From positions 1,280,001 through 1,344,000 of the forward strand of contig OY969763.1 in assembly GCA_963702845.1 (NCBI GenBank): a stretch of DNA of 64,000 nt, in the 5' to 3' direction. Origin of the DNA: an uncultured Verrucomicrobiae bacterium (GTDB lineage: Bacteria; Verrucomicrobiota; Verrucomicrobiia; Limisphaerales; Palsa-1400). The notes under the pieces are model-generated. The model had not been told where the DNA came from. It made no database searches and saw nothing but the letters and a program-made list of their open reading frames with translations. This document shows, in pieces, positions 1-64,000 of the stretch (positions are counted from its first letter, which is position 1; each line of letters opens with the position of its first letter). The translations under genes and the position numbers were made by a program.

Positions 1-168
1 GAAAAACTGCAGGGTGGGGGACATGCGAATGCCTCTGGCGCGACGCTTCCAAAATCCGTTCGCACGATTCCTGATGCCATCGAATATTTGCGCCACGTGC
101 TGAGCCCCGAGGCAAAATCCATTAATAGTTTGGAGAACGCCTTTGCCGCGTTGGAATTGAAGCAATAA
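1..168 (+). CDS. C-terminal end of DHH/DHHA1-family phosphoesterase (partial)
   Basis: Frame 1 reads EKLQGGGHANASGATLP...ELKQ*; GGGHxxAxG is the DHHA1 signature. Confidence 0.75.
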   Translation, partial: EKLQGGGHANASGATLPKSVRTIPDAIEYLRHVLSPEAKSINSLENAFAALELKQ

Positions 169-247
169 CAGGTCGGGCGAACCGCGCGCAACGGAAACGG
201 CATTTCGAACGTGGCCGCAACATGACGCTCCTGACGGAGCTTTGCGT

Positions 248-607
248 TCACTCAACCGCCAACACCTGTTCGAGCAGGTGCGGCAATTGCCCGAGAATGG
301 CACTGCTGCTCGCCACCAGCGCAGCGCCTGCCTGTCGCGCCTTTTCCAACTCGGCCGCTTCCGAGAATGCCAACACCGGGATGTGTTGAGTTTTCGGGTT
401 CGCTTTGATTTTGGAAATTGCGCCACAGATATCCGCCTGCTTCGATACTTCCGCCACAATCAGCATCGGTTTATCGCGATCGGCCGCGGTATCGAGCTCA
501 CCTGGTTGGGTCGTTTGCACGGAATAGCCCAGGTCCAGCAGTCGATTGGCAATCTGACTGCCGGGCAACAGGTTCGAATAACAGACAAGCGCCAACGGTT
601 TGCTCAT
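248..607 (-). CDS. Single-domain receiver-like protein (atypical)
   Basis: CheY-like pattern LGYSV..KPMLIVAEV..KIKANPKTQHIPVLAFS..ARQAGA. Confidence 0.7.
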   Translation of the reverse strand: MSKPLALVCYSNLLPGSQIANRLLDLGYSVQTTQPGELDTAADRDKPMLIVAEVSKQADICGAISKIKANPKTQHIPVLAFSEAAELEKARQAGAALVASSSAILGQLPHLLEQVLAVE

Positions 608-763
608 GGCGCGCTACACTGAAGGACGTGAGAAAAAATTGCAAGAGATGCGCTTGCAATCGTGCAAATTGTAAAAGATGCAAATTGTAAAACGGCATTG
701 ACGATAACAGCGGAGACGGAGCACCCTGCCGCAGCCTAATAGCAATAAGCCGTTCGCAATGGC

Positions 764-3208
764 ATGCGCGTCTGGAGAATCATCATTTGTATAACGCTGG
801 TTACTTTAGGAATCGCAATCGGCGTTGTCCTCCATAGCTGGCTGCTTTCTCGCAAAGCCAGTCCGAAATCCAAAGCTCCCATTACGGCGTTTCTGTTTCA
901 GGATGTCATCACCACAAACGAGCTGGTGGCCGAGTTCCAGAGTTTGCGCGGCGTGCAGCCGCCAGAATTTCGAAATGCTGCGGAAGTTTTGGTGAATCAC
1001 ATCACACCGGACGCTTTGCCGATGGCTGCTCGCATTGCTGTGACACAGTTTTCTGGCTCACAATCGAGCGTGCTGTTGAATTTGATTTTCCCGAAATGGG
1101 TAAACACCGATCCAGATGGGGCGCTTGACTTCGCGAGTCACCAGCCATTCGGCGAGTATCAACTCGGTCACCTTCTTGACGTTTGTGCAGAGCGTGACCC
1201 CAAAATAATCGAGCAATGGGCCAGCACTAATTCCGATTCGAAATTACAGTCGAAAGCCTTACGAAGCGCTGTCCAGGTGATACTTGAGAAAGACCCAGAG
1301 GCAGCCTGGCGCCTGAATGAAAAAAATCCATTGCACCACGACCGCGACTCACTCCGGCAGCACATAGTAATAAGCTGGGGGCGAAAGGATCCTCGTGCGG
1401 CAGTGGAACGCGTAGTCCAACTTACAAATTCTTCGGACGCGCAGATGTTGTTTCATACGGCATTCGGCGCCTGGGTACAATCAGACGGCGCAGCCGCCCT
1501 GAAATGGTTGGATAACGTGCCCGACAAGCGATGGCGTGATGGCGCGATTCAACAAGCCACATCGCTAATCATTCGCGAACCAGAATTGATTGCACCGTTG
1601 GTGGCAACGTTGCCTCACGGGGAAGACCGACAACGATCCATCGCAAACCTCGCCCGCGGTTGGGCTTCAAAGGATATTGATGCCGCTTGGAAATGGGCGC
1701 GCACGCTTCCTCCAGGTGACGCCGAGGTCGCATTGCAAAGTATCGGCAATCAAGCCATCGCTGCAGGTAATATTTCGGTTGCCGCAAAGATAGTTGAGCA
1801 AAATGCCAACGCAACATTCGCGCCACCGTTAGCTGGTTCAGTGGTTGGTCGGCTCGCCCAAACCGATGCCTCCGCTGCGGCTGACTGGATCGCCCACTTT
1901 CCAGCAGGACCGACGCGCAACCAGGCTTTGCCGATTGCTTTGAATGCGACCGCTCGAACAGATCCTGCCAAAGCAACCCATCTGTGTATCGATGACGTGC
2001 CGGTTGTTGACCGTCAATTTACCTTGCCCGCCTATGTTCGGGCCTGGGCTCAATCCGCTCCTAAAGCCGCTGCAGACTTCGTTGTTCACCTGCCGGCAAA
2101 CGGTGAAAGAGTGCAGTTGGTAAGGACTGTAGCAGCCGCGTGGTCGGAATCAGACACGACCGCCGCAGTACAATGGGCGATCTCGTTGCCAGCCTCAGAA
2201 AGGTATTCTGCACAATTGGCATTAGTGGATGCTCTGGCCAAAACCGACCTGTCGGCTGCGGCGCGGCTTCTGGAAGCAACACCATTCACTGGTGCAGTGA
2301 CGAATACCGCGAAGGCGATTTTCTCCGACTGGGCCAAGCAGGACTTCAGTGCTAACTCGCAATGGGCTGAAAAATTGCAGCCAGGGCAGCTACGTGATTG
2401 TGCCTTCTATGCTCTATCAAAGTGGCGTTTGGATTCTGGAGACGTGCCCGCTGCGCAGGCCCTAGCCGATCGCATCCAAAACAAAGAGACCGCTGGTTCA
2501 TTGCGGTTTGAAATTATTCGGAATTGGGTCGATCACGATGCCAGGGCCGCTGCGGAGTGGGTGGGTAAGCTGGGAGTATCCAACTTCAAATACGTTGAGT
2601 TACCCTCGGAGCACCGGGCAATCTTACGGCCTCAGAGTCAGTTTCGAAGTGCCCAAGGCCAGGATTCTCAGGCATACGTTCAACATCCCGATGCTTTGGA
2701 TTTGACGCTGGGCAAATGGGCAAGACAAGAACCTGCGCTCGCGGCTGAATTCGCCGCCACCAAACTTACTTCGTCAGATCAAAAGCGCGGCGAATCTATC
2801 GTGACACGAATTTGGATGCAGACCGATTATAAAGCTGTCACTGCCTGGATTGTGATTCGCACGCCGGTCACCCATCACGAGTTCCTGTTGAAGCAGGTTG
2901 CTTCATGGTTGAGTCACGATAATCCTGCCGCGTTGATGTCATGGGCGGATTCAGTTCCCCCGGATGCGGTGCGGGATAATGTTCTCTACTCCCTTGCGAT
3001 GGAAATGCGGTTTGAAAAAACAAGAACGGCGGGCCAGCTGGTGCTGGAAATTCTCGATGATGAACGCCGCATGACTTGCTTACGCAGTATCGCCAGCCAG
3101 TGGTCGCGCCAATCCCCGAGCGAGTTCAAGAATTGGATGAGAACAAATTCGCTCCCAGCGAGCACGAAATCCGATCTACTTCGAACAGTCGGGAATGCGG
3201 CTCGATAG
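764..3208 (+). CDS. Membrane-anchored alpha-helical repeat protein
   Basis: 814 aa, N-terminal TM, many W..DP.AA..W-type repeats. Confidence 0.75.
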   Translation: MRVWRIIICITLVTLGIAIGVVLHSWLLSRKASPKSKAPITAFLFQDVITTNELVAEFQSLRGVQPPEFRNAAEVLVNHITPDALPMAARIAVTQFSGSQSSVLLNLIFPKWVNTDPDGALDFASHQPFGEYQLGHLLDVCAERDPKIIEQWASTNSDSKLQSKALRSAVQVILEKDPEAAWRLNEKNPLHHDRDSLRQHIVISWGRKDPRAAVERVVQLTNSSDAQMLFHTAFGAWVQSDGAAALKWLDNVPDKRWRDGAIQQATSLIIREPELIAPLVATLPHGEDRQRSIANLARGWASKDIDAAWKWARTLPPGDAEVALQSIGNQAIAAGNISVAAKIVEQNANATFAPPLAGSVVGRLAQTDASAAADWIAHFPAGPTRNQALPIALNATARTDPAKATHLCIDDVPVVDRQFTLPAYVRAWAQSAPKAAADFVVHLPANGERVQLVRTVAAAWSESDTTAAVQWAISLPASERYSAQLALVDALAKTDLSAAARLLEATPFTGAVTNTAKAIFSDWAKQDFSANSQWAEKLQPGQLRDCAFYALSKWRLDSGDVPAAQALADRIQNKETAGSLRFEIIRNWVDHDARAAAEWVGKLGVSNFKYVELPSEHRAILRPQSQFRSAQGQDSQAYVQHPDALDLTLGKWARQEPALAAEFAATKLTSSDQKRGESIVTRIWMQTDYKAVTAWIVIRTPVTHHEFLLKQVASWLSHDNPAALMSWADSVPPDAVRDNVLYSLAMEMRFEKTRTAGQLVLEILDDERRMTCLRSIASQWSRQSPSEFKNWMRTNSLPASTKSDLLRTVGNAAR

Positions 3209-3350
3209 CCAATCAGTCGTTAAAACCAGCGCCAACAGTTTGCTAGTGGCTGTCTCCGCCGAAGGAGGTAACTAGATTTGGCAACGATTAATCCTGACGG
3301 TTGTTGAATGGTTTCGCTTGGCTGGCGCAATAATAACCAAACAGTGGCTA

Positions 3351-3794
3351 TTACTGGCTGATTACCGCTTCCACCAACTGTGCCAACAAAGTCAATGACT
3401 CCTGCCACCCGAGATAACATGCCTCCGTCGGAATCATATCTGGAATGCCTTCCTGGACGACGTTTAGCTCCGTTCCGACCGATACCTTTTTGAAAGTGAT
3501 TGTTACTGTCATCTCGCCCGGCAGGTTCGCGTCGTCGAACTTGTCGGTGTAACGGATCTTTTCGTTTGGCACGAGTTCGAGGTAGGTGCCGCCGAAGGAA
3601 TGGCTTTGGCCGGTGGTGAAATTGGTAAAGGACATCCGGTGGGTTCCGCCGACGTTGGCGTCCATGTGGTGGACCTCGCCGGTAAATCCATTCGGGGGAA
3701 GCCATTTGGCCATGGCATCGGCATCCAAAAAGGCGCGGTAAATTCGTTCGGCGGGTGCGCGGAGAACACAGTGAAGTCGAATGGTGTTTGGCAT
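3351..3794 (-). CDS. SRPBCC/AHSA1-like protein
   Basis: MPNTIRLH..RAPAERIYRAFLD..KWLPP..GTYLELVPNEKIRYTDKF..GWQESL. Confidence 0.9.
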   Translation of the reverse strand: MPNTIRLHCVLRAPAERIYRAFLDADAMAKWLPPNGFTGEVHHMDANVGGTHRMSFTNFTTGQSHSFGGTYLELVPNEKIRYTDKFDDANLPGEMTVTITFKKVSVGTELNVVQEGIPDMIPTEACYLGWQESLTLLAQLVEAVISQ

Positions 3795-3942
3795 GTGGTT
3801 ACATTGCCTTGGTTTTCGATGGGTGAAAAGTCTGCTGTCAGTCATTGCGATTTGACCTGCGTGCCAGCAAGACGACAATCAACGGTTAGGGTTAGCCAGT
3901 TTTGGTTTAGTGGCAGGGCAACGAGGACCGTCCAATTTCGAA

Positions 3943-5481
3943 ATGAATTTACCGAAATTTATCGGCGGCCTGGTGCGTGTCGGACAGATCATAATCGCCA
4001 TTGGGCTGTGCGGCGTCGCGCGAGCGGAAGGCGCGGGATTGGAAGACTTGGCGCGACTCACGCCGGGGCGAACCCGCGCCGAAAATGCTCTGTGGATTGA
4101 GAATGATTTGAGCGCCCGTTTCAATTCATCCAAAAGCGTGGTGGTGGCGAATCTAAAAGGGCCCGCCGTTATCACGATGATTCATTTTGCATTGCCAGCG
4201 GTGCGGACACTCAATCGTGACGTGCTGGTGCGCATGTATTGGGATGGCGAAACTTCGCCGAGCGTGGACGTTCCGCTGGTCGATTTCTTCTGTGATCCGG
4301 CGGGGCTGCGCGATGTGGTGAACACGGAACTGATGAACAAGCGGCGCGGGTTTAATGCTTATTTTCCGATGCCGTTTCGGAAATCGGCCAAAATTGAATT
4401 GGTTTATGACGGAGCGGTCGAGCCGGGCGAGAAACTTTGGAAGATGATGCCGTGCTATAGCTACGTGAATTACCGCACGGCAAAAAACATCCCGTCGGAC
4501 ACCGGCTATTTCCACGCCACTTGGCGGCAGGAAGGTTTGTTAATGGGCAAACGCGATTACCTGGCGCTGGATGCGCATGGGAAGGGCAAATTTGTCGGCT
4601 GGAACGTGACGGTGCGCCGGCCATGGATGGACAGTTATCCGGTCGATGAAAACGAAAAGTTCTTTATCGACGGCGAGACGAACGCGTCGGTGGAGTATCA
4701 GGGGCTGGAAGATTCGTTCGGGTTTAGTTGGGGATTTCCGGAGAGCGATAATTTGTTTCCGTTGACCGGCTATTTCAAATTTATGAAAGGAGCGGCGGCT
4801 TATCGTTTCTTTACGCAGGATGCGATTAGTTTCGAAAAATCATTGCGGGTGATGATCGGGTTTGGCGAAAAAGAGAGTCCGTTTTTCAGACGGGAGTTTT
4901 CCCGCACGGGTTCGACGTTGCAGTTTTCAACCACGGCGTATTGGTATCAAATCGAACCGCACGCGCCCTTGCCAGAGATGCCCGCAGCCACCGAGCGCGA
5001 GCCGGCACCCGAGCAACCATTTTGGCCCGACAAGGAAACCCCGCCGTCAACAGTTGAACTGAAGAAGCGCGGCGTGAAGCTGGAGATGTTATGCGGACGG
5101 GCAGGGGAGGAAGTTGTTTTGGCGGATGACGGTTATGGTGCCACGGTTAAACATGGTTTCGTCTGGAATGGGTGGGGACTTCCAGTCTATCACGCGCGTG
5201 CGGACAAGAAGAAGGTGGAACTGGAGTTGTCCGTGCCGAAGAACGCGGCGGGACTAGTGCGCGTATATGTGATCGCCCCGGACGATTACGACGGCGGTCG
5301 CAAACAAACACTTGGGATTGCTGGTGAGGAGATACCGATGGAGCATTTCCAGGACGGCAAATGGATCGAACGGCGCATTGGCAGCGACCAAACCGCCAGT
5401 GGTAAAGTAAAAATCCGCGCGTCGAATTCACGAAAAGGTGGGAACGCGGTGATTTCAATAGTTGAGTGGGTGCAACGTTGA
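3943..5481 (+). CDS. DUF2961 / GH172-like glycoside hydrolase
   Basis: Signal peptide; GPAVITMIH, MYWDGETSPSVDVPL.DFF, FPMPFRKSAKI, GLEDSFG. Confidence 0.8.
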   Translation: MNLPKFIGGLVRVGQIIIAIGLCGVARAEGAGLEDLARLTPGRTRAENALWIENDLSARFNSSKSVVVANLKGPAVITMIHFALPAVRTLNRDVLVRMYWDGETSPSVDVPLVDFFCDPAGLRDVVNTELMNKRRGFNAYFPMPFRKSAKIELVYDGAVEPGEKLWKMMPCYSYVNYRTAKNIPSDTGYFHATWRQEGLLMGKRDYLALDAHGKGKFVGWNVTVRRPWMDSYPVDENEKFFIDGETNASVEYQGLEDSFGFSWGFPESDNLFPLTGYFKFMKGAAAYRFFTQDAISFEKSLRVMIGFGEKESPFFRREFSRTGSTLQFSTTAYWYQIEPHAPLPEMPAATEREPAPEQPFWPDKETPPSTVELKKRGVKLEMLCGRAGEEVVLADDGYGATVKHGFVWNGWGLPVYHARADKKKVELELSVPKNAAGLVRVYVIAPDDYDGGRKQTLGIAGEEIPMEHFQDGKWIERRIGSDQTASGKVKIRASNSRKGGNAVISIVEWVQR

Positions 5482-5557
5482 CCGGAATTTGGTCCTGCAT
5501 TACACAAGCACTTCTTGCTCGCGCTCGGGTGCGGTTGTGCTAGTATACTATTCAGCT

Positions 5558-5842
5558 ATGAGTTCCTCCTCTGTGGTCCGCCATTGGGTTGCGGGCGTGT
5601 TTATTTTCCTCGCGATCGCGATGGTCGTGCTCGGTCAGACGGTGTTTGCCAGCCGGTTAAAAGATTACGATTACGTGCTTTATTGGGGCGCGTGCATGAT
5701 TATGACCTTGCTTGCGGCGTTCGCGGCGTTGTTCGACATGGCGGTGATCCGACGACAATCCCGCCGTGAGCACCATCAGCTCGTCGAGGAGAGTTTCAAA
5801 AATGTCGATTCCGACTCGTTTTCGGGCGAGTCCGAAGCGTAG
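5558..5842 (+). CDS. Small 2-TM membrane protein
   Basis: Two hydrophobic segments and a charged tail. Confidence 0.65.
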   Translation: MSSSSVVRHWVAGVFIFLAIAMVVLGQTVFASRLKDYDYVLYWGACMIMTLLAAFAALFDMAVIRRQSRREHHQLVEESFKNVDSDSFSGESEA

Positions 5843-5986
5843 TCGCCGATTCGAGTTTGGGCGTGATTTCCGCCATTCAACCGGCTTCTACTTGACACAT
5901 TTCAGAAAGTCTGATTGTAACCCTGACCGCTTCCTCAGTTTTCTTGATTGAACTTTGTCGGGGATTTTGCCATTGTGGCGGCTGCT

Positions 5987-6976
5987 ATGAATCAGGCCCA
6001 AGCCAAGTTGCTAGGACAACTCGGAGACGCGCAACGTAGGGCGTTGATAAGTCTTTTGGCTGACGATGACTCGTCGGTATATCAGGCTGTCCGGCAAAAA
6101 CTGCTTTCTTACGGGCCTGAAGTCGTGGAATGGGTTAAGCCTGAAACTCTTAGCGATAATCCGGTCCTCCGCCGCCGCGCTCTCGAAGTTCAAGATTTCT
6201 TTGGCAAACAAATCGCTGACGAACAATTTCTACGGTTTTGCCAGTCGCAGGGTGAAGAATTCGACATCGAACAGGGTGCTTTACTTCTGGCCCGCACGCA
6301 GTATCCCCGGATCAATCCAGCGGGTTACACCGCTCTGATGGACGATTTTGCGTCCGAACTGCGCGAGCGCCTCGATCTGAACGGTCCGGCTGAATACATC
6401 CTGCACGTGGTCAATGACTACTTGTTTGATGAGCTGAAGTTTGGCGGGAACGAGAAGGATTATTACGATCCAGAGAATAGTTACTTGAACCGTGTCCTGG
6501 ATCGTCGCACCGGTAACCCAATTAGCATTTGTTTGACTTACTTGCTCATCACCAAGCGGTTGCGCCTGCCAATGGCTGGCATCGGTTTACCGGGACATTT
6601 CCTCTGCCGATATCAAAACAGCCGTTACGAGATTTACGTCGACGCTTTTAATAAAGGCAAGTCATTGACCCGGGCAGATTGCATCAAATACTTGATGAAA
6701 ATCCGCCATCGCCTGGACGAAAGCTATCTCGCGCCTGTGACGCCGCGGCGGATTTTGCTGCGCATGTGCGCGAACCTGCACCAGATTTACACGCAAACGA
6801 AGGCAGCCGCAGAAACAGAACGTCTCCAAAAGTATCTGGTCGCCTTGGCGAATAAGAACCTGCAACTGGCTCGCTTCCGCCGGTTAAGGCGCAGGCTGAG
6901 GCAGGTTGCAAACCTGCGATACGGCAGGTTAAGAATCTCGGCTGGATTTCGTCCTCGGGGCAGCCAACGCCACTGA
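5987..6976 (+). CDS. SirB1-family transglutaminase-like protein
   Basis: F.GN..DYYDPENSYLNRVLDRRTGNPISI..GIGLPGHFL..YVDAFN. Confidence 0.9.
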   Translation: MNQAQAKLLGQLGDAQRRALISLLADDDSSVYQAVRQKLLSYGPEVVEWVKPETLSDNPVLRRRALEVQDFFGKQIADEQFLRFCQSQGEEFDIEQGALLLARTQYPRINPAGYTALMDDFASELRERLDLNGPAEYILHVVNDYLFDELKFGGNEKDYYDPENSYLNRVLDRRTGNPISICLTYLLITKRLRLPMAGIGLPGHFLCRYQNSRYEIYVDAFNKGKSLTRADCIKYLMKIRHRLDESYLAPVTPRRILLRMCANLHQIYTQTKAAAETERLQKYLVALANKNLQLARFRRLRRRLRQVANLRYGRLRISAGFRPRGSQRH

Positions 6977-8079
6977 TACCGCGCCACCGCGACGTCTACA
7001 CGCGCTAAAATCCAGTAGGCAAACCGCGCTTTTACCCGTTCCCAAATCGTTCGCGACTTTCGCCACGTCCTCCACTCGATCCGTTTGCAGTACGGCAACT
7101 TCGCGTTGAAAATTTCGCGTCCTTTCGCCGCCAGATCGGGGTTCGGCAAGCGCAAGAGCAGTTCGTAATTAATGTGAAAACTGCGGGCGTCGAGATTAGC
7201 TGAGCCCACGTAAACCAGGTCGTCAATCAGCATCAGTTTCGCGTGCAGGATTTGCGGCTGGTATTCGTAAATTTCCACTCCTGCGGCCAGCAATCGAGTG
7301 TAAAAGCTGCGGGCAGCCATTAGCGAGAGCGGCACATCTGTTTTGGACGGCAGAATTATTTGCACTTTCGCACCGTGTCGGGCCAACCGCGTGAGTGATC
7401 TGCGCAAACGCCATGTCGGCAGGAAATAGGCGCAGATAATTTGGACCTGTTTCGGGTTCTTCAGGTCTACGCGGAGCGATTTTTTTACGGGATTATTGCG
7501 GCCGGGTCCGCTCAGTAGCAATCGGCCCTCGGGCAAGCGAATCATCTTGGATCGTCGCGAGCGCCTGAGCGTTCGGAAGGGCCTGAAGTGGAACTCGGAA
7601 TGGGCAAACAACTCATCGAAGGCCGTCGCTAGTGCATGAGCCAAACGACCTTCAAGGCGAATGCCAATGTCGCACCAACCACAATTGATGCCGTCGCCTT
7701 CGTATTCGTGGCCGACATTGAAGCCACCGACAAAGGCCACTTTTTCGTCGCAGACCACCATTTTGCGATGATCGCGGAAACCGAGGCGATTCAGTTTCAG
7801 CGGGTTAAACAAACGAACGTCACCGCCAGCCGCGCGTAGCGTGTCCCAAAAATCATCCGGCAATGCCATCGAGCCCAGTGCATCGATCATTACGCGGACA
7901 TGCACCTTGCGTTGTGTTGCGTCGATGAAGGCCTGCCGAAACTTTTCCGCTGTGGCGCTTTCGTGGAAGATATACATTTCCATCCGCACCGTTTCGCGCG
8001 CGGCCTCGATGGATGAAAGCATCTGGAGGACGGCTTCGGCACCTGTCTCCAACCATTCAAATTTCGGGTCTTGGGCCAT
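6787..8079 (-). CDS. Cardiolipin synthase-like phospholipase D
   Basis: Two HKD motifs (DHRKMVVCD, LHAKLMLIDD), GSANLD.RSF. Confidence 0.9.
   Translation of the reverse strand: MAQDPKFEWLETGAEAVLQMLSSIEAARETVRMEMYIFHESATAEKFRQAFIDATQRKVHVRVMIDALGSMALPDDFWDTLRAAGGDVRLFNPLKLNRLGFRDHRKMVVCDEKVAFVGGFNVGHEYEGDGINCGWCDIGIRLEGRLAHALATAFDELFAHSEFHFRPFRTLRRSRRSKMIRLPEGRLLLSGPGRNNPVKKSLRVDLKNPKQVQIICAYFLPTWRLRRSLTRLARHGAKVQIILPSKTDVPLSLMAARSFYTRLLAAGVEIYEYQPQILHAKLMLIDDLVYVGSANLDARSFHINYELLLRLPNPDLAAKGREIFNAKLPYCKRIEWRTWRKSRTIWERVKARFAYWILARVDVAVARYQWRWLPRGRNPAEILNLPYRRFATCLSLRLNRRKRASCRFLFAKATRYFWRRSVSAAAFVCV
6857..6930. repeat. REP-like palindromic remnant
   Basis: Hairpin GCAGGTT-gca-AACCTGC (6901-6917), extra AACCTGC at 6857 and GCAGGTT at 6924. 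Confidence 0.5.
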
Positions 8080-8177
8080 CGGGTGACACAAGATGAAACG
8101 GCTGAGGGCGAGATGCAACAGGGTTTGTGCTGATACAAAAATATTGCGCAACGCCGTGCCTCTCTTAAGTTGCACGG

Positions 8178-9092
8178 ATGAAATTTACTCACGCTTTTGT
8201 AATTTTCGGGCTAAGCACGATGTTTGTTCTGGCGGAAAACCCGCCGGCGCAGCAGCCAAAGATTCCGCTGTTGCAAACACAGCCTTCCATTAGCGCTAAC
8301 ACCGCTCCCAGCGAACCTCTCGACAAGAAGAAGACCGGCTATGCGCTCGGGTTAATGCAGGGCAACGACATGAAGCGCCGCGATCTGAACGTTGATTATC
8401 CAAGCATGCTCGAAGGCATGAGCGATGCGCTGAACGATAAAACGCCTAAAATGACGGAGACCGAAGCGCGCGATCTTTTGACCAAATGGCAAATGGAACG
8501 GCGCAATGCGATGATGGAAAAGCGCAAGCAAGAGGACGAAAAACGCAAAGCCGACGCGCCCAAGAATAAAGCCGCCGGTGAAGAATTTCTCGGCAAGAAA
8601 GCTAAAGAACCCGGCGTGGTTAAACTGGACGACGGTTTGGAATACAAGGTGATCAAAGAAGGCACCGGCGCGACGCCGAAACCCGGTGACACCGTCAGCA
8701 CGCTTTACAAAGGAACATTCACAAACGGGAAAGAATTCGACAGCACCGCCAATCGCGGCAATCAGCCGTTTAAGTTTGTTGTCGGCCAGGGACAAGTCAT
8801 TAAAGGTTGGGACGAAGCCGTGCAGAAAATGAAAGTTGGTTCGAAGTTGGAAATTTATGTTCCGTCGGATTTGGCGTACGGCGAAGGCGGTCGCGGCCAG
8901 ATTGGGCCCGCTGAAACATTGGTGTTCGAACTCGAATTGCTCGACGTCACACCGGCACAACAGCCCGCTGCAAACGCGGGCGGTGCCGGTAGCCAGGTCG
9001 TTAGCGGTGAGATCATCAAAGTGCCTTCAGCGGAAGAGTTGAAGAAGGGCGCGAAGATCGAAGTGATTCACCCGGATCAGCAGAAAAAGTAG
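8178..9092 (+). CDS. FKBP-type peptidyl-prolyl isomerase (FkpA/Mip-like)
   Basis: Signal peptide, FKBP_N (GYALG..EGMSDAL), GLEYKVIKEG, EFDST, VIKGWDEA, DLAYG. Confidence 0.95.
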   Translation: MKFTHAFVIFGLSTMFVLAENPPAQQPKIPLLQTQPSISANTAPSEPLDKKKTGYALGLMQGNDMKRRDLNVDYPSMLEGMSDALNDKTPKMTETEARDLLTKWQMERRNAMMEKRKQEDEKRKADAPKNKAAGEEFLGKKAKEPGVVKLDDGLEYKVIKEGTGATPKPGDTVSTLYKGTFTNGKEFDSTANRGNQPFKFVVGQGQVIKGWDEAVQKMKVGSKLEIYVPSDLAYGEGGRGQIGPAETLVFELELLDVTPAQQPAANAGGAGSQVVSGEIIKVPSAEELKKGAKIEVIHPDQQKK

Positions 9093-9146
9093 TTGATTGC
9101 GAGAAAGGGGGTTGACAATGTGGTCACGCGTGACTACATTGAGTTT

Positions 9147-9476
9147 ATGAAAACGAAACAATCGGCGAAATACAAGATTTCGGAGCCGGTATCTCTTGAA
9201 TTGAGAGAGGTCGCGACTATGCCGGAGATTGGGCTGGTTATCCCTCTTCGCGCAGCTAAGGCAAAGCTATCAGCATTGCTGGAACTCGTCGCGTCGGGAC
9301 AAAGAGTGACTATCACCAGCGCTGGGGTACCAAAGGTGGTGCTCTCTCCGGCATCTGCGGACGCCGGGCGCAAGCCTTTCACCGGCATGGGAGATTTTCT
9401 CCTCTCACAGCGTGTGCATGGCGGACCTTCCGCAGAAGAATTGGTTCGTGAAGATCGCGATTCTCGCGGTTGGTGA
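9147..9476 (+). CDS. Phd/YefM-family antitoxin
   Basis: AKAKLSALLELVASGQRVTIT..G.PKVVL; overlaps downstream PIN gene. Confidence 0.8.
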   Translation: MKTKQSAKYKISEPVSLELREVATMPEIGLVIPLRAAKAKLSALLELVASGQRVTITSAGVPKVVLSPASADAGRKPFTGMGDFLLSQRVHGGPSAEELVREDRDSRGW

Positions 9477-9934
9477 TCATGTATCTGGACACCGCGATTA
9501 TCGTAAAACTATTAGTGCGCGAACCGGACAGTGATTGGTTCAACACAGCGCTCCTCGGCCAACATTTCGAAACATCGGAACTGGCTTTGGCCGAGGTGCG
9601 TTCAGCGTTGCTCGCGAAAGAACGTGGCGGCGCAATTAATTCAGTCGAACGCATTCGCGCAAGCGAACGGTTCATTGCGTTGATTGAAGATGAGTTGTTG
9701 CGGGTATTGCCGCTCAATGGCCAAACAGTCGAACGCGCCATCGCGATTCAGCAAGCTTGCCACCCCCGAGTGCCGCTGCGAACTCTTGACGCGCTGCATA
9801 TTGCAACTTGTGATTTGCACCGCAGCGCAACGCTTGCGACGACCGATGGTCGCATGCGCGACGCTTGCCGCCAATTGGCGATCGATATTTTTCCCGCCAA
9901 TGTCGAAGATATCGCGCTGACTCGCAGTCGGTAA
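9470..9934 (+). CDS. vapC: VapC-family PIN toxin
   Basis: YLDTAIIVKL..E, LA.AEVRSAL, LRTLDALHIA, ATTD.RM. Confidence 0.9.
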   Translation: MVIMYLDTAIIVKLLVREPDSDWFNTALLGQHFETSELALAEVRSALLAKERGGAINSVERIRASERFIALIEDELLRVLPLNGQTVERAIAIQQACHPRVPLRTLDALHIATCDLHRSATLATTDGRMRDACRQLAIDIFPANVEDIALTRSR

Positions 9935-9942
9935 TTCGACGG

Positions 9943-12561
9943 CTACTTCGCCGACGTCTTCATCTCTTTCGACGACGTTACCCAAAACGGACTGCCCCAG
10001 GCGATCTCGTCATCGCCCTGGATAACGCGCACGTAGTAGTAAGTCGCCTTGCCGTATTCGGGCAGGGGAGGCGTCCAGGTCAGGCGAACTTCGTTCTTGT
10101 TGATCGGCTTCTTCACGTCGCCTTCGGCGTGAACAATTTTGCCGTTGCTGAAAATCTCGACCTGCCGAATCGGCGCGGTGCCGCGTGCGTAAACAGAAAT
10201 TTCCGCCGGCTTATCCAACGAAAATTCCTCGCCCATGAAATGGTCGCCCATGCGTGTATCCAATACGAGTCCATAGGTGGTTGAAGCGTAGCAGCGCCGA
10301 TCTTGCAAGCCTTTGAATGCTGCCTGTCGCGAATTTTCGGTTGCGTAGGCAACAGCGTAAGCCGTGCCCCAACCGTGGTCGCTCGAGCAGATAAAGCCCA
10401 TGTGATAATCTTTCGCCAATCCGTCCTGCACGAAACAATTCTTCTTTGTCGCATTCACGTGCTGACGCGGGCAGCCGTCATATTCGTACGAACCGCGGCA
10501 CGCCTGGAACATTTCGATCAACCGCTCGTATTTATCGTTGTGCACATCAAAACGCGTGCCCATGCCGGGATCCGCGCTCGTGTGCGGAATCGTCAGCGCA
10601 GGCCGGCCAATCTTATCCAGCGTGGACCAAAGGCCTTCAATCGTATGTGTGCCTTCCAGCGAATGCCGCAAAATCGGAGCCGGCTTTTCCGCCCAAATCA
10701 CGTTGTGATGTCCGACCGGCCAACCTGCGGTCCATTCATAGCCATACAGCACCGAGAAATATCCCGGCACATTGTAAAGGTCGGCGAGCTTTTGAATCCG
10801 CCACCAATTGAAATCCGTCGTGTGCTCCGCGTGATCGCTCATGCACAAGAAATCGTATTGGCAGATGTCGTGCGAATACTTGTAATGATCATCTGGCGAC
10901 GGTTCATTTCCGGTGCTGCAACGCGAGATGTTTGAGTGCTTGTGCAAATCGCCCCAGAGCAATGTGTATTTTTGGCCGTGAATTTCCGTTTCATAATGGG
11001 CCGCATCACGTGACACTCGCGGGTAAGTCGTCGCGTCGATAATCTTACGCGGAATCAAGCTAGTCGCCGCCGCATCGCCGTCAGCGCTGCGATTAAGTTG
11101 CGCAAAATAAATATCACCGTTGTAGCCGTATACGCGGCCGAAGTCGCCGTGATGGTCTTCCGGTTCGCCTTGGGTGTCTTGATACGCTTCAGGTTTGCGT
11201 GCAAAAAACGGCGCGGACAAACGACGGCGATGCTCCATCTCATACGAGATTTGCACGCCATTCGACGACGGCAACATCGCAACTTCCTCCAGGTTGCCAT
11301 CGCTCGATGGCAACATCTCTGGCCCGCTCCATTTGCCGCCACGGTAAGATTGCACAAAAACATCCCACCAATATGGCCCGCGGAGTTTGTCCTTAGCTTT
11401 CTTCGCCTGCTGACCGCCGGCTTGCGCTTTTGCCTTTTTCCCTTTTCCTTTCGCCTTCGGTTGTTCTTCCGTTCCCGGAGGTTGGACCTGTTTGATCAAC
11501 GCGCGATAAGCGACCCAAACCGTTCCGTTCCCATCAATCGAAATTCTCGGCACCGCCGTGTGTGCTAATTTATATTCGTCGGGCGGCTGTAACGATTTTG
11601 GTGTGTTCGGCAAGGTGAGAAACTTTCCATCGTCTAAAACCGCCATGCGCACGCGCGCGATCAACGGCTTCTGATTCGGGTTCTCGGGATCGTTCAATTG
11701 CTCAGTCGGCCGCTTCTTCAGATTCGCACCGGTGATCGTCATGTTGCCCGATTCGCCATGCCGCGGCACCTTCACCGAATCCCACACCAACCAAACGCGC
11801 CCATTTTTGTCAGCCGCCATCGAAGCGTGCAAATCATATTCACCACGCGCGCCCAGCCGAATCTCCTTTGCATCGGGAACATCCGCGCGCTTCACAAACA
11901 AGTCGTAGTCGCCCTCGCGATAACTCGTCCACGCAAACCAAAGTTGATTGCGCGAGTCATAAACAACCGCCGGATCCCAGTCGTCGTATTTATCGTGGGT
12001 GAGCGCGACCGCGTCGCTCCACTTTCCGTCCGCAAAAGTTTTCAGCACGATGTCATACTGGCCTTCACGAAACTCCTGCCAAACCACCGCGAGCTTGCCG
12101 TCTTTGGCGACCGCGACTTCCTGGTTCTGCGCGGCGTATTGGGGTGTCGATATCACGACCGGCTCCGACCAGGCGCCGGATTTGCGTTCCGAATACATGA
12201 TGCTCGCCAGCTTGTTATCGGCGCTCTCTGTCCAAAGCGCACAAACCGAATCATTGAGCCGTGCGAGAGTGGGCCGGACAATTTGCGCGCGCGTTTTATT
12301 CACCTGTTCCGGCGCCGACCATTTGCCATCCTTCTTCGAAACGACCATGACCGCGTCGCCTTCGGGATGGTGATAGCCGACATAACCCGTCCAGACCGTC
12401 CCGTCCGCCGTCTCGCACATCGTCGGCTGCGTATCGTAAGTCGTCTTGGGCGTGAGCAAATAAGGCTTAACCTTCGCCTCATCACCAAACGCGACCAACG
12501 TCTGCAAAATCGCAAGACCAACCAGGAGCTCTTTTTTCATCATAAAAAATCTGTGTTTCAT
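9943..12561 (-). CDS. Secreted beta-propeller plus PHP-like (DUF3604-like) metallohydrolase
   Basis: Signal peptide, W.S.P repeats, WGDLHKHS, SDHAE, GYEWT, GHHNV, IPH, SSDHG, YYYVRV.Q.D...AW.SP. Confidence 0.75.
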   Translation of the reverse strand: MKHRFFMMKKELLVGLAILQTLVAFGDEAKVKPYLLTPKTTYDTQPTMCETADGTVWTGYVGYHHPEGDAVMVVSKKDGKWSAPEQVNKTRAQIVRPTLARLNDSVCALWTESADNKLASIMYSERKSGAWSEPVVISTPQYAAQNQEVAVAKDGKLAVVWQEFREGQYDIVLKTFADGKWSDAVALTHDKYDDWDPAVVYDSRNQLWFAWTSYREGDYDLFVKRADVPDAKEIRLGARGEYDLHASMAADKNGRVWLVWDSVKVPRHGESGNMTITGANLKKRPTEQLNDPENPNQKPLIARVRMAVLDDGKFLTLPNTPKSLQPPDEYKLAHTAVPRISIDGNGTVWVAYRALIKQVQPPGTEEQPKAKGKGKKAKAQAGGQQAKKAKDKLRGPYWWDVFVQSYRGGKWSGPEMLPSSDGNLEEVAMLPSSNGVQISYEMEHRRRLSAPFFARKPEAYQDTQGEPEDHHGDFGRVYGYNGDIYFAQLNRSADGDAAATSLIPRKIIDATTYPRVSRDAAHYETEIHGQKYTLLWGDLHKHSNISRCSTGNEPSPDDHYKYSHDICQYDFLCMSDHAEHTTDFNWWRIQKLADLYNVPGYFSVLYGYEWTAGWPVGHHNVIWAEKPAPILRHSLEGTHTIEGLWSTLDKIGRPALTIPHTSADPGMGTRFDVHNDKYERLIEMFQACRGSYEYDGCPRQHVNATKKNCFVQDGLAKDYHMGFICSSDHGWGTAYAVAYATENSRQAAFKGLQDRRCYASTTYGLVLDTRMGDHFMGEEFSLDKPAEISVYARGTAPIRQVEIFSNGKIVHAEGDVKKPINKNEVRLTWTPPLPEYGKATYYYVRVIQGDDEIAWGSPFWVTSSKEMKTSAK

Positions 12562-12579
12562 CAGTGGCTAAAAACAATT

Positions 12580-13719
12580 TCAAAACGGCATCAACTTCAA
12601 ATTGAACGCCCGTTCCACCAGCCAGACCGCTGCAATCAGTACAATCCCACACGACCCACCTGCGAGCACAATCCGCGGATAAACCCACGACACTCTTAGC
12701 GCATACGCCACCGGCAAAAATGCCCAAACAATCGCAAGCTGTCCCGCCTCAACGCCAAGGTTATAACCCAGCACCGTCACCGCCAGATTTTGCCGCGTGA
12801 TCCCCATGTCACTCAGCCCGCTGGCAAAGCCGAAGCCGTGGATCAATCCAAATCCAAACGCCACCATCCATTCGCGTCGCGTGAACAGCGGAAAAATATT
12901 GTTGGCCGCCGCAATCACCACCGAAGCCGCAATCGCCGACTCCGTCAGTCGCGATGGCAATTGCACCACGCCGAGTGTGGCCAACGAAAGTGTAATCGAA
13001 TGCGCGACGGTAAACGCCGTTACGACCTTCAGCACGTTCACCAAAGCCTTGCGAAATTCTCCAACCGGTTGCCAAGTTTTCTCACGTCGCCACAAAACCG
13101 ACGGCAACAGCAACGCCAACAAAAACAAAATGTGATCGAACCCACTCCAGATGTGCCAAATGCCTTCGCGCACAAACCCAAAAAATTGCCGTGCCAACTT
13201 TGGTTGAGTTAACTCAAACGTCTGCGTGGGCGCGTCGATTGTTAAACTGATCGTCCGTTGCTGTCCGTTCGCCTCAAGCGAAAGGCGGTTCAAAAACTTT
13301 GGATTCAGGTCATAAAACAAATCGCACGTGACCTGCAATGTCTCCGGCGCGACCGGTCCATCCAAATTCAACAACAATCCCACGTAAACGCCATTGAGGT
13401 GCGTTTCCAATTTATGCCCGGTGATCGTGATCTTGCGCTCCACCCCTTCAGTTTTGACATGGAGATGCGGCAGCACAAACGCGAGGATTGCATCATTGTG
13501 CGCCTGCAGCTCGTCGTCGGAAACCGTGCCGTCATCATTGTCGTCCAGTCCCAGCGCCGTATCTAAATCTGAAACGTTGAGATCCCATTGCCCGGTGACT
13601 GCGCCATTGGTGAAAGAAAAATTTAACCAACTATCATTCGCCTGATGCGCGCAAGCATGTGAACTGGCCATTGCCAGACACACGACCACACCGAGCCAAA
13701 CTTTTTTTGCGGAAAACAT
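12580..13719 (-). CDS. HupE/UreJ-family membrane protein with N-terminal exported domain
   Basis: G.WHIW.G.DHILFL, TAFTVAHSITL, FGLIHGFGFA, NLGVEAGQ. Confidence 0.9.
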   Translation of the reverse strand: MFSAKKVWLGVVVCLAMASSHACAHQANDSWLNFSFTNGAVTGQWDLNVSDLDTALGLDDNDDGTVSDDELQAHNDAILAFVLPHLHVKTEGVERKITITGHKLETHLNGVYVGLLLNLDGPVAPETLQVTCDLFYDLNPKFLNRLSLEANGQQRTISLTIDAPTQTFELTQPKLARQFFGFVREGIWHIWSGFDHILFLLALLLPSVLWRREKTWQPVGEFRKALVNVLKVVTAFTVAHSITLSLATLGVVQLPSRLTESAIAASVVIAAANNIFPLFTRREWMVAFGFGLIHGFGFASGLSDMGITRQNLAVTVLGYNLGVEAGQLAIVWAFLPVAYALRVSWVYPRIVLAGGSCGIVLIAAVWLVERAFNLKLMPF

Positions 13720-13825
13720 CAGCCAACCAATTCTGCGCGTTTCGGTCCGAGCGCTCAAGCTTAGGACGGTGTTGGAGTTAACGTGGATACACAAAATTCT
13801 GTAACTCAACCCGTGTGGTCGCCCG

Positions 13826-14023
13826 CTATCCCTTGGGTTTCCGTGAAGTTCCCCAGATCAGCCAGCCGGCCAGTGCCACGAGCAGGATCAGCCACCAAAA
13901 AACGCGCAGCTCGCGCGCCGCTAATTCGACAAATTCCTGGGCGGCCGGAAATGCGATGATTAGAACCGCAATGACCACGAGCAGGATAATCAACTGGATC
14001 AGTGCGCGAAGCCCGGGATTCAT
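13826..14023 (-). CDS. Small 2-TM protein in SPFH operon
   Basis: 65 aa, two TMs, ATGA coupling to upstream SPFH gene. Confidence 0.7.
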   Translation of the reverse strand: MNPGLRALIQLIILLVVIAVLIIAFPAAQEFVELAARELRVFWWLILLVALAGWLIWGTSRKPKG

Positions 14024-14841
14024 TGGCTCGTGGATTTTTCTCCGGATTCAAGCGGCAGGAGCAGGCCAGCGTTGCCGCCACTCACCACCGCGGGCACAAC
14101 AAGCGGCGATTTGCCGTTCCAACGTTCCACGATCTGCAATCGCAGGAAAGCCGGGTTCAGCTTCAACGCTTCGCCGCGCACTTTGAGAGCTTCCGCTTCG
14201 CCTTTCGCCTTGATGACTGCCGTCTCGGCTTCGACCTGCGCCTGGACCTGAAAAAAGCGCGCTTGTGCCGCTTGTTGCTCGGCGACCATCTTCGCTTCGA
14301 TCGCGCGCTCGAGTTCCTTTGATAAATCAATATTTCGAATCACGATATCGTCCACGTCGAGCTTCGACCCGATTTTAGCCTTCGCTGCCGCCAACGCTTT
14401 TTCTTTAATCTCTTCGCGTTGCTTGACGATTTGCTCCGCCGTCTTCATGGCAGACACTTCTTTGATCGCCTCCTGGACGCGTGGCGCAATCAAGCTATCG
14501 AACGGATCGCCGGCAAACTGCTTATAAATTTGAACGACCGAATCCTCCGGAACGCGATAGAGAATTCGCAAGTCCATTATGACCTGTTGCATATCGGAGG
14601 AGAAGCAATCCGCCCGCAACGATTGCGTGCGTTGGCGCACGTTCATCGGAACGATCGATGTAATAAAAGGAGCCTTATAGCCAAATCCGCTCGGCAGGAA
14701 ACGATCCTCCGCTTTCCCAAGCGTTACTTTGATGCCGCGCGTTCCGGGTTCCACGACATACGTCATCGACGAGACGGTGATGATCGCAACGAATACGAGC
14801 ACTCCGGCCCCGATGACTTTCAGCAGCGAGAACTGGTTCAT
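14020..14841 (-). CDS. Prohibitin/SPFH-family protein
   Basis: TM, V.PG.RG..VTLG, LERAIEAKMVAEQ, AKGEAEA, ERWNG..P. Confidence 0.9.
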   Translation of the reverse strand: MNQFSLLKVIGAGVLVFVAIITVSSMTYVVEPGTRGIKVTLGKAEDRFLPSGFGYKAPFITSIVPMNVRQRTQSLRADCFSSDMQQVIMDLRILYRVPEDSVVQIYKQFAGDPFDSLIAPRVQEAIKEVSAMKTAEQIVKQREEIKEKALAAAKAKIGSKLDVDDIVIRNIDLSKELERAIEAKMVAEQQAAQARFFQVQAQVEAETAVIKAKGEAEALKVRGEALKLNPAFLRLQIVERWNGKSPLVVPAVVSGGNAGLLLPLESGEKSTSQ

Positions 14842-14842
14842 A

Positions 14843-15706
14843 TTATTGGCGCCGGCGTTGTGGGGCGGGCGCTGGGTGTTGGGTGCTGTCGGCATTGTTT
14901 TGCTGCGGGCGTAAACGTTCCAGGTCTTGCAGTGGTAACATGGTTCGGTCCCCGCCGCCGATGACCAGCGGAATCAGGCCGTCCCACTTCTCCACGATTT
15001 TCAAATCAAGCACCACCGGATTTTCTTTCAATGCCTGGCCGCGAATGCGAATGGATTCAGCTTCGCCTTTGGCTTTGATGACCGAAGTATCGGCATCGAT
15101 CTGCGTTCGCTGTTGAATATACTTCGATTTGGAAGCCTCTTGTTCCTGCACCATTTTCGCCTCAATCGCGCTTTCGAGTTCCTTCGTTAACGTGATGTTT
15201 TGGATCACGATGTCATCGACCACCAGCAGCGCTCCGACCTTTTTTCGCGCGATGTCGAGGGATCGTGTTTTGATTTGCTCACGGTTTTTGACGATTTGTT
15301 CCGCGCTTTGTAATGCGACCACCTCTTTCAAAGCTTCCTGTACGCGCGGCGCGACAAGGCTGTCGAACGGGTCGCCGTAATATTCCTGGAACAATTTCAC
15401 CACCGTGTTTTCCGGAACCCGAAACAGCACACGAAGCTCAACCTGAATTTGCTGCAAATCAGAAGAATAACATTCCGCTTTGTCCTCTGCCGTTTGTTGG
15501 CGGATTGAAACAGGGTAAATCGTGGTGATGAACGGCGACTTCATCCCGAAACCCTCTGCTTTAAAAGTTGGCGAAACTTTACCCATCGTCACCTCCACTC
15601 CGCGGTACCCTGGCGGGACAACGTATGTCCCGGCTGCTGCCATAATGATGACGATAAAAATGAGAATCGCCACACCGATTAATCGCGCGATTGTGCGTCC
15701 GGTCAT
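14843..15706 (-). CDS. Prohibitin/SPFH-family protein (paralog)
   Basis: Same motifs: VPPGYRGV, AIEAKMVQEQ, AKGEAES, EKWDG..P. Confidence 0.9.
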   Translation of the reverse strand: MTGRTIARLIGVAILIFIVIIMAAAGTYVVPPGYRGVEVTMGKVSPTFKAEGFGMKSPFITTIYPVSIRQQTAEDKAECYSSDLQQIQVELRVLFRVPENTVVKLFQEYYGDPFDSLVAPRVQEALKEVVALQSAEQIVKNREQIKTRSLDIARKKVGALLVVDDIVIQNITLTKELESAIEAKMVQEQEASKSKYIQQRTQIDADTSVIKAKGEAESIRIRGQALKENPVVLDLKIVEKWDGLIPLVIGGGDRTMLPLQDLERLRPQQNNADSTQHPAPAPQRRRQ

Positions 15707-15849
15707 GTCTTGTGAGCGCAGTCTATTTTGGCCCACCGACGAAACAAGCACTATTTAACGGGTGCGAGATCGGCAGACGTGTTTCCTCAAATTTCTTGAA
15801 TCCCGCATCCGTCGCGTCATTATTCGCGAAATCAACCAACCATCGGGCT

Positions 15850-17736
15850 ATGAAACAACCAAACTTCACTAAGGTCGGGTTTCTAAAAACGTACGTTCTA
15901 CCCGCCATCGTCATATTTCTCATTCCCGGCTTCGGCCTCTGGTTTTTCGACCACGTTGAGAAATGGCACGACACTCAATTTCGCGATCGGTTCGTCGCAC
16001 AGATTCGGGCTGACGGCAGTCTCACCGAGGAACAAAAACAAAAAGGCCTGGTCTTTTACCAGACCGTCTCCGTCTCAAAGATTCTTGCATCCAACAAACC
16101 CGAAATAAAGCCGCTGCAGGACAATTTCAAAAGTGTCAAAACTCGTTACGCAACGTTTCGTTGGATGAAGCGCGCCGCCAAACTCTGCCTTGAAAGTGGC
16201 CTGTTTACCTTTGTCGCCGTCGGCATCGGCGTGATGTTTTCGTTCACGTCACAAAAAGCTCAATATTGGAGCCTGCGCATCGGATGGATGATTCTGCGCC
16301 CCGTCGCTGTGATCCAGGTCGTGAGCCAGGGCGCCTTAGCCTTGGCGCTCTCCTATTGGGTCACGGCTTTTTATACAGAAAGCTACTATCCAAAACTGGT
16401 TCTCGTCGCCGGCTTGTTTGCCATCATTGGCGTCCTGGCCCTGATCGTAGCCATCTTCACCAAAGTCCCGCAAGACGCGGAGATTGAGGGACAGCTTTTG
16501 ACCAAAGAAGCCGCACCGGAACTTTGGCAACGTGTCGCCGAAATGGCCACCAAACTTGGCATCACTCCGCCGGACCAGATCTTCATCGGCATCGACGACA
16601 ATTTCTTCGTGACCGAACATCCCGTGACCGTTGGTGAGAAAAAATTCACCGGTCGCACGCTCTTTGCCAGCATTTCAATGTTGAAGACGATGACCCGCAG
16701 CGAAGCGGATGGCGTCCTTGCGCACGAACTCGCGCACTTCAGCGGCGAGGACACCCTCTATTCAAAACGCATCTCGCCACTCCTCGGCAAATATGGCGCT
16801 TATCTCACTGCGCTTTATCAAGGCGGTATCTCGCGTCCTGTGTTCCATTTCATGCACCTGTTCTGGAACCTCTACCAACTCTCGCTCCGCAAAATCAGTC
16901 GCGAACGCGAATTTCGCGCCGACCGCATCGGCGGTGAAATGACCTCGCCCGACAACATGTCACGCGCCCTCGTCAAAGTCGCCGCCTACTGTCGTTACCG
17001 TGCGCGAGTGCAACGAACGCTCTTCGGCACTGACGCAAAAGTGCAAACGATGAACGTTTTCGAGCGTCTCGAAAAAGGCTTCCCCGAGTTCATCACTGCG
17101 TGCGTCGGCGGCAAAGAAATCGCCGAATCGCGCACGCCCCATCCGTTTGACACTCACCCGCCGCTGTCCGGCCGTATCACCAACCTCGGCCTGCAACCCG
17201 AGACGATCCTTCATTCCGCCGTGAACCTGCCCGCCGTTTCCGATTCCTGGTTTTCCGCGATCGAAAACGCCGACACCATCGAAGCGGAGCAATGGAAACA
17301 ATTCGAAGACCGCTTTCATAAAGCCCACGAAGAATCCCTCGCCTGGCGTTTCAAACCTGAAGGCGAAAAAGAAATCGAACACGTCACCAAATATTTCCCT
17401 GCCATCGAATTCAAAACCGCCAAAGGCGCAACCATTGCGTTTACCTACGAAAACATCATCGCCTCGGAGTGGGGCGCCCCAATCGCTTACGCTTCAATTT
17501 CAAAATGTCGCCGCGAGGAAAGCTGGGGCAGGGAACGTTTGATCATCGAACACCACAACGACGATCGCACCAAGATTTTCAAAGTGAAGTTCGCCTACAA
17601 AGACTATAAACTCGACGGCGCCGACATCCTGAAAACCTTCGAACGCTACTACGGCCGCCATCTCACCGCCAAAAAATACGCCGAAGCCAAAGCCGCCGGA
17701 AAAGTCGACGAACTCGAAGAAGACGACGCTGAGTAA
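15850..17736 (+). CDS. M48 (HtpX-like) membrane metallopeptidase
   Basis: TMs, VLAHELAH, REREFRADR, DTHPPL..RI. Confidence 0.9.
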   Translation: MKQPNFTKVGFLKTYVLPAIVIFLIPGFGLWFFDHVEKWHDTQFRDRFVAQIRADGSLTEEQKQKGLVFYQTVSVSKILASNKPEIKPLQDNFKSVKTRYATFRWMKRAAKLCLESGLFTFVAVGIGVMFSFTSQKAQYWSLRIGWMILRPVAVIQVVSQGALALALSYWVTAFYTESYYPKLVLVAGLFAIIGVLALIVAIFTKVPQDAEIEGQLLTKEAAPELWQRVAEMATKLGITPPDQIFIGIDDNFFVTEHPVTVGEKKFTGRTLFASISMLKTMTRSEADGVLAHELAHFSGEDTLYSKRISPLLGKYGAYLTALYQGGISRPVFHFMHLFWNLYQLSLRKISREREFRADRIGGEMTSPDNMSRALVKVAAYCRYRARVQRTLFGTDAKVQTMNVFERLEKGFPEFITACVGGKEIAESRTPHPFDTHPPLSGRITNLGLQPETILHSAVNLPAVSDSWFSAIENADTIEAEQWKQFEDRFHKAHEESLAWRFKPEGEKEIEHVTKYFPAIEFKTAKGATIAFTYENIIASEWGAPIAYASISKCRREESWGRERLIIEHHNDDRTKIFKVKFAYKDYKLDGADILKTFERYYGRHLTAKKYAEAKAAGKVDELEEDDAE

Positions 17737-17740
17737 CGGA

Positions 17741-17778
17741 GCGTGGCGCGAAGGGGAAACCGGATGGGTTAAACTTCA
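17741..17778. repeat. 38-bp dispersed repeat, copy 1
   Basis: gcgtggcgcgaaggggaaaccggatgggttaaacttca; 36/38 identical to 49328-49365. Confidence 0.85.
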
Positions 17779-17813
17779 GGATGCAAAGCTTCGTTATCTT
17801 TGGTTCGGTTCGT

Positions 17814-18113
17814 TCACGCTTTATGGCGATCCGGCGATTCTGGTTTCGAACTTTGCCAGCGCGACTCGATTAGCAGGAGCCCGCCGGCGAACGTAAACAG
17901 ATTGCCGACGAGACCGGCCATGCCAACATACGCAAGTTTTCGCAAGGAAAGGCTAATCACTTTTGATGATTCTGATCCCGCGTCGTTTTTGCTCCCGACG
18001 ATACAACTGCTAATGTGCTCCATCGCCGCGTGCGATGCTGGGCCGATCGCGACAAAACACAGTAGCGACCAGATAAAACCACCAAAGATCAAACTCAAAG
18101 CTATTGCACGCAT
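17814..18113 (-). CDS. Small 2-TM hypothetical protein
   Basis: 99 aa ORF starting just after the 36-bp palindrome. Confidence 0.55.
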   Translation of the reverse strand: MRAIALSLIFGGFIWSLLCFVAIGPASHAAMEHISSCIVGSKNDAGSESSKVISLSLRKLAYVGMAGLVGNLFTFAGGLLLIESRWQSSKPESPDRHKA

Positions 18114-18123
18114 TTTTTTTAAA

Positions 18124-18159
18124 CGAACAGCGGGTTGTATATCACCAACCCGCCGTTCG
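18124..18159. repeat. 36-bp palindrome, copy 1
   Basis: cgaacagcgggttg-tatatcac-caacccgccgttcg; 35/36 identical to 49781-49816. Confidence 0.85.
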
Positions 18160-18170
18160 TCGAAATGTTA

Positions 18171-18791
18171 TTACGGTTTGCAACTGACCACGACTTCGTT
18201 GCTGAAGTTGCCGACGACTTCATTGCCGGTCATGAATTTGGCGCGGTATTCGCGCAACTCGGCTTTGCCGACGGCGAGCATGGGCCGGTCGTCGAGGTAA
18301 GGAAAATGCAGGACGACGGTCAAACGCGTGAAGTCCGGTTCATCGCCGCGTTTGCAATAGATGCAGATCGCCTCGCTGACGCCGAGCGTGGCGCGCAGTT
18401 CGACGATGCCGCCGCCTTTATCGACGGCGCTCAATACCGGCGCGGATGTGTTCAGGTCCTCGGTAATTTCCGGGCCGACGATGCCGAGAGCGTCGGCGAT
18501 GGCCGGTGTCAAACCGCTGGAGGCGCGGGCTTTTTTGGCGGCGAGCCGGGCGTGGGTTTCCGCGCCGAGACGACTCATCGTTTTGGCGTCGGCGGCGGCT
18601 TTGGCGGCTGCTTTGGCCGCGACGTTGGCGGGGAACTTGATGTGAAGATCGGTGTTATCAGCCGTAATCGCGGCAGTGTCACCGGGAACTAACCCAAGAG
18701 TGGCCGCATTGGCCAACAGCTGGGTCTTAAAGTTGTCATGCCAGGCCAGGAAGGCGTCGTCTGAATGGGGAATGAATCCGTCTCGTTGCAT
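18171..18791 (-). CDS. Hypothetical protein, helical N-terminus plus FnIII/Ig-like C-terminus
   Basis: FIP.SD..FLAW..NF..L.....LGL; Ala/Lys helix; C-terminal PYLD.RP..EYRA....GNFSNEV. Confidence 0.75.
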   Translation of the reverse strand: MQRDGFIPHSDDAFLAWHDNFKTQLLANAATLGLVPGDTAAITADNTDLHIKFPANVAAKAAAKAAADAKTMSRLGAETHARLAAKKARASSGLTPAIADALGIVGPEITEDLNTSAPVLSAVDKGGGIVELRATLGVSEAICIYCKRGDEPDFTRLTVVLHFPYLDDRPMLAVGKAELREYRAKFMTGNEVVGNFSNEVVVSCKP

Positions 18792-18856
18792 ATGTTTCTT
18801 GTTTCTAAGGGTTTATACCATTGTTTAGGGCTAGTTTTTGGAGACGTAGAAGGTTT

Positions 18857-19053
18857 GTCCAGAGCCGCTGGCGTGTTGTCCAGCGCCGCTGGACAGTTGG
18901 CTGGAGCCGCTGGACAGTTGTCCAGAACGGCTGGATTGCTGGCCAGAACCGCTGGCTCCTTGTCCAGAACCGCTGGACAATTGGCCAGAGCCGTCAGCCA
19001 CTTGGCCAGCGCCTTTGGACAGTTGGCCAGAACAGCTGGCCACTTGGCTGGAG
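18857..19053. repeat. 21-nt tandem array A (9 units plus partial)
   Basis: Consensus ~ g(t/g)ccagagccgctggacagtt with internal GTCCAG/CTGGAC palindrome. Confidence 0.95.
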
Positions 19054-19214
19054 GGAATATTTGCTCGAACGAAGGAAGGACCCATTGCGCCCAAGTTCCG
19101 GATACCAATTCCGAAATGCCCGACCATGCTTTTTTGAACCCGCCACATTTTCCGGCGGCGTTTGTGCCAAAGGCCCAAGGCGAGGTCAAGTGCCATTTAG
19201 TTTACAAGCCGCCG

Positions 19215-19294
19215 CCAAACCTGCGCGCCACCTTTAAAACCCTTGTTCGCGGATTGAAAGTATGCGAACTGTTGGCGCAGATTAGTTGTTAGCT
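19215..19294 (+). mobile_element. attI-like site 1
   Basis: ~80-bp repeat shared with 22739-22818, ends in GTTAGCT (GTTRRRY-like), ATG 7 nt later. Confidence 0.65.
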
Positions 19295-19301
19295 CGAACA
19301 G

Positions 19302-19763
19302 ATGACCGTCTTGCGCCAAATATTTGGGTTTGCTTCCGCCTGCTTCGTGGGCGTGCTTCTCCCAGTCGCTGCCGAGGTTTACGACGGAGTGTACCGGCAT
19401 TCACATGGTTCTCCAGCTCCATGGCCGAGCAGCCTCTTCCCCAAGGTTCAATTCGTTGCTCTAGGCAGCGCATTGGTCGGTCTGCTTGTCGGAGTTATTG
19501 GTGTCGGCCTGTTGCATTGGGCGCACCGCGTCAGACTAAAAGACTACGTGATTGCAGGGTTGGTTTTGGGAGCAGGGAGTGGAGCGTCTTTCACAGCGAT
19601 TTCCCGCATCCCGACTGACCCTGCTGTGTCTTGGGTCGTATTCATCGTGCTGCCGTCGCTCTCGATGGCCATTGGTTTTACCTGCTATTGGTGTATTTGT
19701 ATTCGTGGTGCAGCTAACAAGCTCACTGGAGCGAATGCGGGCGAAACTCCCGAGCTTAGTTGA
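19302..19763 (+). CDS. Cassette-like 4-TM membrane protein
   Basis: Bounded by GTTAGCT (19288) and complementary AGCTAAC (19712); reads into attC remnant. Confidence 0.7.
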   Translation: MTVLRQIFGFASACFVGVLLPVAAEVYDGVYRHSHGSPAPWPSSLFPKVQFVALGSALVGLLVGVIGVGLLHWAHRVRLKDYVIAGLVLGAGSGASFTAISRIPTDPAVSWVVFIVLPSLSMAIGFTCYWCICIRGAANKLTGANAGETPELS

Positions 19764-19906
19764 TAAACAACGCCTCATTCGTCGCTGTTCACGCGGGGAC
19801 TGCGGCGGCAACGAAGGCGTTCTCGGTGGATGCGGGTTTCGGCACCACCACCGTCTTCATGACCTCCATCGCGGCGAGTTTGCGCCACCATTCTTCGGCC
19901 TGCTCG
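19744..19906 (-). pseudogene. Displaced 3' end of unknown gene, copy 1
   Basis: Minus strand reads EQAEEWWRKLAAMEVMKTVVVPKPASTENAFVAAAVPA*; similar to 22655-22738 and 23452-23599. Confidence 0.65.
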
Positions 19907-19957
19907 AAACAAACAGGGCGCGGTGCGCGGGGTCAAGAAGGCAGAATACCGGCAAGC

Positions 19958-21574
19958 TCAAGGGTAGGGCTCGCCATGAACGGTTCGCGGCGCGGGTTGG
20001 AATGCCGCAGAGAAAATGTCATGGCGAGGATCGTAATAATCACCGGCGATGCCCATTAATCCGAGCAGCGTGTGGTCAAGTCGATCGGTTTGGTAAGGCC
20101 GGTTACGCAACTTGGAGTCGGTCTCAGGTTGGGTGCGGAAGGTCGAAGAGCGCCAGAAAATCATGGGGATTTCAAACTGCTCCCGCGCCCGTACGTTAAT
20201 ACCTGCAAAATTGTTGTGGTGGGCGACGTCCTGGCCGTGGTCGGAAACGAAGAGCCAGGCCACGGGTTGCGAGGACGCGCGGCAGAGAGCCAGCGAACGT
20301 TTCAGAACATGGTCCATGTAAAGTATGGCGTTGTCGTAGTAGTTGCGCTGGCTAATGGCCCAAAACGCGCGGCCTTCGGCTTTCAACTGCGTGGTGACGG
20401 CGTCGTCGGCGTTATTGAACCGCGCGAAGGATTTGGGGTAGCGGTAGAAATAGGCCGGATGGGCGTTGAGCAGGTGCACGATTATCAGTTTGCGGGGGCC
20501 GGGGTCGCGCAAGGCCTCCTCCAAAGCCGGAAGCACCGCTTCGTCATAGGACCCTGCGCCGCGCGAGGAGCCGCGATTTGCCATAACGGTTTTGTCGGCG
20601 TGTGAGGCGAAGACGGCAACCAATCCGTTTGCGTCGGTGCTATGATTGCTGATCCAGAAACTTTTGTAGCCGGCCTTTCTCGCCATCAGGAGCACGTCGG
20701 GCTTTTTCAGCCACAGGTCCGGGTGGGAGAGGTCCGCCGGGGTCAGGATATTTCTAAGCGCAGGGATGGTGGACGAATCGCAACTGACCACATCGGAAAA
20801 CCAGGTCAACTCATCGCCCATCGCATTCAGTTCGGGCGTGGTTTCCCGTTGGTAGCCGAAGCTGGGCAGGTTCAGCCGGGTGACACTTTCGCCGATGACA
20901 AAGACAAGCGTGCGAGGGGACGAGTCGGCGCAGTGCAAGGAATCGAGCTGCGGATCGGCAGCTGCAGTGGCCATCTTGGATTGCAGCGCGCGCGTCGCTT
21001 CGACGTCCCGCGCCCATTCCCGGTAGCGAATCGGAAAGAAGAGCGCCGGGTTATGGTTGCGAATGGACGAATTTAGATGAAACAGGAGGAACAGAATGGG
21101 GAAGGCCACGGCTGGTTTCCATGCGGCGCGCCGGACGTCGGCGGTCCGTGCCTGCGCCACGCCAACCCGCCTGCGCATTATCAGGGCGAATAGTGCCGCG
21201 AACACGGCCACGAGACCCGCGTGCTTGAGGAGAGCCAACATGTGGTGTTGGAGAAACTCAACCGCCTCCGCGCGGTCGGTGCTGAACATGGCTCCTACAA
21301 CAAAGTCTTCGTCAGGCCCAACGCCCAGGAATTCGCCCACGAAAGCGTGGAAACCGAGGAGCAGCAGGAATGGAATTGCTATAGCGAGGACGCAGGCTGT
21401 TCCGACTTTGGTTTCGTCGCCATGACGCGTGGTCCAGGCAGACACCGCCAGCACCGCGAGAGCGCCCAGCACCGCGATTTCGCTCGCCAGTTCCAAATTG
21501 ATCCAGCCCAGCATCAAATAGACAGCCGGGATCGTGATGAATGCTAGCGCTCTTGTTAACAGTATCATGCCCAT
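19958..21574 (-). CDS. Phosphoethanolamine transferase (EptC/CptA-like)
   Basis: TMs, T...EA.EF, VFVIGES, GY.RETTPEL, STIPAL, AGYK.FWISN, YDNAILYMD, SDHG. Confidence 0.9.
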   Translation of the reverse strand: MGMILLTRALAFITIPAVYLMLGWINLELASEIAVLGALAVLAVSAWTTRHGDETKVGTACVLAIAIPFLLLLGFHAFVGEFLGVGPDEDFVVGAMFSTDRAEAVEFLQHHMLALLKHAGLVAVFAALFALIMRRRVGVAQARTADVRRAAWKPAVAFPILFLLFHLNSSIRNHNPALFFPIRYREWARDVEATRALQSKMATAAADPQLDSLHCADSSPRTLVFVIGESVTRLNLPSFGYQRETTPELNAMGDELTWFSDVVSCDSSTIPALRNILTPADLSHPDLWLKKPDVLLMARKAGYKSFWISNHSTDANGLVAVFASHADKTVMANRGSSRGAGSYDEAVLPALEEALRDPGPRKLIIVHLLNAHPAYFYRYPKSFARFNNADDAVTTQLKAEGRAFWAISQRNYYDNAILYMDHVLKRSLALCRASSQPVAWLFVSDHGQDVAHHNNFAGINVRAREQFEIPMIFWRSSTFRTQPETDSKLRNRPYQTDRLDHTLLGLMGIAGDYYDPRHDIFSAAFQPAPRTVHGEPYP

Positions 21575-21712
21575 ACCCGCAAAGCCGCCTCGGAATGCAG
21601 CAATACTCGGGAGTTCCGGATTGCTGTGCCTTCTTCTTGCACGGAACATTGCCCGACGTCAACTATAGAAAATGTGCTGGTTCCGCTTTCGGAACTAGCT
21701 AAAGTCCCGTTT

Positions 21713-22633
21713 GTGAAGAATCCCTTACGCAAAAAGACCGTAAGAGTCGGGGCGATTTGCCTGGCGTCCATTTTGGTGGCTTATCTGATTCTTGGTTTTA
21801 CCGGCGGAGGATGGAGCCCTCGGTTGGACGATACGTTTCAATGGGACGGCGATTCGATGCTGCTTTTCGCCCACCGGGGGCTGGGTCGAAGCGTCCCGGA
21901 GAACAGCTTGGCGGCTTTCGCGGAAGCCCGGCAGCTTGGGTTCAAGGCGGTGGAGCTCGATATCCGAAAAACGAAAGACGGCCAACTGGCGATACTTCAC
22001 GACCCAACCCCTAAGCGGACGCTGGGCTTGGACGTCCGGTTCGGCGATTTAACCCTGGCGGAAATCAAACAGCGCAGAATGCTTTTCAAAGGGCAGGAAA
22101 CAACCAATTACATTCCGACCCTTCGGGAGGTGTTTGAAGCGGAAGGTAAGAATCTCCGGTTCTATCTTGATATGAAAGAGAAGAAGTTCCGCGACGCGGA
22201 CCAAATCGCGAGCCTCATCCAGGAGTTTGACCTTTATGACCGGACGATTCTTGCTTCGGTAGATCCGCTGTTTGTGGTGTACGTCGAGCATAAGTATCCA
22301 AGGATCAACACCACCCTTGAAAGGTTTGATACCGCCCAGTCATGGCTTTACCGACTGATCCCGAAAAGATGGAAACCTGATTATCTCTCCGGAGATGCCT
22401 CCAAGGCGGACTGCCAGCAGCACTGGCTGAAGGAAAACAATTTGCTGTCCAAACGAATCGTCTACTCGGTTGATCGGACGACTTACCAGCTGACGCTGAA
22501 CTCCGGCATCAGAAAGGCGATCGTAGATAACGATTTCAGCCTTTACTCAGACTCGCTGTCAAAACAGGTGCCGAGCTACCCGCATGAGACGGCTGTCTCA
22601 ACCGAACGGCTGAGTGAACCGCACTCGCAGTGA
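21713..22633 (+). CDS. Glycerophosphodiester phosphodiesterase
   Basis: FAHRG....PENSLAAF..A...G...VELDIRKTKDG....LHD, IPTL.EV, LDMK. Confidence 0.9.
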   Translation: MKNPLRKKTVRVGAICLASILVAYLILGFTGGGWSPRLDDTFQWDGDSMLLFAHRGLGRSVPENSLAAFAEARQLGFKAVELDIRKTKDGQLAILHDPTPKRTLGLDVRFGDLTLAEIKQRRMLFKGQETTNYIPTLREVFEAEGKNLRFYLDMKEKKFRDADQIASLIQEFDLYDRTILASVDPLFVVYVEHKYPRINTTLERFDTAQSWLYRLIPKRWKPDYLSGDASKADCQQHWLKENNLLSKRIVYSVDRTTYQLTLNSGIRKAIVDNDFSLYSDSLSKQVPSYPHETAVSTERLSEPHSQ

Positions 22634-22654
22634 GACATCTGTCAGATAATCATT

Positions 22655-22738
22655 GTTCACGTGGGGATTTCGGCGGCGATGGGTTTTCCGGTGGATGCGG
22701 GTTTCGGCACAACCCCGGTTTTGGCGACCTCCATCGCG
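22655..22738 (-). pseudogene. Displaced 3' end of unknown gene, copy 2 (shorter)
   Basis: gttcacgtgggga..cggcggc..ggtggatgcgggtttcggcac..gacctccatcgcg, abutting attI-like site 2. Confidence 0.6.
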
Positions 22739-22818
22739 CCAAACCTGCGCGCCACCTTTAAAACCCTTGTTCGCGGATTAAAAGTATGGGAACTGTTGTC
22801 CCAGATTAATTGTTAGGC
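22739..22818 (+). mobile_element. attI-like site 2
   Basis: Near-identical to 19215-19294, ends in GTTAGGC. Confidence 0.65.
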
Positions 22819-22828
22819 GCATGTCGAC

Positions 22829-23431
22829 ATGTCACTTCTAAAACCACTTACTGATTTGCAGCAGGGAAATCGATGCCTTTTTGCCAAGGATTATGAAAGG
22901 GCAGTCGAGTATTTCTTGCGCCATGCCCAAGCGCATCCGCAGGAGCGCGCCACAGCTTACGTGCAGGTCGCGGAATGCTGTCGCCGTTCAAACATCATCC
23001 CTCAACCTCAGCCCATCGCCCCGGGAGTCACGCTGGCATCGGCGAGTGATCGGCCTTCAGCAGAGTATTACTACCGTTTGGCACTTCAGAGCGAACCAGA
23101 CCACTTTGGCGCGTTGGGGGGACTAGCCGAGGTTTTGCCGGAGGCCGCTGATGAGCGCTTGTCGATTCTAGAGCGGGCCGCGGCTCTCCAGCCCAGTTGT
23201 TTGATCTTGGTCGCTCTCGGCGATTTCTATCGAAGCCATCGCAAGGATTTCTCTCGAGCGTACGAGAGCTATCGCCGCGCACAGGAGCAGAGTCCCAGAG
23301 ACGAAACCGCCTATCGTCGCCTGAATGACATGTGCCGGCGTCTCGGCAGGCCTGACGAAGCAACGGAGTGGAGCGAGCGATGGAGAGAGGCGAAAGCGAC
23401 GAAAAAGCGAGTGGACGGGAAAACAGCATGA
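22829..23431 (+). CDS. Cassette-like TPR protein
   Basis: TPR-like helices; flanked by GTTAGGCGCAT (22812) and exact complement ATGCGCCTAAC (23435). Confidence 0.8.
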   Translation: MSLLKPLTDLQQGNRCLFAKDYERAVEYFLRHAQAHPQERATAYVQVAECCRRSNIIPQPQPIAPGVTLASASDRPSAEYYYRLALQSEPDHFGALGGLAEVLPEAADERLSILERAAALQPSCLILVALGDFYRSHRKDFSRAYESYRRAQEQSPRDETAYRRLNDMCRRLGRPDEATEWSERWREAKATKKRVDGKTA

Positions 23432-23451
23432 CCGATGCGCCTAACAAATGA

Positions 23452-23715
23452 AAACTCCCGGCCTTAATTAATAAACAGCGCCGTTCACGCGGGGACTGCG
23501 GCGGCAATGGGGCTATCGGCTGACGCGGGTTTCGGCACCACCATCGTGTTCAATCACCTCCAGCGCGGCGACTTGCCCCACCATTCTTCCGCCTGCTCGT
23601 GGCCCCACTGGTTTGCGGCTGCGAAGCGTCTCAATGCCAACTCCAAACGGGTGCGCGCGCGGGGCGATCGGCCGGGTTCTTGGTCAGCGGGTCATGATTT
23701 CCGCAATGGATATTC
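23452..23715 (-). pseudogene. Displaced 3' end of unknown gene, copy 3 (longest, frameshifted)
   Basis: Minus strand reads ..LELALRRFAAANQWGHEQAEEWWGK../..VVPKPASADSPIAAAVPA*. Confidence 0.6.
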
Positions 23716-23741
23716 CGGTAAAGAGGGGATGGGCCCCGTTT

Positions 23742-24122
23742 TCACGATGCTTTGAGCTTCAGGGTAAAACGAACTGGTATGTGACCAACGCTTCCCACAA
23801 TCGCCACGTTGCCAGGAATGATCATATTCTGGGTCGTGTGAATCGGCGTACCGAGCGGAACCCCTGGTGACGAATTTGTATCGGTTACACTGAGGTCGCC
23901 TTCGATCACGACGGCGAACTTGCCATCCGCCAGCGGCGTTGCGGTCAGAATGCAGTCCTTGCCCTCAAGTTGCAGATGCGTTGGAGTGCTGGCGGTAACC
24001 TCCACTACGCCCCAGTCCGTGACCTGGATGGCGCCATCCTGATTTTTGACAGCGGAGGATTTATTGCAGCCGGCTAGCATTAAAATGCTGGCCGCAAATG
24101 CAGGGAGGACGAGCTTTTTCAT
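23742..24122 (-). CDS. Putative lipoprotein downstream of attI-like site 3
   Basis: MKKLVLPAFAASILMLAGC lipobox. Confidence 0.75.
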   Translation of the reverse strand: MKKLVLPAFAASILMLAGCNKSSAVKNQDGAIQVTDWGVVEVTASTPTHLQLEGKDCILTATPLADGKFAVVIEGDLSVTDTNSSPGVPLGTPIHTTQNMIIPGNVAIVGSVGHIPVRFTLKLKAS

Positions 24123-24161
24123 CGTGTTAATTGTGAACACCGCATTGTAAAACAAGTTTCG

Positions 24162-24220
24162 GTTCAACAATTAATGTGTGACAACTGTTCGCACATTTTT
24201 ATTACGCGAACAAGAGTTGC
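24162..24220 (-). mobile_element. attI-like site 3 (diverged, inverted)
   Basis: Minus strand gcaactcttgttcgcgtaataaaaatgtgcgaacagttgtcacacattaattGTTGAAC aligns without gaps to sites 1 and 2. Confidence 0.6.
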
Positions 24221-24241
24221 AACACTCCGAAGAACCGGCGC

Positions 24242-24625
24242 TCAGATCCAACGCTGTACCGACTCACCTATATCGCTCGGCAACTGATTGAAGCACAGTT
24301 TGGATTGAGGCGCGTGTTCATGCACCACGTTTACCAACTTCTCAAACAGCATAAAGTTGCTCGGAACCGTTCTAACACCTGCTCCAATAAGGACGCAATC
24401 GAACCGCTTCTGCTTGAGCTGGCTTTGAACCACGGCCTCAGCGGTTTCGCCAAAGTCGGTCATACACGTTTGCACACTGTAACCGAGACGAGTCAGTTCC
24501 TCTTCAGAGGACTTGACACCAGCCAGCACCTTGGCTGCGCTCATGCCCGGCGGATAGCCGGGTTTTGAGAAATCAATCAGTGCCGGGTCCAGGCCAACCA
24601 CGAGTACACTTTTCTTGTCTGTCAT
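24242..24625 (-). CDS. Conserved hypothetical small alpha/beta protein
   Basis: VLVVGLDP..FDCVLIGAGVR....LFEKLVN.VH..AP...CFN..P.D..E.V.RW. Confidence 0.8.
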   Translation of the reverse strand: MTDKKSVLVVGLDPALIDFSKPGYPPGMSAAKVLAGVKSSEEELTRLGYSVQTCMTDFGETAEAVVQSQLKQKRFDCVLIGAGVRTVPSNFMLFEKLVNVVHEHAPQSKLCFNQLPSDIGESVQRWI

Positions 24626-25195
24626 AGATATGTCCATGTAGTTATTGAGTGACGGATGCAGGGATGCGGCGAAGCTAGGCCGTGCCGGGAAGGGCGTCAA
24701 GCTATACCGCGAGGCACGGAGGTTCCGGTTGCGAGGTAATCTTATTACTACATAATTGACGAATGAGTAACTTCATGCCACGCTGCTGCCATGAAACTAA
24801 AGCGTTTCGATAGCAAATCCGAGCAGCCACGTCCCACTCTCACCCAGCGGAACACCGAAACGCTTGTACCCATTCGGCTTTCGAACGCTCGCACCACCCA
24901 ATATCTGCGAAATGGCTTTTCCCTTCCCGCAAACCTCAATAAAAAGTCGGCAAAAGTCACCTGCTGCCACCTACGGTCACCTACTGTCACCCAAAAAAAA
25001 TGTTTTATAAACACCACAGAAACTCAGTTTTTTCCACGCCCGCTTGCGTTTCGTTCACTTTTACACGTCGTTTTTACCCCCGTTTTTCGCGCATTTTCGC
25101 GCACGCTCGGCGCTGTCACGTGTTCAGAACTCATTTTCCCGCTTGGCTTTCGGCAAAAGGTGGTCTCATATCGTCCTACGTACAACCAAAACGCT

Positions 25196-28100
25196 ATGCA
25201 TAAACTTAGCCGCATCGCCCTGGCTTTCGCGCTAACCACACTCAGCGCCACCGCCACCCTCAAACCCGTCGCCCTTCAATGCGAGTATCTCGATAACCCG
25301 CTGGGGCTCGACGAAACCTCGCCGAGCTTGAGCTGGAAGGTCGAAGCTTCCGAGAACAACCAAAAACAAACCGCCTATCAGGTCCTCGTTTCCACCAACG
25401 AAGTCGTGAAGGCCGGCGACCTCTGGGACAGCGGCAAAGTGAATAGCGACGAAACCGGCGCAATCTATTACCAGGGCAAACCGCTGAAGACCGGCCAGCA
25501 TTGCTATTGGAAAGTCGAAGTGTGGGACAAGGACGGCAAATCTTCTGGTTGGAGCAAACCAGCGATGTGGAGCATGGGCCTGCTTCAACAGTCCGATTGG
25601 AAAGGTGACTGGATCGGCTACGACAAAGCGCGGACCGCTTCGAACGCCGACGCGCCTCTTGATGATGCCAAGTGGATTTGGTTTAGCGGCGATAAAGGCC
25701 CGAACTTTCCCAAGGCAAATCGTGTCTTCATGAGTGAGATCGCTGTCGCTGAGAAATCCAAAATTCAAAAAGCCGAACTCTACTTGTCCGCCGACGACCT
25801 TTGCTCGTTCAACATCAACGGCCAACAAGTCAGCCAACCCGGCGACAATCTCGTCAAACGTTGCCTCTTGCTCGATGTCACGCCACAAATTAAACCCGGG
25901 CTTAACACCCTGCGCGCGCAAGTCGACAATGCCTCCGTGGGTCCCGGTGGCCTTATTGCCAAACTCGTCGTCACTACCAGTGATGGTCACAAATTCACTG
26001 AAGTCACCGATGAATCGTGGCACGCCACCGATAACGGCGGGGCCAATTGGCACGCCCGTCCAATCACCGACAAAGAGTGGCCTTACGTCCAGGTCATCGG
26101 CAATTACGGCACGGAGCCGTGGGGCAAACTCAAATATTCAACGCTCTCGTTGCCACCGCCGGCGTATTTGCGCAGAGAGTTCGACGTCGAGAAAAAGGTC
26201 ACGCGTGCCACCATTTACGCCACCGCTCTCGGCGACTGCGATTTGTATGTCAACGGCCAGCGTGTCAGTAACGATCGATTCACACCGGGCTGGACCGACT
26301 ACACCAAACGCGTCCACTATCGCACCTACGACGTGACCGATCTCGTCCGTAGCGATCGCAACGCAGTCGGCGCAATTCTCGCTGACGGTTGGTATAGCGG
26401 TTATATCGGCTGGGGCCAAAAACGCGACCACTACGGCACCAAACCTCGTTTTCGCGCGCAGTTACAACTCGAATACGCCGATGGCACCAGCGAAACACTC
26501 GCCACCGATGCCAGTTGGAAAGCCTCCACCGGCCCAGTTCGCGAAGAAGATTTTTTGATGGGTGCAACCTACGACGCTCGCCTGGACTCAAATTGGGACC
26601 AGGCACATTTCGACGATAGTAAATGGGATCCTGTCGTGACTGGCGCCGAAATGCATCCGCCCATCCAGGCCCATCCCGGTCCGGCCATTCACACCTTTAC
26701 CGAAGTGGTTCCCGTTGACCTCAACGAACCGAAGCCCGGCATTTATATCTTCAACCTTGGCCAAAACTTTGCCGGGGTAGCGCGATTGAAAGTGCGTGGA
26801 GACGCCGGACAAAAAATCACGTTGCGCTTTGCCGAACGCCTCAACTCTGACGGCACCGTTTACACAACCAACCTTCGTGGCGCTCGTGCCACCGATACAT
26901 TTATTTGCCGAGGCGGCGGACTCGAAATCTGGGAACCTCGTTTTACGTTTCACGGTTTCCAATACGTCGAAGTCACCGGCCTTAAACAAGCGCCGACTAA
27001 AGCAACCATCACCGGAATCGCTTTGAGCAGCGATACCCCGCACGTCGGTTCATTCGAATCATCGGATCCGATGCTCAATCGCCTCGCGAGAAATATTTAT
27101 TGGACCCAACGCGCCAACTTCATCGACATCCCCACCGATTGTCCGCAACGCGATGAACGCCTCGGCTGGACCGGCGATGCGCAGGTTTACGCCCGCGCGG
27201 CCACGCTCAATTGCGACGTGCACGCGTTCTTCGACAAATGGCTGGTCGACCTCGACGACGGCCAACGTGCCGATGGCCAATTCCCAATGATCGCTCCAGT
27301 TAAAATCGCCGGCGACGACGGTGGCCCCGCCTGGGCGGACGCCGGTGTGATTTGCCCCGTGACAATGTATTGGGTTTACAACGACCGCCGCGTTCTCGAA
27401 CGTCATTACCCGGCGATGACGAAGTTCATCGAGTTCTGCAAAAACCGCAGCACGCCTGATCTGCTGCCGCCGAAACAATTTCACTGCTTTGGCGACTGGC
27501 TCAGCATCAACGCCGACACACCCAAAGAAGTCATTTACGAAGCCTACTTCGCTTACAGCACGAAGCTCGTCGCCCGCGCCGCACAAGATCTTGGCAAACC
27601 GCAAGACGCCGCCAAATACAACGAACTCTTTGACCAGATCAAAGCCGCGTTCAACAAAGCTTACGTCGACGCCGACGGCCGCATTAAAGGCAACACCCAA
27701 ACCGCTTACGTTCTCGCGCTCGCTTTCGAGCTGCTCGACGTCGACAAACAAAAGCTCGCCGCGAAATATCTCGTCGAAGACATCGAGAAACGCGATTGGC
27801 ATCTCTCCACCGGATTTGTCGGCACCAAGAACCTGATGCTCGTCCTCGCGAAAATCGGCCGCGACGACGTCGCCTATCGTCTCATTCACAACACGACATT
27901 CCCGAGCTGGGGCTTCTCCATCGAGCAAGGCGCCACCAGCATTTGGGAACGCTGGGACGGTTGGCGTCCCGACAAAGGGTTTCAAGACCCCGGCATGAAC
28001 TCCTTTGCGCATTATTCATTTGGCGCAGTTTATCAGTGGATGGTCGAAAACATCGGCGGCATTCACTCCGACGGTCCCGGCTACAAACACCTGGTCATCG

Positions 28101-28303
28101 CCCCCGTTCCCGACGGCCACATGCAATGGGCCAAGACCAGCTACAGCAGCATTCACGGCCTGATCTCAAGCGATTGGAAAATGGAAAATAAAAAGCTGAA
28201 GCTCGACGTCACGATTCCCGCCAACACAACGGCGACTGTGATACTCCCCGGTCAAACCGGCAAAGAAATCGGCTCCGGCACCTATCACTTCGAATCGATG
28301 TAA
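25196..28303 (+). CDS. Alpha-L-rhamnosidase, GH78
   Basis: Signal peptide, LGLDE..P.LSW, GQNFAG, FTFHGFQYVE, PTDCPQRDERLGWTGDA, GATSIWERW, MNSFAHY. Confidence 0.95.
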   Translation: MHKLSRIALAFALTTLSATATLKPVALQCEYLDNPLGLDETSPSLSWKVEASENNQKQTAYQVLVSTNEVVKAGDLWDSGKVNSDETGAIYYQGKPLKTGQHCYWKVEVWDKDGKSSGWSKPAMWSMGLLQQSDWKGDWIGYDKARTASNADAPLDDAKWIWFSGDKGPNFPKANRVFMSEIAVAEKSKIQKAELYLSADDLCSFNINGQQVSQPGDNLVKRCLLLDVTPQIKPGLNTLRAQVDNASVGPGGLIAKLVVTTSDGHKFTEVTDESWHATDNGGANWHARPITDKEWPYVQVIGNYGTEPWGKLKYSTLSLPPPAYLRREFDVEKKVTRATIYATALGDCDLYVNGQRVSNDRFTPGWTDYTKRVHYRTYDVTDLVRSDRNAVGAILADGWYSGYIGWGQKRDHYGTKPRFRAQLQLEYADGTSETLATDASWKASTGPVREEDFLMGATYDARLDSNWDQAHFDDSKWDPVVTGAEMHPPIQAHPGPAIHTFTEVVPVDLNEPKPGIYIFNLGQNFAGVARLKVRGDAGQKITLRFAERLNSDGTVYTTNLRGARATDTFICRGGGLEIWEPRFTFHGFQYVEVTGLKQAPTKATITGIALSSDTPHVGSFESSDPMLNRLARNIYWTQRANFIDIPTDCPQRDERLGWTGDAQVYARAATLNCDVHAFFDKWLVDLDDGQRADGQFPMIAPVKIAGDDGGPAWADAGVICPVTMYWVYNDRRVLERHYPAMTKFIEFCKNRSTPDLLPPKQFHCFGDWLSINADTPKEVIYEAYFAYSTKLVARAAQDLGKPQDAAKYNELFDQIKAAFNKAYVDADGRIKGNTQTAYVLALAFELLDVDKQKLAAKYLVEDIEKRDWHLSTGFVGTKNLMLVLAKIGRDDVAYRLIHNTTFPSWGFSIEQGATSIWERWDGWRPDKGFQDPGMNSFAHYSFGAVYQWMVENIGGIHSDGPGYKHLVIAPVPDGHMQWAKTSYSSIHGLISSDWKMENKKLKLDVTIPANTTATVILPGQTGKEIGSGTYHFESM

Positions 28304-30597
28304 TTCGGTGACTCTTTGCGATTGAGGCGAAACATTACCGCGCAAGCAAACAGCCCGATTCCGGACAGCGCCGCGCCGGCGTAAAACGAGTTGCTGCGAT
28401 AAACAAATCGGATCGCATGTTTCCCCGCGGGAACTTCGATTGCCTGAAACGCTTCGTTCGCCCGGAGCACCGGGACACCCTTGCCGTCAACGAACGCATT
28501 CCAGTTGTGGTCGTAGGTTTGCGCCACCACGAACATCGTCCTGCGCGTGGCTTCCACTTCATATCGCTGTTCGTGCGTGCTCACCTTCTGCTTGATCACG
28601 CGAGCTGACTCATCGCGCGCAGCTGGCAGGTTTTTCAACTCCACCGGTAACAACACCGTTTCTCGTGGTTTAAAATTGCGCAGCAATTCCAATGTCGTTG
28701 TTTCATCCGCAAACACCGGTTGCTGTCCGACGGTGGCAAACGGCATGGCGTTGTCGGACGAATCCCACGCAAACAGATGCTGGTCTGATGTCACTTGTGA
28801 CACCCCTAGAAACTCAGACAGAGGTAGAGGTAAGTTCTCTGAGTAGAGCAGCTGTGTCACCGCTGCTTGCTCGCGAAAATGCAACGAATAAAACCCGTTC
28901 ACCTTCGGAATACATGTGTAGTCCACCGCATTGGTCCTGCCGCAGTCCAGCAGGTTGCAATTGCCGAACAACTCCAGCCGTTGCCCCATATACATATTGA
29001 GCGGATTAGGATGCGCCGAGTTCTCCATGATTATCTGCACGGGCAACGAAATCATCGCTCGCGATTCGCCGAGATTCGGAATGGTCTTCATTTGCGGTAA
29101 CCGCCGCTCGTACGCTGCGGTGATGACCGTTGGGTTCTGACTGGGCACGTGAAAGCAAACGTCGAGGCCAAACACCAACAGCGCGCCAAACAAACAAACG
29201 ATCTTTGTCTCTCGATTCAGCGACTTGCTGGCCAGGCTTAGCAAGCCAATCGCAGCCAACAACGCAACCAGTCGCAATGCCCCATTGATGCAAACTGCCG
29301 ATCGATATTTGTCCGACATGAGAAGCACAGCGAAAAGAATCGCAATCACCGGAATGCAAATGACAAACCCGACCTTTACGCTAATTCGCGTATCCATTCG
29401 TGATTGCAGATAAGCCGCTCCCGCTGCCCCGAGCAGGGGAAGTGCGAAGACCGTCAGCACGATATATTTGATTGGGTAGCGAATGAATCCAAGCATTGGC
29501 ACCGCGGTTTTCAACAACTTGAGCACGATCCCTGCATCACCCATCGCAAACACAATTCCAACGAGCGCAGCGACCAGAAGCAGCATCGTCTTCAATTTCC
29601 GGGTTTTGACGAGGGCGATCGCCGCTAGCAACAGCACGCCGAGACCGACGTAGTAGGAAGCGGTCCATTGTTGTTGATCTTGTGTCCAAACCCCAGCGAC
29701 CGATGGCGTGGAGCGAAAAAGCGGGACAAAAAAGTTGGCAATACCCGCCAACGGCATCGACCATGTGCTCGCGTCAAACGAACTGTTGCGATCGCCGTGT
29801 TTTAGTAAATCGACTGTCGGTAGCAGTTGCGCGGCACTTAGGACCGCGACTAGCATGACGCAGCCACACATCACCGACGTGTCGATCCAGCACCAACGCT
29901 TTCTTTGCCACGCGGCGGCGATGAACCAGCCGAAGATGATGAGCCAAGTGAACAGAATGAACTCGGGCGAGCCGGTCAGCATCTGGCACGCGCCCGCGAG
30001 GGCTGCCCAGACAAAGTCGCGTCGAGGGTTTTTCCAGGCGCGTTCACAGAGCAGAACGACCCACGGCATCCAGGCGAGTGCCACGAGGTTGCAAGGCCAC
30101 ATGATGCATTGGAGCGACAGCCCGTTCCAAGCGAACGCGAGTCCGGCGACCGTTGCGCCGAACCGGCTACCGAACAATCGGTAGGCGAGTTTGTACATCC
30201 CGACGGCGGCGAAGAACAGGTGTGCGAACAGGAAGGCGTTCATCGACCATGGCATTGGGAACGCGATGTAAATGAGCGACCCGGGATAGAGCGCCATCGT
30301 GTTCCATTGGGCGAGGAACGGTATGCCGCAATTGCTGTAAGGATTCCACAACGGCATTTCACCGTGCGAGAACGCGTTCTTGATGTAATAGGCCGCCGGA
30401 TAGCCAAACAGACCGGCATCACGATAGAAGAACGCGTGGCTGCCCAGAATAATTTCCGGGAAGCGACAGAGCATCATCAGCGCCAAAACGAGACACAAAC
30501 GTCCTGGAGTAAAAATCTCATCGACACCCGAAAAGGAAACAGGGTCTTCGGGAATTGGTTGTCTAGCCGCACGGCTGACGTGCTGCTCGTGGTGCAC
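28285..30597 (-). CDS. YfhO-family membrane protein (GT-C-like)
   Basis: GEMPLWNPY..CG.PF.A, many TMs, C-terminal W.A.VDG..VPVLRAN.AF.A..VPAG.H. Confidence 0.85.
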   Translation of the reverse strand: MHHEQHVSRAARQPIPEDPVSFSGVDEIFTPGRLCLVLALMMLCRFPEIILGSHAFFYRDAGLFGYPAAYYIKNAFSHGEMPLWNPYSNCGIPFLAQWNTMALYPGSLIYIAFPMPWSMNAFLFAHLFFAAVGMYKLAYRLFGSRFGATVAGLAFAWNGLSLQCIMWPCNLVALAWMPWVVLLCERAWKNPRRDFVWAALAGACQMLTGSPEFILFTWLIIFGWFIAAAWQRKRWCWIDTSVMCGCVMLVAVLSAAQLLPTVDLLKHGDRNSSFDASTWSMPLAGIANFFVPLFRSTPSVAGVWTQDQQQWTASYYVGLGVLLLAAIALVKTRKLKTMLLLVAALVGIVFAMGDAGIVLKLLKTAVPMLGFIRYPIKYIVLTVFALPLLGAAGAAYLQSRMDTRISVKVGFVICIPVIAILFAVLLMSDKYRSAVCINGALRLVALLAAIGLLSLASKSLNRETKIVCLFGALLVFGLDVCFHVPSQNPTVITAAYERRLPQMKTIPNLGESRAMISLPVQIIMENSAHPNPLNMYMGQRLELFGNCNLLDCGRTNAVDYTCIPKVNGFYSLHFREQAAVTQLLYSENLPLPLSEFLGVSQVTSDQHLFAWDSSDNAMPFATVGQQPVFADETTTLELLRNFKPRETVLLPVELKNLPAARDESARVIKQKVSTHEQRYEVEATRRTMFVVAQTYDHNWNAFVDGKGVPVLRANEAFQAIEVPAGKHAIRFVYRSNSFYAGAALSGIGLFACAVMFRLNRKESPNYIDSK

Positions 30598-30627
30598 GCC
30601 TCATTAACGGCAAATTTCGCGGGCGCG

Positions 30628-32259
30628 TCAATGTGCAATCTGATAAACGCGTAGCGCCTTGGGAAAGGAATTGTTAGCGCGCAGCATGTCGAAGCTGCTG
30701 ATTAAAACAAAATCGGACGGATGCTGTTCGAGCGCCGCACGCAATATTTCAAAGTGTTTGGTTTGATATTCCTTGGGCACGGATTCGTCGAAGATGATGT
30801 AATCGACTGAATCCTTTTTCAGCAAAGTGGCGAGTTGGTCTGCGGTGGAGTATTCAGCACCAGTTTTGTCGGCCATTTTTTTTGCGTAGGTGAGGTGGTA
30901 AGCCCCACCTTCCCAGGTGCTGGCTGCGAGTTTTTTGCTGGCGCGTTGAACGAAGTGTCCCGGTCGCTTTTCGCGCATCGCGACTTCGCTGATGAACATG
31001 CCTTCGCCACGAGCGTCGGAGGCAACGAGAAGCACGGAATGCGGAGCGCTTGTTTTGATGAGGTCGTCGGCTACTGCTCTAAAACCGGCGTAGCCCTTGC
31101 GCGGTATGTGAAAGACGGTGAAGACAAAAACCACTGCAATAAAGCTGAACACAATCGCAGAAGTTTTTAAGAGCGACAGGCGAGGGGACGTGAGTTGGGT
31201 CGCAACCCAATTCGCACCAGTCCACGCAAAGTAAATGAGCGCCGGAACCGCCGGAATCAAATGACGCGCTTCAAACCCGGTCGGCACCAGCATGTGGAAG
31301 AAGACGATGCTCAGGAACAGCGCACCGAGTGCCGCATTTACCGAGGTCATCATGGATCGGCGGGCCAGCGTAAACGCCAGCCCAATCAGGCTCGCCAGCA
31401 ACAGGGTGAACCCGCACAACGCCGCGAGCTTACCGGCGTAATACGGAATGGCGACATGCGTGAATGACCACCCAAAAGCTTCGCCGGCCATTCCTTCCCG
31501 TGCGATTTTCAGCGTGGCAATCGTCCACGGTCCGGCAATGACAACAACGACAATGGCCGACGCCCAAAACGCGCGCGTTTTTAGCAGAGAAAATTTTCGT
31601 GTCAGCAAGAGCGAGAAAATGGGTACGAGTGCGAGGCTGAATCCGGAGAACTTCACGAGAATTGCGATCGCAGCAAATAGTCCGAACAAGATTGAGTCTT
31701 TGATGCGCTCACTTTCCAGAAATCGCGCCCAAAACAGGACAGCGATGAGCAGCAGAAAAGTCATCGGAATCTCAGTCATCACCGCCGAAGCGAATTGCTG
31801 GACGAGCGGCACGTAGAGGAATAACAAAGTTCCTGCTAACGCTTTCCACGCGCCGAACTTTGGTCGCAAGGATTTAAACAGAAACGTGGCTGCGCCGCCG
31901 GTCAGCACCGCCATTAGTAACATGATGGAGACGCGCGTTGGTGAAAAAATCAGCGTCCAAACTGATTGGATGATGTAGAACATCGGCGGCCAATGGCCGA
32001 GCGCCACTTTGGGGTAGTGCTCATAATAGCCTTTTGCGAAGTGCATCGGACTTCCGGGGAATCCGTGAGCGATGTAATCGTGGATCATCAGTCCGGTCAC
32101 GTAATGAGCGGCTTCGTCGGGTTCGCTGCCGAATTCAGCGCGGTAGGCGCCGGTGAACGACTGAATCATTACGACCACTGCGAAGAAGAGCAGAAACGGG
32201 AGCAGACAAGTGCGCCAATTGAATTTGCCTGGCTGAGGTGAACGATCTGCTTCGGACAT
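30628..32259 (-). CDS. GT39/PMT-like membrane glycosyltransferase
   Basis: PDEAAHY, HWPP.F, VMTEIP, ILVKF, multiple TMs. Confidence 0.75.
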   Translation of the reverse strand: MSEADRSPQPGKFNWRTCLLPFLLFFAVVVMIQSFTGAYRAEFGSEPDEAAHYVTGLMIHDYIAHGFPGSPMHFAKGYYEHYPKVALGHWPPMFYIIQSVWTLIFSPTRVSIMLLMAVLTGGAATFLFKSLRPKFGAWKALAGTLLFLYVPLVQQFASAVMTEIPMTFLLLIAVLFWARFLESERIKDSILFGLFAAIAILVKFSGFSLALVPIFSLLLTRKFSLLKTRAFWASAIVVVVIAGPWTIATLKIAREGMAGEAFGWSFTHVAIPYYAGKLAALCGFTLLLASLIGLAFTLARRSMMTSVNAALGALFLSIVFFHMLVPTGFEARHLIPAVPALIYFAWTGANWVATQLTSPRLSLLKTSAIVFSFIAVVFVFTVFHIPRKGYAGFRAVADDLIKTSAPHSVLLVASDARGEGMFISEVAMREKRPGHFVQRASKKLAASTWEGGAYHLTYAKKMADKTGAEYSTADQLATLLKKDSVDYIIFDESVPKEYQTKHFEILRAALEQHPSDFVLISSFDMLRANNSFPKALRVYQIAH

Positions 32260-32345
32260 TCGCAGCAGGCTAGCGACTTACTCGCCAACGCCCAATTCAA
32301 TTTTTTCTTTTAGCCTTTACCCTTTAACCCTTAGCCTTCACTTCG

Positions 32346-33080
32346 ATGCCGACGCCTGGTCCATTGTTGAGAGTTCAAGACATTTGGAAATCCTACGAAG
32401 GCATGACGCCCGACGCGGCGGTGCGTGTCTTGAACGGAATCAGTTTCGACGTGAACCGCGGCGAATCCGTCGCCATCGTGGGACCGTCTGGCTCCGGCAA
32501 GAGCACCTTGCTCAACATCATCGGCACATTGGACTCACCCTCGCGCGGGAAAGTTTTGCTCGAAAATCGTGACCTTTCCATTCTCGATGAACGGCAGATT
32601 GCCGAGCTTCGAAACTTTCGCATCGGGTTTATTTTTCAAGCGCATCATTTGCTGCCGCAATGCACGGTGATGGAAAATGTCATGATTCCGACCTTGGCCT
32701 CGCCTCAAGCGGATTGGAGGCAGATCGCGCAGGAACGCGCATTGCAGTTACTGGATCGAGTTGGATTGCGAACGCGTTTGAATCATCGGCCGGGCCAACT
32801 TTCTGGCGGCGAACGTCAGCGTGTCGCGGTCGTGCGTGCGTTGATAAATCAACCACAGCTTTTATTGGCCGATGAACCCACCGGCGCGCTGGACAGCAAA
32901 GCTTCGGAGGAACTGTCGCAATTACTCATTGACCTAAATGCGGAAGGGAAGGTGACGCTGATTGTTGTTACACACGCGTCCTCCCTGGCGAATCGGATGA
33001 AACGCATCCTGCATCTGACAGATGGTAGAATCAGCGATTCCACGTTGGCACCTGCGCGCAGTCGTGAGAACTTGTTGTAG
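32346..33080 (+). CDS. ABC ATP-binding protein, LolD-like
   Basis: GPSGSGKSTLL, IGFIFQAHHLL, LSGGERQRVA, LADEPTG.LD. Confidence 0.9.
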   Translation: MPTPGPLLRVQDIWKSYEGMTPDAAVRVLNGISFDVNRGESVAIVGPSGSGKSTLLNIIGTLDSPSRGKVLLENRDLSILDERQIAELRNFRIGFIFQAHHLLPQCTVMENVMIPTLASPQADWRQIAQERALQLLDRVGLRTRLNHRPGQLSGGERQRVAVVRALINQPQLLLADEPTGALDSKASEELSQLLIDLNAEGKVTLIVVTHASSLANRMKRILHLTDGRISDSTLAPARSRENLL

Positions 33081-33082
33081 GT

Positions 33083-34801
33083 ATGGCAAAGCGATACAAA
33101 CGCATGCCTGGCGCTGATGTACCGCAGCGTCCAGCGGGCGGTGCTCAGAAGCCGTCAAAGCCCACAACCATCGGCGACTATTTAATTGAGCGCCTGTATG
33201 CGCTGGGCGTTCGGCACGTGTTTGGAATTCCCGGCGATTACGTCCTCGGTTTCTACGATTCACTTTCCAAAAGCAAACTGCAGTTGGTGAACACTTGCGA
33301 TGAGCAGGGGGCCGGCTTTGCAGCGGATGCATACGCACGCGTGAGCGGACTGGGAGTGGTTTGTGTTACCTATTGTGTCGGTGGTTTGAAGGTTGCCAAC
33401 ACAACCGCCGAAGCGTTTGCGGAGAAGTCGCCGGTAATCGTCATCAGTGGGGCCCCGGGAGTTCGCGAACGCGAAAAGAATCCGTTGCTCCATCACAAAG
33501 TCCGCGACTTCGACACGCAAAAGCGCGTCTTCGAACAACTGACGATTGCATCAACGGTCTTGAGCGATCCGCAAACTGCCTTTCAAGAGATCGATCGCGT
33601 GTTGCACGCTGCACTTCGTTACAAACGGCCGGTGTATATCGAGCTCCCGCGCGACATGGTTGGTGTTCCGGGAATCTCGGATTATACCCCCCGAGAGTTT
33701 CACGAAACGAGCGATGCGGTTTGTTTACGAGAGGCGCTGAGCGAAGCAGTGACAATGATCAATCGCGCGAAGAAACCGGTGATTTTGGCGGATGTGGAAG
33801 TGCATCGGTTCGGGTTGCAAAGCGAGTTGCTCAGGCTGGTGGAGAAAACAAACATTCCTGTGGCGGCTACGATCATGGGCAAATCGGTCGTTGGTGAAAG
33901 TTATCCATTTTATCTCGGCGTGTATGAAGGTGCGATGGGCCGTGAAGAAGTGCGCAAGTATGTGGAGGAAAGCGATTGCGTCATCATGCTCGGGGCGTTC
34001 ATGACGGATATTAACCTTGGGATTTTCACTGCTCGATTGGATCCGGCGCGGTCAATTTCCGCGACGAGCGAAAAAATCAGTATTCGTTACCACAACTTCG
34101 AGGGAATCCGTTTCAAAGATTTTTTGCGCGGCCTTTTAAAAGTAAAACTAAAAAAACGCGCAGCAGTAAAGATTCGTCGGCCCGAATCGCTGCCACCGAT
34201 TCAAAAGACCGCCGGTGATAAAAAAATTACCATCAAAACGTTGTTTCAACGGCTGAACGCGTTCCTCGCCGACGACACCATTGTTATCGCTGACGTTGGC
34301 GACGCGCTGTTTGGTGCGGCTGACTTGTTCATTCATCAGCACACGGAATTTCTCGGCACGGCCTACTACGCGTCCATGGGATTCGCGGTGCCTGCAGCAG
34401 TCGGTGCGCAATTGGCAGCGCCGACTCGGCGGCCGCTGGTGCTGGTGGGGGACGGTGCATTTCAGATGACCGGAGTCGAACTGACCACGGCAGTCCGCTA
34501 CGGACTAAACCCAATCGTCATTGTGTTGAACAACGCCGGTTACGGAACCGAACGCCATATGCAGGATGGGCCGTATAACGATGTCGTTCCGTGGAACTAC
34601 CATCTGCTCCCGCAGTTACTCGGGAACGGTTCGGGCTTTGCGGTGGAAACTGAAGGCCAGCTCGAAGAAGCGTTACAGCGGGCGAAGAACGAAACGCAGA
34701 CGTTTACGCTGCTGGACGTGAGATTAGATCCGTTCGATCGGTCACCCGCATTAGACCGATTGGCGAAAAACCTGGCCAAGCGTCTCAAAGGCTCGAAGTA
34801 A
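33083..34801 (+). CDS. TPP-dependent alpha-keto acid (indolepyruvate/pyruvate) decarboxylase
   Basis: FGIPGDY, GFAADAYAR, LHH, YASMGF, GDGAFQMTG..LNN.GY. Confidence 0.9.
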   Translation: MAKRYKRMPGADVPQRPAGGAQKPSKPTTIGDYLIERLYALGVRHVFGIPGDYVLGFYDSLSKSKLQLVNTCDEQGAGFAADAYARVSGLGVVCVTYCVGGLKVANTTAEAFAEKSPVIVISGAPGVREREKNPLLHHKVRDFDTQKRVFEQLTIASTVLSDPQTAFQEIDRVLHAALRYKRPVYIELPRDMVGVPGISDYTPREFHETSDAVCLREALSEAVTMINRAKKPVILADVEVHRFGLQSELLRLVEKTNIPVAATIMGKSVVGESYPFYLGVYEGAMGREEVRKYVEESDCVIMLGAFMTDINLGIFTARLDPARSISATSEKISIRYHNFEGIRFKDFLRGLLKVKLKKRAAVKIRRPESLPPIQKTAGDKKITIKTLFQRLNAFLADDTIVIADVGDALFGAADLFIHQHTEFLGTAYYASMGFAVPAAVGAQLAAPTRRPLVLVGDGAFQMTGVELTTAVRYGLNPIVIVLNNAGYGTERHMQDGPYNDVVPWNYHLLPQLLGNGSGFAVETEGQLEEALQRAKNETQTFTLLDVRLDPFDRSPALDRLAKNLAKRLKGSK

Positions 34802-34803
34802 CT

Positions 34804-36441
34804 TCACTTCGGCACCATCCCGACGAAGGGCGCGACGTAAGCCTGGAGAAAAACCAAAATGCCGACGAGCGCGGCGAGCACGAGGCTGTGGATAAAAACG
34901 AATCGCAAAATTTTTCCTTCTTGTCCGTACCAATTCGTGGCCGTGCTCGCTACAACGATGCTTTGCGCATCCACCATTTTGCCCATCACGCCGCCGGAGC
35001 TGTTCGCGGCGGCCATGAGCACGGGGCTGATGCCGGTTTGTTTGGCGGTGATCGTTTGCAGATTTCCGAACAAAACGTTTGAGGCGGTATCAGACCCGGT
35101 TAGTGCGACGCCCAGCCATCCCAGCAGCGTGCCGAAAAATGGATAGAGCACACCCGTTTTTGCGAGAGCCAGGCCGAGCGTTGCATCCGTTCCTGAATAG
35201 CGGGTGAGAAATCCGAGCGCGAGCATCGCCGCGATTGTCAGCAGCGAATGACGGACACGATACATTGTGGCGCGGTAAATCTTCCAAAGTTGGCGAGCGC
35301 TATAGCCCATCAACGCTCCTGAGAATACCGCGGCGAACAGAATTCCGCTGCCGGTTGCGGCCAGCCAATCGAGCGCGAAGATCGCTTTCTCGGGTGGAGC
35401 GTTTGGGGCTGACACTTCGGGTCCGCGCACGATTACGTTGTGGAGTGCAGGAACGGGAATCTGCGGATTCGAACCGGGCAGCGCGTGAAAGAAAGTTTTT
35501 ACCTGCGGAATTCCCCACACAAAAATCGCGAGAGTTAAAACGATCCACGGAAGCCATGCCCGACGAAGTTGGCGTGGGTCCGTCGCCTGAAGTGTTTGGT
35601 CTCTTGCTTGACCTGAGGTATTAGGCCGCCAGAACTTTAGCAGCACGATAACCGATACCATTGAGCAGACCGAGGCAACGATATCGACCAGCCATGGCCC
35701 ATGAAAATTTGAAATGACAAATTGCGGGATCGCAAATGCGACACCGGCAGTAAGCGCCGCGGGCCAGACCTGGAGCATGCCGCGAAATCCGGACATCGCG
35801 CACACGACCCAAAACGGAATGATGAGTGAAAAGAAGGGCAATTGGCGACCAATCATTGCCGACAAGATTTTCGCATCGATTCCCGTAACACCAGCGAGCG
35901 CTATCACTGGCGTGCCGAGCGCGCCGAACGCAACCGGCGCAGTGTTGGCGATGAGGGACAGTCCGGAAGCTTGCAGTGGCGAGAATCCAAGTTGGATTAA
36001 TATTGCTGCTGTGATCGCGACCGGTGTGCCGAAACCGGCTGCGCCTTCGAAGAACGCACCGAAGCAGAATGCGATCAGGATAACTTGGATTCGTGGGTCG
36101 GGCGCGATTGTCCCCAAACTCCCGCGCAACACCGTGAATAGGCCTTTTTCGACCGTGAGTTGATAAAGGAAGATCAAATTGAGAATGATCCATCCGATAG
36201 GGAAGAGTCCGTAGGCTGCGCCATAGAGCGACGCTGCTGAAGCCGAGACGACCGGCATCCCGTATCCGACTGTTGCAATCAAGAATGCCAACGCCAACGC
36301 AGTGATCGCGGCGTTGTGGATGCGAATGCGGAATAGAGAAATTGTTGCGAGTAATAAGACGACCGGGAGCGCAGCGACGATCGCCGACAACGCAGCGTTG
36401 TGAAACGGGTCGTAATGTTGCTGCCAAATGAGCGAGAGCAT
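34804..36441 (-). CDS. lldP: L-lactate permease
   Basis: FFEGAAGFGTPVA, ANTAPVAFGALGTP, GSDTASNVLFG, NSSGGVMGKM. Confidence 0.9.
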   Translation of the reverse strand: MLSLIWQQHYDPFHNAALSAIVAALPVVLLLATISLFRIRIHNAAITALALAFLIATVGYGMPVVSASAASLYGAAYGLFPIGWIILNLIFLYQLTVEKGLFTVLRGSLGTIAPDPRIQVILIAFCFGAFFEGAAGFGTPVAITAAILIQLGFSPLQASGLSLIANTAPVAFGALGTPVIALAGVTGIDAKILSAMIGRQLPFFSLIIPFWVVCAMSGFRGMLQVWPAALTAGVAFAIPQFVISNFHGPWLVDIVASVCSMVSVIVLLKFWRPNTSGQARDQTLQATDPRQLRRAWLPWIVLTLAIFVWGIPQVKTFFHALPGSNPQIPVPALHNVIVRGPEVSAPNAPPEKAIFALDWLAATGSGILFAAVFSGALMGYSARQLWKIYRATMYRVRHSLLTIAAMLALGFLTRYSGTDATLGLALAKTGVLYPFFGTLLGWLGVALTGSDTASNVLFGNLQTITAKQTGISPVLMAAANSSGGVMGKMVDAQSIVVASTATNWYGQEGKILRFVFIHSLVLAALVGILVFLQAYVAPFVGMVPK

Positions 36442-36444
36442 CGG

Positions 36445-36771
36445 CTAGTCGGTGCTGGATTTGATCCATTGCAAGTAGCGCTTTGTGCCACTGGCGATGT
36501 CCAAAACAACGAACTCGGGGGTGTCGTAAGGATGTTTTTCGAGCACCAACTTCTCCAGCGCGGCGAGTTGTTTCCGTGTTGTTTTAAACACGATCAAAAC
36601 TTCGGCGCTGATTTCGATTTTTCCGTTCCACCAATAGTGCGACTCAATTTTTGGCACGAGATTGCCGCATGCGACGACACGCTTTTGCAAAGCTGCCTTG
36701 GTCAGCATGCGTGCCGTTTTCAAATCAGGCGCGGTGACGAGAGCGATTGCAAAAGGGGAGGGGCGTTTCAT
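36445..36771 (-). CDS. cutA: Divalent cation tolerance protein CutA
   Basis: ACGNL.P.I.S.YWW.G, HPYDTPE. Confidence 0.95.
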   Translation of the reverse strand: MKRPSPFAIALVTAPDLKTARMLTKAALQKRVVACGNLVPKIESHYWWNGKIEISAEVLIVFKTTRKQLAALEKLVLEKHPYDTPEFVVLDIASGTKRYLQWIKSSTD

Positions 36772-36777
36772 GCTCGA

Positions 36778-37107
36778 TCAAACGACAGTCAACGGACCAT
36801 CGAAGTTTGTGACACTGATGACTTCCGTGCGCGCCATATGCGGTCCGTGCAATTCGCCTTTCGGCGCGAAGAAGAGCGTGCCGGGTGTGTAAATGACGCC
36901 GGATTCTTCCCATTCACCTTCGAGGATGTAAGCCGTTTCGTTAGCGTGCGGATGGATGTGGGCTGGTATGGTCACGCCGGCGTGAAATTTGCGCAACACG
37001 GTGACGCCACCAGTCTCTTCGTTTTTGTGGAGGATCATCAGTTCAACGCCGGCATAAGGGCCCGGCTGCCATTTCTTCTCCTTGGCAAGAGCGACGTATT
37101 GGAACAT
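36778..37107 (-). CDS. Cupin (ChrR-like) protein
   Basis: PAHIHP..NE..YILEG, P.G..HGPH. Confidence 0.85.
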   Translation of the reverse strand: MFQYVALAKEKKWQPGPYAGVELMILHKNEETGGVTVLRKFHAGVTIPAHIHPHANETAYILEGEWEESGVIYTPGTLFFAPKGELHGPHMARTEVISVTNFDGPLTVV

Positions 37108-37186
37108 GCGGCGACGTTAAAGCGCGGTGCGAAAAAGATAAACTGTTTTTCACTTTGGGCTGCGGGCTTTTCTATTTAAGTTTTCC

Positions 37187-37762
37187 GTGATGCTGCTGTT
37201 TCGCGAAAAATTTCCGGCTGATTGGTTGCCGAAGGTGCTGGCGAATCTGCCCGACGTGTTGGTCGACCATGCCCATCTTGAGCGCAAGGCGGCCACGAGT
37301 GCCCTGAATTTGGAGAAGTATCGCGACCTGTATGGCCGCGTTCAGGAACTCAACGCGATTGCAATCGAAGAACTGCAACATTTCGATCTTGTGCTCAACC
37401 TGCTGAAGAAACGCGGGATTCCATTTGGGCAACCAATTCCAAGCCCGTTCATCAGTGGGCTGATGCGTTCAATACGAAATGGCCAGCGGCATCAAGCTAT
37501 CGATCACTTGCTGTGCTTTGCGTTAATCGAGGGACGAAGCTGCGAAAAATTCCAGGTGCTTGGGCGCGAATTGGAAACAATTGATCCAGAGCTTGCGATA
37601 TTTTACGCGAGCCTTGTGGAATCGGAGGGCAATCACTACGCGACGTATATCTTAATGGCGCGCGCGATTGATGATGCGGAGACGGAGCGGCGATTGGATT
37701 ATTATTTGGATTTGGATGCGAAGTTAATTCGAGAACCGAATCCACTGCCGATGTTGCATTGA
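37187..37762 (+). CDS. miaE: tRNA-(ms2io6A) hydroxylase MiaE-like
   Basis: DHAH.E.KAA, EEL.HF, IEGRSCEKF, SE.NH di-iron motifs. Confidence 0.85.
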   Translation: MMLLFREKFPADWLPKVLANLPDVLVDHAHLERKAATSALNLEKYRDLYGRVQELNAIAIEELQHFDLVLNLLKKRGIPFGQPIPSPFISGLMRSIRNGQRHQAIDHLLCFALIEGRSCEKFQVLGRELETIDPELAIFYASLVESEGNHYATYILMARAIDDAETERRLDYYLDLDAKLIREPNPLPMLH

Positions 37763-37775
37763 ACTAAAGTAAAAG

Positions 37776-37852
<77 letters not shown>

Positions 37853-37968
37853 ACCAAATCGAAAAGCGAGCAGGATTGTAGGCGACGATTCAGTCGATTC
37901 AATCCTTTTGTCAGAGTAATGCAAAGAAGCTTAGACGCAACGCTACAACAGAACCTACGCTCAAAGGA

Positions 37969-38826
37969 CTATTTGACGCTGGCTTTCAGCGTGTCTATCT
38001 GCTTTTGCACAGACTCTGTGTCGAAGCCGAATCCTTTGAGCAGTTCCAGGTATTGAATCTGGCGTTGAATATTGCCGCTGGCACGCGCTTCTTTCACCAG
38101 CTCGCCGAGTATTTCGGCGCCGATGAGATCGTCGGGTTTCTTGCCGGCTGCTTGTTGTTTTTGCCATTTAGCCCACGCGAGTTCCCAGACATTGCGGGCG
38201 CGCGCTGCATCTTTTTTGTTCTCGTTATAGTATTTTCCCAGCTCCAGAAGAATCTCATAGCTGTCCGGATTCGCTCGCAATCCCTGGCGCAAGAACGGTT
38301 CGGCTTCGTCGGCGTGCTTTGGATCGTGGCGCAGCCAATACGATGCCGCAACATAGGTCGTAATTTTCTGTGGATCAAGTTCGGCGGAAAGTTTTAGCCA
38401 GGGCAGAATTTCGCGCGCTTCGCCGGGTTTGTCGAGATGCGTATGAGTAGTCGGAATAAAACTGTGCCCGAGCCATTCAATCCAATCATGCGGTTCACCG
38501 TAAATAGATTCTTCGTGGTGTTTCCCAACGCCCTCGTGTCCGTGCTCTGCATCGTGATCGTGGTCACCATGCGCTCCTCCAACAATTGCCACAGGTTCTT
38601 TGTTGGTGATGTTGTCGAAAATGGATGGATACGTGCCGCTGTGAAAATAGGCGTCGGCTTTAAGCAGAAAGTGGTTGGCGAACAATCGGCCGCTTTCTCC
38701 CATCAAAATGCCCAATGCGCTATCGCTGGCATTGGGATTTTTCTGCATGGCAGCAAATCGCGGTTGCAGCCAGGTCGAGAGACTGAACGCGCTGACAAAT
38801 CCGAGAGCAAGCAGCAGCCGCGTCAT
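37969..38826 (-). CDS. Membrane-anchored TPR protein with His-rich loop
   Basis: TM, ADAYFH, HGDHDHDAEHGHE, LDP/ANP TPR turns. Confidence 0.8.
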   Translation of the reverse strand: MTRLLLALGFVSAFSLSTWLQPRFAAMQKNPNASDSALGILMGESGRLFANHFLLKADAYFHSGTYPSIFDNITNKEPVAIVGGAHGDHDHDAEHGHEGVGKHHEESIYGEPHDWIEWLGHSFIPTTHTHLDKPGEAREILPWLKLSAELDPQKITTYVAASYWLRHDPKHADEAEPFLRQGLRANPDSYEILLELGKYYNENKKDAARARNVWELAWAKWQKQQAAGKKPDDLIGAEILGELVKEARASGNIQRQIQYLELLKGFGFDTESVQKQIDTLKASVK

Positions 38827-39602
38827 AACGTGAGCGCCTTTCGACGAAACGCAAGACAGGCCAGACCTAGAAAAATTGCCGAATAAACCAGCCCGTAAAC
38901 CGCGGCAATCAACCACGGCCCCCACGCGACAACGCCACGATCGTGAATAATCCAATCGCGCAAATCATAGAATTCCAGATGCGGAATAACGTAGTAGACC
39001 GCCGAAGTGATCGTGGCGGAGACACCGCGCATCCGAGCCGCCAGTTGGTTCAAGTGCCCGCCGAGCAACATGATGCCGGCAACGACGATGAAGCAGATTG
39101 TCGCATTTGATGATACCGCTGTGAACACGAGCGACCCCCACAAAACCAGCGCAATGACAATGCCCAGAAAAATCCAGTGAAAGAACAGCGCCTGCAAGTA
39201 CGGGACCACCGGCCAGAAATGTTCACGCGCTCCGCTGATCACGCCGAAGAACAGGTAGAAAACGACCAGCACCAGTGCGCACGCCATCCAGCAGCCGGTA
39301 AATTTGCCAATGATCATTTGATTGCGGCTGACCGGTTTGGCGAGCAGCGGGAAAATCGTGCGGCTTTCGCGTTCAGCGGGAATCTGGCGCGCCGCTGTCG
39401 TAATCGCGATCACCAGGCTGGAAACCCAGATCAGAAGCAGACAGATTTCCTTCAAATAACGAACGATCTTGTCATCGTTGAAAATATTCACTGACCCCAT
39501 GACGAGCGTAATCAGCGCAGTCAGGACGAACAGCACATAGAAATCCTTGCGTCGATACATCTCCTTCAGGACAACGGTGGCGATGGCAAAAATGTTGTTC
39601 AT
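38823..39602 (-). CDS. ABC-2 type permease
   Basis: ERESRTIFPLLAKPVSR....GKF, multiple TMs. Confidence 0.9.
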   Translation of the reverse strand: MNNIFAIATVVLKEMYRRKDFYVLFVLTALITLVMGSVNIFNDDKIVRYLKEICLLLIWVSSLVIAITTAARQIPAERESRTIFPLLAKPVSRNQMIIGKFTGCWMACALVLVVFYLFFGVISGAREHFWPVVPYLQALFFHWIFLGIVIALVLWGSLVFTAVSSNATICFIVVAGIMLLGGHLNQLAARMRGVSATITSAVYYVIPHLEFYDLRDWIIHDRGVVAWGPWLIAAVYGLVYSAIFLGLACLAFRRKALTL

Positions 39603-40345
39603 GCTTTGTCGTATCCGACGATTTTCAAAAACACGCGTTCAAGATTGGTTTGATATTTCGCGGTGATATCCGCAACGCGCCCTTCCTCTTTGAGTTCGCC
39701 CTGGCACAAAATTCCGATTCGATCGCAAACCGTTTCAACTTCTCCAAGTTCGTGCGACGAAAAGAAAACCGTTTTGCCCCGCTCTTTCAGGCGCTGGATA
39801 ATTTCTCGCACCTTCATGCGTCCCAACGGATCCAGGCCGCTGGTCGGTTCATCGAGAATCAGCAGGTCGGGATCATTAATGAGCGCCTGGGCCAGACCAG
39901 CACGTTGTTGCATGCCTTTTGAATATGTCTTGATCAGGCGCGTGCGAGCGTGGTCGAGTTCGACAAGTTTCAGAACCTCGTCGATGCGTTTTTCGCGCTC
40001 CGATTTGGGAATGTTGAAAATCTTAGCGTAAAACCTAAGCAGTTCTTCCGCGTTGAGAAACTTGTAGTAATAGGTCAGCTCCGGCAAATAGCCGATGCGT
40101 TGACGGGCGATCGGCTCGCGGACATCGACGCCAAAGATAGAAGCGCTCCCGCCGGTCGGATTCACGAACCCGAGCAGCACGTTCATCGTCGTTGTTTTGC
40201 CGGCGCCGTTCGGGCCAAGAAAGCCAAAGACTTCGCCTGCGGACACTTTGAGGCTCAGGCCATTGACGGCGAGCTTCGTCCGCTGGCCGAGTTCGCGCGA
40301 AGGGTATTCGACGCGTAAATCCTTGATTTCAACAACCGCGTTCAC
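39599..40345 (-). CDS. ABC ATP-binding protein
   Basis: GPNGAGKTT, YSKGMQQR, ILDEPTSGLDP, SSH. Confidence 0.95.
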   Translation of the reverse strand: MNAVVEIKDLRVEYPSRELGQRTKLAVNGLSLKVSAGEVFGFLGPNGAGKTTTMNVLLGFVNPTGGSASIFGVDVREPIARQRIGYLPELTYYYKFLNAEELLRFYAKIFNIPKSEREKRIDEVLKLVELDHARTRLIKTYSKGMQQRAGLAQALINDPDLLILDEPTSGLDPLGRMKVREIIQRLKERGKTVFFSSHELGEVETVCDRIGILCQGELKEEGRVADITAKYQTNLERVFLKIVGYDKA

Positions 40346-40466
40346 GAGGTCAGAATATAGTAGGGTAAGGGAAAAATGGAAGGGAAACTAAGGAGTTCCA
40401 TTTGACTCCAATGTAACTTTGAACCTTTACTTGACCGCGCGCCTAACTTCCAAAATGTTTAAGGGA

Positions 40467-41396
40467 ATGCAACCGGACTCTCGAATTTACGTGGCGGGTC
40501 ACCGGGGATTAGTCGGCAGCGCCATTTGGCGTGAATTGGAACGACAGGGATGTCAGTGCCTCATCGGCAAAACGCGCAAGGAACTTGACCTGATGGACTC
40601 CGTGGTCGTCGACAGATTCTACGCACAAGAGCAGCCGGAATTCGTTTTCATCGCAGCGGCAAAAGTTGGCGGCATCCTGGCCAACAACAATCAACCGGCC
40701 GAGTTCCTGTTCGAGAATCTGGAAATTCAAAACAACCTCATCCACGGCGCCTATCGCGCAGGGGTGAAGAAGTTATTGTTCCTTGGCAGTTCGTGCATCT
40801 ACCCGAAACTCGCACCTCAACCGCTCAAAGAAGATTATCTGCTGACCGGCCCCCTCGAGCCGACCAACGAATGGTATGCCATTGCGAAAATCGCCGGCAT
40901 CAAGATGTGCCAAGCCTATCAGCGTCAATACGGCTGCAATTTCATCAGCGCCATGCCGACCAACATGTATGGGCCGAACGACAATTATAATTTGCAGACA
41001 TCGCACGTGTTACCGGCATTGATTCGCAAGTTTCACGAAGCGAAGGTTGCTGCTGCCGCGACAGTCACCTGCTGGGGAACAGGGTCTCCCTTACGCGAGT
41101 TCTTGTATTCCGATGATCTCGGCGCGGCCTGCGTTTTCCTCATGCGCAATTATAATGAGCAACAGTTCATCAATGTCGGCTCAGGGTGCGAAGCATCGAT
41201 TAAAGATGTGTCGGAGCTGGTCAAAGAGATCGTCGGGTTCAAAGGCGACATTGTTTGGGACAAATCAAAACCCGATGGCACACCGCGAAAGTTGATGGAC
41301 AGCTCCCGGCTTTTCGCGCTCGGTTGGAAGCCGAAATTCGACTTGCGCACGGGTATTGGTTTGGCTTACCAGGATTTCCTGCAAAAGACGAAGTAA
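40467..41396 (+). CDS. fcl: GDP-L-fucose synthase
   Basis: [52 protein letters not shown]. Confidence 0.95.
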
Positions 41397-41444
41397 GTCG
41401 TTCTTGAAATCGCGTGGCAACAGGAGCAAAACGGGCGTTACCTC

Positions 41445-42692
41445 ATGAGCACTTTGTTGAACCCCAAGCGGACAATCGCGGAACTTAAGGAACTTCGTCA
41501 ATTGACCGGTGATGAGAATGGCGCACAGCGCATTGCATTTACGAAAAATTGGTTGAAGGCGCGCGCCTGGTTTAAAGAAAAGGTCAAAGGCCTGCCGCTC
41601 GAGGTTCACAACGACGAAGCGGGCAACGCATGGCATACGTTGCACGGCCAATCGGATAAAGCGTTATTGATCGGTGGCCATATCGATTCCGTGCCGAACG
41701 GTGGCTGGCTTGATGGATGCCTGAACATTGTCGCCGGCATCGAAATTCTCCGACGCATCAACGCCCAATACAACGGCAAGCCGCCGGTGACCGTGCGATT
41801 GGTCGACTGGGCGGATGAAGAGGGAGCGCGGTTCGGTAAGAGCCTGTTCGGTTCGTCCGCATGTTCCGGCAATCTGGACATGAACGAAGCACGCGGCTTA
41901 AAGGATAAAGACGGAATTCGTTTGCCCGATGCGTTGAAGGATGTCGGTGTGGATTTTGAACGCGCCAAAGAAAGCGGCAAGGAATTGAAGAATGCCGCTG
42001 CATATATTGAACTCCACATCGAGCAAGGTCCGGTATTGCTGGACTTGAACCTTCCGCTTGGCGCCGTTCTCGGAACCTTCGGCGTGGAGCGTCATGCGAT
42101 TACTTTCAAAGGCCAGGCCGCGCATTCCGGCAGCACGCCGATGAACCGGCGCAAAGACGCGTTCCTCGCTGCCGCAAAAATGAGTCCCGAGATTTACAAG
42201 ATCGCGGAGCGCAGCAAAGGCGGCGTTTGCACGATTGGCTCATGCACGACCAAGCCCGGCATTGTGACCAGCGTTGTTGAAGAATGTCGCATCACGCTCG
42301 ACCAACGCCATCTCGACGGCCCCGCGCTGAACCGCATGTTCAAAGAAGCGCAAGAAGCCAGCCAGCGCTTTGCCACCAAAGGAAACGTAGGGGTTTCCTG
42401 GGAGCGCCTTTGGCAAATTGATCCGCGTCCCTTTAACAATGATCTCATCGCGCTCTGTGATGAATCGATTCGCGAAACGTGTGGGCAATCGCATCGACTG
42501 CCTTCGGGCCCGTTGCATGATGCCGCCGAAGTTGCGGCCGCCGGAGTGCCGACCGTCATGATGTTTGTCCAAAGCTTACACGGCATCAGCCACAACAAAA
42601 TCGAAGACACCAAAGAAGAGCACCTGGAAATGTGCGTGGCCGCTTTCGACAAGCTGGCGGAAAAGACGATGAATTGGATTTCGAGAAAATAA
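41445..42692 (+). CDS. Zn-dependent carbamoylase/allantoate amidohydrolase (M20)
   Basis: GHIDSVPNGG.LDG, DEEGARF, ELHIEQGPVL, HSGSTPM, HDAA, GISH. Confidence 0.9.
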   Translation: MSTLLNPKRTIAELKELRQLTGDENGAQRIAFTKNWLKARAWFKEKVKGLPLEVHNDEAGNAWHTLHGQSDKALLIGGHIDSVPNGGWLDGCLNIVAGIEILRRINAQYNGKPPVTVRLVDWADEEGARFGKSLFGSSACSGNLDMNEARGLKDKDGIRLPDALKDVGVDFERAKESGKELKNAAAYIELHIEQGPVLLDLNLPLGAVLGTFGVERHAITFKGQAAHSGSTPMNRRKDAFLAAAKMSPEIYKIAERSKGGVCTIGSCTTKPGIVTSVVEECRITLDQRHLDGPALNRMFKEAQEASQRFATKGNVGVSWERLWQIDPRPFNNDLIALCDESIRETCGQSHRLPSGPLHDAAEVAAAGVPTVMMFVQSLHGISHNKIEDTKEEHLEMCVAAFDKLAEKTMNWISRK

Positions 42693-42695
42693 CAG

Positions 42696-42941
42696 ATGCC
42701 GAAATTCCGAATTCATTGGCAAGCATCCGGGAAAACCGAGACCTGTGATCTCAATGCTGCATCGGCATCGGATGCCTCTATCGCTTTTAGTGCATATCGT
42801 GTTAAAGGAGTTTCTGTCGTGAAGATTGAGCGTCTGGACGACGACGCGCCGGGTGTGCCGGTGCCGGCAGCTAATCCGGATCGTCCGTTCAATCCTCTCA
42901 AGTCACATCGTTTGTTGGACAGAGAAGATGATGCCCGTTAG
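42696..42941 (+). CDS. Hypothetical protein
   Basis: 81 aa ORF starting 3 nt after the amidase stop. Confidence 0.5.
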   Translation: MPKFRIHWQASGKTETCDLNAASASDASIAFSAYRVKGVSVVKIERLDDDAPGVPVPAANPDRPFNPLKSHRLLDREDDAR

Positions 42942-43957
42942 GAGGCGACGGCCTTCGGCGCCGCCGTGCTTTGACGAATCACGATTGCGGCGGATAGACG
43001 GGTTGAAACAGGTTGGTGTCCGTGCAGATACTGTTTCATTAATTCCACTGCGGCGCGGCCGAGACGTGCTTTTGGTTGGCGCACTGTCGTGAGCGGAATC
43101 CGGAAATGTTCGCTCGTCAGAATATTGCCAAAACCCGTGATTGAAATGTCCTCCGGAACCTTTGCTCCTTGCCGGATTAATGTGTTCGCCGCGCCGATTG
43201 CGACCATGTCATTCACGGCTTGAATGGCGGTGACCTGGGTTCCCTCATTAATCAGCTGCAACGCGGCCGATTCGCCTTCTTCGATCGTGGCACCGGCTGA
43301 GAAAATGAGTCTGTCGTCGACTTCCATGCCCGATTCCCGCAGGGCGCGCCGATAGCCTTCCAGACGTTCCTGCGCGAGCGGTGACGCCATCGGGCCGGAA
43401 AGGAAGGCGATCCGCTTGTGACCAAGTTCAAGCAGATGCTTTGTTATCGCGTAGCTGCCCTGAAGATCGTCACCTTCGACATTCACGAATTGCTGACAGA
43501 ACGGCGCGCGTTGGCCGAGGATAATCGTCGGCACGTGCCGATTGAAAATTTCGTTGTAAATCGGAGCAGTCGGTTCGAGCCGATACACCGGAACGATAAA
43601 CAGTCCATCAACTCGTCGAGCGAGCAGTCGTCGAATACACGCTTCTTCGCGCTCTTGAATATTTAACGTGTGCGCGATGATCAGGTCGTAGCCCATTTCG
43701 TGCGCACTTTCCTCAATCGCAGACACCATGCGCGCGAACACTGGATTCACAATGGTGGGCAGCAGCAGCCCGAGTAAGCGAGTTGTGCGACTGCGCAGTC
43801 CTTGCGCCGCCGAGTCCGGCACGTAACCCATTTGCTGCGCCAAAAGTTTGATGCGCGTTTTTGTGTTCGCCGAAATATCCGGCGCGTTGCGCATGGCCTT
43901 GGAGACGGTCATGACCGAAACTCCAGCGGCAGCGGCGATGTCTTTTAAGCGAACCAT
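42938..43957 (-). CDS. LacI-family regulator
   Basis: LKDIA..AGVS..TVS HTH, GHKRIAF, VPEDISITGF, LTTVRQ. Confidence 0.95.
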   Translation of the reverse strand: MVRLKDIAAAAGVSVMTVSKAMRNAPDISANTKTRIKLLAQQMGYVPDSAAQGLRSRTTRLLGLLLPTIVNPVFARMVSAIEESAHEMGYDLIIAHTLNIQEREEACIRRLLARRVDGLFIVPVYRLEPTAPIYNEIFNRHVPTIILGQRAPFCQQFVNVEGDDLQGSYAITKHLLELGHKRIAFLSGPMASPLAQERLEGYRRALRESGMEVDDRLIFSAGATIEEGESAALQLINEGTQVTAIQAVNDMVAIGAANTLIRQGAKVPEDISITGFGNILTSEHFRIPLTTVRQPKARLGRAAVELMKQYLHGHQPVSTRLSAAIVIRQSTAAPKAVAS

Positions 43958-44000
43958 TAGAGAAGTGACAAGTTATCAGTGATGAGTGGCAAGTGATACA

Positions 44001-44900
44001 TCATACAGCAGAGCCGCTCCAATGCAGTTTGCGACGAATCGTCTCGAAAAACGAAGTGCCGCCCGGATGCAACAAATTCACCACTCGCGCACTCCTGCGA
44101 ATGGTCACCACGTCGCCAACCGCCAATGACGTTTCGAGATGCCCATCAGCAGCTACAATGGTTTCCACGTTCTCGGTGACGAGCTTCACTTTGATCGTTG
44201 AATCGAGACTGACAACAAGCGATCGATTGGACAGCGCGTGCGCACAAATAGGCGTGATCGCAAAAACGTTCGCGTCAGGTTTGATGATCGGCCCGCCGGC
44301 AGAAAGTGAGTAAGCTGTCGAACCGGTTGGCGAGCTGACAATCAAACCGTCCCCGCGATAGCACGTCAGCGGCTCACCATCGACACTGACATCAACATCG
44401 ATGACGCGGGACGCTGCACCGTGGCTGATCACGATGTCGTTCAGGGCGGACATCGTTACCGGTTTCGTCGAGCATTCGGCGGCGGCTTCGATCAGCGAGC
44501 GGCGTTCGACGGAAAAATTGCGCTCCCAAATTTTCCTGAGCGCTGACGCGAGTTGATGTGATGGAACAGCCGTCAGAAAACCAAGCCGTCCAAGGTTAAT
44601 TCCCAATATCGGAGTCTGACTGCCGTCAATTTCCGCAACGACCCGCAAAATGGTTCCGTCACCGCCAAAAACAAGGAGCAGATCCACCGACCGGGCGAGC
44701 GCGGCAAAGTCGCGATACGTTTCGCACTTTAGCTTTGCAAACGACGCACTTGTTTCGTCAGTGGCAGCCGCGTGCCCGGCTTTTTTGATCAGCGAGACGG
44801 CGCGTTGCAACGCGGCGCGGCTGGCCGGTTTATCGGAATTTGCGATGAGGCCGACGCGATGAATCGACGGCGGGCGATTGTTGTTACGCGTCTTTTTCAA
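44001..44900 (-). CDS. nadK: NAD kinase
   Basis: GGDGT, GINLGRLGFL, ALND, DGLIVSSPTGSTAYSLSAGGP. Confidence 0.95.
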   Translation of the reverse strand: MKKTRNNNRPPSIHRVGLIANSDKPASRAALQRAVSLIKKAGHAAATDETSASFAKLKCETYRDFAALARSVDLLLVFGGDGTILRVVAEIDGSQTPILGINLGRLGFLTAVPSHQLASALRKIWERNFSVERRSLIEAAAECSTKPVTMSALNDIVISHGAASRVIDVDVSVDGEPLTCYRGDGLIVSSPTGSTAYSLSAGGPIIKPDANVFAITPICAHALSNRSLVVSLDSTIKVKLVTENVETIVAADGHLETSLAVGDVVTIRRSARVVNLLHPGGTSFFETIRRKLHWSGSAV

Positions 44901-45624
44901 GGAGCACTAAAAATTCTTTGTTCCCGGCCGGACCGAGCAGGGGGGATTCAACTTGGACGCGCCACTTCAAGGTTGTTTTGTGGGTCACAAAATCGCGCAA
45001 TTCCTCTAGCACGCGCGTATGCACCGCTGGGTCGGTGATGACGCCGGCGCCTTTGTCGGCTTCTGCTTTGCCCGCTTCGAACTGAGGTTTAACAAGCGCC
45101 ACGATTTTTCCGAGAGGTTGCAGTAAACCGAACGCTGCGGGAAGAATTTTCCGCAACGAGATAAACGAACAGTCGATGACAATGATGTCTGCGCCGGTAA
45201 ATGGTTTGCGAAAATGTTCTTTCGTGAGCGCGCGGGCATTTGTCTTTTCCATGACAACGACGCGTGGATCGCGCCGGAGTTTCCAGGCGAGTTGACCGTG
45301 CCCAACATCGACCGCGTAAACCCGTTTAACCCCACGCTGCAAAAGACAGTCGGTAAACCCGCCCGTCGAAGCACCAAGGTCGACTGCGATCAGGCCGTTT
45401 ACATCAAGTTTGAATTCGTCGAGCGCATGTTCCAGTTTGTGCCCGCCGCGACTGACATATTTTTCGGGAGCATCGACGGTAATGGTGTCTTCGGGGCTGA
45501 CGTCGTCGCTTGGTTTTTTGGCTTGTTGCCCATTGACGCGAACCTGCCCGGCGAGAATAGAGCGTTTCGCTTTCTCGCGGCTTTCAGAGACGTGAAGATC
45601 AACCATTGCCTGGTCCAGGCGCAT
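44884..45624 (-). CDS. tlyA: TlyA-family rRNA methyltransferase
   Basis: S4 domain, YVSRGG.KL, DLGASTGGFTD, LVKPQFE, G..GN.EF. Confidence 0.95.
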   Translation of the reverse strand: MRLDQAMVDLHVSESREKAKRSILAGQVRVNGQQAKKPSDDVSPEDTITVDAPEKYVSRGGHKLEHALDEFKLDVNGLIAVDLGASTGGFTDCLLQRGVKRVYAVDVGHGQLAWKLRRDPRVVVMEKTNARALTKEHFRKPFTGADIIVIDCSFISLRKILPAAFGLLQPLGKIVALVKPQFEAGKAEADKGAGVITDPAVHTRVLEELRDFVTHKTTLKWRVQVESPLLGPAGNKEFLVLLEKDA

Positions 45625-46116
45625 TGCTGGAACGTAAAGGCTAAGGGCTGAAGGCTAAAGGCTAAATTTCTCAAAACGCGGAATTTTGCGGAATCTTACG
45701 GAAATCTGCGGGAGATTCCTTTCAAATGTGGCTGTTTTCGACATTGCTGATTAACGCAAACCCCCTCGCGCTCAGGTTGAAACATCAAAAGGTGCTTTTT
45801 TTGAGGGGGTGGTCGTTTTTAACCGAAACTACCCGCAACTATCCGTAACTGCCTTCGTTTTCCTAAGCAAAATCGCGTTTTCCAATTCGGACAAATTGGG
45901 ACGATTCCGGACATGCTGCCGGACCGAGATTTCAATGAACAAACGGACTCATCTAAGAAGAGCTTCGACGTTGCCCGATGCTGGGAAGGACCGGCGACCT
46001 CTGCACATTATATGGTGAAGTTACGGCTTGTCAATGTCTGGCGTCGCTCTACATTGGTTGTATGTTTCGCTTGCACACCCGCTGGTTGACAGGCAGCTAT
46101 AGGGAGGATCAGCGCC

Positions 46117-47187
46117 ATGAATGAGATCAAACTGAAACTGGAATATTATCTGGCGCTCGCGCTTATCCTCCTGCTGTTCGTTGGCTGCATTGTTGTCTTG
46201 TCTCCGTTCGTCTCCGCTTTGCTCTGGGCCATGATTCTCTGTTATTCCTGCTGGCCGATTTATGAACGCCTTCTGAAAATCCTCGGCGGGCGTCGCACGT
46301 TGGCGGCGTTTGTCATGGCGGTTCTGATCACCCTGGTAATCCTGCTTCCGTTTGCGATTGTTGGCTTCAGCCTTTCGGACAATGTCCGCGATTTAAATGT
46401 CGCTGCGCATCGCTGGATGGACGAAGGGTTGCCACCTGCGCCGATGTGGCTGGGAAAAACCCCACTTGCTGGCTCCTTCCTGGTTGAAAAATGGAACTCT
46501 ATCGGCGGCCAGAACACGGGAATGCTCAAGGAAGCTAAAGGCGTGATCGAGCCTCTCAGTGCGTGGTTCTTGAAAATCGGAATCGCCACCGGACTTGGCC
46601 TGACCCACATGGCCATGAGCATCTTTATTTCGTTCTTCCTGTTCCGCGACGGTCGCGCGATGGCTGAGTGGCTTCATACGGCAATCAACAAGATTTCCGG
46701 TGAACGCGGTAAACGTATGTTGGCGCTCGCTGGACAAACCGTTCGCGGTGTCGTCTATGGGATTTTGGGAACGGCAATTGTCCAGGCCGTTATGGCCGGA
46801 ATCGGCTTTCTCATCGCGGGCGTTCCCGGCGCACTGCTTCTGGGCTTCCTCACATTTTTTCTGTCGGTCATTCCGGCTGGACCGCCGCTCATTTGGATAC
46901 CGGTTTCGATCTGGCTATTTGCGCAAGGCCAACATGGCTGGGGAACCTTCATGGTCATTTGGGGAATTGGCGTCAGCAGCGTGGACAATGTTGTGAAACC
47001 GTGGTTGATCAGCCAGGGAAGCGACCTTCCGTTCCTCCTTATTTTCTTCGGAGTGGTCGGCGGTGCGATCGCGTTTGGGTTCATCGGCGTTTTCCTTGGA
47101 CCGACGTTGATTGCGGTTGGTTACCGAATGATTTCCGAATGGGCCGCTGAAAATCGTGCGGGAGAAACGAAGCCGGCCTTGCCCTAA
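46117..47187 (+). CDS. AI-2E family transporter
   Basis: Multi-TM, VDNVVKP.LI, GVVGG..AFG.IG.FLGP. Confidence 0.9.
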   Translation: MNEIKLKLEYYLALALILLLFVGCIVVLSPFVSALLWAMILCYSCWPIYERLLKILGGRRTLAAFVMAVLITLVILLPFAIVGFSLSDNVRDLNVAAHRWMDEGLPPAPMWLGKTPLAGSFLVEKWNSIGGQNTGMLKEAKGVIEPLSAWFLKIGIATGLGLTHMAMSIFISFFLFRDGRAMAEWLHTAINKISGERGKRMLALAGQTVRGVVYGILGTAIVQAVMAGIGFLIAGVPGALLLGFLTFFLSVIPAGPPLIWIPVSIWLFAQGQHGWGTFMVIWGIGVSSVDNVVKPWLISQGSDLPFLLIFFGVVGGAIAFGFIGVFLGPTLIAVGYRMISEWAAENRAGETKPALP

Positions 47188-47236
47188 CGAATGCGAAGGC
47201 GAATGCGGGTGCGTCAAACTTCAAGCGCGACGCTGA

Positions 47237-49309
47237 TTACTTGCCGGATTCAAAAACCTTCTGGGACACCGTGATTGGGCCGTTCACTGTTGCGGACAGC
47301 GGCGGGAAACCTTGCTGTTCGTTTTGGCTGAAGTTGACGGTGATGGAGACGTTCCCGTTGGTCGTTTGGAAGGTGGTTCGCTGCACGAGTCGGTCCTGCG
47401 TTAGACAATCAAAAGCGGTTAGATGCGCGGTTGCGAGTTGACGGTGGAGCGGGCTCCAAAATGTGACGTGTTTCAGGATTTCATTGCGCCGCTTCGGCCA
47501 CATTTCGCGGTTCAGATGATACATGGGCGGAACCATGTAGAGGATTTCCATCAGTTCGCGGGTTTGTTTTACGTCGGATAATTTGAGCGAATCGAACGAC
47601 CAGTGGTGGTTGACAATCAGTTCGTCCCCGAGCGCGGCTTGAAAGAGAGGGATGCGCACGGTGGGATCGAAGTATGGCGTCATCAGCGATGGCGGCACGA
47701 CCGCGGGTTTAAACGAGTTGTCCGGTGTATCGGACGGCCAAAAACGGCCAAGGTAAGACTTGCTGCTCTTATCACGAAAAGCAGGATCGAGATGGCCGAT
47801 GTAGGGCGTTTGAATGCCGTGACCGAAATGGATGACATCGGCGAAAAGCACGGAACCGCCTTCGCTCCCGACGACCATGTGATGGTTGGTCTCGAGCCAG
47901 TCCAAACGCTGGCGTCGAATTTTCGTATCATCGATTCGCGTGGCGGGATGAGCGGGATTGTAATCATCAAAACATTCGGCGGTGGCATCGCAATCAATGA
48001 ACCAGGCGGAGTAAGGCGCTTGGGCGGTGATACGGTTGACGCGTTGTTTGACGTAAGGCCAGGCGGCTTGCGGGGCGAAGAAGTAGCCTCGTTTTTTGAA
48101 TCCCGCGCGGCCCGAGCCATCGGCTTTGAGGACACGGCCATTCTCGTAGGCGGCGTTATCGAATTGGGCGGTTTCCCACGTGTTATCCGGAAGGGCTTTG
48201 GGCGAATGGACGGAGTGATAGGAATCGTAGGGGCCGAGCAGAAAGCCAAACTTGTCCGCTTGCGCGACGACGTCGGGCCGGAACGATTCGCTGTAAAGAT
48301 CGCCTAACAGCAGGAGAGCGCGGTCGATTCCCGCTGCGTGGAGGTTCTCCAACATCGGAAGGGACAGGCCGTCACCCCAGGTCTCGGGGGAATTGAGGTA
48401 ATCGGGAAAGGCATCGTGCAACGCCTTTTGATTTCGGTGGATTACTTCGGATGGAGCAACGTCGGGGGCTGGTTTTAGTAGATCACCTTTGCTGAGCGCT
48501 TTGTTGATGGCTTCCGAAATGGCGACGGTCAGATAGTTCATCGGCCATTGCGCGGAGGCTAATTCATTCACCGCTTGGCGATCTGCTTTGGAAAAAGTTT
48601 GTAAGAGTAGACCGCCGAAACTGTTGCTGGGCGCACTCTGCAGGGCTTTCGCAAACGGACTCCAGTTCTTCGCTGGAACATCGTGCTTCGAAAAGAGCGC
48701 CGGGCCCCACAGATAGAAATGAGGTGCGCCGGCGAGGCGGCCGGCTTTTTCGAGGTCGGCGAATTTTTGCGTGAGCGTTCGCGGTCGGGGGATCTCGCCG
48801 ATGTCGGCGGCGGTGCATCGCCATTCGCGAAAGGCTCGCGCGACTTCCAACGGATCGCCCGCGCGTTGTTGGACGACGATATCGACGGGCGATGCGTTCG
48901 GGCGTCCTTTCGGCATCGTGAATTGAATGCCGATGCGATTGGAGACAACCAACTCCGCGTAGCTTGGCCACGGGACGATGACGACGAGCAATTTATCGCG
49001 GTAACGCACGCCCAGGGCCGGAAGGTCGGTGAGTTCCCACGGCGAGTCGTTGGTCAGGAAATGCATCTGGTCGGCGCGGGCCGGGTTGACGACGATCCCG
49101 GCGGAGATGGGCAGGACGTATTCGTCGGCGCCGGCGGGCAGCCACCAGGTGAATTGTCCGGAATCGCCGACCTCAGCTTTGAGGACGGTTGGGCTGTTGC
49201 TGATTTGGTTGAGAGTGAGGGTGCGTTCCTGGGCTGCGGGCGCGTTGAGTGAAAGTGCGGCGATGAACGCGAGCAAGAATCGAAACGGAAGGGCAATAGG
49301 TTGGGTCAT
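47237..49309 (-). CDS. Secreted glycoside hydrolase (GH129-like, tentative)
   Basis: Signal peptide, GAPH.YLWG, GPYDSYHS, WFIDCDA, VGSEGG, HHW..DSLK. Confidence 0.6.
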   Translation of the reverse strand: MTQPIALPFRFLLAFIAALSLNAPAAQERTLTLNQISNSPTVLKAEVGDSGQFTWWLPAGADEYVLPISAGIVVNPARADQMHFLTNDSPWELTDLPALGVRYRDKLLVVIVPWPSYAELVVSNRIGIQFTMPKGRPNASPVDIVVQQRAGDPLEVARAFREWRCTAADIGEIPRPRTLTQKFADLEKAGRLAGAPHFYLWGPALFSKHDVPAKNWSPFAKALQSAPSNSFGGLLLQTFSKADRQAVNELASAQWPMNYLTVAISEAINKALSKGDLLKPAPDVAPSEVIHRNQKALHDAFPDYLNSPETWGDGLSLPMLENLHAAGIDRALLLLGDLYSESFRPDVVAQADKFGFLLGPYDSYHSVHSPKALPDNTWETAQFDNAAYENGRVLKADGSGRAGFKKRGYFFAPQAAWPYVKQRVNRITAQAPYSAWFIDCDATAECFDDYNPAHPATRIDDTKIRRQRLDWLETNHHMVVGSEGGSVLFADVIHFGHGIQTPYIGHLDPAFRDKSSKSYLGRFWPSDTPDNSFKPAVVPPSLMTPYFDPTVRIPLFQAALGDELIVNHHWSFDSLKLSDVKQTRELMEILYMVPPMYHLNREMWPKRRNEILKHVTFWSPLHRQLATAHLTAFDCLTQDRLVQRTTFQTTNGNVSITVNFSQNEQQGFPPLSATVNGPITVSQKVFESGK

Positions 49310-49327
49310 GTCGGCTGCTTTGCTTTT

Positions 49328-49365
49328 GCGTGGCGCAAAGGTGAAACCGGATGGGTTAAACTTCA
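49328..49365. repeat. 38-bp dispersed repeat, copy 2 (promoter-like on minus strand)
   Basis: 36/38 identical to 17741-17778; minus strand TTGAAG-17-CACCTT just upstream of the GH gene. Confidence 0.8.
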
Positions 49366-49471
49366 AGAAGCTTTGATTAACAATTCCGGAATCACTGATT
49401 TGAATTGGTCGAGGCGGAACCTTCTACTGTTACCTTCCACGAAACCGCGACTGGAGGGCGCGTAGTCTGTA

Positions 49472-49747
49472 TTAAGGTGTGGAGAGCCTGCAGATCGCTT
49501 CGGACTCGACGAAACCGGACACATTCAGCTGGCCGGAAAACCATCCCGAGAAGTCGATGTTAAAAAAACGCCTGTCCTCGGCAATGATTTGCCTCAGTTT
49601 CTCCTCGTGTGCCTTAGCAAGTCGATCTCGATGCCTCACTGCAGCCACCTCAGCATCATGCCGATATTGTAGTATGCAGCAGAAGGCGAAGAAGAACGCG
49701 ATCGCGATAATTACTAGTATGACTATTTTCTTCGCTCGCGTAAGCAT
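49472..49747 (-). CDS. Small membrane-anchored hypothetical protein
   Basis: 91 aa, N-terminal TM, follows palindrome copy 2. Confidence 0.5.
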   Translation of the reverse strand: MLTRAKKIVILVIIAIAFFFAFCCILQYRHDAEVAAVRHRDRLAKAHEEKLRQIIAEDRRFFNIDFSGWFSGQLNVSGFVESEAICRLSTP

Positions 49748-49780
49748 TTTAGTGAACGACCAATGTTCGCATATCTTATC

Positions 49781-49816
49781 CGAACAGCGGGTTGTATATC
49801 ACCAACCCGCCATTCG
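49781..49816. repeat. 36-bp palindrome, copy 2
   Basis: cgaacagcgggttgtatatcaccaacccgccattcg. Confidence 0.85.
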
Positions 49817-49827
49817 CCGCAATGTAA

Positions 49828-49920
49828 TCAAGGGACCATCTTGGTGGCCGGTTCACTCCAGGGGTCGGCGCCGCCGATTGCGCCGACGCGGAACCAGAGT
49901 TTGGATAATATTTTTGACAT
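49828..49920 (-). pseudogene. Internally deleted FnIII-type gene remnant (30 aa)
   Basis: MSKILSKLWFRVGAIGGADPWSEPATKMVP*; start context aagaaacatATG as at 18791; WFRV.A..WS.P resembles an FnIII C-terminus. Confidence 0.65.
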
Positions 49921-49985
49921 ATGTTTCTTATTTATAGCCATTTATACAATCGTTTCGTTCTGGTTTTCGGAGGTTTTGAGGGTTT

Positions 49986-50174
49986 GTCCAGCGCCGCTGG
50001 ACAAGTGTCCAGAGCTTCTGGCTACTTGGCTGGAGCCGCTGGACGGTTGTCCAGGACGGCTGGCTTCTTGTCCAGAACGGCTGGACAATTGGCCAGAGCC
50101 GCCAGCCACTTGTCCAGCGCCTCTGGACTGTTGGCCAATGCCGCCAGACAGTTGTCCAGAACGGTCGGCTAACG
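49986..50174. repeat. 21-nt tandem array B (9 units)
   Basis: Same consensus as array A with largely collinear unit variants. Confidence 0.95.
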
Positions 50175-50207
50175 ATGATTTTTCCTTAACGGGAAAAGGT
50201 TTTCCGG

Positions 50208-50274
50208 ACCTAAACTATTTTCTGAACTGGGCCTTTCGCCCAATATCCTCAAAGCCATCGATAAGCTCGGCTTC
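50208..50274 (+). pseudogene. Displaced copy of deaD 5' end
   Basis: 62/67 identical to 55327-55393; no start codon, stop follows shortly. Confidence 0.85.
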
Positions 50275-50303
50275 AACAAGGTCCTAATTCAAGTGTCCCT
50301 GTG

Positions 50304-53300
50304 TTAAGGAACGGTCAGGAGATAAAACGTCCGGGGAGTAGATGGATTTGCCGGGAGCGTGATATTGAAACTGCCGGAGCTGTCAAAATTGCCGCTTTGC
50401 ACAACCGGCCATGCCGATAACGGTCGCAAATCCACGTTTGTGGAACTCACTATATGATAAGAGCCGTTGGCCGGACCATTCACCGCTGAAAAACTGATGC
50501 CGGAGAACGCGCCGCCGGTGGTGACCGCGGCGGCATTCGCAAATGATGGCATGGGCGGAGGCGGAGGTGTGTAAGTCAGAGTCACTGTCCGGTTTGCGAT
50601 GTTGTCATATATGTATGCCCCCGAAGGCACGTTGCCCGCGACGAAGGTGCCGGAGCCTGTGCGGCTGGTGTAACTGAGCAGCACCTCGTCGTTGGAGTCG
50701 GCGGGCGCATTGGTTACGTCCACGGTGATGGGGCCGTTCATCGTTATGGCACCGGCAGAGATGAGAGATGAGGCGGCATCACCAAAAGCGCCAGATGCCA
50801 AATCGAAGCCAATTCGACTGCCGCTTCCAAAAGTCAGGTTGCTCATCGTCATTTGTAATTTGGCCCCGATTGGATCGAGGATTACTTCCAGCTCTCCAGC
50901 GGCGACAGTGTAATTCCGGTTGGCGCTGGTTGCGGTGGTGACGGTGAGCAATCCGTTGCTGACTGTGGTTGAACCGGTATAGGAGTTGGTGCCGGTGAGA
51001 TTCAGCGCGCCTGAACCAATCTTCACGAGCGAGCCAGCGCCCGAGATAGCCCGAAGGAGAGTTAACGTGCTGCTTGTCACCACGTCAAAATTGCAGGCTG
51101 CGCCGTTGAGCAAAAAGTTGTTCGATACCGTCAGCGTTGCTGCGGTCGCACTGCTGTTTTGCAACGTGCCGGAATTAAATGTGAGCTGATATGCGGTTTC
51201 GCTGCTGCCGAACAGGTCGAGCGTGCCGCCGCCGAGCACGATCGGACCAGCCGACGTGGCAATGATCTGTCGGCCGCCAGTTCCGGTGACTCGGGCCGTC
51301 CCGCTCGTGTTCACTGTCAATCCACCTTGAACACTGTGCACGTTGGCGCTGCTGGTTTTGTCCATGAGGTATGTTCCGCCGTTGACGACGACAGAGAGGC
51401 CAGCGTTGTTTTTATTGCCGCTGGTTTGAAACGTGCCGTTGCCCTGCAGGGTCATGGTCGCGGCAGCGCCACTGCCGACCGCAGTCATTGCGCCCTCAGT
51501 CTTCAAAATACCGTTGCCTTGCAGCGTTAGCGTCAACGTCGAAACATTCAGCGTTCCCGATCCAAGGTCGAGGTTTCCGGCACCGCCAAAGCTAAAGCTG
51601 GCCGTCCAGGATTCCGCGACGGTAGGGTGGAGTAAAATGTCCGATCCCGATGTGTTATCGATCGTGCCTCCATTGATTGTGAAAATTGTGTTACCGAGAG
51701 CGGAATTGGGGCCGCCGTCGCCACCATTATTGATGTTCAATTTGCCGGAGTTAAGAATCGTGCCACCGCTATAGTTATTGAGTCCCGATAACGTCAATGT
51801 CCCCGGCCCCTGCACGGTCAGTTGATACTTCAGGCCACTATCGGTAATAATGCCGCCGCAGCTGAGCATGTTTGATCGAACGGTCACGGCCAGACTGCTT
51901 CCCAATGTCACGGGGCCGTTGCCTAAATCCAGATTGGTTCGTGAACCCGCGTAGGTGAAGTTTCCGTTCCAATTTTCCTGGTTGGAAAAGTTCAAAATAA
52001 CATTTGTCCCACTGGTATTATCTAGCGTCGCGCCCGGATTCAGCGTGAGGGGCCCGGTGCCGATGGCGGATGGTCCGGTGCCGTCTCCGCCGTTATTGAT
52101 GGCCAGCGTACCCGAATTCACTATTGTGCCTCCGCTATACGTGTTTGCACTGGCGAGAGCGAGCAGTCCCGAGCCTTGTAACAGAACGCTGGTGTTCCCA
52201 GCGATCGCGCCCGAACCGTTGACGCTGTAGGTGGCCGTCCCACCCGCTGTATTGTTGACGGTCAGGCTCCCCGGCTGGACGGTGGTGTTCAACGCGATCG
52301 CCACCGCGCTATTCGCGTTATCATCAAAATTCAGCGCGATTCCGTCCGAATAATTCGTTGCAGTGCCAGCTCCCGACACGATCCAATCTTTTGTGGCGAA
52401 GTCCCACGGGCCGGAGGCCGAGGGTCCCCAGGAAATAGAGACATTGGGCGAACTGCTGACCACCAGGTTGATCGTGTTGCCGTTTTGCACAAGATTGGCG
52501 GTAACTCCTGCAGGCAGCGATGTGATCGACGGCAAGGTGCCGCCCGTCAATGTCAGGGTCCCGCTGCACGTCATCAGTGGATAAGTTCCGACGAGTATCG
52601 CGTTGCCTTCAATGGTCACACTGTCCGAACTGTCCAACGACAGATCGCCGGCAACACGAATTACGCTGGCCAACGGACTGAGTTGAACATTGGCGAAGTT
52701 AAAATCCACTGTGGCGTTGTTTGCCATAGCAAGACCTGCATTGGTCCAGGATTGTCCTTTGGCTCCGAGCACCGTGGAGAGAACCGTTCCGCTATTCATG
52801 CTGACTGTCCCGATTGAAGTCCCAACGGCGTTACTGAAAGTCAATTGCCCGTTGAAGACCGTCGTTGACCCTGCGTAAGAGTTGGAGCCGCCTAAAGTGA
52901 GAATGCCGCCGCCGGTTTTGTTCAAGCCGCCAGGACCAGAAACTCCGCCCGTGAAACTAATATTGAATGGTGTTCCATTCGCGTCGGTGGCTTGCGCGGT
53001 CAGGTTGCCGTTGGTTGTGGTCAAAGTGACGGGCACCGACGAGACCCAATTCGCCGTAGCTCCAATCGTGCCTCCGGAAAGATTCACTGCCAGCGTGTTC
53101 AAGCCAGTCACTCCGTTGACGACAGCCATGCCGTTGACATCGAGGTAGAGCTGCCCGCCGGTCAGGTTGATCTGACAAGGAGGATTATTCGTATAAACCG
53201 CCGCCGCGCTGCCGATCAGGAATCCTTTCGCCGTCGTTATTCCACCGGAAATGTTGATCACCGCTCCGGCATTGGTCGTATACGCTCCCGAACTGATCGC

Positions 53301-54187
53301 CAGCATCGTGAAGTTCGAGATGGTAGAGGCGGTCACCCCGGGCGGCGCGGAAATGCTGGAGCCGATATTAACGGTCCCGCCCAACACATTCAGGGTGCTG
53401 TTATCGGCGAGTTGAAAGGTCACAAAGAGCCATGTTACCAAGCGTGCCCAGCACTCCCGTCCCGCTGACGTTAAAATATCCCGGCTGGCCTCGTGAAATC
53501 TTCATTCCGCCAACCGCGGTGTTCCGCAATGTTCCCCCGCTCAAGTTCCATATCGCCGGTGCAGCTATGTTTCGTCCGAGGGTGAAGGAGTTGAAGGCAA
53601 CCGCTCCACCCGTCTGGTTTACCGTGACGGCATCGGCCAGGAACGTTCCGCCTTCTGTAAAGTTTCCGTTGGTGATGTTGATAGTGCTAAAGGCAGCGCC
53701 GACACCTTTCCAAATGGGGTTGCCGGTCGTGCTCGCCCAACCATTCCCGATCGTCAGCGTTGCGTTGCTGCCCACAGAAATTGTCTGGCCTGTCGTGCTT
53801 AATGGGCAATTCAGTACGACACTGACGTCATTGGACAACGTCATGGTGCTGGTGTTGGTCAACCGTGACCCGGAGAGGGTGTAACCACTCATCCGGAATG
53901 CCACGACTGCGGCGCCGACGTTGCCATCCACATTGATGCTGTAAGTGCCGGGAGTGGACGCGCCAATGATGGCGTCATTGGCATTGGCCCAGGTCTGGTC
54001 GCTGGCGTTGTTATACCAGGCGCTGGCGGCATGCCAGTTTCCGCTGCCATCGGAAGCAGCACCGCCCACAGCCGGGTCCCAGTAAAGGGTGATCGCGCGG
54101 GCTGTGGCCGTTGCCAGAAATAAGGCGGCCAAAGCAAGGGGTGAGATACGAAGCGTATCGGGCGTGAGAGGTTTTAACGGTTTTCAT
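50304..54187 (-). pseudogene. Autotransporter-associated beta-strand repeat adhesin, frameshifted
   Basis: GGLNKTGGG.LTL.G.NSY.G.T.V..G.L repeats; C-terminal Y.I.SSTN....W...FY.L; split at ~53410 and ATG at 54187 out of frame. Confidence 0.8.
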
Positions 54188-54420
54188 TTATATATGAACC
54201 GCAGGCGTGCTTGAATAACACGCGCGCATTGGGTATTGGCCGACAATGCGTTGATTGAAAATCGTGGTCAAACTTATATTTTTCTGCGGCTGGCAATTTT
54301 TCCGGGCGCGAGCCGCAACGTTCGTTGGAGCATTCCTCAGGGGGCCATCTTGTGTATGTTGCGTATTTATAGACGTTTATGCAGTGTTTTTAGGCTGGTT
54401 ATCGGCGGGTTAGGAGGCTT

Positions 54421-54756
54421 GTACAGCGCCGTCGTACACGTGTACAGCGGCGCTGTGCACTTGAACGGAGCCGCTGTGCACTTGAACGGAGCCGCTGTGC
54501 ACTTGAACGGAGCCGCTGTGCACTTGAACGGAGCCGCTGTACACTTGCACGGAGCCGCTGTACACTTGCACGGAGCCGCTGTACACTTGCACGGAGCCGC
54601 TGTACACTTGCACGGAGCCGCTGTACACTTGCACGACGGGACGGTAAAGTGGTACGGAGCCGCCGTCCAAATGGACGCCGCCGCTGTACGGGTGGACGGA
54701 GCGGCTGTACGGGTGGACGAAGGCGCGGTACACTTGCACGGCGGGATTGTTCAATC
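54421..54756. repeat. 21-nt tandem array C (16 units)
   Basis: g(a/c)acggagccgctgt(g/a)cactt; 8 near-identical central units. Confidence 0.95.
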
Positions 54757-54895
54757 GAGCGGACCTCGCGTAAGTGGGGTCACGCGGGGAAAATGGTTTT
54801 ATGAGCCCATAAAACGATAAAATGGGTCAATAAAATCGTTTTATGAGGTGGTGGGGAAATTGATGGAGGTGGCTGGAATCTAGCTATTTGCCGGT

Positions 54896-55237
54896 TCATG
54901 CCCAAAGCCGACTCACAAGTGAAAAAAGAACGGTAATCAGCAATCCAAATGCGACGGTAAAAAGAAGTGCTACAGCGCCTTTCCCAATCGCGCGAAATAA
55001 TCCACCGCCCGGGAATGTGGCGTTTAGGATATAATAATATCCGGACACCGGAACTACCACTTGCGCGATCATCATAAAAGCCGAGTCCCAATTACCACGA
55101 AACAAATCCGGTTTCGCGATTAAGATGAGACCTAGGACGACAGTCACGGCGAACTGAGCGGCCATTACACAGAGGATTTGAATGAAAGGCGATTTGCGCA
55201 TTCCCGCTTTCGTATCTACCAGATGCACATTTTCCAT
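54896..55237 (-). CDS. Small 3-TM hypothetical protein
   Basis: Hydrophobic, AT-richer ORF. Confidence 0.55.
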   Translation of the reverse strand: MENVHLVDTKAGMRKSPFIQILCVMAAQFAVTVVLGLILIAKPDLFRGNWDSAFMMIAQVVVPVSGYYYILNATFPGGGLFRAIGKGAVALLFTVAFGLLITVLFSLVSRLWA

Positions 55238-55321
55238 GTTGATGTATAGCTCAAATCCCCTCAAGAATTCCCTCACATATTCCCCATTTGTAGCGTATGG
55301 TCACCGTTCGGTAAGACTCAA

Positions 55322-57400
55322 ATGACACCTAAACTATTTTCAGAACTCGGCCTTTCACCCAATATCCTCAAGGCCATCGAGAAGCTCGGCTTCGAACAGG
55401 CCTCGCCCATTCAGGCCGAATCGATCCCGGTCTTGATGTCCGGACGCGATGTCGTCGGCCAATCCCAAACCGGCTCCGGCAAAACCGTCGCCTTCGCCGC
55501 GCCCGCCATCGAGAAGGTCGATGTCGCCGTGCGCGCCGTGCAGATTTTGATTCTTTGCCCGACGCGCGAGTTGGCGGTGCAGGTTTCTGAAGAGGTGCAT
55601 AAGCTGGCGTTTTTCACGCGCGGCATTCATGCGCTGCCCATTTACGGCGGGCAATCGTATGACCGGCAAATTTCGGGGTTGCGCCAGGGCGCGCAGATCG
55701 TCATCGGCACGCCGGGACGTGTCATGGACCACATGCGTCGCGGGACGTTGCGGCTGGATAAGGTGAAGATGGTGATCCTCGACGAGGTGGACATCATGTT
55801 GAACATGGGTTTCCGCGATGACATGGAAACGATTCTCAAAGAGACGCCCAAGGAACGGCAGACGGTGCTGTTCTCGGCGACGATTCCGCGCGCGATCCAG
55901 GATTTGATTTCCAAATACACGCGCGACCCTCAAAGGGTGGCCATCGAGCGCAAGGAGCTGACGGTGCCGACGGTGGAGCAGGTGTATTACGAAGTGGATC
56001 GCCGCTTCAAAATCGAACTACTGACGCGCTTGATCGATATTTATGATCTGAAGCTCGGGATTATTTTCTGCAACACGAAGCGCATGGTGGATGATCTGGT
56101 GGATCATTTGAACGCGCAGGGGTATTCGGCGGATCGTTTGCACGGTGACATGAACCAGCAGCAGCGCGATCGCGTGATGATGAAGTTTCGCAAGAGCGGT
56201 TTGGAATTTCTCGTCGCGACAGACATCGCGGCGCGCGGCATCGACGTGGATGACGTGCAGGTTGTTTTCAATTACGACCTGCCCTACGACGTGGAAGATT
56301 ATTTGCATCGCATTGGCCGAACCGGTCGCGCGGGCAAGAGTGGTCGCGCCATATCGTTTGTTGGCGGGCGTGAGTTGTTTCAAATCCAAAACATCGAACG
56401 CTTCACGAAAGTGCGCATTCACCGTTCGCAAGTCCCCACCGCTCAGGCAGTGGAAGAAGCGCGCGCGAATGTTTTCATCGAAGAGCTGCGCAATATTTTA
56501 AAGACCGGTGAGTTCAAGAAACAGGATCATTTGGTCGAGCGTTTGTTGGAAGAAGGGTTTACTTCGACGGATATTGCGTCGGCGTTGATCCATCAATTGC
56601 AAAACGGCGCCGGCGCACCCGCCAAACCCGCTCCGCAACCTGAAGAGCAACGGCCGCGCTACGACGATTCACGCGGACGTCGCGATGATGGCCCCCGTGG
56701 TTTTAGCGATCGGCGCGAGGAGCGTTTTGACCGACGTGATGAGCGTCCCATGCGCCGCGATGATCGTCCGCCGATGCGTCGTGACGACCGTCCAGCGCGA
56801 GATGAGCGTCCGGCACGATCAAATTTCGCTGGCGACCGTCAAGCCCCGGCAACGCGCAAGCCGTGGACTACCGGCGAACCGCGCCCTGTGCGAACACCAG
56901 CCCCAACAGCAAAACCACAAATCGCGCCAGTTTCTGAAACCGCGCCGGTTGAAAAGATCGAAAAGAAATCCACTCCAAAAGAACCGGCCGTTGCCAAAGC
57001 CCCCGTCGCCAAAGCTCAAGCTCCCGCAGCTGAAACCTCCGCTGCTGTCGAAGAAGCAACGCAACCGGCGCGTGTCGAAAAGCCAAGTCGGCCTGCAAAA
57101 TCTCGCGGCCCCTTCGCCGCACCATTCGGCGCTCCCCCGCCCAAGCCCGCGAGCCGTCGCACACCCGATGAACAAACCCGTCTCTTCATGAATGTTGGCG
57201 TGGAAATGGGAGTCGAAAAAGGCGATGTCGTAGGAGCAATTTTAGGTGAAACAGGATTGCCCGGCGCGACCGTAGGGACAGTGGACCTTCGCGAACGTCA
57301 TGTATTTGTCGACGTCGCGAAAGAGCACGCCAACGCCATTATTTCCAAGTTGAACCGCACGCAAATCAAAGGGCATAAACTTAAGGTGAAGGTCGCTTAG
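55322..57400 (+). CDS. deaD: DEAD-box RNA helicase with DbpA-type C-terminal domain
   Basis: Q motif, QTGSGKT, PTRELA, TPGR, DEVD, SAT, ARGID, HRIGRTGRAG. Confidence 0.9.
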   Translation: MTPKLFSELGLSPNILKAIEKLGFEQASPIQAESIPVLMSGRDVVGQSQTGSGKTVAFAAPAIEKVDVAVRAVQILILCPTRELAVQVSEEVHKLAFFTRGIHALPIYGGQSYDRQISGLRQGAQIVIGTPGRVMDHMRRGTLRLDKVKMVILDEVDIMLNMGFRDDMETILKETPKERQTVLFSATIPRAIQDLISKYTRDPQRVAIERKELTVPTVEQVYYEVDRRFKIELLTRLIDIYDLKLGIIFCNTKRMVDDLVDHLNAQGYSADRLHGDMNQQQRDRVMMKFRKSGLEFLVATDIAARGIDVDDVQVVFNYDLPYDVEDYLHRIGRTGRAGKSGRAISFVGGRELFQIQNIERFTKVRIHRSQVPTAQAVEEARANVFIEELRNILKTGEFKKQDHLVERLLEEGFTSTDIASALIHQLQNGAGAPAKPAPQPEEQRPRYDDSRGRRDDGPRGFSDRREERFDRRDERPMRRDDRPPMRRDDRPARDERPARSNFAGDRQAPATRKPWTTGEPRPVRTPAPTAKPQIAPVSETAPVEKIEKKSTPKEPAVAKAPVAKAQAPAAETSAAVEEATQPARVEKPSRPAKSRGPFAAPFGAPPPKPASRRTPDEQTRLFMNVGVEMGVEKGDVVGAILGETGLPGATVGTVDLRERHVFVDVAKEHANAIISKLNRTQIKGHKLKVKVA

Positions 57401-57414
57401 GTCTCGGGAGACGA

Positions 57415-59313
57415 ATGTCCGCAATCCTGACTGCCGCAGATCTTGAAGTCCGGCACAACGAACTCGTTGTGCTCGACCGCGCCTCGCTTGCGATTGAAGA
57501 GAACGGGCGCGTTGGAATGGTCGGTCGCAATGGTTGTGGCAAATCGACTTTCTTAAAAATCATTGCGGGTCAGATCACTCCGGATGCCGGGGAAGTTGTG
57601 CGCCGACGCGATTTGGTGGTCGGTTATTTGCCCCAGGAATTCGCGCTCGACCCGACTCTAACGGTCGAAGGCAACGTCCGCACCGGCGCAAAACAGGTGC
57701 TCGATTTAATTCACGAATTTGAATCGTTGCCAGCCGATTCCAAAAAACATGGTGAACTTGAAGAGCACATTCTGCGGCTGGACGGCTGGGGAATTGATCG
57801 ACACATCCAAACCGCGATGGCGCATCTGAGTTGTCCCGCTGCTGATCGCCAAATCTCAACATTAAGCGGCGGTGAAAAACGGCGCGTCGCGTTGTGCAGG
57901 GCAATTATTGCGCAGCCTGACCTTCTGATTCTCGATGAGCCGACAAACCATCTCGATACAGAGTCAATCGAGTGGTTGGGCGAATTCCTGCTAAACTATC
58001 GCGGTGCATTTTTGATGGTCACGCACGACCGCTATTTTCTGGATCGCATTACCAATAGCATCGTCGAACTGGCCAATGGCCGATTTTATTCCTACACCGG
58101 TAACTACACCGATTATCTACAAGCCAAAGAGCAACGACAGGCCGCCGAAGAATCGGTCGAACACGCGCGGCAGACGTTTTTGAAACGCGAACTGGAATGG
58201 GTTCGCAGTGGCGTGCAGGCCCGTCGCACAAAAAAGAAAGATCGCTTCGAACGCTATTACGAAGTCGCCGCCCAATCCGGTCCTAATGTTGAGAGCGATA
58301 TCGAACTGGTCATTCCGCCGCCGCCCCCATTGGGCAATCGCGTGGTTGAACTAACTCGCGTCGGCGTGGAACTGGGGGGGCGCACTTTGTTTTCCGGATT
58401 GGATTTGGAATTCAAGGCCGGCGATCGCATCGGGATCACTGGCCGAAATGGACTTGGTAAGACGACGTTGTTGAAAGTCGTCTTAGGCGAGTTGCAACCG
58501 ACCGAAGGCACGGTGAAGATCGGGCAGTTGACTCAGTACAATTACGTCGACCAGGGCCGATTGCAGTTGCGCGATGACCGGACGGTTCTCGAGGAGATTA
58601 GCGATGGAACGGAGTTCGTGGTGTTCGGCGATGAAACCCTGTCCCTGCGCGCATATCTGAAACGATTTCTGTTCACCGACGATCGCATCAGCACGCAGGT
58701 GAAATTTCTCAGCGGCGGCGAGCGAAGCCGGTTGTTGTTGGCGCGAATTCTCAAGAACGGCGGTAACTTTCTCGTGCTCGACGAACCGACAAATGATCTG
58801 GACCTGCCGACGTTGCGCATTTTGGAAGAGGCGCTGGTGGCGTTCCCCGGCGTTGTGCTGGTTGTCAGCCACGACCGTTATTTTTTGAACCGTGTTTGCA
58901 CCGGTATCCTTGCGTTCGAAGGGCAGGGGAAAGTGCATTACAGCGTTGGTGATTACGATTATTACCTCGAAAAGCGGGTGCGCACTGCCGTGTCGCAACC
59001 GGTCGAGCCAAAGGTTAAGGCCGGCGAACCTAACGAACCGAAGAAGCAATCTTCGTCACGTCCGCGCAAGTTGTCGTTCAAGGAACAGCGCGAGTTGGAC
59101 GGAATGGAAGCGGCGGTGCTTGCCGCCGAGGAGAACGTCGCTCGCATTGAAGCGTTGTTCGTCGATCCTGATTTTCATCGTAAATACGGCCAGCGGATTG
59201 ACGAGCTGCAAGCTGAGTTGGCGGCCGAAAAAGAGCGGATAGCGAAGCTCTACGAACGCTGGCAGGAACTTGAGGCTATTCGCACCGCATCCGCCACGAA
59301 CCCCGTGTCTTAA
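57415..59313 (+). CDS. ABC-F ATPase (Uup-like)
   Basis: Two NBDs (GRNGCGKST, GRNGLGKTT), LSGGE x2, DEPTN, C-terminal KLSFKEQREL coiled coil. Confidence 0.9.
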   Translation: MSAILTAADLEVRHNELVVLDRASLAIEENGRVGMVGRNGCGKSTFLKIIAGQITPDAGEVVRRRDLVVGYLPQEFALDPTLTVEGNVRTGAKQVLDLIHEFESLPADSKKHGELEEHILRLDGWGIDRHIQTAMAHLSCPAADRQISTLSGGEKRRVALCRAIIAQPDLLILDEPTNHLDTESIEWLGEFLLNYRGAFLMVTHDRYFLDRITNSIVELANGRFYSYTGNYTDYLQAKEQRQAAEESVEHARQTFLKRELEWVRSGVQARRTKKKDRFERYYEVAAQSGPNVESDIELVIPPPPPLGNRVVELTRVGVELGGRTLFSGLDLEFKAGDRIGITGRNGLGKTTLLKVVLGELQPTEGTVKIGQLTQYNYVDQGRLQLRDDRTVLEEISDGTEFVVFGDETLSLRAYLKRFLFTDDRISTQVKFLSGGERSRLLLARILKNGGNFLVLDEPTNDLDLPTLRILEEALVAFPGVVLVVSHDRYFLNRVCTGILAFEGQGKVHYSVGDYDYYLEKRVRTAVSQPVEPKVKAGEPNEPKKQSSSRPRKLSFKEQRELDGMEAAVLAAEENVARIEALFVDPDFHRKYGQRIDELQAELAAEKERIAKLYERWQELEAIRTASATNPVS

Positions 59314-59397
59314 CTCAAAGTGAATTTACTTGACGGTTGTAACGTCTAATCCAGCGAGTCGCGCGATTGATGTTGAGACGTTATGTTAGATGAACAT

Positions 59398-59829
59398 ATG
59401 AAGATACTTCTGGCAATTCTGCTGACAGTAATGGTCGGATGGGGAACGGCTACGCTGGCGCAAAACAGTCCGGCCACGGCTCACTCTGCGGCTGGTGATG
59501 CTCACCCAGCAGCGGCAGATCCGCATCCCGCCAAAGCGGACGCGCATCCTGCGGCCCCAACTGAAATCCATCCGTCGTTCCCGGGCCATTCTTCTGAAAC
59601 GAATTTTGCAGTCGGCGCCGTTGCAGCCACTGTGCCACTCGCAACGACCGCCCTGAACGCCACAACGCCGACGCCCATTGAAAATCTCTCAATTCCAACA
59701 TTTATTGCAACGCCGCCGCCTGCTCAGGGCACTTCTGTAACGACGACCAATCTGTCGACGACGTCAACTAATCAGACCGCAGTCACCGCGCCCGTGACGA
59801 CAAGTCCTCCACCGACCGGCACGCCCTGA
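59398..59829 (+). CDS. Secreted low-complexity Ala/Pro/Thr protein
   Basis: Signal peptide, 7-aa DAHPAAA-like repeats, Thr/Pro tail. Confidence 0.6.
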   Translation: MKILLAILLTVMVGWGTATLAQNSPATAHSAAGDAHPAAADPHPAKADAHPAAPTEIHPSFPGHSSETNFAVGAVAATVPLATTALNATTPTPIENLSIPTFIATPPPAQGTSVTTTNLSTTSTNQTAVTAPVTTSPPPTGTP

Positions 59830-59850
59830 CCTTGCCGTGGACTGTGAGGT

Positions 59851-60873
59851 TTAGAATGTGGGATGTTTTTGCATTACCGCGATGGCGTCTTCGTAAGTAA
59901 ACGCGCCCGGGCTGCCGCGGTATTCCTTGAAGCTCCAGAAGATGTAGTTCACGTGCAGTTTCTCGTGGGCGAATCGGAAAATTTCGTCGAGCGGAACGTA
60001 CCCTGCAGGCGGCGCGGCGAGGTTTCGGCCGGCATTGCCCATGTTGCGGGAATCGTTTTTGTCGTGGCGATAGGAATCGTCCTGTGCGCTGCAAAATAGT
60101 TTTAAGCGACCATTGAATTTGTCGTAGAGCTGATAGGCGGGTTGAAGTCGTTTGCGATAGGGAAGAATGTCGGGACCACCCATTACGATTTTGCCGGGAG
60201 CGAGCGCTTCTGCGACATCGGCAAGATATGCGCTGTTTTGCTCGAGGTGGTTCATATACCAAAAGACCTGACTTCGACTGAAGGCTTTGCTGGCCGCGCT
60301 GAGAATTTGAATGAGGGCGTCGCGATATTTTTCGGGAGTGTAGCTGTTTCGGTTCAGCGTTGACGGCGAGAGCATCAAGGCCGATTCCTGAAAGGCGATG
60401 CCTTCAAACGTGGGATCGTTGTCGAATTGTTTGGCAAGCGCCTCGCTCAGCGCGATGAGTCGCGCAACGACGACGGGTTCCCAACGTTTGGCGGTGTAGC
60501 CCCGAAGGTTGGGCAACGCGTATTGGGCGAGGTATTGCGGCAGTGGATTGTGATTTGGCTGAAAAGTTTTGTCGGTGATGAAGACGACAAGTTGTTTATG
60601 GTGGGCTGCGGCGTATTTGAGGTCGCTACGGATTGAAGCAAAGTCGTAACGGTCCTTTTGCGGTTCGAGTTCCGACCAGTAGTAACGCTTGTTGACGCCG
60701 CGCACGGCTGGTTCGTCGAGATGACTGATGGACGAAATCGATTCGCGTTCAGTGATCGCGACGTAATGGCCGCCGTGGAATTTGCGTTCAGCGGCGTGGC
60801 CGGTTGCGACAGCGAAGAGAAAAAGCAATGCCGCGACAAGTGTGTGTGAATGGCCGGAGCGCATGTGCATCAT
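59851..60873 (-). CDS. Secreted GH-A-like TIM-barrel protein
   Basis: Signal peptide, YYWSELEP....YDF, FDNDP.FEG....ES, GGPD. Confidence 0.6.
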   Translation of the reverse strand: MMHMRSGHSHTLVAALLFLFAVATGHAAERKFHGGHYVAITERESISSISHLDEPAVRGVNKRYYWSELEPQKDRYDFASIRSDLKYAAAHHKQLVVFITDKTFQPNHNPLPQYLAQYALPNLRGYTAKRWEPVVVARLIALSEALAKQFDNDPTFEGIAFQESALMLSPSTLNRNSYTPEKYRDALIQILSAASKAFSRSQVFWYMNHLEQNSAYLADVAEALAPGKIVMGGPDILPYRKRLQPAYQLYDKFNGRLKLFCSAQDDSYRHDKNDSRNMGNAGRNLAAPPAGYVPLDEIFRFAHEKLHVNYIFWSFKEYRGSPGAFTYEDAIAVMQKHPTF

Positions 60874-60969
60874 CAGGCACAAAACGCGACGAAAATTCCA
60901 TTTTATTCGCGTTTGATTTTATCACGCGCAGCAGTGATAAAGCGGCGATCGAGATTCGGCTGAATTGCG

Positions 60970-61434
60970 TTACTTAACTTTAGTATACAACCTGTGTTGA
61001 GCGTCGCGGTAGGGGGCTAAAAAGGTATCATTGTCGGCCATGGTTTTTTGGACGAGCTGGCCGATGAGTTGCATCTCCGAAGGATTCACTACGCAATGCA
61101 CGCTTTGGGCGAAGGCTTGCATGGTGTTGAGGGTTTCAAATTGTTCGCCGATGAGCAGAAAAACGACGTGCCGACGTTGGACCATCTGCATACGTTGGAC
61201 CAGTCGGAGACTGTGGTTTTCGCCAGGTGCGCTGTTGGCAAAGGTTTCTTCAACGATGACGATGTGGTAATTGACCTGGTTTAAACGGGTGTTGAAATGG
61301 GCGTGGGTGTCGACGTTGTGGACTTTGTAGCCCATGTCGACCAAGGAAGCGCGGGTTTGGGCCAGGTTCTCCGGGTTGCTGATGGCAAGCAGCGCCGGGC
61401 GATCTACTGGACTTATAAAATCAAATTCTTCCAT
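60970..61434 (-). CDS. Receiver-like hypothetical protein in pilT operon
   Basis: MGYKVH, IVIVEETF; directly downstream of the pilT/pilU-like pair. Confidence 0.65.
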   Translation of the reverse strand: MEEFDFISPVDRPALLAISNPENLAQTRASLVDMGYKVHNVDTHAHFNTRLNQVNYHIVIVEETFANSAPGENHSLRLVQRMQMVQRRHVVFLLIGEQFETLNTMQAFAQSVHCVVNPSEMQLIGQLVQKTMADNDTFLAPYRDAQHRLYTKVK

Positions 61435-61457
61435 ATAGTTACTTCAGTTGGAATGGG

Positions 61458-62711
61458 CTATTTCAGTTTCAACCCTTGCATCTGCATAGGCGCGGAGGTT
61501 GTTGTGCCGCGTTTGCCATTGCCATTGACCTCGGGAATTCTCATCTTCAGTTCGCCGAACTGCGCGATGTCTTCGCCGCGTTTCTTTTTGATGTTATCGA
61601 TGCCCCGCGCGACGTATCCGCGCTTCGTGGCGTAGAGCAGGGCGGTTTCTTCGGTGACGGTGTTTTGTTCGTAGGCCTCAAGGCAAGCGGAGTCAAAGGT
61701 TTTCCAGCCGAACGTTTCGCTGGCGGTAGTGATTTCGTAGAATGATTTTCCTTCGCTTTCGCCGTGCACGATTGTTTCTTTAGTGCGGAGGTTGTTGCCC
61801 ATGATTTCGAGAAGGGCATGACGCCCGCCACCAATGCGGGGCGCGAGGCGCTGGCCGATAACCCACCGAAGAGTGTCGGCGAGGCGGAAGCGCACTTGTT
61901 CTTGTTCCTCGGGTTCGAACATACCGAGAATACGGTTAATGGTCTGGCCGGCGTCAATGGTGTGCAGGGTGCTCAGGACGAGATGGCCGGTTTCGGCGGC
62001 GCTCAGAGCGATTTCGACGGTTTGGCGATCGCGCATTTCACCGACGAATATAATTTTGGGCGCCTGGCGCAATGCAGCACGTAAGCCGGTGGCAAAATCG
62101 CTGAAATCATTGCCCATTTCGCGTTGGTTGATCGTGGCTACTTTCTGCGGGTGCACGAATTCGACCGGATCCTCGAGTGTGACGATATGGACGGAGCGAT
62201 TTTCGTTAACGTGATTGAGCAGGGCGGCGGTAGTGGTTGATTTACCGGAACCGGTAGCGCCTGTGATGAGCACCATTCCCACCTTCTCCTTCGCGACTTC
62301 ACGAAAAATGGGCGGAAGTTGCAGGGCGTCGAGCGTCGGAACTTCTGTGTTCAACTTACGCATGACGACCGAGACGTTGCCACGTTGCGAGAAAATGTTC
62401 ACACGGAAGCGAGCAATATCGGCCAGGCTGTAACCGGCGTCGCAAGAGCCGGTGCGGAGGAGATCTTCGGTCAGGCGCGGATTGCTATTGATGATATTGA
62501 GCGCGATCGATTCGACCTGGTAAGGAGTCAGCGAGTCAATTGGCGGAGTGGTGTAAACGGGATTCAGGTCACCGCTTTGTTCAACCTGCAACGGTTTGTC
62601 GACGGTGAAATTGAAATCAGAGACATCCTTTTTGCCGCTCAAGATCGCCCCGGTTTCCTTGGCGGAATCAAGCATCGTCGCGAGAATGTAATCTAGTTCG
62701 GGTCGGCGCAT
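61458..62711 (-). CDS. PilT/PilU-family retraction ATPase
   Basis: GATGSGKSTT, TLEDPVE, ALRQAP..I.VGEMRD, AETGHLV.STLHT. Confidence 0.9.
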   Translation of the reverse strand: MRRPELDYILATMLDSAKETGAILSGKKDVSDFNFTVDKPLQVEQSGDLNPVYTTPPIDSLTPYQVESIALNIINSNPRLTEDLLRTGSCDAGYSLADIARFRVNIFSQRGNVSVVMRKLNTEVPTLDALQLPPIFREVAKEKVGMVLITGATGSGKSTTTAALLNHVNENRSVHIVTLEDPVEFVHPQKVATINQREMGNDFSDFATGLRAALRQAPKIIFVGEMRDRQTVEIALSAAETGHLVLSTLHTIDAGQTINRILGMFEPEEQEQVRFRLADTLRWVIGQRLAPRIGGGRHALLEIMGNNLRTKETIVHGESEGKSFYEITTASETFGWKTFDSACLEAYEQNTVTEETALLYATKRGYVARGIDNIKKKRGEDIAQFGELKMRIPEVNGNGKRGTTTSAPMQMQGLKLK

Positions 62712-62728
62712 AGTCTCTCGTCTTTAGT

Positions 62729-63820
62729 TTATTCCTCATCTTCCGGCGGATTGGCCAGGAAGGGACGGAATTTCTTTTTGTCGATACACTTATCGTAAGC
62801 GTCTTCGGCAGAAATGTGTTTTTGTTTCAAGTGGTCCATGATCGCGTCGTCGAGCGGGGTGTTCCCGTATTTCTTGCCGACTTGAATCATGCCCGGAATT
62901 TGGTGCGTCTTGCCTTCGCGAACGAGGTTGGCGACGGCGGTGTTGAAGACGAGCACTTCGAGCGCGGCAACACGGCCTTTTTTATCGATGCGCTTGAAAA
63001 GGTTTTGGGCGACGACGCCTTTAAGTGCTTCGGAGAGCGTGGCGCGAATTTTGTTCTGCTGATCGGCAGGGAATACGTCGATGATACGATCGACCGTCTT
63101 GGCGGCGCTCGGCGTGTGGAGCGTGCCGAAAACCAAGTGACCGGTGCTGGCGGCGACGAGCGCGAGTTCGATCGTTTCAAGGTCGCGCAATTCACCGACC
63201 ATGATGATGTCCGGGTCTTCGCGCAGTGCGCCGCGCAGAGCGGCCGCAAAACCTTTGGTGTGTACGCCGACTTCGCGGTGGTTCACGAGACTGTTTTTGC
63301 TTTCGTGAACAAATTCGATCGGGTCCTCAATGGTGAGGATGTGGTCTTTGCGGTTCCTGTTACAGTAATCGACCATCGCAGCGAGCGTGGTAGATTTACC
63401 GGAACCGGTTGGGCCCGTCACCACGACAAGGCCGCGATGCAGCATGCAAAATTTCTTGAGAACAGCGGGCAGAGGCGCGCCAATTTTTTCAAAATCTTCA
63501 AACGACATCACCTTGCTCGGGATTTGCCGGAACACCGCGCCGATGCCGTATTTTTGTTCGAAGAAGTTAACACGAAAACGCGACAGACCTTCGATTTCAT
63601 AGCCGAAGTCAACGTCGTGAGTTTCTTCAAAAGTCTTAATTTTATAGTCGGGCGCGATTTCGTAGAGCATGGCCTTGAGAGTGTCATTCTCGAGGGGTGG
63701 GAAATCCACACGCTGCAGTTCGCCGTTAATGCGAAGCATCGGCTGATTGCCGGAAGCAAGGTGCAAGTCCGAAGCTTTTTGCTCGAACATCAAATGAAAG
63801 AAGGCGTCGATCTTTGCCAT
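62729..63820 (-). CDS. pilT: Twitching motility ATPase PilT
   Basis: ASDLHL, GPTGSGKSTT, TIEDPIE, ALREDPD, TGHLVFGTLHT, ANLVREGKTHQI. Confidence 0.95.
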   Translation of the reverse strand: MAKIDAFFHLMFEQKASDLHLASGNQPMLRINGELQRVDFPPLENDTLKAMLYEIAPDYKIKTFEETHDVDFGYEIEGLSRFRVNFFEQKYGIGAVFRQIPSKVMSFEDFEKIGAPLPAVLKKFCMLHRGLVVVTGPTGSGKSTTLAAMVDYCNRNRKDHILTIEDPIEFVHESKNSLVNHREVGVHTKGFAAALRGALREDPDIIMVGELRDLETIELALVAASTGHLVFGTLHTPSAAKTVDRIIDVFPADQQNKIRATLSEALKGVVAQNLFKRIDKKGRVAALEVLVFNTAVANLVREGKTHQIPGMIQVGKKYGNTPLDDAIMDHLKQKHISAEDAYDKCIDKKKFRPFLANPPEDEE

Positions 63821-63943
63821 AGTCTCGCTAGTGAGATAGCAAGTTATCGACCAACTCGCGCGAAGAAGTGGAACCGTTTGGAATTGCGCTGCTTAGAACG
63901 GGTGCAGCGATGCGAAAACCAATGTCGTTTACGACAATTCGGC

Positions 63944-64000
63944 GTGACGGAAGCAGCTCACAATGTGGTCGTTAACCATCCCGGTGGCCTGCATGTGCGC
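63944..64000 (+). CDS. HPr-family phosphocarrier, N-terminus (partial)
   Basis: GTG start then TEAAHNVVVNHPGGLHVR, matching the HPr GLHxR motif. Confidence 0.65.
   Translation, partial: MTEAAHNVVVNHPGGLHVR

Follow-up and report, generated by a model that had tools for sequence, protein, structure and literature searches.

In the ParR-parC, TubR-tubC and Rep-iteron systems, helically phased sites lie before the gene of the protein that binds them, and the motifs of paralogues differ. KfrA of plasmid RA3 is presented, in excerpts of its description (PMC7783346), as a long helical oligomerising protein, plasmid-encoded next to a partition operon, whose HTH is N-terminal and precedes a coiled-coil tail; five direct repeats of 9 bp go with it. 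The BrickBuilt MITE of Porphyromonas gingivalis, in the portion of the source drawn on here (PMC4596501), consists of 23-nt units with IS5-type terminal inverted repeats and is non-coding and confined to one genus. Excerpts on CALIN and SALIN elements and on cassette insertion at secondary sites (PMC4889954; bioRxiv 10.1101/2022.09.11.507474) describe cassette genes that stand without a nearby integrase.

The locus described here lies in a 64,000-nt stretch of DNA, hereafter the window, from an uncultured Verrucomicrobiae bacterium. Its conserved unit is an array of 21-bp units followed by a leader and a gene for a 206-aa protein, and this core departs from KfrA, centromere and iteron arrays, MITEs and CRISPR-like systems in defining features that were tested. 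Like KfrA, it combines a long helical protein with repeats directly before its own gene and, as we propose, with autoregulation; unlike KfrA, the protein has no HTH (in a model of pLDDT 96.8) and carries an FnIII domain, and the units are symmetric, 21 bp long, chromosomal and alone. Nor is the setting that of KfrA, there being no match in plasmid collections and no partition family among 81 flanking ORFs. The locus resembles BrickBuilt, so far as the excerpts describe that element, in its imperfect spacerless tandem array, its distinct leader and tail and its many partial copies per genome, and differs in the 21-bp unit, in a gene conserved across phyla (intact in five copies in the host genome) and in that no such ends were seen. 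Unlike CRISPR-type guide arrays, the units run head to tail without spacers, and neither Rfam nor PADLOC gave a match.

The pairing of array and gene appears to be undescribed: we found no paper on it in a search of the main texts of mostly open literature. The core is real and widespread, belonging to an unnamed family of thousands of clusters in at least six phyla, nearly every tested member of which has a cis array. If the protein were a plain autorepressor the core would be closer to known kinds. New here are the dimer model, the strand and register tests, the turnover of array sequence, the probable attI origin of a palindrome and the division of the locus into core and tail.

Module A and its copies in the host genome

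Module A, which the first-pass annotation read as a six-part layout (array, leader, gene, palindrome, variable gene and end motif), lies on the minus strand, and re-reading the window bore out the positions given there for every part. Before the array is a conserved non-coding head of 127 bp (19066..19192, minus strand) that starts with TTGACC (19189-19184) and is possibly a promoter plus a structured leader; it is common to four other places in the host genome (81-91%) and is also found at two places in a congener, G302, where no array directly follows it. Array A (18853..19053, minus strand) consists of imperfect 21-bp units, about 9.5 in number, that are dyad-symmetric and keep exact register, with a symmetry of 0.71 against a null of 0.51. 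The unit length of 21 nt is exact, substitutions being the sole change, and the term "hairpin" array is apt as regards symmetry (RNA fold z −4.2) but not as regards a strand, since neither is favoured. TRF called period-21/42 arrays at 18855-19046, 50038-50164 and 54451-54741.

The array runs into an A-rich leader (18792..18852, minus strand) with TATAAA about 30 nt ahead of the ATG. This leader had no match to the sigma-70 consensus, and a sigma-70 and terminator scan returned no promoter and nothing at the palindrome. The gene itself (18171..18791, minus strand) encodes helices at residues 11-27, 36-90 and 96-102 and an FnIII domain at 110-206. It is followed on the same strand by palindrome A (18122..18161), which occupies the terminator slot and ends in the core site GTTCGTT, by an integron-cassette-like variable gene of 99 aa (17814..18113), by the inverse core AACGAAC over the stop of that gene (17808-17814; a 7/7 complement, without a full attC) and by end motif A (17741..17789). 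Apart from tRNA (nearest, 37779-37852, a single gene on the minus strand), Rfam found nothing in the whole window.

Module B, also on the minus strand, comprises an array of the same unit type as array A (49984..50174), a leader (49921..49983), an internally deleted gene remnant of 30 codons (49828..49920), a palindrome (49781..49816) followed by a partial attI-like stretch (49752-49773), a variable 91-aa ORF without a clear inverse core (49472..49747) and an end motif (49328..49365). The identities reported between A and B, 35/36 for the palindrome and 36/38 for the end motif, are exact; the leaders are alignable as described (18789-19029 versus module B, 75.5%), and the variable ORFs are indeed unrelated, each having one N-terminal hydrophobic stretch. 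Searching the reversed genome as a chance control yielded no palindrome and one end motif, where the genome as it stands has 12 loci of the former and 10 of the latter. The remnant in B derives from a second FnIII-type gene and not from the 206-aa gene, and a homology search found no demonstrable relationship between the B and C remnants and the 206-aa family, the one match obtained not counting as independent. At the left edge of module B sits a 72-bp scrap (50208..50278, minus strand) of the 5' end of a nearby DEAD-box helicase gene, 91.7% identical to window positions 55327-55398 in the helicase gene beside module C, which suggests copying together with flanking DNA.

Module C (minus strand) begins with a head palindrome (54792..54854) and has an array of 16 units (54418..54756) that is recently expanded and homogenised. 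Fused to its leader (54320..54417) are the final codons of the second gene (54337-54352) and the opening bases of the palindrome (54320-54336). The head palindrome is kept at the orthologous site in G302, where it stands before an array of different sequence and the same period. Between modules B and C, a large autotransporter-repeat (PATR) protein gene is apparently split into ORFs 53401-54132 and 50304-53441 (minus strand).

The host genome (6.03 Mb in one contig, 54% GC, 89.8% complete by markers) contains five intact paralogues of the 206-aa gene, the other four being 87, 41, 38 and 36% identical to A, as well as broken paralogues and further array-leader copies. We count eleven module copies (including K, H, J, L and, in the window, B and C), six of them without an intact gene; as had been claimed, the non-coding parts outlast the gene, in B and C and in four further copies. 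Scanning the whole genome for periodicity yielded 22 regions, of which 10 are the array module and several others resemble coding heptads. The array of copy L (C1:2527800) is a hybrid, and array types are swapped between A and D, whose proteins are 87% identical and whose unit types are related yet distinct; the differing units of A and D and the hybrid in L together indicate that arrays have been converted or swapped. The close copies D and H (C1:2197050 and 5448278) end right after the stop in a GTAG-bounded doublet, which we take to be REP-like, and not in the palindrome.

Degenerate 21-bp arrays of other unit types occur at C1:3794001-3794155, 3189700-3189830, 1826980-1827100, 181221-181429, 1071644-1071980, 3295166-3295379, 4696531-4696864 and 5103827-5104136. 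None of these eight has an intact family gene behind it, and in two or three cases the palindrome, or some variant of it, comes next. Short intergenic tandem repeats of 7 and 10 bp are also present in the window (32309-32338, 45635-45913), the 7-bp type also lying inside the decayed modules K and M.

A protein family linked to 21-bp arrays

Homologues of the gene do not generally lack arrays, the outcome that the first-pass annotation had singled out as contrary to its proposal. A 21- or 42-bp periodicity was found upstream at 49 of 52 loci and in control windows at 5 of 49 (downstream) and 6 of 41 (far upstream), although these counts overstate independence, the loci having been chosen by one peptide motif with close kin included. 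An array was called where periodicity exceeded both a threshold and all 100 shuffles. We examined 67 loci and dropped 15 (14 partial or with less than 400 bp of upstream DNA, one without a profile match). Judging by record titles, the loci come from Verrucomicrobiota, Planctomycetota, Bacteroidota, Ignavibacteriota, Myxococcota, Acidobacteriota and others; the cultured Flavobacterium psychrotolerans (L068) is one carrier. The full-length loci without an array are L040, L095 and L025; separately, the best upstream period was 22, 17 or 8 at L095, L062 and L023 (L095 having period 22 at 0.69).

Boundaries set by a stricter finder gave 53 arrays for the homologous loci and the host-genome copies taken together, of which the 48 of at least 105 bp were used further. 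The arrays have a median length of about 204 bp (110-335) and end a median of about 96 bp ahead of the start. Four relatives (L024, L028, L033 and L162) have a proline-rich insert in mid-helix, and their arrays are still 21 bp in period. No recurrent neighbour family emerged among the 81 flanking ORFs (the longest per flank, about 45 loci), which included one IS110.

With the centromere and iteron arrays named above, these arrays share helical phasing, the best upstream period being 21 or 42 in 46 of the 52 loci and a phase shift between array halves being absent in 43 of 44 arrays. They differ in having no ATPase, GTPase or Rep neighbour and no plasmid or phage match, and in units that are far more degenerate. 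A parallel in layout is offered by DUF6261 (PF19775) genes, which likewise encode a helical protein, are multi-copy and have a phased upstream array. Four of these genes (L151-L154, in G364) have upstream arrays, one with period 42 (0.81) and three less regular, and DUF6261, unlike the 206-aa family, has no FnIII domain. No homology between the two was found: there was no Pfam match, and the hhalign probability was 0.2 with a shallow four-sequence alignment.

Neither Pfam nor NCBIfam has a family for any of 121 members, and PADLOC and PDB sequence searches named none for the 206-aa protein. In a profile search over 1.84 billion representatives the family comprised 4,199 clusters at E ≤0.001 and 1,793 at 1e-10, and a set of distant members aligned with it over the full length (hhalign 98.9%). 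The nearest Atlas clusters are unnamed, apart from one 15% fn3 cluster at 0.90, and the N-terminal part had no match there.

The AlphaFold2 model (pLDDT 96.8) shows the three helices and a C-terminal beta domain that is FnIII by structural comparison (Z 11.2, rmsd 2.1 Å over 88 residues with an integrin beta4 FnIII domain, among many ties), with which Foldseek agrees; folded alone and without an alignment, the N-terminal part reached a pLDDT of 56. The 206-aa protein has no signal peptide and a hydrophobic N-terminus occurs in just 1 of 121 members, so the family is probably cytoplasmic. Modelled as a homodimer it scored 0.74 against 0.00 for the best control. Among solved homodimers 20 of 30 attain that mark, and among single chains 1 of 23. 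Between runs 92% or more of the contacts agreed, with pLDDT of at least 86 and an interface confined to residues 5-107. The protein is thus predicted to be an antiparallel homodimer, in whose model the long helices pack antiparallel around residues 59-63 and the FnIII domains lie outside the interface. Helix 36-89 is of one length in 113 of 121 proteins, and across the 121 R82 is conserved at 96% and K89 at 93%. Residues 59-95 are the sole basic segment (median net +6), the remainder is acidic and the whole protein has a median pI of 5.9. Copy A lacks several family residues (K136, D160 and S163). Fold searches gave no precedent for DNA binding by FnIII and no likeness to a recombinase.

Array geometry and what may read it

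Besides register, what the arrays keep is symmetry and period. Dyad symmetry exceeded column-permuted nulls at p 0.05 in 33 of 48 arrays and was not significant in 15, by a whole-array test that replaced a weak consensus-only one (8 of 53). Among the conserved blocks of the arrays, spacings of 21 or 10.5 bp are commoner than other harmonics, a modest signal (10 + 10 of 48). Template-switch mutation could also keep symmetry without selection. Base sequence, by contrast with period, register and length, is free to vary and changes quickly. Motif similarity follows protein identity weakly (Mantel rho 0.15 over 45 entries, one locus entered twice), and protein pairs 84%, 79% and 63% identical had motif scores of 0.39, 0.45 and 0.27, near background; this weak tracking makes base-specific recognition doubtful. 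Such a combination of held geometry and free sequence is a rare constraint and points to an uncatalogued protein-DNA geometry.

Our leading reading, at roughly 0.45, has dimers of the 206-aa protein covering the double-stranded array at intervals of two helical turns and regulating the gene that encodes them. The protein would be a two-fold symmetric rod of antiparallel long helices about 85 Å in length, with a basic stripe on each half, and would bind one face of the array with a dimer on roughly every 21 bp. That length equals two B-DNA turns, or 71 Å; helix arithmetic would put the symmetric R82-K89 pairs 63-84 Å apart, which serves only as a plausibility check on that spacing. Some ten dimers would then cover the DNA just before the gene and so influence its expression, leaving both FnIII domains free for contacts between dimers or with partners. 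Selection would act on period, symmetry and length and hardly on base sequence, and the unit would travel by itself, as a separate accessory segment. In this genus the downstream hairpin slot would have come to hold an attI-derived palindrome, at which integron-type cassettes once inserted, the block then being copied and decaying. Natural variants could provide orthogonal pairs, and the protein, should it indeed coat such arrays, a compact scaffold or repressor tool.

A bolder version, which would make the module a widespread and undescribed class of self-contained nucleoprotein unit, takes the rod dimer for a ruler that reads DNA geometry and not sequence, forming a filament of fixed length on a 200-bp array. 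Its FnIII domains, set out in a row, would offer a surface for docking and turn the locus into a hub for recombination and the capture of cargo, and the unit would spread without a transposase of its own. We hold this to be improbable; a simple ruler is weakened by the 21-bp arrays at the proline-insert relatives and at DUF6261 genes.

The alternative that survives best, in our judgement an unlikely one, takes the module for a non-autonomous mobile element, either a BrickBuilt-like minisatellite-MITE or of REP type, in which recombination or copying acts on the array, with the protein as helper or passenger and the cassettes as cargo. Several observations fit it. Module A stands with three attI-headed genes in an accessory island of about 7.4 kb (17737..25150, the right end approximate) between M48 peptidase and rhamnosidase genes. 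The comparison with an empty site that the first-pass annotation had called for was possible in the congener: G302 lacks the island at the same site, its M48 peptidase gene passing directly into a rhamnosidase gene (80% identical), so the 7.4 kb are an insertion in the host genome. The gene is patchy, occurring in 2 of 30 family genomes and, in a loose first look, in 3 of 300 phylum genomes. The eleven copies, six with the gene deleted, the hybrid array at C1:2527800, the A/D swap and the host-gene scrap at the edge of B point the same way, as do seven Y1 transposase matches in the host genome. Against it, neither terminal inverted repeats common to the copies nor a target duplication was seen by eye or BLAST, and the ends of the copies differ; no transposase family recurs beside homologues (the one IS110 among 81 ORFs); plasmid, phage and viral collections held no match to the module; and the 206-aa protein is intact across phyla, unlike a MITE. 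One of the Y1 matches lies near C1:3188824, beside an array-palindrome unit.

Somewhat less credible is action at the RNA level, the array being transcribed from a promoter in the head as a long leader or processed repeat RNA that the protein binds, much as the earlier suggestion of an array-RNA plus protein system had it. The module head is conserved, the leader folds above shuffles (z −4.2) and TTGAC lies 90-210 bp before 5 of 8 host-genome arrays. Family-wide, however, TTGAC is not enriched (10 of 48, against 8 in the control and 7 antisense), Rfam gave no match, and the strand tests lend the suggestion no support: G.U and folding bias is absent on either strand, with 773 G.T versus 758 A.C mismatches and the sense strand more stable in 26 arrays and the antisense in 22. 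A-form RNA has about 11 bp per turn, so that 21 suits two turns of B-DNA better.

Less probable again is that the array binds a host factor, such as a nucleoid protein or regulator, or shapes the DNA itself, and so tunes a gene whose protein has an unrelated job. Geometry independent of sequence, arrays at the unrelated DUF6261 genes and a protein that is acidic overall would all be compatible with this. The unlike motifs of divergent paralogues in one genome (array motif similarity 0.21-0.41) argue against one shared host factor, as do the conserved basic stripe and the rarity of such periodicity, with only about 22 regions in 6 Mb, of which the module accounts for 10 and coding heptads for several others.

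That the array encodes a heptad-repeat peptide pairing with the long helix is very improbable: 21 nt make seven codons and open frames are commoner than in column-permuted nulls (166 versus 117), an excess that may come from TA avoidance, but a frame is open through to the gene in just 6 of 53 arrays, strand and frame are not fixed, a third-position codon pattern appears in 3 of 48, the peptides are unlike each other and share no composition, and L090 has no open frame. The arrays look non-coding.

The genus-limited tail

Only in this genus does the core carry the palindrome, variable gene and end motif, which are a separate local add-on. The palindrome was found by pattern at 12 loci in the host genome, besides a diverged one in copy K; at 7 of the 12 it comes directly after the gene's stop or that of the second-gene remnant, and at 7 the end motif lies 290-435 bp further on. 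Among 30 family genomes it occurs in one, G302 (L119), where the order of remnant, palindrome, gene and end is kept. Palindrome, attI-like site and end motif are absent near 66 homologous loci of other genomes, where hairpins after the stop are nonetheless common (z < −2.5 in 33 of 63, against 0 of 63 in-gene controls) and are presumably of other kinds, for example terminators or REP-like doublets. The reading of the six-part layout as one system is consequently unsupported, the tail motifs being found at 0 of 66 outside loci and the palindrome in 1 of 30 family genomes, and copies D and H ending in the REP-like doublet.

The cassette-like character of the tail, in contrast, was upheld. At several loci the palindrome continues into a motif found about 40 times in the host genome with a different gene behind each copy, and this motif matches the site beside intI in three IntI-encoding family genomes (nhmmer E 0.01-0.07 plus alignment), which makes it attI-like. 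Read on the plus strand, one palindrome arm agrees with the left 22 bases of the family attI at 18 of 22 positions, without a crossover end on that strand. GTTCGTT precedes gene A, whose stop is overlain by the exact complement; such cassette ends, core plus inverse core, occur at 10 of 51 sites versus 6% in controls, and module B has none. A complete attC is not evident behind gene A or B, and attC-like hairpins stand behind some other sites. No protein in the host genome matched IntI over the TIGR02249 cut-off, IntI is present in 16 of 60 relatives, and the attI pattern had no match in a collection of genome contigs. From these likenesses the palindrome appears to be of attI origin and the tail integron-derived. 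It resembles CALIN and SALIN, as the excerpts present them, in having cassette-type genes and no nearby integrase, and differs in an attI-derived site folded into a palindrome, in an attC that is mostly lost and in its position behind the array-gene unit; alone, the tail would be a variant of integrase-less cassette sites.

That the whole layout is a single self-contained cassette-capture system driven by the 206-aa protein therefore has very little going for it: the fixed position of the palindrome and end motif (7 of 12 each), the order kept in G302 and the lack of an IntI over the cut-off in the host genome would suit it, but the tail is missing at the 66 outside loci, the palindrome arm matches an ordinary attI, the fold has no recombinase likeness and some 40 attI-like sites occur without the module.

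A LexA box was considered in the module and rejected, the motif having no match and no paper being found. At C1:3182906-3182944 a solitary end motif precedes the start of a host gene and is a possible source of the copied motif. The window itself contains attI-like sites at 19235-19294 (plus strand), which points away from module A and heads ORF 19302-19763, at 22755-22818 (plus strand) and at 24166-24218 (minus strand), and some of the roughly 40 dispersed sites have perfect cassette ends and attC hairpins. A repeated scrap at 19786-19906, 22654-22738 and 23485-23687 resembles, on the opposite strand, a gene's 3' end; it closes attI-headed units and sometimes passes straight into the next attI head.

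Follow-up and report, generated by a model that had tools for sequence, protein, structure and literature searches.

In the textbook integron, a single attI site lies beside the integrase gene intI. An attI built of two modules and closed by a GTTRRRY core, together with the attC family of the genome studied here, is found in relatives that carry one particular clade of IntI (loci L055-L072; layout in L067 and L069); there it stands beside intI, with 1-7 detected copies per genome, whereas this genome holds about 75 copies without intI or an intI stub. Cassettes of the truncated-attI ('unusual') type occur in class 1 and class 2 integrons (PMC12901181, citing Partridge et al. 2009). As here, attI sequence takes the place of attC in them, giving attI-gene-attI units, and the putative cassettes of sites 1 and 2, trimmed as far as the inverse core, correspond to type i of that paper. 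Known examples are mostly short attI pieces within mobile-integron arrays, whereas here whole attI sites have host-gene scraps attached, the units can be gene-less and they occupy 32 chromosomal clusters. The same text describes excision and insertion of attI-type cassettes by IntI only for class 1 constructs.

CALINs and SALINs (PMC4889954; 10.1101/2022.09.11.507474) resemble this locus in having cassette-derived genes with no integrase nearby. They are defined by at least two complete attC sites, or by one, without intI, while in the window (the whole 64-kb stretch of DNA that was analysed) the repeat is attI and no complete attC was found, 0/50 genome attC matches lying there (sequence HMM, not the IntegronFinder covariance model). 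The preliminary description rightly set these sites apart from CALINs. IntegronFinder recognises attI by exact matching of the class 1-3 sites only (PMC4889954) and would therefore not report them. Insertion at attG (10.1101/2022.09.11.507474) is similar in that arrays stop where host genes end, at GWT-like points; the mobile partner in that work was attC, not attI, and attI1 failed to insert into the genome.

The preliminary description had reported three integrase-less attI-like sites. All three are real and lie where it had placed them (Table 1), although a fourth, truncated attI and the host-gene scraps had been missed, and the view of the sites as solo platforms does not suit the window: they form one 5-kb cluster, between whose members lie 3' scraps of a host kinase gene in reverse orientation, and the core of the attI remnant is where site 2 is nested. 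The GTT triplets have identical offsets in copies 1, 2 and 3, the ungapped identities among the copies are 50/57, 42/57 and 45/57, and the similarity of copies 1 and 2 extends about 25 nt further left than had been quoted, to 19213 and 22737. GTT is present in 3/3 sites and the full GTTRRRY in sites 2 and 3, site 1 having C at the sixth position; the R box with the G|TT crossover is the point where similarity ends. As a pattern of sequence alone, the alignment displays an inverted 7-mer 4 nt 5' of the core and two direct-repeat modules. An HMM derived from copies 1, 2 and 3 found 40 genome copies at E<1e-3 and one match (E 2.1) in the reversed genome; on this comparison the repeats are not chance matches. 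The truncated attI scores 19.6 bits, which is reached by 31 genome sites (the other 30 being attI-like) and by 1 in the reversed genome, and is weak (5.2 bits) with the full-length model.

Table 1. Features of the attI cluster and its surroundings in the window (columns: feature, positions, strand, remarks)
Palindromic hairpin resembling the attI left module	18120..18166		repeated in genome
206-aa gene, no Pfam family (weak fn3-like lead)	18171..18791	-	divergent from site 1
attI copy 1 (type I)	19229..19294	+	crossover G19288|TT; string quoted earlier 19236-19294
Putative cassette gene 1, 153-aa hydrophobic ORF, no family	19302..19763	+	runs through its broken attC
attC left arm (inverse core, spacer, L''-like box)	19712..19735	+	right arm missing
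Scrap resembling 3' end of PSD1/DUF1553 gene	19744..19786	-	8 residues identical to intact gene
Kinase scrap 1, 3' end of host Ser/Thr kinase gene	19787..19906	-	98% over 118 nt; + strand start is G|TT
CptA/EptA-like phosphoethanolamine transferase, 563 aa	19958..21649	-	below every NCBIfam cut-off; passenger between units
Glycerophosphodiester phosphodiesterase (GDPD) gene	21626..22633	+	stop codon adjoins truncated attI
Truncated type II attI, 3' end only	22635..22657	+	crossover G22655|TT; entry point of kinase-scrap and attI 2 unit
Kinase scrap 2	22656..22738	-	79% over 85 nt; joined to attI 2 left flank
attI copy 2 (type I)	22753..22818	+	crossover G22812|TT; string quoted earlier 22760-22818
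Putative cassette gene 2, 200-aa TPR protein	22829..23431	+	elsewhere only 32-residue match
Inverse core ATGCGCCTAAC	23435..23445	+	11/11 complement of site 2 entry; remainder of attC absent
PSD1-like short scrap (23452-23482), then kinase scrap 3 (23483-23735)	23452..23735	-	+ strand start is G|TT
Gene 3, 126-aa probable lipoprotein	23742..24122	-	without inverse core
attI copy 3 (type I)	24162..24228	-	crossover G24168|TT; faces copies 1 and 2; string quoted earlier 24162-24220

The three repeats are attI sites: along their length they align with the site that precedes intI in relatives, at 46-79 bp from the start of that gene. An HMM built solely from 12 intI-adjacent sites of relatives had copies of this genome as its 8 best matches in 6 Mb; it was weak on the window sites (site 2 at rank 38, site 3 at rank 49, site 1 absent among the 70 of 77 matches listed). 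In the reverse direction, an HMM from this genome alone matched immediately 5' of intI, in the opposite orientation, in 8/12 loci located via the IntI protein (best L067, E 1.2e-4), and the attC HMM from this genome found 19 attC sites within these 12 loci. Alignments of the window sites with the L067-type attI beat shuffles (p 0.0005, 0.0005 and 0.0025). The IntI proteins of this clade, 316-321 aa long and from Limisphaerales or Verrucomicrobia records, are TIGR02249-positive, all three tested lying above the cut-off. The 30 IntI loci with the highest scores in the order gave no related site (best 6.5 bits); only the lower-scoring clade has one. The term 'attI-like' is borne out, and the lack of relationship to intI-adjacent DNA that the preliminary description had named among its refuting conditions was not observed.

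The genes behind the three sites look cassette-derived, judging by their boundaries and homologs. Both reported complements of the entry core are present, AGCTAAC at 19712-19718 (7/7) for site 1 and the longer one for site 2. Of 1500 GTTRRRY sites drawn at random and scanned 100-700 nt downstream, 5.6% had an inverse core of at least 7 and 1 of 1500 reached 11. For site 3 no inverse core was found (best 4), and its support comes only from the context of a homolog (42%) in the relative genome G076, which sits after an attC within a cassette array. The earlier term 'cassette-loaded' is upheld. The attC left arm of gene 1 scores 19.6 bits, a value attained by 32 positions of the genome and by 17 of the reversed genome. 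A different, short attC at 19712-19765 was rejected for its weak fold (-7.3 kcal/mol) and the lack of a proper L box. None of the three genes has a complete attC by the same attC HMM, and a search for relatives of the gene 1 product gave none.

The unit 22656-22812 has a G|TT core as its start and attI sequence, in place of attC, as its end, and the attI remnant 3' of the GDPD gene is likewise attI sequence in attC position. Since the start of site 2 is the G|TT of the truncated fourth attI, this site probably arrived as a gene-less attI-type cassette. The joint of scrap 2 and attI 2 recurs at genome positions 4,285,062 and 4,318,645, and partially at 4,319,031; both full copies of the unit elsewhere have T, not G, before TT. 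Kinase scrap 3 is 85-91% identical and frameshifted. The flanks of site 1 are repeated at the kinase parent locus, one at 93% over 138 nt and the other at 98% over 118 nt, but the gene they enclose differs. The intact PSD1/DUF1553 gene ends near genome 2,294,069. Phosphoketolase scraps start with the GTT core and the parent's linker in 7/17 cases, the intact parent counted among them. The intact genes for the kinase, phosphoketolase and PSD1 (genome 2.20-2.35 Mb) still have an attI with a cassette lying head-on against their 3' end. As to the other neighbours, the GDPD gene has no close relative at E<=1e-30 in 300 genomes of the order, the hairpin gave 13 blastn matches (itself counted) and weak scores against the attI model (11.8 and 5.6 bits), 21-bp tandem repeats lie at 18854-19042 beyond the 206-aa gene, and loci with a homolog of that gene have an attI 441-654 nt away in 5/7 cases. 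No orthologous empty site for 19600-24300 was found in 30 relatives.

The genome copies belong to two subfamilies. GTT is kept in 25/43 scored type I copies and lost in 18/43, and an attC match lies behind 5/43; in type II, GTT is kept in 24/26 copies and 15/26 precede an attC. Type II is the young subfamily and type I the eroded one. An attC follows 20/69 scored sites versus 0.5% of random positions, and inverse cores also occur downstream of other copies, so the preliminary description's own refuting test did not refute it. The left flanks are host-gene ends and other repeats, common to families of copies, and the filled-versus-empty junctions looked at have microhomology and no clean G|TT crossovers. 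Exact patterns of this genome's type gave 0 copies in 60 relatives, 0 in the species-representative collection and a match in one metagenome contig. A folded-site reading of the motif (hairpin covariation with 6/7 double changes compensatory, permutation p 0.009, 35/43 rows) was rejected because 5 were also obtained in a slid control and pairing is disrupted by 74 single changes. The motif might presumably be taken for a LexA box, and the literature search found no paper devoted to such a motif in this phylum. Orientation relative to GC skew is alike in 56/75 sites, but in only 21/32 clusters, the origin position being uncertain, and this strand bias was set aside.

The reported absence of intI from the 64 kb holds for the whole genome: neither the TIGR02249 profile, tblastn nor a DNA model found intI or its stub, beside attI or elsewhere, in the 6.03-Mb single contig. 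The best TIGR02249 score is 85.9 bits versus a cut-off of 265, and the best tblastn matches are at 28-36% to two recombinases of 308 and 328 aa; a tblastn hint beside genome 4,979,511 (E 4.6-7) was discarded, being unconfirmed with the DNA model. A past or visiting integrase is needed for these sites.

It is barely credible that the motif is a MITE- or REP-like repeat without integron relation. It is palindromic and dispersed, and several copies adjoin other repeats, but it is homologous to intI-adjacent sites, similarity stops at G|TT and attC is enriched downstream; this reading is refuted because a model of only intI-adjacent sites recovers the motif. Remnants of separately acquired integrons with intI deleted do exist in relatives, where 28 loci of 53 matches examined include 3 with a whole intI and 13 with a 5' intI fragment abutting the site. 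For this genome such an origin is very improbable and largely refuted: no intI fragment lies within 2.5 kb of any of the 75 sites, although in relatives the DNA model used for this search picks up 16/16, and the shared left flanks also speak against it.

Working solo platforms, served now in trans by an integrase from a plasmid, phage or unassembled replicon, are rather unlikely. Such service would agree with the retained GTT of the window sites, with the young type II copies, and with four relatives (G048, G064, G080 and G164) that have intI plus an attI whose locus has no intI match; in L055, intI lies beside a gene matching the PF23343 replication protein, which hints at a mobile carrier. 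Against it stand the single contig without intI or stub, the window without complete attC and the eroded type I copies. IntI of that clade was not found in viral contigs, and phage records gave no match to the site 2 region. That type I copies have been retained to act as promoter or operator for the gene behind, their recombination role having lapsed, is compatible with amplification of attI but distinctly improbable. An ORF of at least 60 aa starts within 60 nt of 40/43 type I copies (random positions 37%), but cassette insertion likewise leaves a gene close behind the core. Positions off consensus number 36/490 in the palindrome arms versus 21/105 in the GTT core (Fisher p 0.0003, 35 indel-free rows of 43), a contrast that is inflated because the search for copies relied on their long upstream part and the copies share common descent. 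No sigma-70-like site was found on any of the three window copies.

With a probability of roughly 60%, attI multiplied as cargo, was loaded by an IntI that has since vanished and is now frozen, the repeats being full-length copies of the attI of an integron clade present in this family and order; given the many copies and no integron enzyme, the window sites have the look of relics, now frozen, from earlier gene capture. An attI with its cassette would have come to face a host gene's 3' end head-on, and a tandem duplication or circle may then have fused the gene end to the attI left flank. IntI might have shifted this piece from G|TT to G|TT as a gene-less attI-type cassette; according to PMC12901181, IntI1 excises attI1-gene-attI1 and handles truncated-attI cassettes. 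As attI1 with IntI1 did not recombine into genome sites (10.1101/2022.09.11.507474), jumps to new loci would need another route, and the repeats may also have served as homology arms for block copying. Ordinary cassettes would have been loaded by IntI at the new sites, followed by loss of intI and erosion of attC sites, so that the three window genes would now be fixed.

A more tentative and rather doubtful possibility is that in this lineage attI has turned into a portable unit. Cassettes of attI without a gene would make host gene ends across the chromosome into capture sites, some of them also driving expression, and an IntI arriving on a mobile element would occasionally reload this network; if true, this would be a distributed integron without a fixed platform.

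The window is a clear nested case of attI inserted at attI. The young and eroded subfamilies provide a series for testing the requirements of attI and its possible promoter role, and tools that seek attC and IntI undercount integron-derived DNA. The presence of about 75 copies and no intI in one chromosome shows that the platform site itself is able to multiply, and this offers CALINs and isolated cassettes another possible source in addition to attC x attG insertion.

The three attI-like strings of the window (sites 1, 2 and 3) lie where the preliminary description had placed them, with identical GTT offsets, and the inverse cores it had reported at the gene ends, i.e. complements of the attI entry core, are genuine for genes 1 (7/7 at 19712) and 2 (11/11 at 23435); none was found for gene 3. 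Among 1500 random GTTRRRY sites, at least 7 was reached in 5.6% and 11 in one. An HMM built from the three sites detected 40 copies in the genome at E<1e-3, and in the reversed genome no match fell below E 2; an HMM of these 40 copies gave 46 matches at E<0.01. The window is part of a single 6,027,559-base contig, in an assembly of 89.8% rated completeness.

Comparison of the motif with intI-adjacent DNA, which had been proposed beforehand, revealed that the two are related in relatives, by HMM searches both ways and by alignment. In a survey of 250 genomes of the order, the 30 highest-scoring IntI loci lacked any related site. A lower-scoring IntI clade, above the cut-off in 4 of 30 family genomes, does carry one beside intI, and all three clade members tested pass the IntI family model TIGR02249. 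The clade's IntI protein retrieved 12 loci, a weak 13th being excluded. An HMM of copies from this genome only matched directly upstream of intI, on the opposite strand, in 8 of the 12, falling below E 0.01 solely in loci L067 (E 1.2e-4) and L069 (E 0.005). In the independent reverse test with an HMM of the 12 intI-adjacent sites, copies of this genome were the best 8 of 77 matches (7 distinct copies); site 2 ranks 38, site 3 ranks 49 and site 1 is not among the best 70 of the 77. These weak ranks are made good by direct alignment: the long attI of L067 and L069 is co-linear with all three window sites, and the alignments of sites 1-3 to the L067-type site gave p values of 0.0005, 0.0005 and 0.0025 against 2000 shuffles. 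At the level of sequence, the repeats are identified as attI.

The absence of intI, previously stated for 64 kb, extends to the whole genome, in which neither profile nor tblastn-type protein searches found the gene. The top score with TIGR02249 was 85.9 bits, where the cut-off is 265, and the sole matches of the family's IntI proteins were two recombinases of 308 and 328 aa (about 28%). No intI fragment was detected by protein or DNA profile within 2.5 kb of 75 attI sites of the genome; the DNA profile recovered 16/16 whole or partial intI genes in control loci.

The intI-adjacent HMM also revealed a second attI family, bringing the count to 45 type I sites, the family of the window, and 30 type II sites, in 32 clusters; a joint model of both types finds 76 sites. 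An attC HMM trained on 14 sites of the genome gave 50 matches in it (none in the window), 0 in the reversed genome and 19 in the 12 intI loci of relatives. Scoring covered the sites that could be anchored, 43 of type I and 26 of type II, with 6 left out. GTT is retained in 25/43 type I versus 24/26 type II sites, an attC match lies within 1.6 kb behind 5/43 versus 15/26 (0.5% for random positions), and inverse cores of at least 7 follow 9/43 versus 16/26. Type I is thus the more eroded subfamily. Behind the copies elsewhere, both cassette signs, attC matches and inverse cores, exceed random; the stretch searched downstream of these copies was as much as double the one used for random sites.

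The joint model, trained partly on this genome and on the same relatives, matches 21 of the 30 family genomes, each holding 1-7 copies. Of the 53 family loci, 28 were examined: intI is whole in 3, survives as a 5' fragment abutting attI in 13 and gave no tblastn match in 12, so that intI truncation seems recurrent in the family. The fragments in loci L098-L123 reach about 117 codons. Three examined same-genus loci carry type I-like sites without intI. In the order, 12/140 genomes match (36 candidates scored per genome); their 16 loci comprise one with intI, three with a stub and 12 with neither within 1.5 kb. One metagenome contig has a type I site and a kinase scrap, a reversed 3'-end piece of a host gene, between two genes adjacent in the present genome. 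These surveys show that attI often occurs without intI in the lineage, this genome being the extreme among those searched. In one relative's locus (L055), intI (1495-2445) adjoins small ORFs and a gene with a PF23343 match (replication-associated protein ORF2/G2P). In another (L056), intI likewise lies beside such a gene and small ORFs, the PF23343 match having been tested for L055. This neighbourhood suggests that the integron is carried by a small mobile element.

Behind site 1 follow gene 1, an attC left arm, a scrap resembling the end of PSD1 and a kinase scrap, in which the final 118 nt of a Ser/Thr kinase gene lie reversed. The intact kinase gene is faced by an attI with one gene; over 138 nt its locus matches site 1 and the flank to the left of it at 93%, and the gene carried differs. 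A CptA-like gene comes next, then one for GDPD, whose stop is directly followed by a type II attI reduced to its 3' end. The score of this truncated attI is reached by 31 sites in the genome, the other 30 being attI-like, and by 1 in the control. At its G|TT begins a unit of 157 nt, nested at the core of the truncated attI and made up of kinase scrap and site 2; the joint between these two is found again at 4.285 and 4.318 Mb, with T instead of G. Behind gene 2 stands a bare inverse core, and gene 3 meets a third kinase scrap head-on. A gene 3 homolog in a relative (42%) lies behind an attC; four attC matches fall in that locus. The earlier reading stands as regards attI copies in an integrase-less genome, but the sites are not solo, as the three form one cluster with site 2 nested.

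Coordinates of features in the window and elsewhere in the genome
Feature	Window	Genome
Site 1 (crossover G 19288)	19229..19294 (+)	
Gene 1	19302..19763 (+)	
Site 2 (crossover G 22812)	22753..22818 (+)	
Gene 2	22829..23431 (+)	
Site 3 (crossover G 24168)	24162..24228 (-)	
Gene 3	23742..24122 (-)	
Gene beside site 3	24242-24700 (-)	
CptA/EptA-like gene	19958-21649	
206-aa gene with 21-bp tandem repeats	18171-19042	2,197,670; 2,347,159; 1,356,361; 5,448,528
21-bp tandem array	18854-19042	
Akin arrays	54355-54774; 49897-50169	
Hairpin (genome: overlapping full attI)	18120-18166; 49781-49823	1,826,918; 2,638,510; 3,189,865
44-nt repeat, 91% (genome: near attI)	17741-17784; 49328-49371	4,288,541
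Tandem membrane-protein ORFs	14020-15751 (-)	
Intact kinase gene		2,343,933-2,346,104
Intact phosphoketolase gene		2.199 Mb

The CptA/EptA-like phosphoethanolamine transferase of the cluster is a distant relative of the MCR families, far below the MCR cut-offs. The gene beside site 3, which ends on the same strand about 15 nt before the left edge of that site, had no match in Pfam or NCBIfam and may form a further unit of gene plus attI. At 5 of 7 homolog-bearing loci, the 206-aa gene and its repeats lie divergent from attI at a distance of 441-654 nt; they may represent a carrier or a co-copied block. The hairpin resembles the attI left module duplicated in inverted orientation. The tandem membrane-protein ORFs (291 and 302 aa) look similar to each other and presumably resemble SPFH/prohibitin proteins.

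The type II design matches the kinase case: the intact phosphoketolase gene is faced by an attI and a cassette, and 7 of 17 phosphoketolase scraps among the matches listed, parent included, begin with the GTT core and the parent's linker. The donor genes for phosphoketolase, PSD1 and kinase lie intact within 150 kb (genome 2,198,000-2,347,000), all three faced by an attI, near a GC-skew switch at about 2.21 Mb.

As to how the copies arose, duplication would have joined a host gene end to the attI left flank, and IntI might then have carried the resulting piece as an attI-type cassette. For IntI1, PMC12901181 describes excision of attI1-gene-attI1 and use of truncated-attI cassettes. Two points count against a simple model: attI1 gave no insertion into genome sites in 10.1101/2022.09.11.507474, and the junctions compared have microhomology. 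The repeats may additionally have permitted block copying, which is suggested by one gene present with matching flanking units at both 179 kb and 4.31 Mb. No paper on attI dispersed in dozens of copies came up in the literature searched, mostly without subscription papers; closer precedents could stand in supplementary tables of unusual cassettes. IntI would have been lost after these movements, and the attI copies in this integrase-less genome most likely preserve earlier gene capture in frozen form.
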